Origin: a bacterium
GTDB taxonomy: Bacteria; Patescibacteriota; Patescibacteriia; JAGPKW01
DNA: 30,591 nucleotides
Direction of reading: 5' to 3'
Assembly (NCBI GenBank): GCA_035417885.1
Contig: DAOLQA010000003.1
Location: 1-30,591 of the forward strand
Shown: one piece after another, positions 1 through 30,591 of the stretch
Layout of the letters: the number at the start of each line of letters is the position of its first letter
Numbering within the stretch: the stretch's first letter is position 1
Program-made: the position numbers and the translations under genes
The notes under the pieces: model-generated
What the model saw: the letters and a program-made list of their open reading frames with translations, nothing else
What the model was told of the DNA's origin: nothing
Database searches by the model: none

Positions 1-1208
1 CCATCACCTATCATATATATTGAATCTCTAACTTCAAAATTGCTATTTATAAACTCAGGCTTATTACCATATGTTTTTATTTCTGGATAATACATAATAG
101 TTTCTGGCCTTAATACACCAGGGACTATTGTATCTAATAATTTCATTGCTTTCCATATATCTCTCATTATTCTTGAAGGGACAGCTAGCGCTATATCTCC
201 TGGGGTACTAGATGATAGAGTTGGTTCGAAATCATATAAATCTTTATTGAATGTTTCTCTTTTGCTCCTTTTACCCATTCTAAAATCACCTACTCTTTGC
301 ATCATTGGCATTCCTCCAGAAAGTTGCATAGCTGCTTCTCCTAATATCTTGGCAAAATATAAACCGCTTACAACTGGATCTGTTAATTTTATTGTCTTTA
401 AAATAGCAAAATTAACTAAATTATTTGTTTGCCTGGCATCTGACAAAGCATGACCATTAACCGAATAATATGTTTCATACTTTTCTTGGACAACATAAGC
501 TGCACCAGAATTTGTGCAGAATGTTCTTACAGCATCTGGAAAATAAAACTTAGGATCATAATAATCTTTAACTATAGAATAATTTTCTAATTTAGTTTCT
601 ATCCTTATGCCAATATCTACTATATTATCAATATATCTAATATTTAACTTATCCATTAATTTCTGTAAAAATAATGTACCTTTCCTGCCAGGGGCTAAAA
701 TTAATTTATTATATCTAATACTATATTCTATATTATCTTTATCTCTAACCAAAATTGTCTTTTCTTCATCTGCTAGATTTATCATTTCATAACCTAATAA
801 TATTTCAACACCTGAATCTTTAAGCTTTTGGATTAACTCATTAATTAAATTAACAGCTCCGTCTGTACCAACATGAGCCTGATCAATGTCTAACAACTTT
901 ACACCTATTTTATCTGCTCTCCTATGATATTTTTCTAAATTTGTCTTATTTTGTATTTTTGGACGTAAATATCTCTTTACTATCTCTAGATATTTATATA
1001 CTTCATCTGGATCTTTCCAATAGTCTAACGAAAAACCTATTGGGTATGTATAATTTTGTTTACAGTCATTTCTTAATCCACCTGAACTTACAAACTCCTT
1101 ATCAATTAGTAATATTTTTTTATTTTTTAATTTATCTATTAATTGAAAAGCTGCTCCTAAACCTGCTGGACCAGAGCCAACTATTATTATGTCATATTTA
1201 CTATCCAT
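1..1208 (-). CDS. FAD-dependent oxidoreductase (COG2509-like), 3' end runs off the window; not in the ORF track
   Basis: Manual translation from ATG at 1208 is open to base 1: MDSKYDIIIVGSGPAGLGAA (GxGxxG Rossmann), SGGLRNDCKQN, HVGTDG, LAPGRKG, VRTFCTN, VNGH, YPEIK, ending in YMIGDG. Confidence 0.88.
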   Translation of the reverse strand, partial: MDSKYDIIIVGSGPAGLGAAFQLIDKLKNKKILLIDKEFVSSGGLRNDCKQNYTYPIGFSLDYWKDPDEVYKYLEIVKRYLRPKIQNKTNLEKYHRRADKIGVKLLDIDQAHVGTDGAVNLINELIQKLKDSGVEILLGYEMINLADEEKTILVRDKDNIEYSIRYNKLILAPGRKGTLFLQKLMDKLNIRYIDNIVDIGIRIETKLENYSIVKDYYDPKFYFPDAVRTFCTNSGAAYVVQEKYETYYSVNGHALSDARQTNNLVNFAILKTIKLTDPVVSGLYFAKILGEAAMQLSGGMPMMQRVGDFRMGKRSKRETFNKDLYDFEPTLSSSTPGDIALAVPSRIMRDIWKAMKLLDTIVPGVLRPETIMYYPEIKTYGNKPEFINSNFEVRDSIYMIGD

Positions 1209-1267
1209 TTAAAGATATTAATTATTAAACAAACATATTCTATCAAAAATACATAAAAAAAGAAATA

Positions 1268-1297
1268 AAAAAGATGAGATATGAGTCTCATCTTTTT
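1268..1297 (-). terminator. Intrinsic terminator after the pilin gene
   Basis: AAAAAGATGAGA-6 nt-TCTCATCTTTTT perfect 12-bp inverted repeat, T-rich tail on the minus strand, 11 bp past the stop. Confidence 0.75.
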
Positions 1298-1308
1298 GCT
1301 TATTATCT

Positions 1309-1875
1309 TTAAACAACAACAGTAAGTTGCTTTATAATAAAGTCTGTTATTGCATAAGCAGCAGCTATTATAACTATCCCTATTACACCATTTATCATCC
1401 ACTTTTGTGCCTTTTTTATCTGTTCCTGATTACCACCAGCAGTCATCCAACTAACACCAGCATATACAACTATTACTAAAGCTACTGTCCCACAAAGACC
1501 TAATACAACTTTTATTGCATTACCTATTATTTCTGGTACTGTTCTATTTGATAATCCAGATGTTTGCTGTATTGAGCTAGCACTTGCACCAGTAGGGCAT
1601 GTGCAGCTGCATCCACCATATGAAGTACCTCCATAATACACTCTTGTTCCAGAAACTATTGGCGTTGCATCATTAGGACACTTAACTGCAGAAGCTCCAG
1701 TCCCATTAAAAGCCGAGGTTACATCACTTGGACAAGCGCCAACAGCACCTGGTTTAGTAGTTGTATCACCACTACATCCAGTCGTAATAGAATCATAATT
1801 TGCAGCAGCTACAAAAGAGAATGATAATAGAAATAGACTAATTGAAAGTAATATTCCTTTTGTTGTTTTTTTCAT
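1309..1875 (-). CDS. VirB2/TrbC-like (T4SS_pilin-type) pilin with a Cys-rich N-terminal extension
   Basis: Signal peptide, then a 6-Cys region, then IIGNAIKVVLGLCGTVALVIVVYAGVSWMTAGGNQEQIKKAQKWMINGVIGIVII (two hydrophobic helices around the AGG..EQIKKA linker typical of CPR pilins). Confidence 0.8.
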   Translation of the reverse strand: MKKTTKGILLSISLFLLSFSFVAAANYDSITTGCSGDTTTKPGAVGACPSDVTSAFNGTGASAVKCPNDATPIVSGTRVYYGGTSYGGCSCTCPTGASASSIQQTSGLSNRTVPEIIGNAIKVVLGLCGTVALVIVVYAGVSWMTAGGNQEQIKKAQKWMINGVIGIVIIAAAYAITDFIIKQLTVVV

Positions 1876-1960
1876 AATATTAGTTATTAGTTTTTATTAA
1901 TTATTTATATTTATAATTATACATCTTTTTAAAAAGAAAATAAAATATCAAATTTATTAT

Positions 1961-2443
1961 TTATTGATTTTTCTTTTTTGAACCAGTAATTTTTGTTATT
2001 GCAAATATACCAACTCCTACAACTATTACACCAATAATAATTAATACAATAGAAACTGTATTATTTACTGCACTACTTCCAGTAGCTGTTGCTCCTGTTG
2101 TTAAGTCTGTATTAACCTCCCCAGTTGGCAATATATTATTTTCAGAGGTTACGCTAGGCGCTGTTTGGCTCTCTCCAGTTTTTTCCTGTGTTGTAGTTTG
2201 TTCTGTATTTGTAGCATCTACTATTTTTGTACATTTACATGCATCACCGTCTCCTTTCTCACATTTGCCACCATTAGAGCAGTTACATAAAGTTCCATCA
2301 CCTTCTCCTGGTCTTAAATCTACAGTACAGGCTCCACTACCAAATTTACATGTACCACACTCAGTTGCATTAGCTTTAAAGCTTAATAAAAAGCCAAACA
2401 ATAAAGCTAAAGAAAGAATTGAAACTTTAAAAACTTTTTTCAT
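1961..2443 (-). CDS. Secreted Cys-rich protein with Thr/Ser/Glu-rich stalk and C-terminal membrane anchor
   Basis: Signal peptide (AxA site), 8 Cys in about 45 aa, low-complexity linker, TM helix, basic tail SKKKNQ. Confidence 0.75.
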   Translation of the reverse strand: MKKVFKVSILSLALLFGFLLSFKANATECGTCKFGSGACTVDLRPGEGDGTLCNCSNGGKCEKGDGDACKCTKIVDATNTEQTTTQEKTGESQTAPSVTSENNILPTGEVNTDLTTGATATGSSAVNNTVSIVLIIIGVIVVGVGIFAITKITGSKKKNQ

Positions 2444-2494
2444 ATTTTTATTTTAGTTAATTAGAAAAAATTTAAGGTTAAATTTATATTAACT

Positions 2495-2505
2495 ATTATA
2501 TCACA
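2495..2505 (-). promoter_or_regulatory. Extended -10 promoter candidate
   Basis: Minus strand reads TGTGA-TATAAT about 50 bp upstream of the ATG at 2443. Confidence 0.5.
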
Positions 2506-2526
2506 ATTTTCTAAAAACAATAAAGT

Positions 2527-3405
2527 CTATATAAAATACTTGTATAATCTATTGATTTCAACTACATCTACATTAAAATTTTTTAATTCCTCCAAAATTA
2601 AATCCTTATATTCTTTTTCTTGCCGTATATATTTTTCTGAAAGATGATAAATGATTATTTTCCCTATATTTGCTTTATTATTTTTTATGGCTTTTGATAA
2701 ACTTTCTAAGTCTGTATGTGCTGCGTCTAGTTCTTTTTTCGTTAAAAATGTGCACTCGTGCATTAATATCTCAGTATCTTTCAACTTTTTAAAATCTATT
2801 GGCAAAGAATCACCACAATAAGTTATAAAAGTATAATCATTTATATTATATATATCTATATTATTATTTTTTAATTTATTTATAAATTCAGCCTTTGCTT
2901 TATTTGATGTCAATTTATCTATTTTATTTTTATACACACTTTTTAAACTTTTTCTATATTCTAACAATCTAAAACCACACGCTGTTAATCCTTTTTTATA
3001 ATATTTAGCGGTATGATCTACTTCAAAAGGTTCAACAAACTTTTTACCATCTATTTCTATTTTTTCATTAAAATTAAATGGGATAAAATCAAAGACATTT
3101 TTAATATCTAAACTCTTTAATGCAAATTCTATATTTTTAATTTCATATTCATTATTTCTATGATAAAAAACTTTAACCTTTCTATTATTTTTTCTTGTAA
3201 CTCTTGACAAAAAACATCCTATTCCAATTAATCCAATATAATGGTCTTTATGAAAATGGGATATAAAAATATATTTAATATCACTTGTATGTATCCCTAA
3301 TGTATAACAAGCTGATTCTCCGCAATCAAACATAACATTATACCTAGGGAAGTAAAACCAGGTTCCAAAAATAGCTTTAGATTGTCCTATTATATATGGA
3401 GTCAT
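2527..3405 (-). CDS. rnz: Short-form tRNase Z (MBL fold), Thermotoga (TM)-type
   Basis: IIGQSKAIFGTW, FDCGE, SHFHKDH (HxHxDH), basic arm YRKSLK, YCGDS, HECTF, AHTD, YHLSEKY; N-terminus resembles T. maritima tRNase Z as I recall it. Confidence 0.78.
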   Translation of the reverse strand: MTPYIIGQSKAIFGTWFYFPRYNVMFDCGESACYTLGIHTSDIKYIFISHFHKDHYIGLIGIGCFLSRVTRKNNRKVKVFYHRNNEYEIKNIEFALKSLDIKNVFDFIPFNFNEKIEIDGKKFVEPFEVDHTAKYYKKGLTACGFRLLEYRKSLKSVYKNKIDKLTSNKAKAEFINKLKNNNIDIYNINDYTFITYCGDSLPIDFKKLKDTEILMHECTFLTKKELDAAHTDLESLSKAIKNNKANIGKIIIYHLSEKYIRQEKEYKDLILEELKNFNVDVVEINRLYKYFI

Positions 3406-3410
3406 ATTTT

Positions 3411-4352
3411 TTATCTAAACCAACTCTTTACTCTATTAATATCATCTAGGTGACTTACTTCTTTATCCGGCGTTTCTAGTATTAAAGGTATTGTATTTTT
3501 TATGGCAAACTCTGCAATATGTTTTAGAGAACTATCACCAATTAAACCATAACCTATCGACTCGTGCCTATCAACTTTAGAATTTAAATCTTTTTTAGAA
3601 TCATTAAAATGAAAAAGCCCAATATTACTTATCCCTGCATGCTTATTAAAATATTCTATAAATTTATCAAATTCTTTCTCATCTTTTAGATTATAACCTG
3701 ATGAAAAAGCGTGAGCTGTATCAATACAAAATTTTATCTTTTTATTTTTACCTAAAATATCATAAATCTGAAATAGCTCTTCAAAATTACTTCCAATTTC
3801 TGTCCCTTGGCCTGCTGTATTTTCTAAAATGATATAAGGAGTTCCAATATTATTTATTTTATAAGAAATAGTCTCTATTACCTGTTTTATGTTCTTAATA
3901 ATATTATTTAGAGCAATTTCTTTGTTCAAATCTACATATTTTCCTATATGAACCACCACTCCATATCCACCCATTTTATATATAGAGTATAAATCATCTA
4001 CCAATGAATTTACTGCCCAATTTCCGACTTTATTAGTTACTGTTTTTATCTCTTCTTTTATGTTATTTATATTTGCTGAACTAATTTTTTGTTCATATAT
4101 TTCTTCCTTTTTATACTCTTGTATTTTTGCAAAATTTAATAAATATGAGCAATGCCCAACTAAAAAAATATTATTTCTTTTAATATATTCTTTTGTCTCT
4201 GCTGCTTCTTCGTCTGTAATATTACAGAATGATAAAAATTGTGGAGATTTTAAAAAAATTTGTAAGGCATTAGAATTATAACATTCAACAGTTTTTTTAA
4301 CTGCATTTAAAAATCCTGAACTAATAGACATATGTGCACCTATAATAAGCAT
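3411..4352 (-). CDS. nfo: Endonuclease IV (AP endonuclease)
   Basis: GAHMSI, QIF, GHCSYLLN, VVHIG, LENTAGQG, CIDTAH, FHFNDS, DRHE, ILET; the Zn ligands are conserved. Confidence 0.95.
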   Translation of the reverse strand: MLIIGAHMSISSGFLNAVKKTVECYNSNALQIFLKSPQFLSFCNITDEEAAETKEYIKRNNIFLVGHCSYLLNFAKIQEYKKEEIYEQKISSANINNIKEEIKTVTNKVGNWAVNSLVDDLYSIYKMGGYGVVVHIGKYVDLNKEIALNNIIKNIKQVIETISYKINNIGTPYIILENTAGQGTEIGSNFEELFQIYDILGKNKKIKFCIDTAHAFSSGYNLKDEKEFDKFIEYFNKHAGISNIGLFHFNDSKKDLNSKVDRHESIGYGLIGDSSLKHIAEFAIKNTIPLILETPDKEVSHLDDINRVKSWFR

Positions 4353-4413
4353 ACATTTATATTAATTATATCTATATTATCTTATTTTATACAAAAAATA
4401 AAGATTAAAAAAT

Positions 4414-4443
4414 AAAAAACAGGGTTTTTACACTCTGTTTTTT
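4414..4443 (-). terminator. Intrinsic terminator after rpsR
   Basis: Minus strand AAAAAACAGAGT-GTAAAA-ACCCTGTTTTTT (one mismatch), directly at the stop codon. Confidence 0.65.
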
Positions 4444-4672
4444 ATTTATGATTATTTGTAAATGGTATTAATGCCATTATCCTTGCTCTTTTTATCGCCT
4501 CACTAACTTTTCTTTGATGTTTCGTACATAAACCACTTTTACTTCTCTTTAATATCTTATGATGCATTGAAGTAAACTTTTGCATTAATTGTAAATCCTT
4601 ATAATCAATTTCATTTATATTATTTACACAACAATAGCAAGTTTCTTTTTCTTGTGGATTTGTTTTCTGCAT
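4442..4672 (-). CDS. rpsR: 30S ribosomal protein S18 (Zn-binding form)
   Basis: CYCC..IDYKD..L..F....KI..R..SGLCTKHQR.V..AIKRAR.MAL.PF. Confidence 0.97.
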   Translation of the reverse strand: MQKTNPQEKETCYCCVNNINEIDYKDLQLMQKFTSMHHKILKRSKSGLCTKHQRKVSEAIKRARIMALIPFTNNHK

Positions 4673-4689
4673 TTTTTAAAAGTTAATTA

Positions 4690-5145
4690 TTAAAATGGAA
4701 TATCTTCTATATTTATTTCCTCAGTATCAGCATCTACTATTGGTAATTCCTCTTCTGGGTTATTTATAGTAGTTTCTGAAGCTTCTGAATTATTATTCTG
4801 GTCTTGATATGATGATCCTTTTGTATCAAGCATAGAAATATTTTCTGCTATGACTTCTGTTTTATATTTCTTTACTCCATTTTGATCATCCCACGATCTT
4901 GTTTGCAATCTACCTTCTATAAATACTTTTTTACCTTTTTTTAAATACTGATTAGCAATATCAGCTAATTTGCCCCAAGCTACTATATTATGAAATTCTG
5001 CTTGTTCTTTTTTATTACCACTAGCATCCTTCCAAACTCTATTAGTTGCAACCGTAAACATTGATAATGACTGACCATTAACTAAAGTCCTACTTTCTGG
5101 ATCTTTAGTTAAATTGCCAATTAACATGACTTTATTTAAGTCCAT
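4690..5145 (-). CDS. ssb: Single-stranded DNA-binding protein
   Basis: [37 protein letters not shown], acidic tail ending IPF. Confidence 0.98.
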
Positions 5146-5162
5146 ATATTTATAATTAAAAA

Positions 5163-5666
5163 TTATTTATTTTTTAGGTCTTTTACGTCATCATCCATTA
5201 TTTCTTCTATCTTTTTATTTATTTCTTCTTGATTAATTTCTTTCTTTTCTGCTTTCTTTTTTTTCTCAATTTCTACTCTCGCTTCTTTTTTTATAGTAGA
5301 TGAAACTTCTTGCTCTTCCTGAGTTTTCTTACCGAACATTATTTTATACTTTTCCTCATCTAGATCTAATGTTGTTTTGACTATCTGAAATCTTAAAATA
5401 TTATCATTTAATTTTAAATTTAATTCTTTTGTAAGACCTAATAAATTCCTCCCATTTTCCATGTTAAAGTGAGTAGCTACATAATATCCATTATGAACAT
5501 GATTAATCTCATAAGCTAGCTTCCTTTTACCTAAAATTGATGTCTTAATTATCGAGCCTTTATATTTTTTAATTAAATCATCAATTTCTTGGGTAATTTT
5601 TATGTTTTCTTCATCAGTGTATTTTAATGGAATTATGTATAATAATTCATAGTGTGCATTGACCAT
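5163..5666 (-). CDS. rpsF: 30S ribosomal protein S6 with a charged C-terminal extension
   Basis: [28 protein letters not shown]; canonical rpsF-ssb-rpsR order. Confidence 0.95.
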
Positions 5667-5768
5667 AAAATTTTTATATTATTAATTATTTATATTTTAC
5701 ACTATGATTTTTTAAATACTAATACATAATGTAAAATCCTATATTATTTTTTAAATTAATTTATTATT

Positions 5769-5795
5769 AAAAACTGGGTTTTTGATCCAGTTTTT
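5769..5795 (-). terminator. Probable terminator after rpsA
   Basis: AAAAACTGG-9 nt-CCAGTTTTT inverted repeat about 90 bp past the rpsA stop. Confidence 0.55.
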
Positions 5796-5884
5796 CAATA
5801 AAAAGTAATTGTGCATAACTATTTTTGAACAAAACTGGAATCATTTTAGATTCTTATTGCTTATTAACAATAAGATATGTTTTG

Positions 5885-7111
5885 TTATTTTTCTTTTTTA
5901 TCTATTTCTTTTTTAGGCTTTTCCACTTTCTTTTCTATTTCCTTTTCTTTGCTAGTATCAAGGCCTTTCTTTGTTTTCTTCTCATCTTCATATAAAGCTT
6001 TAATTGACAGTCCTAAACGATGATTTTTAGCATCTATAGACACTATCTTGAAATCATAAGTCTTACCAATTTCTACTACTTCATTAATATCTCTAACGAT
6101 ACCTTTTGATAGTTCTGATATATGCGCCAATCCATGTATTTCTTTATCTAACTCAACAAATGCTCCAAAAGGATTAGTTTTTAATATTTTACCTTTAACT
6201 TTTTGACCTACCTTATATTTTTCCTCAACATTTTTCCATGGATCTTTATCCAATTGCTTCATTGATAAAGATATTTTTGAATCATTAATATCTATAATTT
6301 TAGCAGTAACAATATCACCAACTTTTAAATATTCATTAGGATCATCTATTCTTTTCCATGCTATTTCAGATATATGTATTAAACCTTCAAGACCATCATC
6401 GAATTCTACAAATGCTCCGAAGCTTACTACGCCTGATATTTTTCCTTTTACTATATCTCCCACTTTATACTTTGATACTATTTTCTCTTGTTCTTCTTTT
6501 ACTGTCTCCTTTTCAGAGACTATCAATTTCTCTTCTTCTTCAACAGCATCTAATATCTCAACCTTCAATGTTTTGCCTATAAGCTCCTGCAATCTTTCTA
6601 ATATCTTTGTTTTAGATCCACCCTCAACTCTTGGATAATGCTCTGAAGAAAGCTGAGATACTGGAAGAAATCCCCTTACGCCACCAACTTTTACCATCAA
6701 TCCTCCTTTATTGGCTTCTGTAACAACTGCATCAACAACAGTCTTGTCTTTTGCATATTCTGCTAGTTTTTCCCATGCTTTTTTATGACCTGTTGCTCTA
6801 AAACTTAATTCAACTTGATTCTTCTCATTGTCTAAATCTATTACAGTAGCTGAAATTATATCTCCTGGCTTTATATCCTTCGTTTCGCCTGATTCATCTT
6901 GCAATTCATATCCTCTAACTACACCAACTGTTAGTCCATTTACATCAACTAAGACTTCTGAGTTAGACGCAGATATAACTTTGCCTTCTATTAGCTCACC
7001 GATTTTAGGCAATGTTTTTGTATTTTTAGATAATAATTTAGCAAATTCTTTATTAGTTTCATCCTCTTCTTGGAAAAGCTTGTTATAAAGTTTTTTAGTT
7101 TTTGTTGGCAT
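5885..7111 (-). CDS. rpsA: 30S ribosomal protein S1, four S1 domains plus a Lys/Glu tail (start likely 7111 rather than 7150)
   Basis: Four OB repeats (GELIEG, NKGGLMV..GFLPVSQL, FGAFV..GLIHISE, FGAFV..GLAHISE); the 13 extra residues from the 7150 ATG look like UTR. Confidence 0.93.
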   Translation of the reverse strand: MPTKTKKLYNKLFQEEDETNKEFAKLLSKNTKTLPKIGELIEGKVISASNSEVLVDVNGLTVGVVRGYELQDESGETKDIKPGDIISATVIDLDNEKNQVELSFRATGHKKAWEKLAEYAKDKTVVDAVVTEANKGGLMVKVGGVRGFLPVSQLSSEHYPRVEGGSKTKILERLQELIGKTLKVEILDAVEEEEKLIVSEKETVKEEQEKIVSKYKVGDIVKGKISGVVSFGAFVEFDDGLEGLIHISEIAWKRIDDPNEYLKVGDIVTAKIIDINDSKISLSMKQLDKDPWKNVEEKYKVGQKVKGKILKTNPFGAFVELDKEIHGLAHISELSKGIVRDINEVVEIGKTYDFKIVSIDAKNHRLGLSIKALYEDEKKTKKGLDTSKEKEIEKKVEKPKKEIDKKEK

Positions 7112-7260
7112 AATATATAAATAGATAGATATAAGCAAAAAGCCTATCATTAGTTAATTAGATAATAGTGTAGACCCAATCTACGCTTCTCAATATTATT
7201 AAGAATTTATTAATAATTAGTGAGAATTAATTTGATAACATTTATATCAAAATTTATAAT

Positions 7261-7289
7261 AGTGTATTTTATTTTCGAAAAAATGTCAA
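7261..7289 (-). promoter_or_regulatory. sigma70 promoter of rpsA
   Basis: Minus strand TTGACA-17 bp-TACACT. Confidence 0.7.
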
Positions 7290-7305
7290 ATTTTAGGATA
7301 TTTAT

Positions 7306-7734
7306 TTATTTTTCTGCTTTCTTTAGAATATTCTCTATGTCATTATAATCTTGTATGTATTGTTGTATATCTTCTGGCTTTATATTTTTTAATAATTCAT
7401 TATAATCTATATTTTCAGTATCACCATAACCATACTTAATGTTCTCTATGTATCCATAACTTTGTGCTTTATCTTTATTCTGTAATGTATTTTTTATATC
7501 TCTTGAACCATTATTTAAAATGTTATTTAGTTCATTTATACTATTTTTTATATTTTCTCTTACCTCAATTTCGCCCTTACTTGGATTTTTAGTAACTCTT
7601 ACACCCTTCAACCAATTAAAAAATACTATAATAATTGATATTATAATAATTAGTATAAAAGCCAAAATATTTTTTTTATTATCTCTATCATCATTATTTT
7701 TTTCTTGCTTGTCTTTATTACTAAAAAATTTCAT
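7306..7734 (-). CDS. Hypothetical single-pass membrane protein
   Basis: 142-aa ORF with one strongly hydrophobic helix (ILAFILIIIISIIIVFFNWL), 3 bp downstream of the previous gene. Confidence 0.65.
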   Translation of the reverse strand: MKFFSNKDKQEKNNDDRDNKKNILAFILIIIISIIIVFFNWLKGVRVTKNPSKGEIEVRENIKNSINELNNILNNGSRDIKNTLQNKDKAQSYGYIENIKYGYGDTENIDYNELLKNIKPEDIQQYIQDYNDIENILKKAEK

Positions 7735-7737
7735 AGA

Positions 7738-8331
7738 CTAGTTAGAAGTTAATAAATATAAAATTTGATTGTCTTCTTCTGATGGAAGATTCTTTTTATT
7801 AATTTTAAACTTATCATTTTCTTCAATATTTAAAAATGCAGCTTTGAATTCTTTTAAATTTCTATCATCTTTTATTGGATCATAATTAATAGGAATAACA
7901 ATTTTTGGTGATAGATTATCTTTTATTTCTACAGCCTTTTTAGCTGATAAAAAATTTTCTCCTATCGGAATTAATAATATGTCAATATTTCCTTCTATAA
8001 TATTCTCTATAGATTCTTCATTGTCTTCCAATAGCAAATCATCATTAATATTATCCAAATCTAAAATAGTGATATCTTCTATATTTAATTTATATATTTT
8101 CTTTTTCTCTTTATTTTTTTGTATTACAAAATTTTTATATATAAAATCATCTTTTATTTCATATTCCCCATAATTTGTAATAACAAAAGTGCTACTCATT
8201 TTATTAAAACTATCTACATTACTTGGATCTACAACAATATTACATTTCTCAACGTTTTTTGGATTTAATAATATTATATTATTCTCACTTATAATTTTTA
8301 AATCATTATTTTTATTCCAAATAATTTGCAT
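7738..8331 (-). CDS. Degenerate MBL-fold (COG2220-like) protein lacking metal ligands
   Basis: GEYEIK, IYKLNIEDITI, IDILLIPIG, AKKAVEI..LSPKIVIPINY match the family; the protein contains no His. Confidence 0.7.
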   Translation of the reverse strand: MQIIWNKNNDLKIISENNIILLNPKNVEKCNIVVDPSNVDSFNKMSSTFVITNYGEYEIKDDFIYKNFVIQKNKEKKKIYKLNIEDITILDLDNINDDLLLEDNEESIENIIEGNIDILLIPIGENFLSAKKAVEIKDNLSPKIVIPINYDPIKDDRNLKEFKAAFLNIEENDKFKINKKNLPSEEDNQILYLLTSN

Positions 8332-8364
8332 ATTTTATTCAATTAAATATTATTTTACATTAAA

Positions 8365-8393
8365 ATGATATCACCAAAATTATTGAAAGTCCA
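8365..8393 (-). promoter_or_regulatory. sigma70 promoter candidate for the MBL-fold gene
   Basis: Minus strand TGGACT-17 bp-TATCAT with a TGn extension. Confidence 0.5.
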
Positions 8394-8431
8394 TTTTATA
8401 TATATTCTGCCTTTTATTTTTACTTTTTATG

Positions 8432-8440
8432 TGCTAAAAT
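8432..8440 (+). promoter_or_regulatory. Extended -10 candidate for gyrA
   Basis: TG-C-TAAAAT 30 bp upstream of the ATG. Confidence 0.45.
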
Positions 8441-8470
8441 GCTTATTGACTTAATAAATAAATACTTTTT

Positions 8471-10978
8471 ATGGATGAAAAAAATACAAAGATTGAAAAT
8501 AATGAAAATAAAAAACAATTTGTAATACCAGAAGAAGTTGGAATGAAGCCAGTATCTATCACTAAAGAAATGCAGACTTCATATATAAATTATGCAATGT
8601 CTGTTATAATCTCTCGTGCTCTACCAGACGTAAGAGACGGCTTAAAGCCAGTTCATAGAAGAATATTATATGCAATGTGGGATGTTGGTTTAAAATCAAA
8701 TGCAAAATTTAGAAAATCAGCGCATGTTGTTGGAGAAGTTATGGCTAAATATCATCCTCATGGAGATGCTGCTATTTATGATACTCTTGTCAGGCTTGCT
8801 CAAGATTTCTCTATGAGATATCCTCTTGTTAATGGACAAGGCAACTTTGGATCTATAGATGGAGATACTGCTGCTGCTATGCGTTATACTGAGGTTAAAT
8901 TACAAAAAATAGCTGAAGAATTATTAGAAGATATTGATAAAAATACTGTTGATTTTATGCCAACATATGATAATTCTCATTTAGAGCCAGTAGTATTGCC
9001 AGCTAAATTGCCAAATTTATTATTAAATGGAAGTATGGGTATTGCTGTTGGTATGGCTACCAACATACCAACACATAATTTAAATGAAGTATGTGATGCT
9101 ATCATATATCTATTAGATAATCCAGATGCTGAAGTAGCTGATTTAATGCAATATATAAAAGGACCAGATTTCCCTACTGGAGGAATTATATATAATATAC
9201 AAGATATAAGAAAAATATATGAAAGTGGTAAAGGAGGTATTATTGTCAGAGGTAAAGCGGAAATAGAAGAAGTAAAAAATGGTTTTAGAATATTAATAAC
9301 AGAAATACCATATACAGTAAATAAAGCTACACTTGTGGAAAAAATAGCCGAATGCGCTAGAGAAAGAAAGATAGAAGGGATAAAAGGTATAAGAGATGAA
9401 TCTGATAGAGATGGAATGAGAATAGTTGTTGAATTAAAAAAAGACGCATTCCCCGAAAAAGTTTTAAATTCATTATATAAACATACTGACCTTCAAATTA
9501 CATATCACGCTAATATGCTAGCACTTGTAGATGGAATAGAGCCAAAAGTATTGAACTTAAAAATGTTCCTAACAGAATTTATAAAACACAGGAAACAAGT
9601 TGTATTTAGAAGAACACAGTTTGAACTAGACGAGGCTAAAAAACGTGAACACATATTGCAGGGCTTAAAAATAGCAATAGATAATATAGATGCTGTTATA
9701 GAAACAATTAAAAAATCAAAAGATACAGATACTGCTAAAGTTAATTTAATGACAAAATTTAAATTAACAGAGATACAAGCAAATGCAATATTAGAAATGC
9801 AATTAAGAAGACTTGCTGCACTTGAAAGACAAAAAATTGAAGATGAACTAGCTAGTATATTAAAATTAATTTCAAAATTAGAAGGAATACTTGCGGATGA
9901 AAAGAAAATAGAAAAGATTATAAAAGATGAGTTACAAGAGATGCAACAAAATTATGGAGATGATAGAAAAACAAAAATAGTTAAGTCAAAAATCGGAGAA
10001 TTCTCTGCTGAAGATTTAATACCAAATGAACCAACAGTAATATTAAAAACTGTAGATGGATATATAAAAAGAATGTCACCAGATAATTTTAAATCTCAAC
10101 ATAGAGGAGGAAAAGGCGTCAGTGGAGTAACTACAAAAGAAGAAGATACTGTAGAAAATATATTTACAACCAACACCCATGCTGATTTAATGTTTTTTAC
10201 AACTAGCGGTAAAGTTTTTCAGATAAAAGCTTATGAAATCCCAGAGACGCAGAGAACAAGCAAGGGACAAGCACTTGTAAATTTTTTACAAATAAGTAGC
10301 AATGAAAAAGTTTCTACAATATTAGCATTAGAAAAGCCAGTAGCTGATAAATATATTATAATGGTAACAGAACAAGGAACTATAAAAAAAGTTAGAATAG
10401 ACGAATTTGAAAATGTAAGAAAAAGTGGGCTTATTGCTATAAAATTAAGAGATGGCGATAAATTAAAGTGGGCAAAATTAAGTTCTGGAAAAGACGAGAT
10501 CATACTTACTACTAATAATGGACAATCTGTAAGATTTAATGAGTCTAATATAAGAGTTATGGGCAGAAATGCATCTGGTGTAAGAGGAATAAAATTAAAA
10601 AATGATGATATAGTTGTCGGAATGGATATTATCAAACAGGATAAAGAAAAATATAAATTACTTGTAGTCTCTAGTAATGGTTATAGCAAATCAACAGATA
10701 TAGAAGAGTATAGAATACAGGGTAGGGGTGGATCTGGAATAAAGACTATGAATATTACAGAAAAAACTGGTAAACTTGTAAGTTCAAATCTTATCAGTTC
10801 TAAATTTTTAGAAAAAGATACTGAAAATTCTAAAGATTTAATAATAATGTCAGAAAAAGGACAGGTTATAAGAATAGCGTTAAACTCAATACCAGTATTA
10901 TCTAGAACAACGCAAGGCGTAAGAATAATGAGCTTTAAAGAAGATGGGGATAAAATAGCAAGTGTTACAATAGTCTAA
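8471..10978 (+). CDS. gyrA: DNA gyrase subunit A
   Basis: [22 protein letters not shown], catalytic AAMRY, GyrA-box QHRGGKG, C-terminal pinwheel repeats. Confidence 0.98.
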
Positions 10979-10985
10979 ACTATTA

Positions 10986-11014
10986 TTGACAAGCAAAGTA
11001 TTATATTATATCAT
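10986..11014 (+). promoter_or_regulatory. sigma70 promoter of rpmH
   Basis: TTGACA-17 bp-TATCAT. Confidence 0.8.
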
Positions 11015-11050
11015 AATTATTATTGAAAATAAGCTAAATAAGTTAAAAAT

Positions 11051-11215
11051 ATGTCAAAAACCAAAAGAACATACCAGCCAAGTAAAAGAAAAAGAATAAG
11101 AACTCATGGATTTTTAGCTAGAATGTCAACAAAAGATGGAAGAAGAGTTTTAGCAAGGAGAAGGGCAAAAGGTAGACACCAGCTTACAGTTAAAAAGAAA
11201 TTATTCTTAAAATAA
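11051..11215 (+). CDS. rpmH: 50S ribosomal protein L34 (54 aa; not in the ORF track)
   Basis: Manual translation [54 protein letters not shown]. Confidence 0.98.
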
Positions 11216-11228
11216 AGGTTTACTCAAT

Positions 11229-11267
11229 TACAAAAAGATGATACCTTATAAGTATCATCTTTTTGTA
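11229..11267 (+). terminator. Terminator-like hairpin between rpmH and rnpA
   Basis: TACAAAAAGATGATAC-7 nt-GTATCATCTTTTTGTA, perfect 16-bp inverted repeat. Confidence 0.75.
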
Positions 11268-11275
11268 TAAATATT

Positions 11276-11626
11276 ATGTTAAAGAAAAAATATAGAGTAA
11301 AAAAAATTAAAGAATTTAAAGAAATAATAAAAAATGGAAATTATACTGGAGCAAATGAATTTTATATTAAATTTATTCCAAATAATCTTAATTACTCCAA
11401 AGTATCAGTTGTTGTGCCCTCAAAAATTGAAAAAAGAGCAGTAAAAAGAAATAGAATAAAAAGACAAATGTCAGAAATAATCAGATTAATTTATAAAAAT
11501 ATAAAACCAGGATTTAATATTGTTTTTTTCTGCAAATCTCCAATATTAAAAATGCCATATGAATTAATGAAACAAAAAATTGATAAAATATTATCAGATG
11601 CTAATTTATTAATAAAAAATGATTAA
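11276..11626 (+). CDS. rnpA: Ribonuclease P protein component
   Basis: [25 protein letters not shown] (RNR motif); follows rpmH. Confidence 0.95.
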
Positions 11627-11894
11627 AAATATAACAAAAATACCGTCAGAAGTATCTATAAAATTGATAGAAATATACCAATTATATTTTTCACCAGATC
11701 ATAGCCCATATTGGAGTAAAATAAAAAAACCTGCTTGTAGATATTATCCAACTTGTTCAGAATACACAAAACAGGCTATTGAGAAATATGGGTTAATTAA
11801 AGGTATAATAATAGGTTCTTGGAGAATATTGAGATGCAATCCATTTAGTAAGGGAGGAATAGATCTGGTAGAAAATAATAAAATATTTAAATAA
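11619..11894 (+). CDS. yidD: Membrane protein insertion efficiency factor
   Basis: [17 protein letters not shown]....[14 protein letters not shown]. Confidence 0.96.
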
Positions 11895-11957
11895 TAGTAT
11901 TTTTATAAAATAACCTGTATAATATTTTTTATATATTTTAAATAATAAAATAAATTT

Positions 11958-12791
11958 ATGTTTTTTACTTTAATAGTGCAACCAATGATTAACTTTTTAA
12001 CTGCTATACATGGAATACTTCCACAAATAGACTTTGGAATAGCTATAATAATATTAACAATATTGATAAGACTTATTTTATTCCCACTTAATTGGAAGTC
12101 TATAAAAATTCAGAAAAAAATGAGTATTGTTCAAGAAAAAATGAACCAAATAAAAAATACTGTTAAGGATCAAGAACAACAAGCTATGCAAATAATGAAT
12201 TTATATAAGACAGAAAAAGTAAATCCATTTTCTTCATGCTTGCCATTAATCCTTCAGCTTATAGTATTAATAGGTCTCATAAATGTACTAAATGGATATA
12301 TGGCTGGACAAATAAAAATTAATGGGCAAATGCAGCCACTTGAAAATGCTATATATAAAAATATTAGCTTTATAAAAAAAGATTATGTATATTTTAACAA
12401 AACAGCTTTCGGGTTTTTAGATTTAACGCAAAAAGCAATTGCTAAAGATAAGACGACAAATACAACAGTATATAATATATATGGAATAATATTAGCTATA
12501 ATGTCTGGAATATTACAGTATATACAAACGAAAATGATAACACCAAAAAAAATACCTTCTGTTGAGGGAACAAAAGAAGATAATATAACCAATGCTATGA
12601 ATGCTCAAATGCTCTATATACTTCCTATAATGACTATATGGATAGGGTTATCATTCCCAATGGGGTTAACTTTATATTGGATTATAAGCAGTATATTATC
12701 AATTATACAACAAGCTATTGCCCTAAAATCATCAGATAATAATAAACAAGATAGAGAAAATAAAATTATAGATATCCAAAAATCTAATTAA
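11958..12791 (+). CDS. yidC: YidC/Oxa1 insertase, short form without the large periplasmic domain
   Basis: GIAIIILTILIRLILFPL, IMNLYK..VNPFSSCLPLILQ, FPMGLTLYWIIS. Confidence 0.95.
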   Translation: MFFTLIVQPMINFLTAIHGILPQIDFGIAIIILTILIRLILFPLNWKSIKIQKKMSIVQEKMNQIKNTVKDQEQQAMQIMNLYKTEKVNPFSSCLPLILQLIVLIGLINVLNGYMAGQIKINGQMQPLENAIYKNISFIKKDYVYFNKTAFGFLDLTQKAIAKDKTTNTTVYNIYGIILAIMSGILQYIQTKMITPKKIPSVEGTKEDNITNAMNAQMLYILPIMTIWIGLSFPMGLTLYWIISSILSIIQQAIALKSSDNNKQDRENKIIDIQKSN

Positions 12792-12795
12792 AAAT

Positions 12796-13893
12796 ATGTC
12801 TTTTGAATTTACAAATATATATGTTTTAACAGAAATAGCTATTTTATATATATTACTTAATTTAAAAACTTTAAAAAATTTAAAGAAAAAAGATAATATA
12901 GAAGAAAACAAATTAAATTCAAGAATTAATTTTTTTGATTTTATAAAAGGCCTCGCTATACTAGCAGCATTTATAGGACACATAGTTCTAATTTATAAAA
13001 ATAATCTAGGTGAACTATATTTTTTTATAGTTAAATTATGTAGGTTCGCAATTCCATTTTTTATAATTTCATCTGGCTGTTTATTATACTTAAAAGACTA
13101 TTCAAAAGAGTCAATAAAAAATTTTTATAAAAAAAAGGTAATAAGATTAATCATCCCATATCTCATAGTTTGCATATTTTTATTTATATTAAAAAAATAC
13201 ACTTTCAATCTAACTAATATTATAAAAATATTTGATGGTAAAATCTCAGCCCCATTTTATTTTATGCCAATTTTAATACAAGCATATATATTTTATCCTA
13301 TCATAAATAAAATAATCGATAAGATAGGAAATAAAAAAAGTCTAATACTTTCTTTTATAATATCATTTATAAGCATAATATTAATTCCAACAATATATGA
13401 TTTTCATACATTTTTACCATATTTATTTTTCTTTGTTTTTGGAATAATTTTTAGAAAAAATTATTATATTTATGATTTCAAATATATATTAAAAAAAATA
13501 AATTTTGAAAAGTTTTCATTAATAATTTTTATAATATATTTTTTATTTAGCATAATAGAAAAAAATGAAGAATATTCTAATTTCCAATTAATATATGCTC
13601 CTACTCTATTTATTTTATTGTTCTATGTTAATGATAATATAAAAAATAAAAAAATATATAAATCATTTTCGTTTTTTGGAAGAAATAGTTTATATATTTT
13701 TTTATTACATTTTGAAATATTGCAATCTTTATATAAATATTTTAATAATTTAAATATAAATTATCATTTTAAAAATATTTTATTTATATTACTATCATTT
13801 ATAATAGCATTTTTATTACCAGCAATGTTGTCTGAAAAAATTAAAGACTATCTCCAACAACAGCGCCACTCGCAAACGCCCACATTAGATTAA
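12796..13893 (+). CDS. Acyltransferase family 3 (OafA/OatA-type membrane domain)
   Basis: RINFFDFIKGLAI..IGH, RFAIPFFIISSG, RLIIPYL, FYFMPILIQAY, GRNSLYIFLLH; about 10 TM segments. Confidence 0.88.
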   Translation: MSFEFTNIYVLTEIAILYILLNLKTLKNLKKKDNIEENKLNSRINFFDFIKGLAILAAFIGHIVLIYKNNLGELYFFIVKLCRFAIPFFIISSGCLLYLKDYSKESIKNFYKKKVIRLIIPYLIVCIFLFILKKYTFNLTNIIKIFDGKISAPFYFMPILIQAYIFYPIINKIIDKIGNKKSLILSFIISFISIILIPTIYDFHTFLPYLFFFVFGIIFRKNYYIYDFKYILKKINFEKFSLIIFIIYFLFSIIEKNEEYSNFQLIYAPTLFILLFYVNDNIKNKKIYKSFSFFGRNSLYIFLLHFEILQSLYKYFNNLNINYHFKNILFILLSFIIAFLLPAMLSEKIKDYLQQQRHSQTPTLD

Positions 13894-15091
13894 AGCCACC
13901 ACAATCACCATCTACATCTAAAACTTCACCCGTAAAAAAGAGACCTTTTACTTTTTTTGATTCCAAATTATTATTTATTTCTTTTAAATTTACACCGCCA
14001 GCAGTAACTTGAGCAAAACGAAAATCCTTGCTTCCTGTTATTTTATATTTTGTATTTTTTAATACATCAACTATTAATTTTATATCTCCAATATTCAAAT
14101 CTATTAATTTTTTATTTAGGTCAATTCTATCTAAAAAAATATAATCTATCAACTTTGGGTTTATTAAACCTAATAATAAAAATTTAATATCTTTTTCTTT
14201 GTTGATATTTTTTATATTGATTATATGTTTTTGCAGTTTTTCCTCATCTAAATTTGGAAGAAAATCTATGCTTAAAAATAATTTATTTTTTATATTTTTA
14301 TTTAGTAATTCTGTTGCATATCTTGAAATAGAAATTATTGCAGATCCAGAAATACCATAATCTGTAAATAGAATATCACCCCCATTTTCTTTTATTATCT
14401 GATTATTAAAAATGATCTTTGCATTTCCGCTAAATTTTATTCCTGAAATTTTTTTTAAATATTTACAATCTATAATTAATGGCACAACAGATGGAAATGG
14501 TTTTATTATTTTATGGTTAAATCTTTCGGCAAATATATAGCCATCACCAGTTGTACCTATTTGGGGATAAGCACATCCTCCTGTTGAAATTACAACCTTA
14601 TCTGTAGAAAAAATATCATTATTTGTTTTTATTATAAAAATATTATTATCTTTTTTAATATCTTTTACTGCCGTATTAAGGAAAACTTTAATATTCAATT
14701 TCTCTAATTCATATAACAAAACATTAACTATGCTATTTGCACTATCTGTTATTGGATAAAATTTCCCGTCCTTTTCTTCTTTAAATAGTATCCCTAAATT
14801 CTCAAAAAAATTTAATATTTTTTTATTATCAAATTTTTTAAATACATTTTCTATAATTTCTTTTGTGTTATTAAAATATTCTGTATGATATTTATTTATG
14901 TCTAAATTCTTATTTAATAAATTACACCTGCCATTCCCGGAAATTAAAACTTTTTTACAAATTTTATCATTTTTTTCTAAAATAATAACCTCATTGTTTG
15001 GATTTTTTCGCTTTGCAAATATAGCAGTAGCAACTCCACTAGCTCCTCCACCAACAATTACTATATTTAATTTGTGTTTATTTTCATTCAT
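13841..15091 (-). CDS. HI0933/BaiN/YhiN-family flavoprotein
   Basis: GGGASG, KVLISGNGRCN, TGGCAYPQIGTTGDGY, QVTAGGV, GLFFTGEVLDVDGDCGGFNL. Confidence 0.93.
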   Translation of the reverse strand: MNENKHKLNIVIVGGGASGVATAIFAKRKNPNNEVIILEKNDKICKKVLISGNGRCNLLNKNLDINKYHTEYFNNTKEIIENVFKKFDNKKILNFFENLGILFKEEKDGKFYPITDSANSIVNVLLYELEKLNIKVFLNTAVKDIKKDNNIFIIKTNNDIFSTDKVVISTGGCAYPQIGTTGDGYIFAERFNHKIIKPFPSVVPLIIDCKYLKKISGIKFSGNAKIIFNNQIIKENGGDILFTDYGISGSAIISISRYATELLNKNIKNKLFLSIDFLPNLDEEKLQKHIINIKNINKEKDIKFLLLGLINPKLIDYIFLDRIDLNKKLIDLNIGDIKLIVDVLKNTKYKITGSKDFRFAQVTAGGVNLKEINNNLESKKVKGLFFTGEVLDVDGDCGGFNLMWAFASGAVVGDSL

Positions 15092-15669
15092 GTTATATTT
15101 TTTATTTTTTCTTTTAATATAATTAGACTCCTTCTGTATCTACTTTTTACAGTATTAATTGAGACACCCAATATTTCACTTATCTCCCTAAAATTAAATT
15201 CATTAATATAATATAAATTTAGAACTTCTCTATATATTACAGGAATTTCATCTAATACTTCTTCTATATCCTTCTGTAATTCTAATTTATAATATATCTC
15301 ATCTGGAAGTAGGTCATCATTATCCTCTATGCTATCAACAAATGTTTCAACATCATTATTATAACTGTTTTTATTAAGCTCTGAAAATGTAATATTTTTT
15401 TTCTTTTTTAAAAAGTCTAAGCTACTATTTTTAGCTATTTTATAAATCCATGTTTTAAAATTCTTATCTTTTTTAAATTTTTTTAAATTTCTCCAAGCTT
15501 TTAAAAATACTTCTTGAACAACATCTTCAGCTTCTTCTTCGTCTTTAATATAAGTATATACAAAGTTATAAATTGGCTGTAAATATCTCCTTATCAAAAT
15601 ATTTAACGACTCATTACTGCCATCTAAATACTCTATAATTAAATCTTTATCAGATTTATTGTTGTTCAT
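15088..15669 (-). CDS. ECF-family RNA polymerase sigma factor
   Basis: Regions 2 and 4 only: EAEDVVQEVFLKAW, FKTWIYKIAKN..LD, YREVLNLYY...FREISEIL.VSINTVKSRYRR. Confidence 0.95.
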   Translation of the reverse strand: MNNNKSDKDLIIEYLDGSNESLNILIRRYLQPIYNFVYTYIKDEEEAEDVVQEVFLKAWRNLKKFKKDKNFKTWIYKIAKNSSLDFLKKKKNITFSELNKNSYNNDVETFVDSIEDNDDLLPDEIYYKLELQKDIEEVLDEIPVIYREVLNLYYINEFNFREISEILGVSINTVKSRYRRSLIILKEKIKNIT

Positions 15670-15683
15670 CTTTATTTATATAA

Positions 15684-16121
15684 TTATTGTTGAGCAGCAT
15701 TATCTTGCTTTGGCACTAATTGATTTCTTATTTGTATTGAATCAGCTATAACACTTCCATCACTATTAGCTTTCCCAGAAATTATTACATTATCTCCAAT
15801 ATTTATATCATTAAGCGTTACTTGTGTAGATTTTAACACATTTGTAGAATTTGAAAAAATAATTATTTTAGATCCCCCATCTTTTAACTTTACTGTTATA
15901 GAATTATCATCTTTAGATAATATTTCTCCATCTATCATATTACTTTCTTTTATATTTGCCCTATTAAAACCATAACCGTAATTCATAATTATATTTCTTT
16001 GAGTCGTGGAAAACGAATCGTTTTTGTTGTTTACATTTTTTGAATAAAATACTCCTAAAAGAAATGATAGTATGGTGCTTGCCACTAAAATTAAAGAAAA
16101 GATTATTATCTGTTTTTTCAT
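15684..16121 (-). CDS. Membrane-anchored DUF5666-like protein
   Basis: N-terminal TM; GEILSKDDNSITVKL...DINIGDNVIISGKANSDGSVIADSIQI. Confidence 0.72.
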   Translation of the reverse strand: MKKQIIIFSLILVASTILSFLLGVFYSKNVNNKNDSFSTTQRNIIMNYGYGFNRANIKESNMIDGEILSKDDNSITVKLKDGGSKIIIFSNSTNVLKSTQVTLNDINIGDNVIISGKANSDGSVIADSIQIRNQLVPKQDNAAQQ

Positions 16122-16138
16122 ATTATTAATATTATTAA

Positions 16139-17359
16139 TTATTCATATCTAAGAGCTTCTATAGGGTTTAATTTAGAAGCACGATTTGCTGGATAATATC
16201 CAAATAAAATGCCGATCAGAGCTGAAACACCAAAAGCTAATAAAATTGAGGATGTAGATATTGACGTTGGTATGCCTCCAAGTTTTGAAATAGCTAAAGA
16301 TAATAACCATCCAAGCATTATTCCAAAAAGCCCTCCAAAAAACGTTAAAGCTACCGCTTCCATTAAAAATTGATTATTTATATCTCTTCTCTTAGCTCCG
16401 ATAGCTTTTCTTAAACCTATTTCTCTTGTCCTCTCAGTCACAGTTGTTAACATCATATTCATAATTCCTATACCACCAACAAGTAAAGATATCGCAGCAA
16501 TTGAACCCAATAATGTAGTAAATGTATCTGTTATTAAAGAAGCTGTAGCTAATATATCAGCTTGATTTACAACTATAAAATCTGCTAATGATGCATCTGA
16601 TATTTTATGTCTTTCTAATAATATATTAGTAACCTCATTTTGCAGTTGTGACATCGTGTTCTTATCCTTAGCTTTTATTGCTATTGTGTTTATATATTTT
16701 GTACCCATTAAGACTTTTTGTGCAGTTGTGATTGGAATAAATATCATATCATCTTGGCTGCTAAATCCATTACCACCCTTTGCTTTTGTAATACCTATAA
16801 CTTTAAAGTTTATTCTATTAATACGTATAGTCTGACCAACAACATTTATAGCATCTTCCCCAAATAAATCATCTCTTACATTTGGACCAATAACAGCTAC
16901 TTTTGCATTACTGTCTACATTTTGATCTGATATAAAATTACCTTCTGCAATTTCAATATTTCTTATATCTTGGTAGCTAGAAGTTGTGCCCATTACTTGT
17001 GTATTAGTATTTGTGCCTTTTGCTATAACTTGGTATCTGCCAGAAACTTCTGTATCAATACTGTCAACTAAATCTATCTCATTTTTAATAGCATCTGCAT
17101 CTTCTTGAGTTAAAGTTTGCATTGCTCCTCTGCCCTGATTTATACCATTAACTCGTCTTATACCAGGAGTTACTAATATTAAATTAGATCCTAAAGATTC
17201 TATACTTGATTCTATAGAATTTTTTGACCCTTGGCCAACGGATATCATTGCTATAACAGACCCTATACCTATTACTATACCTAAAATAGTAAGAAATGAT
17301 CTTACTTTATTTGACATTAATGCATAATATACTTCTCTAAATAAATATGATACTTTCAT
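16139..17359 (-). CDS. MacB/YknZ-type ABC permease
   Basis: RSFLTILGIVIG, large extracytoplasmic domain, SLLVGGIGIMNMML.TV.ERTREIGLRKAIGA, NPIEALRYE. Confidence 0.95.
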   Translation of the reverse strand: MKVSYLFREVYYALMSNKVRSFLTILGIVIGIGSVIAMISVGQGSKNSIESSIESLGSNLILVTPGIRRVNGINQGRGAMQTLTQEDADAIKNEIDLVDSIDTEVSGRYQVIAKGTNTNTQVMGTTSSYQDIRNIEIAEGNFISDQNVDSNAKVAVIGPNVRDDLFGEDAINVVGQTIRINRINFKVIGITKAKGGNGFSSQDDMIFIPITTAQKVLMGTKYINTIAIKAKDKNTMSQLQNEVTNILLERHKISDASLADFIVVNQADILATASLITDTFTTLLGSIAAISLLVGGIGIMNMMLTTVTERTREIGLRKAIGAKRRDINNQFLMEAVALTFFGGLFGIMLGWLLSLAISKLGGIPTSISTSSILLAFGVSALIGILFGYYPANRASKLNPIEALRYE

Positions 17360-18054
17360 CTAGTTTTTATTACTTTATCTTGTATTATAAGGCCATCTCT
17401 AATTGTTATAATTCTATCAGCATGCTCAGCAACATCTGGCTCATGTGTAATTAAGACTATTGTATGTCCTTTTTCTCTATTTAGCTGCTGAAATGTTGCT
17501 AAAACTATTTCTCCAGTTTTTGTATCTAAATTACCTGTTGGTTCATCCGCTAATATAATAGACGGATTATTTACCAAAGCTCTTGCTATTGCAACTCTCT
17601 GCATTTGTCCACCCGACAATTGATTAGATAAACTATAAATCTTTGATTCATTAAGGCCAGCGCTCATTATAGCTTTTTTCGCCCGTTCCTCTGCTTCATG
17701 TATATCAACATTATTATACATTAGGGGTAACATAACATTTCTTAACACTGTCGTCCTTGGCAATAAATTAAAAGCTTGAAAAACAAATCCTATTTTGTTC
17801 ATCCTTATATTAGCTAAATCATCCTCCCCTAATTTCGACATATCTCTTCCATCTAAAAAATACTGACCACTAGTTGGCACATCTAATGCTCCTACAATAT
17901 GCATCAATGTTGATTTACCAGATCCAGACGGTCCCATTATAGCAACAAACTCACCTTCCTGTATTGTAAATGAAACACCATTTAATGCTACTGTAGAATT
18001 GCCGTCATTAACATAAATCTTTGTTATATTTTTACATTCTATAATATTTTTCAT
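17356..18054 (-). CDS. MacB/LolD/YknY-type ABC ATPase
   Basis: GPSGSGKST, LSGGQMQRVAIARAL, ILADEPTGNLD, ITH. Confidence 0.96.
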   Translation of the reverse strand: MKNIIECKNITKIYVNDGNSTVALNGVSFTIQEGEFVAIMGPSGSGKSTLMHIVGALDVPTSGQYFLDGRDMSKLGEDDLANIRMNKIGFVFQAFNLLPRTTVLRNVMLPLMYNNVDIHEAEERAKKAIMSAGLNESKIYSLSNQLSGGQMQRVAIARALVNNPSIILADEPTGNLDTKTGEIVLATFQQLNREKGHTIVLITHEPDVAEHADRIITIRDGLIIQDKVIKTR

Positions 18055-18063
18055 AATGTATAA

Positions 18064-20067
18064 TTATCTACCTGGGAATCCTCCGCCTCCATTCATTTGT
18101 TGCATAAAATTCATATTTGATCTTGAGCTAGTAGATGTTGATTTTGATGAACTAGTACTAGTATTAGAAGCACTTGTTTTTATAACAACTTTATCTCCTT
18201 CATTTAAACCATTTATTATTTCTGTATTAGTATCATCTGAAATACCAGTCTCTACATTAATCTTTGTTGGTATTAATTTTGTTGTTAAAATGCCATTACT
18301 ATCTGTACTTATAGAGTTATTAAAAGTTTCAACATAACTCAAACCGTTAGAGGTTCTAATAGCTGAATTTGGAACAATTAATATATCTGATTTTGAATCA
18401 GTTATAATATCAGCAGTCACGCTCATGCCTGGTTTAATTCTCTGATCTTCTATATCAAAACTAACTTTCACAGTATAAGAAACAACCCCTTGTGTTGTTG
18501 TACCTAGAGTATCAACTTCTACAACTTTACCAGTTATTGTTAAATTTTCTACAGAATCAAATGTTAATGTTGCTTTTTGACCAACTTTTATTTTTGGTAT
18601 ATCTGTTTCAGTAAAAGAAATCTCTGCAATACTATGGTCACTAATAACAGTTGCCAGAATCGATCCAGCAGAAGTTTTATCTCCAACATTAACATTTAGA
18701 TTAGCAAGTTTTCCATCAAAGGGCGCTTTTATTATGTAATTTTCGTCTTTTTCATCTAGAAGATTCTGTAAATTATCTGCTGCCTGGCTAACGGACAATT
18801 CATAAGATTTTACTTCTATAGGATCAGGTGGTGATATTAACTCTTTATATGAAGCTTCCTGTATTTTTAAATTACTCTGAGCTGCAGCTAAATCTATTGG
18901 CTGATTCTTAATTAAATTTGCAAGGCTTGTATTTATATCATCCAAATTCTTTTTTGCTGTTACTATACCAGATCCACCGGTTTTAGCAGATATAAGCTGA
19001 GATAAATATGAGTTTGCTGACGATGTATCTTGCTTTAATAATGTATTATATGTATTTATATTATAATAAAGTGTCCTCTTCCTTTGGTTACTATAATCAA
19101 TAAAATAATTATATAAGTTATTTAAATTTCGTGTGGCTTCTGTAATAGTTTCTGCTGTATTAATTGCATTATCTAAAAAACTTCCTATTTCTTCTTTTGA
19201 TGAGCTTTTACTTAAGTTCCTGTATCCAACAACATTTGTATCATAAATAGTCCTTGCATTTTTATATGCTAATGTTGCTTTTTTAGCTAATGTAATAAAT
19301 GTATCTTTATCAGCATCAGTATCAAAAACATAAGAATTTGAAATATCCTCCCAATACTTTGGTATCTCTACATTATAAAACTGACTTAAGTCAATTAAAT
19401 TTACATCCTTTGTAGGGTCACCAGTTATATCTTGAGGTAATAATTCATTTGTAAGATATAAAACTGTCCTTAAATCATTCATTATATTGCTAAATCCCAT
19501 AAAAGCTGCATCTATAGTATTTAGGGCTGATGTATATGAATTTTCTAATGCCGTTTCTGCATTTTCTTTTGATTCAAGTGTTTGATTATATGTAGTCTGT
19601 TGAGAAATTTTCAATTTTTCTACATTATCTTTAGCGTTTTGTAGAGAACTTTGTGCTTGAGCTAGTTGTAACTCAGTTGGCCCATCAATAGCTTTTTTAT
19701 AATTATTTTGTGCTGTCTCTAAATTAATCCTCGCATTTCGTATCTGCTTATCTATATCAGATGAATCAAGAATAATCAAAACATCACCTGCCTTTACCTT
19801 GTCACCTTCCTTTGCATTGACTTGCAATACGGTAGTAGATGCAGTTGTTTTTAAATCTGACTGACTCGAAGCATTAACCTGCCCAGTGGCAGATATAGTT
19901 GATATTATTGTCCCTTTTTCAACTGTACCAATTGTATATTCTATTGCTCCGCTTGATTGGTTTCCAGATGCTCTTACTATAAAATATATACCCAAACCAA
20001 GAGTCAAAATAACTAATGGGACAATTATTTTATGTTTTGTTATTTGCTGCAAAATTTTTTTAGACAT
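18064..20067 (-). CDS. Periplasmic adaptor / membrane fusion protein (MacA/YknX-type) with a very long helical insert
   Basis: N-terminal TM, lipoyl halves EGDKVKAGDVL and IKAPFDG, beta-barrel G.V..VD..G....GVVSY.V, VETGISD..TEIINGLNEGDKVV. Confidence 0.9.
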   Translation of the reverse strand: MSKKILQQITKHKIIVPLVILTLGLGIYFIVRASGNQSSGAIEYTIGTVEKGTIISTISATGQVNASSQSDLKTTASTTVLQVNAKEGDKVKAGDVLIILDSSDIDKQIRNARINLETAQNNYKKAIDGPTELQLAQAQSSLQNAKDNVEKLKISQQTTYNQTLESKENAETALENSYTSALNTIDAAFMGFSNIMNDLRTVLYLTNELLPQDITGDPTKDVNLIDLSQFYNVEIPKYWEDISNSYVFDTDADKDTFITLAKKATLAYKNARTIYDTNVVGYRNLSKSSSKEEIGSFLDNAINTAETITEATRNLNNLYNYFIDYSNQRKRTLYYNINTYNTLLKQDTSSANSYLSQLISAKTGGSGIVTAKKNLDDINTSLANLIKNQPIDLAAAQSNLKIQEASYKELISPPDPIEVKSYELSVSQAADNLQNLLDEKDENYIIKAPFDGKLANLNVNVGDKTSAGSILATVISDHSIAEISFTETDIPKIKVGQKATLTFDSVENLTITGKVVEVDTLGTTTQGVVSYTVKVSFDIEDQRIKPGMSVTADIITDSKSDILIVPNSAIRTSNGLSYVETFNNSISTDSNGILTTKLIPTKINVETGISDDTNTEIINGLNEGDKVVIKTSASNTSTSSSKSTSTSSRSNMNFMQQMNGGGGFPGR

Positions 20068-20077
20068 ATTAATATCT

Positions 20078-20587
20078 TTATTTGTTTAATGGCTCTGGCA
20101 TTATCCTTATTAATTTAGCTTCTATTTCTCCAGAACTATTTGGTTCTCCTATTATAACAACCTTTTGTCCAACCTTTAGATCTTGTTTTCCAACATTTTG
20201 ATTAAACATTCTGATAGTTGTATCATCATCTATAATTACTATCTTTTCAGTATTATCTATATCTTTTATTACTAGTGATCCATCATTATTAATCATTATA
20301 ATCTCTCCAGCAGACCCATTTGAGTTTATAAATCCCATATTTTGATCTTTAAATCTCTCATTAAAAGGTGGCTCCATTCCGTGCTGTAATATATTGTTAT
20401 TATAATTATCTCGCCAATTATATGAAAAGTTTGCTTTTTCAAAACCTATATGGACGCCAAAACTGAATGTAATTAATAAAATTATTAAGAATAAGATTAC
20501 GCCTCCAACAATCTTAAATGCTTTTGATTTAAATACATCACTTATAATATTAATTTTTTCTGGTCCAATATTATTTTTTTCTTCCAT
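20078..20587 (-). CDS. Membrane-anchored DUF5666-like protein
   Basis: N-terminal TM; AGEII..GSLVIKD..TTIR..DLKVGQKVVIIGEPNSSGEIEAKLIRI; alignable by eye with 15684-16121. Confidence 0.72.
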   Translation of the reverse strand: MEEKNNIGPEKINIISDVFKSKAFKIVGGVILFLIILLITFSFGVHIGFEKANFSYNWRDNYNNNILQHGMEPPFNERFKDQNMGFINSNGSAGEIIMINNDGSLVIKDIDNTEKIVIIDDDTTIRMFNQNVGKQDLKVGQKVVIIGEPNSSGEIEAKLIRIMPEPLNK

Positions 20588-20591
20588 AATT

Positions 20592-21020
20592 TTAATTTAT
20601 TAGTTTGTAATTATTATTTTGTTTATAATTATTAAATATCTTGATAACTTGCAGAAAAACTTTTATAAAGAAGAATGACATAGCTCCTATTAATAATGAT
20701 AATATTACATTAGTTATTGGTATAGTTTCAAGTAGTGAAATTATAAAATTCTTCCTATTCTGTAAAATTATATTAAAATCTGAAAAGATTAATGAAAAAA
20801 AGGATGAAAAACCTGTTTCTACTGCCTTATTTCTGATAAGAACAATAGAAAATATAAATAAAGACATAGATATTATTGTACTGATGGAAATAAACATAAT
20901 TTTCCTTCTCAATATAATAAAATTCTCCTCTGCTTTTATATTTTGTATTATTCTATCAAAAAGAGTCTTACTTGGCTCTTTTTGTTTTATTCCTTTTAAA
21001 AAATCTTTATATGTTTTCAT
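20592..21020 (-). CDS. Putative membrane anti-sigma factor
   Basis: Short cytoplasmic N-terminus with EPSKTLFDRIIQNI (anti-sigma helix-like P...L..RI...I) followed by 2-3 TM helices; heads the operon containing the ECF sigma. Confidence 0.55.
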   Translation of the reverse strand: MKTYKDFLKGIKQKEPSKTLFDRIIQNIKAEENFIILRRKIMFISISTIISMSLFIFSIVLIRNKAVETGFSSFFSLIFSDFNIILQNRKNFIISLLETIPITNVILSLLIGAMSFFFIKVFLQVIKIFNNYKQNNNYKLIN

Positions 21021-21041
21021 ATTTTTTGGTTAATGATATAT

Positions 21042-21072
21042 ATTATACGAATGAAATTAACATTTTGGTGCA
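21042..21072 (-). promoter_or_regulatory. Promoter of the anti-sigma/exporter operon, ECF-like
   Basis: Minus strand TGCACC-17 bp-CGTATAAT; could also be a sigma70 -10. Confidence 0.45.
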
Positions 21073-21080
21073 ATAATATA

Positions 21081-21109
21081 AATATGGCATTATCTTTAAA
21101 TGCCATATT
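21081..21109 (-). terminator. Hairpin/terminator after the Kazal gene
   Basis: AATATGGCAT-9 nt-ATGCCATATT perfect 10-bp inverted repeat, 12 bp past the stop. Confidence 0.65.
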
Positions 21110-21121
21110 ATATATTGTATA

Positions 21122-22165
21122 TTACTTATTTTTCATTTTTGGCTTAAATATACTCCTAAAAAACTCTTTTATTCTTACAAAAATAGTTCGTTTTTTTGCT
21201 ATTGGTTCTTTTACTAGATTTGTCTTTACACTTTCCTGGATTATTTCATTTTCCTTTATCATTTGTAAATTATCTATTTTTACAACACCTGACGGCTCCA
21301 AATGGGTAGTGATTTCAACTGTATAATTATTATATCCATCACTAAATTCAAATCTTAAATTATTATCATTAATCCAATTAATTTCTCCTATAATATAAAA
21401 CTGCTTGCCATAGCTGCTTTCTATACCATAATTTTTTGCTATTTGTGTTATATTGTTTTTAATATATTCTTCTATAATATTTTTATCATCATTTTTTTTA
21501 TCTACTTCTTTACCATTATCTTTTACTAAATAAAACAAATCTACTTTTATACCATATGGGTTGTCTTTTGTTTTTTCTAAAACATTAGTAAAAGCAAATA
21601 AATTTGCAATATATGATACATGCCCATCCTCATATTCTACTTGAAGTAAATTTAAATTATCCTCATAAACCCAATACATGTTTGTTACATAAAACTTCCC
21701 TCCCAATACTTCATGAATCCCAAAATCATTTGATATCTTAGATATATTATCTCTTACATATTCTTCTATTCTGTTTCTGTCTTCCTGACTCATTAAACTA
21801 TCTGCACAAATTCTTCTACTAGTATTATCACTTAACAAGCATGGGTCTACTATTTGTGTTGTACCATATCCACATTTCTGACCATTTAGACCACCTATAC
21901 ATCTGGGGATATTGCTAGCACTATAGCCATCTTCACATCTACCTTTATATAAAAATTTTGCTAGCTTATTTTTTCTCATTTGGCACATGTTGCTAAATGT
22001 TTGATAAACTGGATCACATGGGGCTTTTATACACTCAATCTGAACTTCTGCACATACTGGATCATATTCCATAGTGCAAGCACCAGTATCAATATTATCT
22101 AAATCTGATGCTTCAACTTGTATAGTAAGTAGGGAAAATAATATAAATAAAAATGCTTTTTTCAT
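21122..22165 (-). CDS. Secreted protein with a Kazal-type serine protease inhibitor domain and a duplicated unknown domain
   Basis: Signal peptide; ACTMEYDPVC...TFSNMC...LYKGRC; repeats IEEYVRDNISKI and IEEYIKNNITQI; amphipathic basic C-terminus. Confidence 0.8.
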   Translation of the reverse strand: MKKAFLFILFSLLTIQVEASDLDNIDTGACTMEYDPVCAEVQIECIKAPCDPVYQTFSNMCQMRKNKLAKFLYKGRCEDGYSASNIPRCIGGLNGQKCGYGTTQIVDPCLLSDNTSRRICADSLMSQEDRNRIEEYVRDNISKISNDFGIHEVLGGKFYVTNMYWVYEDNLNLLQVEYEDGHVSYIANLFAFTNVLEKTKDNPYGIKVDLFYLVKDNGKEVDKKNDDKNIIEEYIKNNITQIAKNYGIESSYGKQFYIIGEINWINDNNLRFEFSDGYNNYTVEITTHLEPSGVVKIDNLQMIKENEIIQESVKTNLVKEPIAKKRTIFVRIKEFFRSIFKPKMKNK

Positions 22166-22183
22166 ATAATTAATATTATTTAA

Positions 22184-23137
22184 TTATTCTGTCGCGATTG
22201 TTATATCCCCACATTTATCTTTTGAGGTATTTACAACATCCATAATATCATCTATTTTGGGTTCATATCCTGTTATTTTTGTTCCATCTTTTAATGTTGC
22301 TGAAACTAGCAGACTATGTGCTTGCATTATATCTTTAACATTACAATTTTCTATTGCTGATTTTATATTTAACCATGATGTATCAACTACTGCATTATTA
22401 TTTATAATATTATCTACTTCTTCATAACCTGTTAAATATGAATAATTATACCTAGCTGGAAGAGCAAAAATATATTTATCGTTTCTAGCTAATTCTCTTG
22501 GATTTATTGGGGCAGCACCTATATGGAACTTATCTGCTTGCATATTATCCCATTGTTCTGATATAAATACCATAACTGGTATATCTTGCCTTGGATTTTC
22601 TTTTGTCCATTCTGGATGTCTTATAGATATTAATGGACCTTGTTCAACCTTATTTGCTATTGCTCCATAAGAATCATAATAATTACCAGACCATTTGTCA
22701 GAAATTATAGAAAATCCTTTCCATGTGCTTGGTAGTAGAACGCTAAAACCATAATCAGCATTGTCATATTGAATTTGTTCTCTTGTATTTGCTGTTGAAC
22801 AGTTATTAAATGTAGTATTACCATTTTCTTCTATAAAAGCAGTATCTCCTTTATTCCAAAAGACAAATGATTCATCTTGGTTTGCATATCTTGCACCAGA
22901 TGCAGAAATTGCCTGTGGAATCAACATGTTCCTACCATCACTTAATGTAAGTTCTACTTTCCCATTAAAAAATAGGGCATGTATACTTTTATTATTGTCA
23001 CAATTGAATGTCACATCTGCTATAATATTATTATCGTTCGTAGCTTCTTGAGGTGCTGATTTGTTTGTACTTACAATGTATATTATTCCTCCCACTATCA
23101 ATAATACCCCAATTGATATTGGTATTATTTTTTTCAT
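22184..23137 (-). CDS. Membrane-anchored multidomain protein with an MliC/PliC lysozyme-inhibitor domain
   Basis: N-terminal TM; FNCDN...ISASGARY...FWNKGD...NC (MliC motifs and the Cys pair); about 200 further aa unassigned. Confidence 0.85.
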   Translation of the reverse strand: MKKIIPISIGVLLIVGGIIYIVSTNKSAPQEATNDNNIIADVTFNCDNNKSIHALFFNGKVELTLSDGRNMLIPQAISASGARYANQDESFVFWNKGDTAFIEENGNTTFNNCSTANTREQIQYDNADYGFSVLLPSTWKGFSIISDKWSGNYYDSYGAIANKVEQGPLISIRHPEWTKENPRQDIPVMVFISEQWDNMQADKFHIGAAPINPRELARNDKYIFALPARYNYSYLTGYEEVDNIINNNAVVDTSWLNIKSAIENCNVKDIMQAHSLLVSATLKDGTKITGYEPKIDDIMDVVNTSKDKCGDITIATE

Positions 23138-23166
23138 ATATTTGTTTATTATTTATTATTATTCTA

Positions 23167-23197
23167 ATTATAACGCAAAATAAAGAGAAAAGTAACA
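23167..23197 (-). promoter_or_regulatory. Promoter of the MliC-Kazal unit, ECF-like
   Basis: Minus strand TGTTAC-16 bp-CGTTATAAT; could also be a sigma70 -10. Confidence 0.4.
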
Positions 23198-23203
23198 TGA
23201 GTA

Positions 23204-25024
23204 TTATTCTGCAAATTGGCTATTGTATATAGATGCATAAAAACCATTTTTTGCAAGTAATTCCTCGTGCTTACCTTGTTCAACAATATTTCCGTCTTTG
23301 ACTACTAATATTAAATCTGCATTTTTTATTGTAGATAATCTATGTGCTATTACAAAACTTGTTTTATTGTTATCTGTTAGTTTATCCATCGCTGCTTGTA
23401 TAGCAATTTCTGTTCTAGTATCAACAGAACTAGTAGCTTCATCTAATATTAACATTGGAGGATCAGCTAATAAAGCTCTGGCTATTGTTAAAAGTTGCTT
23501 TTCTCCTGCTGATATATTATCTATAGAATCTTCTATTATTGTATTATAACCATTAGGGAGGGTTCTTATAAAATGGTCTGCATAAGATTCTTTAGCAGCT
23601 TTTATTATCTCATCTTGAGTTGCGTTTGGTTTACCAAATGCTATATTTTCAGCAACTGTTCCACTAAATAACCACGTATCCTGTAACACCATTCCGAACA
23701 TTTGACGAACATCTTTTTTGCTCATTTTATCAATATCAATACCATCTATTGATATGGAACCTTTATCAATATCATAAAATCTCATTAAAAGATTCACTAT
23801 TGTTGTTTTACCTGCACCAGTTGGACCAACTATTGCTACATTACATTTTGGTTCTATATATGCAGTAAAATCTTTAATTATAGCTTCTTCATTATTATAA
23901 CTAAAATAAACATGATTGAATACAACTTCTCCATTTACATGTTCTGGAGCTGGTATAACATCTATTTCTGGTTTTTCTTCTTCTTCAGCTAAAAATTCAA
24001 ATATTCTTTCTGCTGCTGCTACTGTTGATTGAAGTATATTTGTAATATTAGCAACTTGAGTAATAGGCTGTGTAAAATGACTCATATATTGAATAAAAGC
24101 TTGAATATCTCCAATAGTTATCTTACCAGATATAGCCATTCTTCCGCCAACAAGTACAACTCCTACATAACCAAGATTATTAGCAACTGACATAATAGGC
24201 ATCATTAAACCTGCTAAAAATTGAGATTTCCAATTACTCTCATATAAATTCTCATTGATAGAATTAAATTTCCTTATTGACTTATTCTCTCCATTAAAGC
24301 TTTTTACAATCAAATGATTTGAAAACATTTCCTCTATGTGGCCATCCATATCACCAAGAGCTTGTTGGTGAATTTCAAAATTTTTCTGTGATTTTTTCAT
24401 AATGACTCTAACAAAAAGAAAACTAATAGGCAATATCAATATTGCAATTAGCGATAATTGCCAACTTGTAGTCAACATAATTATCAATATTCCGATTACT
24501 TTTATAATTGACTCTAAAAGTTGAACTAGACTTTGGTTTAAATTTTGGCTTATTGTTTCAACATCATTAGTAACACGGCTGACAACATCACCTCTCTGAC
24601 TAGAATCAAAATATTTTAATGGCAATCTAGATATTTTTGAAACAATATCTTTACGCAAATTATATGTTATTTGTTGTGATGCAGAAGACATCAACCATAA
24701 TTCAATATAATTAAATATCGCACTAGCAATATATAAAGATAACAAAATAAGAGCTGTCTTACCTAATGCTTGAAAATCTATACCTTTATTGCTTTCTATT
24801 CCTTTAACAATAGTATCAGTCATCTCTCCAAGAATCTTTGGATTTAAAATACTAAATACGGTGCTTAAAGTAGCTAATATAATAGAAAAAATAAATATAG
24901 TCTTATATGGTTTAAGATAATTTAGAAGTTTTTTGGATGCATTTTTAAAATCTTTAGGTTTTTCGGTCGACATTCTTCCTCTTCTCCTACCACCTCTTAA
25001 ACCTTGTTTATTCTCGTTTGCCAT
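23204..25024 (-). CDS. Heterodimeric multidrug ABC exporter subunit (TM288/EfrB-like)
   Basis: 6-TM domain plus NBD: GPTGAGKT, degenerate signature ISAGEKQ, LILDE, IAHR. Confidence 0.93.
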   Translation of the reverse strand: MANENKQGLRGGRRRGRMSTEKPKDFKNASKKLLNYLKPYKTIFIFSIILATLSTVFSILNPKILGEMTDTIVKGIESNKGIDFQALGKTALILLSLYIASAIFNYIELWLMSSASQQITYNLRKDIVSKISRLPLKYFDSSQRGDVVSRVTNDVETISQNLNQSLVQLLESIIKVIGILIIMLTTSWQLSLIAILILPISFLFVRVIMKKSQKNFEIHQQALGDMDGHIEEMFSNHLIVKSFNGENKSIRKFNSINENLYESNWKSQFLAGLMMPIMSVANNLGYVGVVLVGGRMAISGKITIGDIQAFIQYMSHFTQPITQVANITNILQSTVAAAERIFEFLAEEEEKPEIDVIPAPEHVNGEVVFNHVYFSYNNEEAIIKDFTAYIEPKCNVAIVGPTGAGKTTIVNLLMRFYDIDKGSISIDGIDIDKMSKKDVRQMFGMVLQDTWLFSGTVAENIAFGKPNATQDEIIKAAKESYADHFIRTLPNGYNTIIEDSIDNISAGEKQLLTIARALLADPPMLILDEATSSVDTRTEIAIQAAMDKLTDNNKTSFVIAHRLSTIKNADLILVVKDGNIVEQGKHEELLAKNGFYASIYNSQFAE

Positions 25025-25025
25025 A

Positions 25026-26768
25026 TTATTTTGTTGTATTATTAATTTCTTTTTCTGATAATTGACTTGCTACAATTTCTTGATATACAGAACAAGTCTT
25101 TAATAAATATTCATGCTTACCCTGGCCAGCAATTCTACCATTATCTAATACTATTATATTATCAGCTCCCATGATCGTGCTAATTCTTTGTCCTACTATT
25201 AAAATTGTTGCATCACTTAATTCTTTATTTAAAGCATTTCTAACTAATGCATCTGTTTTAAAATCTAATGCTGAAAAGCAATCATCAAATAAATATATTT
25301 TTGATCTCTTTAATATAGCTCTAGCTATTGTTAATCTTTGCTTTTGCCCTCCTGATAAATTACTACCACCTTGGGATACATCATCATCTAGTTTTTTGGG
25401 CAGTAAATTTACAAATTCTGTAGCTTGAGCTATATCTAATGCTTTATATATTTCTGCATCTGTAGCATTCTCTCTAGCATAAAGCATATTATCTTTAATT
25501 GTCCCAAAAAATAACTGAGCTTTTTGAGGAACATATGCTATAGCATCTCTTAATTCTTTTTGCTCTACATCTCTTACATCAATTCCATCTATTAAAACTG
25601 CGCCAGAAGATACATCATATAATCTTGGTATTAAATTTAACAATGTTGTTTTACCACTACCTGTGCCACCTATAATAGCTGTGACTTTCCCAGGATTAGC
25701 TATAAATGAAATATTTGCTAAAACTGTTTGCTCTGAATCTTCATACCTAAAACCAACATTTTTAAATTCAATAGATCCAGCCATATTATTTGAAAAATGT
25801 TTTGGATTTTGTGGATCTTTTATAGATGGCTCAACTGTCAATACTTCTTCAACTCTTTTTATAGATACTGCAGCTCTTGGTATGAGAATAAATATAACAG
25901 AAAACATTAAAAATGCCATTATTGCCTGAGTAATATATTGTATAAGAGCGAGAATATCACCAACTTCTAATAAATTTTGATTTATTAGATGAGACCCAAA
26001 CCATACAATACCAACTGATGTTAAACCCATAATCAATGTCATAACTGGTGCCAATATACCCATAAAACGAGTTACAAAAAGATTTAATTTTGTTGATTGT
26101 TTGTTAATTTCATCGAATTTATTTTGTATTAATTCATCTTTATTATATGCTCTTATCACCCTTACACCACTTATCATTTCTTTGATTTGAAGCCCTATCT
26201 TATCTACAAGTTTTTGTATAACTTTAAACTTTGGGACAGCTATAAAAAATATTGCAATGATTAAAACCAATAAGATAGATATTGCAACTATTATAATCCA
26301 CGACATGCTTGGAGCTAATTTGTATGCTTTAACAATAGCACCAATTCCCATTATTGGAGCTATTAATACTAATCTTAATAGTATAGAAAATATATTTTGT
26401 ATTTGCTGTATATCATTTGTAGCACGAGTTATTAAAGAAGATGATGAAAATGTATTAAACTCACTTAATGAAAAATTTTCTACTTTTTTGAAAACTTCCT
26501 CACGTATTTTTTTTGCATAACCACCAGCAATTTTTGAAGCTAAATATCCTACCCCAACAGCAAAAATGCCAGCTAATACAGTAATTGCTAACATTTTTAA
26601 ACCATTTGACCAAATAGCTTGCATATTATTTTTTGCAATACCATCATTAATTATTTTTGATGTATAGTCTGGTAGAGACAATGTTGCAAATCCTTGTGCA
26701 CCAATTAATACAAAAACTAATAGAATCCATGGTATATATTTTTTTAAATATTGTAACAAATGTTTCAT
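25026..26768 (-). CDS. Heterodimeric multidrug ABC exporter subunit (TM287/EfrA-like)
   Basis: 6-TM domain plus NBD: GGTGSGKT, LSGGQKQ, degenerate Walker B LFDD, His-switch replaced by Gln (VGQR). Confidence 0.93.
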   Translation of the reverse strand: MKHLLQYLKKYIPWILLVFVLIGAQGFATLSLPDYTSKIINDGIAKNNMQAIWSNGLKMLAITVLAGIFAVGVGYLASKIAGGYAKKIREEVFKKVENFSLSEFNTFSSSSLITRATNDIQQIQNIFSILLRLVLIAPIMGIGAIVKAYKLAPSMSWIIIVAISILLVLIIAIFFIAVPKFKVIQKLVDKIGLQIKEMISGVRVIRAYNKDELIQNKFDEINKQSTKLNLFVTRFMGILAPVMTLIMGLTSVGIVWFGSHLINQNLLEVGDILALIQYITQAIMAFLMFSVIFILIPRAAVSIKRVEEVLTVEPSIKDPQNPKHFSNNMAGSIEFKNVGFRYEDSEQTVLANISFIANPGKVTAIIGGTGSGKTTLLNLIPRLYDVSSGAVLIDGIDVRDVEQKELRDAIAYVPQKAQLFFGTIKDNMLYARENATDAEIYKALDIAQATEFVNLLPKKLDDDVSQGGSNLSGGQKQRLTIARAILKRSKIYLFDDCFSALDFKTDALVRNALNKELSDATILIVGQRISTIMGADNIIVLDNGRIAGQGKHEYLLKTCSVYQEIVASQLSEKEINNTTK

Positions 26769-26803
26769 AATAATATATAAATCTAAAATTTAAAAACAAA
26801 AAC

Positions 26804-26839
26804 AAAAAGTATTATAATACTTTTTTATTTATAATTCAA
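26804..26839 (-). promoter_or_regulatory. sigma70 promoter with a 22-bp palindrome over the -10 box
   Basis: Minus strand TTGAAT-17 bp-TATAAT; 26804-26825 AAAAAGTATTATAATACTTTTT is a perfect palindrome. Confidence 0.55.
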
Positions 26840-28406
26840 TCATATATGCCTCACCATTCGTAAAAAATGCATCTCCTGCAAAATTTTTACCAAGTGTTGG
26901 GGGAACAAATAATTGTTTATTATATTTTTTTATTAATCCTGTTTGATTTAAATCATTAAATAAAAAATCTCTTTCAGTATCTATGTCTGGTGCTATTGTA
27001 TGTGTTATGCCCCATTTTATACCAATGTCTAAACTTGCTGTACCTAAATAGACTTTTTTACCATCTATTAATATATTAGTTTCCCAGAATCTAGCATGAT
27101 GCCTTTTCCTCGAAGTATTTTCTATTGTTGCTTTTTCAAAACCAAAATTATGAACCTGAGTATTCCAAAAAGATGGCGTCATAGGAGCTGATGAATCTTG
27201 TTTGTTTTTTATTGCTGCAATAATAACATTAATTACTGATTGTAATGTTGGTTTTTGAGCTAATTCCCAACCAGCTTTGTTAAATAAATTTATTAAATCA
27301 GTATCACTATTCGCAATAATTATAAAAGAAATTGGTTCTTCTACCTGGCCAGATAATTGTTCAGAATATTTAGATATTTTATTACTATCAAATTGTTTAT
27401 TTATATCAGAATTTACATACTGCATATTAATATTTTTTGAAAAAGATACTTTTAATGGATTTATTTTTTGTTTAAACAATAATGTAAAAGATACCAACAA
27501 TAGAATAAATGCTAATACAAATAGATAAAAATTTTTTAAATTTTTATTTTTATTATTTTTTATAAAGAATAATTCAGAAATACATATTGAAGACAATAAG
27601 CTAATTAAACCAAGCAAAAATCCACCTAACACATCGGTCAGATAATGAGCACCTAAATAAAGTCTGCTAAAACCTACAAGAATAGAAATTATAATAAAAG
27701 CAATAATATATAAAATCTTATTTCTGTTTTTCTTAGAATTTTTTACAAGAAAATAACAAATAAACCCAAAAAATGCTACAACTATTGTTGCATGGCCACT
27801 TGGAAATGAGGCACTGGATTCAGCATAAAAACTTATGCTTGGTCTTGGCCTGTTGAATATAATTTTTAATAAAGAATCTAGTATAGAAGCGCTACCTATT
27901 GAAATAAAAAATGGAAATATATATTCTTTATTTTTAGAAATATATAAAAATATAGAAAATAATGCAGCCCCTGCTAATATCATTTTTGAATCTGCAATGT
28001 TTGTTATAAAAGTAAATATATTTATTAAGTGTTGATCTCTAAAAAATAAAAATAAATTGTTCAATCTAAGATCATATTGAAATACTAGTTCCTGATTAAT
28101 ATACCCCTCGCCGATAGAAATAAACCATATAATACATATAAGTATTGTGAATAAAAAGATTGTCAATTTTAATCCATATTTACTATTTTTATCAAACCTG
28201 TCATTTAGAAACTTTTTGAATCTGGGATGATTATCAAAAAATGCTTTTATAATTTTATTACTACTTATTGTTTTTAATATAGATTTAAAAACATCAATTA
28301 AAAGATTATATAACCAAAGTAAAAATTGTTTTATTGATTTTCTAAAAATAATAATAAGTGCAAGTAGAATTAATAAAATTGATGGAATAAGAATAAACAA
28401 GTTCAT
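26829..28406 (-). CDS. PAP2 lipid phosphatase fused to an LssY C-terminal domain
   Basis: KIIFNRPRP, SFPSGH, SRLYLGAHYLTDV; C-terminal EPISFII..GW..SAPMTPSFW..FEK..RHHARFW..LGTAS.D.G..H.I.PDID.ERD. Confidence 0.9.
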   Translation of the reverse strand: MNLFILIPSILLILLALIIIFRKSIKQFLLWLYNLLIDVFKSILKTISSNKIIKAFFDNHPRFKKFLNDRFDKNSKYGLKLTIFLFTILICIIWFISIGEGYINQELVFQYDLRLNNLFLFFRDQHLINIFTFITNIADSKMILAGAALFSIFLYISKNKEYIFPFFISIGSASILDSLLKIIFNRPRPSISFYAESSASFPSGHATIVVAFFGFICYFLVKNSKKNRNKILYIIAFIIISILVGFSRLYLGAHYLTDVLGGFLLGLISLLSSICISELFFIKNNKNKNLKNFYLFVLAFILLLVSFTLLFKQKINPLKVSFSKNINMQYVNSDINKQFDSNKISKYSEQLSGQVEEPISFIIIANSDTDLINLFNKAGWELAQKPTLQSVINVIIAAIKNKQDSSAPMTPSFWNTQVHNFGFEKATIENTSRKRHHARFWETNILIDGKKVYLGTASLDIGIKWGITHTIAPDIDTERDFLFNDLNQTGLIKKYNKQLFVPPTLGKNFAGDAFFTNGEAYMIEL

Positions 28407-28515
28407 AACTACATTATTAATTATTTAGTATGAAAATTATATCATAGAATAAAAATTTTTATAATAAACTTTACATATTTACTATAGTATGTTATCTATA
28501 ATATTAAATCTTAAA

Positions 28516-28541
28516 TGTTTATTGCTATATAGCAATAAACA
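28516..28541. repeat. Perfect 26-bp palindrome abutting an SD
   Basis: TGTTTATTGCTATATAGCAATAAACA equals its own reverse complement; AAGGAG follows at 28542-28547. Confidence 0.85.
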
Positions 28542-28552
28542 AAGGAGAAAAA

Positions 28553-28813
28553 ATGAACTCGGAAAAACTAGATGAGAAAATTTTATCATTGCTTGTTTAC
28601 TTAGTGTTAAGCGTTTCCTGCATTGTGCTTTTTGCAGTTGGATTTACTAACATCGGAGGCAGTAGAATGTTCATATTCATACTTGGATGTATGAATATGA
28701 TAACTGCTGTATCTTCAGAAACTACAGCAATATATAACAAGGAAAAGTGGATGCATATTACAACTGCATTATGGACTATAGTTGCTATATTACAGTTCTT
28801 AAGACTGGTATAG
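28553..28813 (+). CDS. Small hypothetical membrane protein (about 3 TM)
   Basis: 86 aa, three hydrophobic segments, AAGGAG SD 5 nt upstream, terminator downstream. Confidence 0.75.
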   Translation: MNSEKLDEKILSLLVYLVLSVSCIVLFAVGFTNIGGSRMFIFILGCMNMITAVSSETTAIYNKEKWMHITTALWTIVAILQFLRLV

Positions 28814-28819
28814 AAAAAT

Positions 28820-28849
28820 AAGCTCCTCGCAAAAAATTGCTTGGAGCTT
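28820..28849 (+). terminator. Intrinsic terminator
   Basis: AAGCTCC..GCAA-AAAA-TTGC..GGAGCTT followed by TTTATTTATTT. Confidence 0.75.
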
Positions 28850-28902
28850 TTTATTTATTTTAAAACCTTGCAAAAAATATAAAAATGTGCTGAAATAATC
28901 AT

Positions 28903-28968
28903 GGTTTAATAAACCTCCCAATCCCCGGGTTAGGGGAAAAATTCAATGGGCAATGTAGCCCAAAGGAG
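28903..28968 (+). promoter_or_regulatory. GC-rich structured 5' leader (candidate cis-regulatory RNA)
   Basis: Hairpins GGTTT/AAACC, TCCCC/GGGGA and TGGGC/GCCCA; CTCC at 28915-28918 is complementary to the GGAG SD at 28965-28968. Confidence 0.45.
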
Positions 28969-28974
28969 ATCATT

Positions 28975-29868
28975 ATGGATAAGCAAGCATTCGCTGCAAG
29001 TCGCTGGACGATGGGAGAGTTAAACGCCCTCCTAAAAAACATTGGTGAAGAAAATGCAAAAAAGATTCAAAGAGGAGAAATCTTCCAAATCTTTTTTGAA
29101 AACAACAACACAACAGAGCTTTTTGATACAACAGGAAGAAGAATTACAAAAAATTTGTTATCCCAAACAACAAATACAGAAAGACATTTCTGCCTATCTA
29201 ATCCTGCTGTTAAAAACATAGAAGATTATGAATACAGGCTTTCATTAGCAAACATCAAAGATCCATGCGTGACACCAGAATGGTTCAAGCATGAAACAGA
29301 AAGACAAATAGCTATGATAGCCAAAGATGATAGTATTAATAATATTTTAAAAAATATATATCTACCAATCGTTTGCAAAATAGATAGTGATAATATAGAT
29401 AACATAGTAAGAAATGGACTTGAAGCTGTTGCAAAACAATATACAGATTTGTTTAAAAACAGAATTTTCTGCAATTATATAAAAAATTGTAAAGAAAATA
29501 AGATTACAATTGCCCCTGATAGTAGACATTTTGAATTTCTGGGCAAAGCAAAACAAAAGTATATTGTTGCTATTCTCTTTCCGAGAGCATTGCAGGGATT
29601 TTCTGTTAATGCTAGTAGAGAGCAACTTCTAGACCTTACATATAGATTTTCTCTCTCTGGGGCAGAAATAATCAACGCAATAATAATGTATCCAGACATA
29701 CTTTTATCTAATTGGTATGCTACTGGATTAACATTTGCAGGCATCAATTATAAAAATGACAGATTCTCATTAAGTATAAAAGCTTATGAGAATATGGCTG
29801 GTATTGATGCTGTAAGCAATGTTAGCGCTTATAATATTTATTCTCCTGCACTAACTTTTAGTGCATAG
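28975..29868 (+). CDS. Hypothetical cytoplasmic protein
   Basis: 297-aa ORF with AAGGAG SD and a terminator; no functional motif recognised. Confidence 0.85.
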   Translation: MDKQAFAASRWTMGELNALLKNIGEENAKKIQRGEIFQIFFENNNTTELFDTTGRRITKNLLSQTTNTERHFCLSNPAVKNIEDYEYRLSLANIKDPCVTPEWFKHETERQIAMIAKDDSINNILKNIYLPIVCKIDSDNIDNIVRNGLEAVAKQYTDLFKNRIFCNYIKNCKENKITIAPDSRHFEFLGKAKQKYIVAILFPRALQGFSVNASREQLLDLTYRFSLSGAEIINAIIMYPDILLSNWYATGLTFAGINYKNDRFSLSIKAYENMAGIDAVSNVSAYNIYSPALTFSA

Positions 29869-29874
29869 AGAATA

Positions 29875-29908
29875 AATAAGGTGCAGTAAATCAATACTGC
29901 ACCTTATT
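29875..29908. terminator. Bidirectional terminator between convergent genes
   Basis: AATAAGGTGCAGTA-6 nt-TACTGCACCTTATT perfect 14-bp inverted repeat. Confidence 0.85.
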
Positions 29909-29917
29909 ATTTTTATT

Positions 29918-30472
29918 TTATTTTTTATCTTCTACTAATTTAGAGTTTTCTAGCATAACATATTTAGAAATACCAACACTTGGAGCTGTTGTAAATGGTT
30001 CATCTGGCTTTCTATCAGCATAATTAACAACTATCTCATTATTAGCATAGTTAATTGTTTGAGGAGCTATTCTATCACCTATAAAAATTGCATTTGTCCC
30101 AGTATAGCCATTCCCAGTATTAATAGCAGCAACTAAATAGTAAAAAACACCTGATCCTTCTGAGTTATCTGTAATTAAAAATGCAACATCTTCTAAACCA
30201 TCATTGTTTAAATCTTGTCTTAAATCATTCCCAAAATATTGAATTTTAGATCCATCAATTTTTACTTCTTGATCATCTATATAATAAGAGATTGATTTAA
30301 AATCAACATTATTTAAATTATTAATGTTATTTGAATTGCTAGCATTATTTGTGCTATCAACATTGCTAACATTGTTAACTATGTTATTATTTTGTTTGGT
30401 TGTTGCAAGAACAATCACTACAACTAATAAAACTACTATTGAAACTGCAATTATTATACTTTTTTTATTCAT
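29918..30472 (-). CDS. Membrane-anchored extracellular protein with a DxDxDG-like motif
   Basis: N-terminal TM, Asn-rich linker, QDLNNDGLEDVAF, GSGVFYY, IGDRIAPQ. Confidence 0.8.
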   Translation of the reverse strand: MNKKSIIIAVSIVVLLVVVIVLATTKQNNNIVNNVSNVDSTNNASNSNNINNLNNVDFKSISYYIDDQEVKIDGSKIQYFGNDLRQDLNNDGLEDVAFLITDNSEGSGVFYYLVAAINTGNGYTGTNAIFIGDRIAPQTINYANNEIVVNYADRKPDEPFTTAPSVGISKYVMLENSKLVEDKK

Positions 30473-30487
30473 TATATTATTATTAAA

Positions 30488-30591
30488 TTATATATTTGCA
30501 TCATTTATTCTTTTTTTAAAATACTCTTGCAAATTTTTATCTAGGCAAAATATATAGCATCCTCTCATTCCCCTTGTCATTAATGTTCTAT
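30488..30591 (-). CDS. C-terminal end of a DUF2075 (Schlafen group 3-like helicase) protein; 5' part outside the window; not in the ORF track
   Basis: Manual translation RTLMTRGMRGCYIFCLDKNLQEYFKKRINDANI*; YRxLxTRGxxGCYI is the DUF2075 C-terminal signature as I recall it. Confidence 0.7.
   Translation of the reverse strand, partial: RTLMTRGMRGCYIFCLDKNLQEYFKKRINDANI

What the first reader, a model, noticed from the sequence alone, without database searches (positions are those of the whole stretch)
15088..21072. TolC-less MacAB-type exporter flanked by two DUF5666-like proteins and bracketed by a split anti-sigma/ECF pair
Seen: one tightly packed operon (gaps of 4-17 bp or overlaps): anti-sigma-like, DUF5666-like A, 667-aa adaptor, ATPase, permease, DUF5666-like B, ECF sigma. 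There is no outer-membrane channel gene. Known: ECF and anti-sigma genes are usually adjacent, and Gram-positive YknWXYZ works without TolC using an accessory membrane protein. Inference: a five-component envelope machine in which the anchored DUF5666-like proteins are accessory subunits or substrate catchers, autoregulated by the ECF. This would give DUF5666 a functional context.
Basis: partly seen in the sequence, partly recalled or inferred. Interest (0 to 1): 0.7.

Follow-up and report, generated by a model that had tools for sequence, protein, structure and literature searches.

The report
Sigma-controlled MacB pump operon, permuted order
This is a rearranged copy of a seven-gene module found across ultra-small Patescibacteria (CPR), in which a stress sigma factor, a previously unannotated membrane anti-sigma protein and a small OB-fold (DUF5666-like) sensor protein sit with a MacB-type export pump and a second DUF5666-like protein, which gives that orphan domain a testable role.

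Summary
On the minus strand, 21020 to 15088, seven genes lie 4-17 nt apart or overlap. In order they are a small 2-TM protein (asl), DUF5666-like A, a 667-aa MacA-like adaptor, an ABC ATPase, a MacB permease, DUF5666-like B and an ECF sigma.

The genome is a 0.99-Mb Patescibacteria MAG. No TolC/OEP gene passes the cut-off in it or in 60 relatives.

The "split" sigma/anti-sigma pair is a derived permutation. In about 100 related loci the order is ECF-asl-dufA-MFP-ATPase-permease-dufB. Only the window's own family has the ECF at the 3' end. A tree places the window's ECF inside the clade of the 5'-located ECFs.

asl is best read as a new, unannotated anti-sigma family:
- It sits at +1 of the ECF in relatives.
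- The predicted sigma complex scores 0.79 against a best control of 0.01.

The two DUF5666 paralogues separate. dufA travels with sigma/anti-sigma: there are pump-less ECF-asl-DUF triads and natural end-to-end asl~dufA fusions, one of them elsewhere in this genome. dufB travels with the pump: pump+dufB clusters occur in genomes that lack asl.

The "five-component machine" reading is therefore only partly right. Autoregulation is plausible but rests on a family-specific promoter candidate. The substrate is unknown. This scan has already noted the same module on other DNA (at least 40 genomes).

The parts
21045..21072 (-). Candidate operon promoter, TGCACC-N17-CGTAT(AAT), 52 nt upstream of the asl ATG
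   Evidence: The same motif lies upstream of asl in G001 and G004. It occurs only twice in the 987-kb assembly, against about 0.08 expected by my own rough estimate from base composition. No phylum-wide motif was found. Its function is not shown.
21081..21109 (-). Terminator-like hairpin that ends the upstream Kazal-like/MliC unit and marks the 5' boundary of the operon
   Evidence: 11-bp stem followed by a T-rich tail.
20592..21020 (-). asl: 142-aa protein with 2 TM segments, putative anti-sigma factor of a new, unannotated family
   Evidence: No Pfam or NCBIfam hit. 52 homologues, all named 'hypothetical' or left unnamed by their sources. It lies directly after the ECF in 17/17 loci of the phylum sample. 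In the 80-locus set it also follows the ECF wherever the upstream DNA is present, except L137, L143 and L153. Complex model with the ECF: 0.79 against a best control of 0.01.
20078..20587 (-). dufA: N-in single-TM protein with a conserved juxtamembrane helix and an extracytoplasmic DUF5666/OB-fold domain; proposed sensor partner of asl
   Evidence: Model pLDDT 85. Top AFDB cluster hits are DUF5666 proteins, E 5.8e-14. PDB hits are OB folds. Natural asl~dufA fusions. ECF-asl-DUF triads without a pump.
18064..20067 (-). 667-aa membrane-fusion (adaptor) protein with a helical insert of about 340 aa
   Evidence: TIGR01730 121 bits. Model pLDDT 80; best PDB fold matches are MacA chains 9qgy_G and 5nik_D.
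17356..18054 (-). MacB/LolD-type ABC ATPase, encoded as a separate polypeptide
   Evidence: ABC_tran 3.9e-35; MacB N-terminal half 4.5e-72.
16139..17359 (-). MacB-type (type VII ABC) permease
   Evidence: MacB_PCD 3e-52 and FtsX 3.6e-25. PDB MacB 5gko 1.6e-68; Spr0695 5xu1 4e-43.
15684..16121 (-). dufB: paralogue of dufA, with a Gly-rich conserved TM segment, a low-complexity linker and a DUF5666/OB domain; pump-associated
   Evidence: The dufA and dufB HMMs hit each other's members. The G004 orthologue passes the Pfam DUF5666 gathering score, 29.2 against 27. It is retained next to the pump in genomes without asl or dufA.
15088..15669 (-). ECF sigma factor, SigW-like, relocated to the 3' end of the operon
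   Evidence: TIGR02937 122.5 bits. Closest solved relative is B. subtilis SigW 5wuq, 4.6e-44. It falls inside the starred clade (96/98) of the 5'-located cluster ECFs.
13841..15091 (-). HI0933-like FAD flavoprotein gene that overlaps the ECF stop by 4 nt; probably co-transcribed, but not a conserved member of the module
   Evidence: TIGR00275 1.1e-125. Present after the ECF in G001. Near the cluster in only 3 of 80 other loci.

Best explanation
The locus is one copy of a Patescibacteria-wide envelope-stress module built from two separable parts.

Part 1 is a signalling triad.
- It consists of a SigW-like ECF sigma, a 2-TM hairpin protein (asl) and dufA.
- The first ~31 residues of asl's ~40-residue cytoplasmic N-terminus are predicted to clamp sigma regions 2 and 4, so asl acts as the anti-sigma.
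- dufA is a single-TM protein whose juxtamembrane helix and OB-fold (DUF5666) ectodomain serve as asl's extracytoplasmic sensor or co-anti-sigma.
- This is the same logic as SigY-YxlC-YxlD.

Part 2 is a TolC-independent MacB-type exporter.
- It consists of a long MacA-like adaptor, a separate ATPase and a MacB permease.
- It also carries the paralogue dufB as a pump-associated accessory.

Proposed mechanism:
- An envelope signal sensed through dufA/asl releases the sigma factor. Release could go through site-2 protease cleavage: S2P is present in all five checked relatives that carry the cluster.
- The free sigma then transcribes the operon from the promoter upstream of asl.

In this genome's family the ECF gene has moved from the first to the seventh position. 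The promoter stayed at the head of the operon.

Shown: gene content, conservation, gene order, orthology of the moved ECF, the fusions, and the absence of OEP.
Inferred: physical binding (in silico only), the sensing role of dufA, the pump role of dufB, autoregulation, and the substrate (unknown; antimicrobial peptide or drug is likeliest, by analogy with YknXYZ and Spr0693-0695).
For: Gene families.

Conserved cluster:
- 12 of 61 same-class genomes carry it.
- asl is present in 19 of 401 genomes of the phylum sample. The ECF lies directly upstream in 17/17 fetched loci. The full seven-gene order is present in 12, and 2 more are cut by contig ends.
- Of 80 further loci, 43 contain the contiguous order ESAMNPB; most of the others are versions cut by contig ends. 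Three are ESABMNP and one is SAMNPBE, the last from the window's own family.

sigma/asl complex model: score 0.79 against a best control of 0.01.
- That mark was reached by 58 of 80 solved complexes and by 2 of 110 mismatched pairs.
- The runs agree in at least 86% of contacts, and the partner's pLDDT is at least 77.
- asl residues 4-31 contact sigma2 (22-60) and sigma4 (135-189).

dufA travels with the sigma module:
- The fused proteins in G053 and G032 are collinear with asl+dufA. hhalign gives 94% probability (E 1.5e-7) to dufA and 55% (E 1.2e-4) to asl.
- A third such fusion follows a second ECF in this genome, at C60:2304-3589.
- Pump-less ECF-asl-DUF triads occur at L074-L076.

dufB travels with the pump: G041, G060 and G011 have MFP-ATPase-permease-dufB with no asl or dufA anywhere in the genome.

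Orthology of the relocated ECF: starred clade 96/98.
No OEP over the cut-off in any of the 61 genomes.
S2P present in 5/5 near-complete relatives that carry the cluster.
Precedent for a two-protein anti-sigma: ECF31, SigY-YxlC-YxlD (PMC7826278).
Against: - asl has no recognisable anti-sigma domain: no zf-HC2, no Cys or His, and only about 40 cytoplasmic residues.
- The complex pass is a model's confidence. It may be helped by memory of solved SigW/RsiW-type complexes on the sigma side.
- The similarity of the fusion's N-terminus to asl is weak (55%).
- No contact between asl and dufA, or between dufB and the pump, was modelled or measured.
- No promoter motif conserved across the phylum was found (497 against 479 for shuffled sequence), so autoregulation rests on one family-specific motif. 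That motif contains a perfect TATAAT and could be a housekeeping promoter.
- S2P and PrsW were not found in the window's own genome, which is 72% complete.
- The three pump-less triads are the most divergent asl matches (E 1e-9 to 7.6e-4).
Confidence: 0.65

Rival explanations
1. One reading: a five-component envelope machine in which both anchored DUF5666-like proteins are structural subunits or substrate catchers of the pump. The sigma/anti-sigma pair only regulates it.
For: Both paralogues are co-linear with the pump in most loci. In three loci dufB sits next to dufA, upstream of the adaptor (ESABMNP). One AFDB cluster hit is a 772-aa 'Biotin-lipoyl like' protein matched by the OB domain at its C-terminus (rank 9).
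Against: dufA-type domains occur fused to the anti-sigma-like protein, and also with ECF-asl in loci that have no pump. Pumps that keep dufB exist in genomes with no dufA. The paralogous MFP-ATPase-2-permease pumps in the same family have neither protein.
Confidence: 0.17
2. dufA and dufB belong to neither machine. They are envelope proteins or cargo that happen to be in the sigma regulon, for example wall-binding stress proteins or exported substrates of the pump.
For: The OB/DUF5666 domains carry no catalytic or known binding signature. Secreted multi-DUF5666 proteins lie beside some triads (L074 8151-8933, L075 10322-11038).
Against: The positions are strictly conserved. The TM and juxtamembrane motifs are conserved (alignments A2 and A3). 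End-to-end fusion with the anti-sigma-like protein argues for physical coupling rather than mere co-regulation.
Confidence: 0.1
3. asl is not an anti-sigma. It is a YknW-like membrane assembly factor of the pump, and the ECF is regulated by another route.
For: asl has no anti-sigma domain by sequence. Its most conserved part is the extracytoplasmic loop, not the N-terminus. In this window it is 5 kb from the ECF gene.
Against: asl is at +1 of the ECF in almost every relative, including loci without a pump. Pumps with dufB exist without asl. The predicted sigma2/sigma4 clamp scores 0.79 against 0.01. asl does not match Yip1, the YknW family.
Confidence: 0.06

Closest known systems
Bacillus YknWXYZ (sigmaW regulon; SDP-resistance pump)
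   Same: TolC-independent MacB-type pump with an N-terminally anchored MFP (YknX), a separate ATPase (YknY) and a MacB permease (YknZ), plus an extra small membrane accessory protein (PMC4887032). That the pump is controlled by the ECF sigmaW is from my own knowledge. The window's ECF is closest to SigW among solved structures.
   Different: The accessory protein YknW is a 4-TM Yip1-family protein. Here the accessories are single-TM OB-fold (DUF5666-like) proteins and none matches Yip1. The sigma and anti-sigma genes are inside the operon. The adaptor is much longer: 667 aa, against 340-400 aa for the solved MacA, EmrA and AcrA chains it matches. The YknZ ectodomain matches only weakly (5f9q, 3e-6).
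Streptococcus pneumoniae Spr0693-0694-0695, a MacAB-like pump (PDB 5xu1; PMC5768738)
   Same: A monoderm MacAB-like pump with separate ATPase and permease and a channel-forming MFP. The permease matches at 4e-43.
   Different: It has no sigma/anti-sigma genes and no DUF5666 genes in the operon. Its adaptor has no ~340-aa helical insert.
B. subtilis sigY-yxlCDEFG (ECF31)
   Same: Operon logic of ECF, then an anti-sigma at +1, then a small membrane co-regulator at +2, then an ABC transporter. Both YxlC and YxlD are needed to regulate SigY (PMC7826278).
   Different: YxlFG is not a MacB/MFP system. There is no sequence relation: the NCBIfam SigY model scores 84.8 bits against a cut-off of 194. 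YxlD is not known to be an OB/DUF5666 protein (my own knowledge).
E. coli MacAB-TolC
   Same: MacB permease fold (5nik 1.7e-62) and MacA-like adaptor fold.
   Different: There is no outer-membrane factor in this lineage. ATPase and permease are separate polypeptides. The adaptor is anchored by a TM helix and carries a much larger helical domain.

Membership tests
ECF (group 4) sigma-70 factors | Only sigma regions 2 and 4; matches the ECF superfamily model above its cut-off | tested here: met
   Sigma70_r2 3.6e-22, Sigma70_r4_2 5.9e-13, no r3 or r1. TIGR02937 122.5 bits against 42.9.
Class I anti-sigma factors (zf-HC2/RsiW-like ASD) | Four-helix anti-sigma domain of about 80-90 aa, often with an HxxxCxxC zinc motif | tested here: not met
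   No Pfam or NCBIfam hit and no PDB relative. The cytoplasmic N-terminus is only about 40 aa and contains no Cys or His.
Anti-sigma factor (functional definition) | Encoded next to its sigma and binds sigma regions 2 and 4 | tested here: inconclusive
   Adjacency is met in relatives but not in this window. Binding is supported only in silico: 0.79 against a best control of 0.01 (mark reached by 58/80 solved complexes and 2/110 mismatched pairs), at least 86% contact agreement between runs, partner pLDDT at least 77. There is no experiment.
MacB-type (type VII) ABC exporter | FtsX-type TM domain with a large MacB periplasmic core domain between TM1 and TM2, driven by a MacB/LolD-type ATPase | tested here: met
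   MacB_PCD 3e-52 and FtsX 3.6e-25. MacB structures 5gko 1.6e-68 and 5nik 1.7e-62. ATPase against the MacB N-terminal half 4.5e-72.
Membrane fusion protein (HlyD/RND_mfp) family | Split lipoyl domain enclosing an alpha-helical domain, then beta-barrel and membrane-proximal domains | tested here: met
   TIGR01730 121.2 bits against 94.9. The model shows lipoyl halves at 42-100 and 445-486, helices at 103-444 and C-terminal beta domains. Best fold matches are MacA.
Tripartite MacAB-TolC system | An outer-membrane factor (OEP/TolC) partner | tested here: not met
   PF02321 is not found in the window's own genome. No match passes the cut-off in any of the 61 genomes searched, including near-complete ones that carry the cluster.
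YknWXYZ four-component pump | Yip1-family 4-TM accessory protein YknW | tested here: not met
   None of asl, dufA or dufB matches Yip1 in Pfam at E<=0.1.
DUF5666 (PF18914) | Match to the Pfam model at or above the gathering score (27 bits) | tested here: inconclusive
   The window's proteins score 19.0 (dufA) and 21.1 (dufB) bits. The dufB orthologue in G004 scores 29.2 and the one in G038 scores 26.7. The dufA model's top AFDB cluster hits are DUF5666 proteins, with E from 5.8e-14 to 1e-7.
ECF31 (SigY-YxlC-YxlD) | Sequence membership of the SigY group | tested here: not met
   NCBIfam SigY model PRK09638 scores 84.8 bits against a cut-off of 194. The resemblance is one of operon logic only.

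The most novel reading that the evidence does not exclude
DUF5666 OB-fold domains are the ligand- or state-sensing ectodomains of a CPR-wide class of two-piece ECF anti-sigma factors. The asl hairpin would be shielded from site-2 proteolysis by dufA. The paralogue dufB, docked on the MacB pump, would exchange or heterodimerise with dufA. Pump load would then be reported to the sigma factor, a flux-sensing circuit like BceAB-BceS but built on an ECF.
Probability: 0.12. Interest if true: 0.75.

Novelty: new variant of a known kind. Interest (0 to 1): 0.5.

Why it matters
Patescibacteria have very few regulators and almost no studied stress responses. This module is one of their most widely conserved regulated envelope systems.

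- It defines an unannotated anti-sigma family: every homologue found is named 'hypothetical' or left unnamed.
- It gives DUF5666 two concrete, separable and testable contexts, one as a sensor partner of an anti-sigma and one as a companion of a MacB pump. I found only six papers that mention the domain.
- The permuted copy in this window is a natural experiment. The sigma gene can sit last in the operon while the promoter stays first.

I found no published description: DUF5666 appears only in passing, and the main text of the ECF reclassification paper does not mention CPR. This scan has noted the module before on other DNA.

Tried and rejected
- The search for related loci with the broad alignments A1, A2 and A3 failed because they have no conserved stretch. 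A five-sequence dufA alignment worked.
- De novo search for a bipartite promoter over 80 upstream regions. The first run timed out. The second locked onto the conserved ECF N-terminal coding sequence. The third, restricted to upstream DNA, gave nothing clearly above shuffled sequence (497 against 479).
- The TGCACC-N17-CGTAT match upstream of the ECF in G265 (L072) was rejected as chance. That GC-rich genome has as many control matches.
- A profile search for longer (278-2000 aa) fused forms of asl found none. The real fusions are 234-261 aa and too divergent for that profile.
- The cupredoxin fusion of dufB in G038 looked like a clue to metals, but it is a one-off among 54 dufB orthologues.
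- A Protein Atlas look-up of asl gave only 'hypothetical' clusters and one weak DUF5056 lead at 0.90, which I did not pursue.
- S2P and PrsW were not found in the window's own 72%-complete assembly. This is not read as absence, because S2P is present in 5/5 relatives.
- Supplements of the ECF reclassification paper are not held.
Full report
**What is in the window.**
- The minus strand from 21020 to 15088 carries seven ORFs separated by 4, 10, 9, -4, 17 and 14 nt.
- A 667-aa HlyD/RND_mfp adaptor, a MacB/LolD-type ATPase, a MacB_PCD+FtsX permease and an ECF sigma are all identified well above curated cut-offs.
- The two small flanking proteins hit DUF5666 only below the gathering score (19.0 and 21.1 bits against 27).
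- The first gene, here called asl, encodes 142 aa with two TM segments and hits nothing.
- A terminator-like hairpin (21081-21109) closes the upstream Kazal-like/MliC unit.
- A flavoprotein gene (13841-15091) overlaps the ECF stop codon by 4 nt.

**Organism and TolC.**
- The genome is 987 kb in 82 contigs and 72% complete. All relatives have 0.7-1.3 Mb genomes.
- Named relatives of the dufA gene are all Patescibacteria/CPR MAGs. Some TPA records are obviously mislabelled.
- PF02321 (OEP/TolC) is not found in the window's own genome. No match passes the cut-off in any of the 61 genomes searched, G000 included.
- The only two sub-threshold matches lie inside long adaptor ORFs.
- 'TolC-less' is thus a property of the lineage, not of this pump.

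**Conservation and gene order.**
- Neighbourhoods were fetched for the adaptor's relatives, for an asl profile across a 401-genome phylum sample, and for 80 dufA relatives. All three show one dominant order on a single strand: ECF-asl-dufA-MFP-ATPase-permease-dufB.
- In the 80-locus set, 43 contain that contiguous string, and most of the others are versions cut by contig ends.
- Three loci are ECF-asl-dufA-dufB-MFP-ATPase-permease.
- Only one has the window's order, and it is G004, from the window's own family.
- Two further loci (L143, L153) lack an adjacent ECF. In L153's genome a strong orthologue lies on another contig.
- A maximum-likelihood tree puts the window's 3'-located ECF inside the starred clade (96/98) of the 25 cluster ECFs. 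It is separate from three other ECFs of its own genome (C21, C34, C60).
- The 'split pair' is therefore a relocation of the orthologous gene, not a different architecture.

**asl as anti-sigma.**
- asl has about 40 cytoplasmic residues with a conserved 'EP..L...V..RI..E' pattern, then TM1.
- Next comes a highly conserved outside loop (SGF..FFSL.FSDF......W..F.LSLLESLP), then TM2 and a basic tail.
- All 52 homologues found are named 'hypothetical' or left unnamed by their sources, and none has a Pfam domain. No solved structure is related by sequence.
- asl follows the ECF directly in 17/17 phylum-sample loci. The same holds in nearly all of the 80 loci.
- The complex model of the ECF with asl 1-42, using 25-row alignments, scored 0.79 against a best control of 0.01. 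That mark was reached by 58 of 80 solved complexes and by 2 of 110 mismatched pairs.
- The runs agree in at least 86% of contacts and the partner's pLDDT is at least 77. asl residues 4-31 touch sigma2 (22-60) and sigma4 (135-189).
- The ECF is SigW-like (5wuq, 4.6e-44), so part of this pass may reflect memory of solved sigma/anti-sigma complexes. It supports binding and does not show it.
- asl fails the class I anti-sigma domain definition. I file it as a functional anti-sigma of a new family, at moderate confidence.

**The two DUF5666-like proteins.**
- They are paralogues, since each HMM finds both.
- The dufA model (pLDDT 85) has one long helix (TM plus juxtamembrane part) and a six-strand barrel. 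Its best AFDB clusters are DUF5666 proteins (E 5.8e-14). Its PDB analogues are OB folds.
- The dufB orthologue of G004 passes the Pfam gathering score (29.2).
- The two proteins have different allegiances.

dufA goes with sigma/anti-sigma.
- (a) In G053 and G032 the gene after the ECF encodes a 258- or 261-aa protein and there is no separate dufA. Read end to end, that protein is asl followed by dufA: N-terminal helix, TM1, 'SG...SLP' loop, TM2, basic stretch, TM3, juxtamembrane helix, OB domain.
  - hhalign gives 94% probability (E 1.5e-7) to dufA and 55% (E 1.2e-4) to asl.
- (b) The window's own genome holds a second ECF followed by such a fused protein on contig C60 (2304-3589), with no pump nearby. 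Its ECF groups with the other fused-type ECFs.
- (c) Three divergent loci have ECF-asl-DUF without any transporter.

dufB goes with the pump.
- G041, G060 and G011 (90-100% complete) have MFP-ATPase-permease-dufB.
- They have no asl, and their only dufA-profile match is dufB itself.
- A paralogous MFP-ATPase-two-permease pump in the same family has neither protein.

**Mechanism proposed.**
- The triad ECF/asl/dufA is a two-piece anti-sigma sensor of the SigY-YxlC-YxlD kind (PMC7826278). It controls a YknXYZ/Spr0693-0695-like pump (PMC4887032, PMC5768738) that carries dufB as an accessory.
- Release by intramembrane proteolysis is feasible, because S2P is present in 5/5 near-complete relatives that carry the cluster. 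It was not found in the window's incomplete assembly.
- The substrate is unknown.
- The adaptor model shows a 100-residue outgoing helix, a disordered tip (207-232), five return helices and a Gly/Ser-rich tail. MacA is the best fold match.

**Autoregulation.**
- A motif TGCACC-N17-CGTAT(AAT) lies 52 nt upstream of the asl ATG (21072-21045) and is conserved in G001 and G004.
- It occurs only twice in the assembly. The second copy precedes a structured leader and a P-type ATPase gene on C26.
- No phylum-wide motif emerged.
- The motif contains a perfect TATAAT, so a housekeeping promoter is not excluded.
- Autoregulation remains an inference.

**Novelty and relation to earlier notes.**
- The literature held here mentions DUF5666 only in passing. 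I found no description of this CPR module.
- This scan has already noted the same module in at least 40 other genomes, and several follow-ups reached similar conclusions. My tests were run independently and agree.
- This window adds four things: the permuted order with proof of orthology, the collinear asl~dufA fusions (one in the same genome), the reciprocal pump-plus-dufB clusters without asl, and the family-specific promoter candidate.

Noticed in passing
Own genome contig C60:2304-3589 (L168:1480-2765), minus strand: A second ECF (194 aa) overlaps a 234-aa protein that is collinear with the fused asl~dufA type (hhalign 90%, E 1.6e-6). No pump is adjacent. The genome therefore carries both the split and the fused version of the sensor.
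   Followed up: partly
Own genome contig C26:9640-9900 (+) and 9850-12378: The only other copy of the promoter-like motif TGCACCAAAAT..ATTCGTATAAT in the assembly. It is followed by an inverted repeat, a terminator-like hairpin and an 842-aa ORF that I read as a P-type ATPase from its N-terminal sequence (no family search was run). It may be a second regulon member or a regulated leader.
   Followed up: partly
L038:12128-12841 (G038) = L130:13257-13970: Here the dufB orthologue carries a C-terminal cupredoxin domain (PF13473 3.7e-10; Copper-bind 1.5e-9). It is the only such fusion among 54 dufB orthologues.
   Followed up: partly
window 18064-20067: The adaptor model has a helical region of about 340 aa: an outgoing helix of ~100 residues, a disordered tip at 207-232 and five return helices. 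It also has a disordered Gly/Ser-rich C-terminal tail (634-667). The weak OEP-like matches in relatives fall inside such adaptor ORFs.
   Followed up: partly
window 13841-15091: An HI0933-like (aminoacetone-oxidase family) flavoprotein gene overlaps the ECF stop by 4 nt. A homologue lies next to the module in only 3 of 80 other loci (L088, L123, L156).
   Followed up: partly
L023, L024, L032, L040: A paralogous pump in the same family and class: long adaptor, ATPase and two MacB-type permeases, with no ECF, asl or DUF5666 genes. In G004 and G002 a Kazal-like gene lies about 2 kb upstream.
   Followed up: no
L028:3858-4736 and L039:6079-6705: dufB orthologues of 292 and 208 aa in which the halves of the domain match the profile out of order. 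This suggests duplication or circular rearrangement.
   Followed up: no
L077, L108, L130, L138, L152, L154, L155 (record titles): Several TPA MAG records that carry this CPR module are titled 'uncultured Gammaproteobacteria'. Genome size and gene content say Patescibacteria, so the titles look like mislabels.
   Followed up: no
L074:8151-8933 and L075:10322-11038: Secreted proteins with two DUF5666 repeats (27.0 and 27.5 bits, at or just above the gathering score) lie beside the pump-less ECF-asl triads.
   Followed up: no

Follow-up and report, generated by a model that had tools for sequence, protein, structure and literature searches.

A window of 30,591 nucleotides of a Patescibacteria genome, which is the whole stretch of DNA that was analysed, contains two adjacent minus-strand genes for proteins with extracytoplasmic topology signals, the first with a MliC domain and the second with a variant of the Kazal module. 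The balance of the evidence leans slightly toward two genes, probably co-transcribed, whose multidomain products are displayed at the envelope and each carry a hydrolase-inhibitor module at the N terminus. The gene 1 protein would be held by a single N-terminal transmembrane helix with the MliC beta-barrel exposed outside the cell, where a c-type lysozyme or related muramidase would receive the loop-4 SxSGAxY motif in its active-site cleft, and predicted PsbP-like and FtsH-periplasmic-like domains come after the barrel. The gene 2 protein would be secreted via a cleavable signal peptide and would display the Kazal-derived module, whose CTMEY loop, with Met at P1, would occupy the active site of a serine protease of the subtilisin, chymotrypsin or elastase type like a substrate, as canonical inhibitors do; spacer domains, followed by an amphipathic C-terminal helix, may keep this protein on the cell surface. 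The two proteins may also cooperate, although cooperation, like the inhibition and its target enzymes, is something that we infer.

Gene order and transcription signals

The coordinates of the two genes and of the parts of their products are given in Table 1. Both open reading frames of the original prediction are present on the minus strand, adjacent and co-directional at the distance of 18 bp that it gave, with no terminator-like site in the spacer. The single terminator that it listed was also recovered as a strong hairpin, which lies 12 nt past the stop codon of gene 2 and has a folding energy of -18 kcal/mol (z -3.87), with 0 of 200 shuffles folding as well. Its one promoter candidate found no support. 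The sigma-70 scan returned 31 sites, near the 25.7 expected in 27% GC DNA, with no minus-strand site in the 66 bp that precede gene 1, and the scan is uninformative in DNA this rich in AT. The two genes are probably co-transcribed. They sit within a 15-kb run of co-directional genes, and the surrounding genes (PAP2, ABC exporters, a MacAB-like pump, and an ECF sigma factor) form an envelope-function neighbourhood. An alternative genetic code is unneeded here, as all open reading frames of the window are long under table 11. Many of the homologues in the databases belong to lineages in which TGA is recoded, and have W at positions where G would be expected.

Table 1. Positions of the gene pair, of the regions of its two products, and of nearby signals in the window
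Feature	Position	Strand	Basis and details
Gene 1 (P0001, 317 aa), membrane-anchored MliC / PsbP-like / FtsH-periplasmic-like protein	22184..23137	minus	ORF and translation; AlphaFold mean pLDDT 85.9
N-terminal signal-anchor helix, residues 8-23	23069..23116	minus	Helix in model and hydrophobic stretch; no lipobox Cys
MliC domain, residues 36-118	22784..23032	minus	SASGARY 78-84, FWNKG 93-97, Cys46, Cys113
PsbP-like middle domain, residues 119-252	22382..22783	minus	Homologues, invariant columns, fold match
C-terminal alpha+beta domain, FtsH-periplasmic-like, residues 253-317	22187..22381	minus	Foldseek and VIA
Intergenic spacer, 18 bp	22166..22183	minus	Gene 1 stop codon to gene 2 ATG; no terminator-like site inside
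Gene 2 (P0002, 347 aa), secreted Kazal-variant protein	21122..22165	minus	ORF and translation
Cleavable signal peptide, residues 1-20, ending VEA/S	22106..22165	minus	Sequence; helix 2-18 in model
Kazal-variant module, residues 28-78	21932..22084	minus	CTMEY loop, P1 Met32; Cys30/38/61/77; insert Cys45/Cys50
Cys-rich linker, residues 79-125	21791..21931	minus	Cys89, 98, 109, 120; pLDDT <50
Alpha+beta4 repeat 1, residues 126-217	21515..21790	minus	Helix and four strands, pLDDT 80-91
Alpha+beta4 repeat 2, residues 226-307	21245..21490	minus	pLDDT 82-94
Basic amphipathic C-terminal helix, residues 326-347	21125..21190	minus	Helix 328-339 in model; kept in orthologues
Terminator-like hairpin after gene 2	21081..21109	minus	11-pair stem, then T-rich tail

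MliC domain and architecture of the gene 1 protein

The MliC domain of gene 1 is genuine by the combined measures of HMM, fold, motifs, and disulfide positions, and the original assignment of both the domain and its SASGARY and FWNKG motifs is confirmed. The Pfam model PF09864 matches residues 44-109 with an E value of 4.7e-14 and a score of 52.6 bits, where 22 is the cut-off, and it reached 55.8 bits when the genome was scanned. Comparison of the modelled domain (pLDDT ~85-95 within the domain) with solved structures resulted in VIA Z values of 11.1 for PliC-St (3oe3; rmsd 2.2, 77 aligned), 10.3 for Brucella PhiA, 9.6 for 4mir, and 8.9 for E. coli YdhA (2f09; 34% identity), and the Foldseek search gave a TMt of 0.71 with a probability of 1.00. 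A phmmer alignment with 2f09 (E 3.5e-8) places the motifs and both cysteines in register. The lysozyme-contact signature of the MliC family consists of the loop-4 motif SxSGAxY, which enters the lysozyme active site, and a second motif, YxxxTKG (PMC5507604). The SASGARY segment of gene 1 lines up with ISASGARY in E. coli MliC and with ISASGAKY in that of P. aeruginosa, and the KG of the second motif and both cysteines also align with these two proteins. In contrast to the family consensus, the second motif reads FVFWNKG, with the KG kept, Tyr replaced by Phe, and Thr by Asn; the E. coli counterpart is YVFWSKG, and the Lys of FWNKG varies within the MliC subfamily, being Glu in L075 and Val in P0040. 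Cys46 and Cys113 align with the Cys pair of YdhA and PliC, are invariant in alignment A6, and are predicted to form a disulfide.

With the members of the MliC/PliC family (YdhA/MliC 2f09, P. aeruginosa MliC 3f6z, and Salmonella PliC 3oe3; PF09864, COG3895) the domain has in common the eight-stranded barrel (Z 8.9-11.1), the loop motif, the KG of the second motif, the beta1-beta8 Cys pair, and a position outside the cytoplasmic membrane with a tether to it. The anchor of gene 1, however, is a transmembrane helix in place of a lipobox, and the domain is fused to the PsbP-like and FtsH-periplasmic-like domains in a protein of 317 aa, compared with ~100 aa in the family. The Patescibacteria are generally regarded as lacking an outer membrane.

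The MliC domain accounts for about a quarter of the gene 1 protein, the most conserved part of which is the PsbP-like domain with 25 invariant alignment columns. This domain is 55-62% identical to ~180-aa proteins of Patescibacteria, Paenibacillus, and Clostridium, cyanobacterial PsbP (2xb3) matches residues 119-253 with a VIA Z of 5.6, and one homologue, P0086, matches PF18933 (PsbP_2) at 27.7 bits. For the C-terminal domain, 4v0b was matched with a Foldseek probability of 1.00 (TMt 0.75), and 7vhq, 2muy, and 4m8a with VIA Z values of 7.2-7.5 (rmsd 2.0-2.3). This multidomain context was absent from the original prediction; each inhibitor module makes up only ~15-25% of its protein.

Kazal-derived module and architecture of the gene 2 protein

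Homology supports the gene 2 module as a Kazal-derived variant that lies outside classical membership. The predicted ACTMEYDPVC motif is present at residues 29-38 (CTMEYDPVC at 30-38) and is an ovomucoid-type loop with Met at P1. The Pfam model Kazal_1 gives 15.8 bits for the full-length protein and 19.7 bits for residues 20-130 alone, each below the cut-off of 21, with a match spanning only the reactive loop (residues 27-39), and Kazal_2 reaches 11.6 bits where 22.8 is required. Classical Kazal domains have six cysteines, joined in disulfides 1-5, 2-4, and 3-6. In gene 2, the canonical Cys1 and Cys5 are absent, Cys30, 38, 61, and 77 are the equivalents of Cys2, 3, 4, and 6, and a 12-residue CIKAPC insert adds two cysteines (Cys45 and Cys50); the predicted disulfide pairs are 30-61, 38-77, and 45-50. 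The same four-Cys core is found in short bacterial Kazal modules that pass Pfam. When the profile of the variant module (A4) was aligned by hhalign with that of 14 such short modules (A5), all 14 of which pass both Kazal_1 and Kazal_2, the match reached 98% (E 2.7e-13, 37 columns) and covered the whole domain, with the 12-residue insert. Searched against the PDB, the A4 profile finds almost exclusively Kazal inhibitors (best E 1.3e-3). A profile search was needed here; the gamma-glutamyltranspeptidase matches obtained for residues 20-135 in a single-sequence PDB search are chance (E 0.67). The fold searches with gene 2 are silent on whether the module has the Kazal fold, in which a short helix packs against a small three-stranded sheet, because its model has a pLDDT of 40-62 over residues 20-80, too low for such a search. 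The original Kazal call thus stands as to homology and the intact loop, but not as to the Pfam cut-offs, and only four of the six canonical cysteines are in place.

The alignment of Kazal-variant modules contains 17 invariant columns. Across 196 variant modules the P1 position is occupied by 12 residue types (including M 78, K 32, A 19, L 16, T 14, R 13, and E 11), with Thr at P2 in 165 and Glu at P1' in 118; judged from sequence, variation at P1 alongside a retained P2 Thr and P1' Glu is what canonical inhibitors show. Variant and classical Kazal modules also alternate inside single proteins, for example P0153. Compared with the Kazal inhibitors (MEROPS I1, ovomucoid third domain), the C-T-M-E-Y-x-P-V-C segment of gene 2 matches the ovomucoid-type P3-P3' residues, the T-[YF]-x-N-x-C segment and the C-terminal G-x-C are collinear, also with the short non-classical inhibitors 1y1b (Anemonia elastase inhibitor) and 2m5x (Galleria silk protease inhibitor 2), and the variant family shares with the Kazal inhibitors a hypervariable P1 and occurs in tandem arrays together with classical modules. 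In contrast to these inhibitors, the gene 2 module has the CIKAPC insert in place of the G-x-D-G turn and heads a 347-aa protein with unrelated domains. The short two-disulfide Patescibacteria modules (C-T-M-E-Y-x-P-V-C-G-x-D-G-x-T-Y-G-N-x-C, PF00050-passing) are its direct homologues and share with the variant both phylum and proteins (P0153, P0014, and P0012), but have neither the insert nor the longer helix segment N-K-L-A-K-F-L of the variant.

About 270 of the 347 residues of gene 2 belong to other domains, namely the Cys-rich linker, the two repeats, and the amphipathic tail. Ten full-length orthologues were found (52-68% identity); the orthologues keep the MKK and hydrophobic start, and the linker cysteines are kept in nearly all of those aligned. 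Repeat 1, which recurs after Kazal modules in P0012, P0014, and P0020, has only generic VirB8/NTF2/cystatin-like matches (VIA Z up to 6.3), and the matches of repeat 2 to CagV (VIA Z 7.5) and CRES cystatin (6.4) are not distinctive, with weak Foldseek rows to latexin and fetuin (E 8e-3). Assignment of the repeats as cystatin or PepSY domains was rejected, as all rows were generic (VIA Z <=7.5, Foldseek E 8e-3, atlas TM <=0.52), and an ESM Atlas feature search with residues 125-310 returned nothing usable. The C-terminal amphipathic helix is a possible surface or membrane tether, and the Kazal proteins of L075 and L180 have analogous aromatic amphipathic tails at their ends.

Conservation of the pairing and possible function

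The pairing of the two genes is conserved loosely and is confined to one small clade of relatives. It is retained in same-species contigs, and L001 has the same order and orientation in a kept neighbourhood, with one zinc-finger gene and a 288-bp gap between the two genes. The MliC-then-Kazal order recurs in a distant Patescibacteria lineage of high GC content (L075, L150, and L180; GC 50-57% compared with 27% here), the gaps in the paired loci being 18, 31, 44, and ~60 nt at a MliC-domain identity of only 53-61%. All MliC loci with a Kazal neighbour fall within one 8-member clade of the MliC tree, a clustering matched by 0 of 500 label shuffles. Among the other homologues of either gene, the nearest (L003, L004, L013, L132, L151, and L181-L183) are unlinked, and these include gene 2 orthologues in L003 and L004 and a gene 1 orthologue in L013. 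In the locus survey, for which the MliC HMM was built with jackhmmer, the partner was present at a single one of the 79 non-self Kazal-variant loci and, likewise, at one of the 78 non-self MliC loci. The Kazal-variant module was found in 0 of 10 other MliC-bearing Patescibacteria genomes (positive control run), and genome-level co-occurrence outside the genus was nil among the 301 + 401 genomes sampled. MliC seems to be missing from the same-genus genome G001 only because that assembly contains a run of N. No protein among those fetched contains both modules, and DUF333 is a third module that is fused separately to MliC and to Kazal-variant modules. The two-gene unit that was originally proposed is upheld in part by the recurring order, but only in one small clade, with most homologue loci unlinked; linkage elsewhere was seen in this clade, and co-occurrence was not seen in the 10 other MliC genomes sampled.

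The distribution of the pair bears on a somewhat unlikely explanation in which the genes are merely neighbours that encode independent envelope proteins, each of which may or may not be an inhibitor, with synteny inherited in an envelope-function neighbourhood and no functional coupling. The 15-kb co-directional string, the zinc-finger gene inside the retained L001 neighbourhood, the unlinked majority of homologue loci, and the nil co-occurrence outside the genus are consistent with this, as is the second lineage, in which the order PAP2-then-MliC (L150, L180, L182, and L183) has been retained at more loci than MliC-then-Kazal. However, order, orientation, and short gaps persist from 27% to 57% GC despite the divergence of the MliC domains, both modules fuse separately to DUF333, and chance adjacency is very unlikely because MliC is present in only ~1.5% of sampled genomes. 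It is distinctly improbable that the Kazal-like module is a disulfide-stabilised binding or structural module with no protease inhibition, of the sort present in eukaryotic matrix proteins, and that gene 2 encodes an adhesin or spacer protein. Kazal-like domains without inhibitory activity occur in follistatin, agrin, and SPARC, and the sub-threshold Pfam scores, non-canonical Cys pattern, insert, low-confidence model, and large share of other domains with a generic alpha+beta fold would fit such a role, whereas the intact C-T-P1-E-Y-x-P-V-C consensus, a scaffold that is invariant while P1 varies, and tandem arrays of the kind typical for multi-headed inhibitors, in which the variant alternates with classical modules, argue for an inhibitor.

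The two inhibitor modules could instead act on enzymes of the cell itself or its host bacterium and not against foreign attack, with the Kazal module restraining the cell's own S8 subtilase and MliC restraining a lytic transglycosylase or other muramidase at cell-cell contact, which we regard as unlikely. c-type lysozymes are animal enzymes, and the likely habitat is other than animal tissue, the bin name of one close relative suggesting a sludge digester. A secreted S8 subtilase of 660 aa is encoded elsewhere in the genome, on another contig and without linkage to the pair. Complex prediction for the Kazal-variant module with this subtilase gave a score of 0.49 compared with 0.02 for the best control, with contact agreement between runs of >=91% and a partner pLDDT of >=75. 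Of the solved complexes, 58 of 80 reach the mark used, as do 2 of 110 mismatches, and scores of <=0.60 count as weak passes, so that the support is weak; the pass may also reflect memorised structures because Kazal-subtilisin complexes have already been solved. Partial inhibition of MltA and MltB by E. coli MliC and Ivy is reported in vitro, but the effect of MliC on the lytic transglycosylases was weak and binding was not detected (PMC10139938). The roles given in the original prediction, a surface shield of the cell and its pili or a restraint on host autolysins, are hypothetical, and a tie of either gene to pili did not emerge in this analysis; literature searches on Kazal with MliC, Kazal in Patescibacteria, and lysozyme inhibitors in the candidate phyla radiation found nothing relevant.

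Patescibacteria have minimal genomes and live attached to other cells, and their survival of foreign cell-wall and protein hydrolases is a poorly known topic that the pair of putative inhibitors addresses. Its value is modest because both domains are variants within known families, MliC proteins of Patescibacteria are already so named in public records, and the pairing is limited to one small clade. A broader and rather doubtful interpretation is that the MliC-then-Kazal pair is an old cassette of a modular inhibitor-head toolkit (MliC, CIKAPC-type Kazal, DUF333, and a YFDGCNxC module) that Patescibacteria shuffle onto surface-tethered scaffolds against muramidases and proteases of hosts, competitors or grazers. 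If this were true, at least 1,400 representative proteins would make up a separate and so far uncatalogued inhibitor subfamily, that of the CIKAPC Kazal variant. A membrane-tethered MliC, together with a large Kazal subfamily that has an additional disulfide loop, would bring two classical inhibitor families to the Patescibacteria, and the MliC domain and Kazal-variant module would offer simple, testable reagents.

The gene pair and its surroundings

The two genes lie as adjacent open reading frames on the minus strand of the window, which has a GC content of 27%, with a spacer of 18 bp between gene 1 and gene 2. The original prediction had described them as a co-directional hydrolase-inhibitor unit, and both this arrangement and its single terminator were recovered. 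Folding and a terminator scan place a hairpin with an 11-pair stem 12 nt past the gene-2 stop codon (-18 kcal/mol, z -3.87; 0 of 200 shuffles fold equally well), and the scan found no terminator-like site between the genes. The single promoter candidate proposed for the pair did not hold up: the consensus scan returned 31 sites where 25.7 were expected, and the 66 bp of intergenic DNA preceding gene 1 contained none, so that a dedicated promoter is unsupported. The surrounding co-directional string comprises a PAP2-LssY_C gene, two ABC exporter half-pairs, genes 1 and 2, two small membrane proteins, an HlyD-ABC-MacB pump, a DUF5666 protein and an ECF sigma factor. The source genome (G000) is of the Patescibacteria type, 0.99 Mb in 82 contigs and 72% complete. 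A 98%-identical relative is the Patescibacteria group bacterium isolate Gw_SlDig_bin_327.

Features of the gene pair, the encoded proteins and related loci
Feature	Location	Strand	Basis or remark
Gene 1 (P0001), 317 aa	22184-23137	minus	ORF
N-terminal helix	gene-1 residues 8-23		AlphaFold model; no lipobox Cys
Eight-stranded barrel (MliC)	gene-1 residues 36-118		AlphaFold model
PsbP-like middle domain	gene-1 residues 119-252; window 22382-22783		weak likeness, Z 5.6
C-terminal domain resembling FtsH periplasmic domain	gene-1 residues 253-317		Z 7.2-7.5, Foldseek probability 1.00
Gene 2 (P0002), 347 aa	21122-22165	minus	ORF
Cleavable signal peptide	gene-2 residues 1-20		predicted
Kazal-variant module, 48 residues	gene-2 Cys30 to Cys77
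Hairpin	21081-21109		folding and terminator scan
PAP2-LssY_C, two genes upstream of MliC	26829-28406
PAP2 phosphatase directly upstream of MliC	L150 1478-2221; L180 2447-3004; L182 2330-2986; L183 2367-2996
Zinc-finger gene	L001 5171-5713		PF23477, 180 aa
Secreted S8 subtilase	G000 contig 17; L178 1542-3524		660 aa
Second Kazal protein	G000 contig 74, 515-622; L016 2-814		5'-truncated ORF

The MliC protein

The AlphaFold model of the gene-1 protein (mean pLDDT 85.9) has four parts. Pfam MliC scores 52.6 bits over residues 44-109 (cut-off 22), and the barrel resembles Salmonella PliC (Z 11.1, rmsd 2.2, 77 aligned), Brucella PhiA (Z 10.3), Neisseria ACP (Z 10.2) and E. coli YdhA/MliC (Z 8.9, identity 34%). 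The family signature motifs are SxSGAxY and YxxxTKG, and loop 4 of the family occupies the lysozyme active site (PMC5507604); hen lysozyme is inhibited by both MliC and PliC (PMC2267010). In the sequence alignment, SASGARY (residues 78-84) stands opposite ISASGARY of E. coli and ISASGAKY of P. aeruginosa MliC, FVFWNKG opposite YVFWSKG and YIWWTKG of solved MliC proteins, and Cys46 and Cys113 opposite the disulfide cysteines of solved MliC barrels. Given the Pfam score, the barrel fold and the aligned motifs and cysteines, the MliC identity first proposed from the SASGARY and FWNKG motifs is sound.

The MliC domain makes up just a quarter of the protein. Far better conserved than this head is the PsbP-like domain, the best-conserved part of gene 1, with 25 invariant columns that include Arg173, His174, Asp185 and His205, and no Pfam family scores above cut-off on the protein there. 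With 55-62% identity it matches stand-alone proteins (~180 aa) from Patescibacteria, Paenibacillus and Clostridium, some of the Paenibacillus homologues carrying SLH domains. The main business of the gene-1 protein may be the role of this domain.

The Kazal-variant protein

The Kazal inhibitor domain of the original prediction stands as homology, while the Pfam cut-offs for PF00050 and PF07648 are not reached: Kazal_1 aligns the loop alone (15.8-19.7 bits, cut-off 21) and Kazal_2 scores 11.6 bits against 22.8. A profile of 18 variant modules (A4), run against all PDB sequences, matches hardly anything but Kazal inhibitors (best E 1.3e-3), among them Galleria silk protease inhibitor 2, the Anemonia elastase inhibitor, infestin, SPINK7 and dozens of ovomucoid third domains, with collinear loop and T-[YF]-x-N-x-C / G-x-C segments. 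An exhaustive profile search with the variant module returned 1,408 representative proteins, of which 619 reach E <= 1e-10. Many contain 2-10 copies, and several have variant and classical modules in alternation, as in P0153 (variant, classical, second insert variant, classical). Fourteen short classical modules from variant-carrying proteins (A5), all 14 of which pass Kazal_1 and Kazal_2, align with A4 in hhalign at 98% probability (E 2.7e-13), a 12-residue insert of the variant replacing the G-x-D-G turn position of the classical modules. Judged by the PDB profile search, the alternation of modules and the hhalign comparison, the gene-2 module is a Kazal derivative although it fails the family threshold. 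Relative to the family it keeps the positions of Cys2, 3, 4 and 6, lacks Cys1 and Cys5, and gains Cys45 and Cys50 within the insert (CIKAPC).

In the ovomucoid-based Laskowski numbering, as we take it to apply here, Cys30 is P3, Thr31 P2, Met32 P1 and Glu33 P1'. Of 196 variant modules, 165 have Thr at P2 and 118 have Glu at P1'. The P1 residue is Met in 78, Lys in 32, Ala in 19, Leu in 16, Thr in 14, Arg in 13 and Glu in 11, with further residue types in the rest. In canonical inhibitors the specificity residue varies on a fixed scaffold, and this spread of P1 is the pattern that would be expected of them.

The remainder of gene 2 comprises a Cys-rich linker with four conserved cysteines that has no confident model (pLDDT below 50), two helix-plus-four-strand repeats (pLDDT 80-94) with generic fold matches only (VirB8, NTF2, cystatin or PepSY-like), and a basic amphipathic C-terminal helix. 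Repeats of this type also come after Kazal modules in the proteins P0012, P0014 and P0020, which belong to TGA-recoded relatives. The second Kazal protein of the genome is helical, with a short module of the classical type at its end (Kazal_1 38.9 bits, loop C-S-N-Y-Y-E-P-V-C-G).

Linkage of the pair and proposed function

The 18-bp arrangement is kept in contigs of the same species (L011 and L012; L098 and L099). An apparent absence of MliC in the same-genus genome G001 proved to be an artefact, a run of N at ~3025-3130 of locus L008 (G001 contig 96) replacing most of the gene. In L001, the nearest relative of a different species (63-67% identity), both genes occur in the same neighbourhood, separated by a zinc-finger gene and a 288-bp gap; a TspO gene lies 3' of its Kazal gene. 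Gene-2 orthologues in L003 and L004 (52-61% identity) and the gene-1 orthologue in L013 (54%) stand in unrelated contexts. MliC was found in 6 of 301 sampled genomes of the class and 6 of 401 of the phylum (~1.5-2%); 21 of the class-level genomes carry gene 2 or its modules.

The two-gene unit of the original prediction survives in part: the order recurs in three further loci, but in most loci the genes are unlinked or partnerless, and the variant module was found in none of 10 other MliC-bearing genomes, with a positive control run. A six-frame scan for MliC of 80 Kazal-variant loci from GTDB species genomes gave one match, L075 (50% GC), where a 148-aa TM-plus-MliC gene is directly followed by a signal-peptide-plus-Kazal-variant gene. 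Among 80 metagenome MliC loci scanned for Kazal modules, one beyond the window's own species matched, L150 (57% GC), with PAP2, MliC and, 31 nt on, Kazal; L180, with 90% MliC identity to L150, is arranged likewise. In a maximum-likelihood phylogeny of the MliC domain, a rough one from an alignment of just 79 columns, all five Kazal-neighboured loci fall in a single clade of eight (support 87/90), a clustering equalled in 0 of 500 label shuffles. Within this clade L132 and L151 have no Kazal neighbour and L165 is too short to show either way. The high-GC relatives L181-L183 (63-71% identity) have lost the Kazal gene. The simplest reading is a single old juxtaposition retained in few lineages, across 53-61% MliC-domain identity and GC contents from 27% to 57%, with repeated loss elsewhere. 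Because MliC is so rare, the linkage is more than chance, and it falls far short of an obligate operon.

In the high-GC lineage PAP2 adjoins MliC in four loci, L182 and L183 included, and PAP2-then-MliC seems to be retained more often than MliC-then-Kazal. Some proteins carry DUF333 (PF03891, 'putative hemolysin') joined to the Kazal variant, and others carry it joined to MliC (among P0012-P0026 and P0369, P0381, P0398, P0406, P0409 and P0410). In both lineages the Kazal proteins have an amphipathic helix at the C-terminus; these shared features hint at a link between MliC and Kazal modules. A further Cys module (Y/W-F-D-G-C-N-x-C), with a faint Pacifastin-like match, often accompanies these modules, and together they resemble a reshuffled collection of small secreted Cys modules. 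CIKAPC modules also occur in records labelled DPANN archaea (L042, archaeon UBA583; L078, Woesearchaeota KatS3mg002) and in bins labelled Gammaproteobacteria, Paludibacter and Rhizobium, which could reflect transfer between small-celled symbionts or mis-binning.

On balance we favour two surface-tethered inhibitor proteins, probably made from one transcript, in which the MliC head would inhibit a lysozyme-like muramidase and the Kazal-variant head a subtilisin-, chymotrypsin- or elastase-type protease, the extra domains of both serving as spacers or anchors. Mere neighbourhood of the two genes, which the many unlinked loci would suit and the recurrence of the gene order from 27% to 57% GC would not, appears rather unlikely. 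Less probable again is that the modules control enzymes of the cell itself or of a host bacterium, a reading compatible with the favoured one. C-type lysozymes are animal enzymes, and the habitat is likely a digester. Lytic transglycosylases are weakly inhibited by E. coli MliC without detectable binding (PMC10139938). The Kazal modules may have an endogenous target in the secreted S8 subtilase of the same genome, which has C-terminal FG-GAP-like repeats. The predicted complex of this subtilase with the gene-2 module scored 0.49 (best control 0.02), a weak pass on a scale where passes up to 0.60 count as weak and where 58 of 80 solved complexes and 2 of 110 mismatches reach the mark; across runs at least 91% of contacts agree, with partner pLDDT of at least 75. 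Since Kazal-subtilisin complexes have already been solved, the prediction conveys likeness at most. A Kazal-like module without inhibitory function, to which the missing cysteines might point and the P1 pattern would run counter, is the most improbable of these alternatives.

Public records already give MliC proteins of Patescibacteria that name, and bacterial Kazal domains are catalogued in Pfam. Our literature search found no paper on the CIKAPC variant, a TM-anchored multidomain MliC, or MliC-Kazal or PAP2-MliC linkage. New here are the CIKAPC insert variant as a large uncatalogued Kazal subfamily, the TM-anchored multidomain MliC architecture, and the clade-limited MliC-then-Kazal and PAP2-then-MliC linkage.
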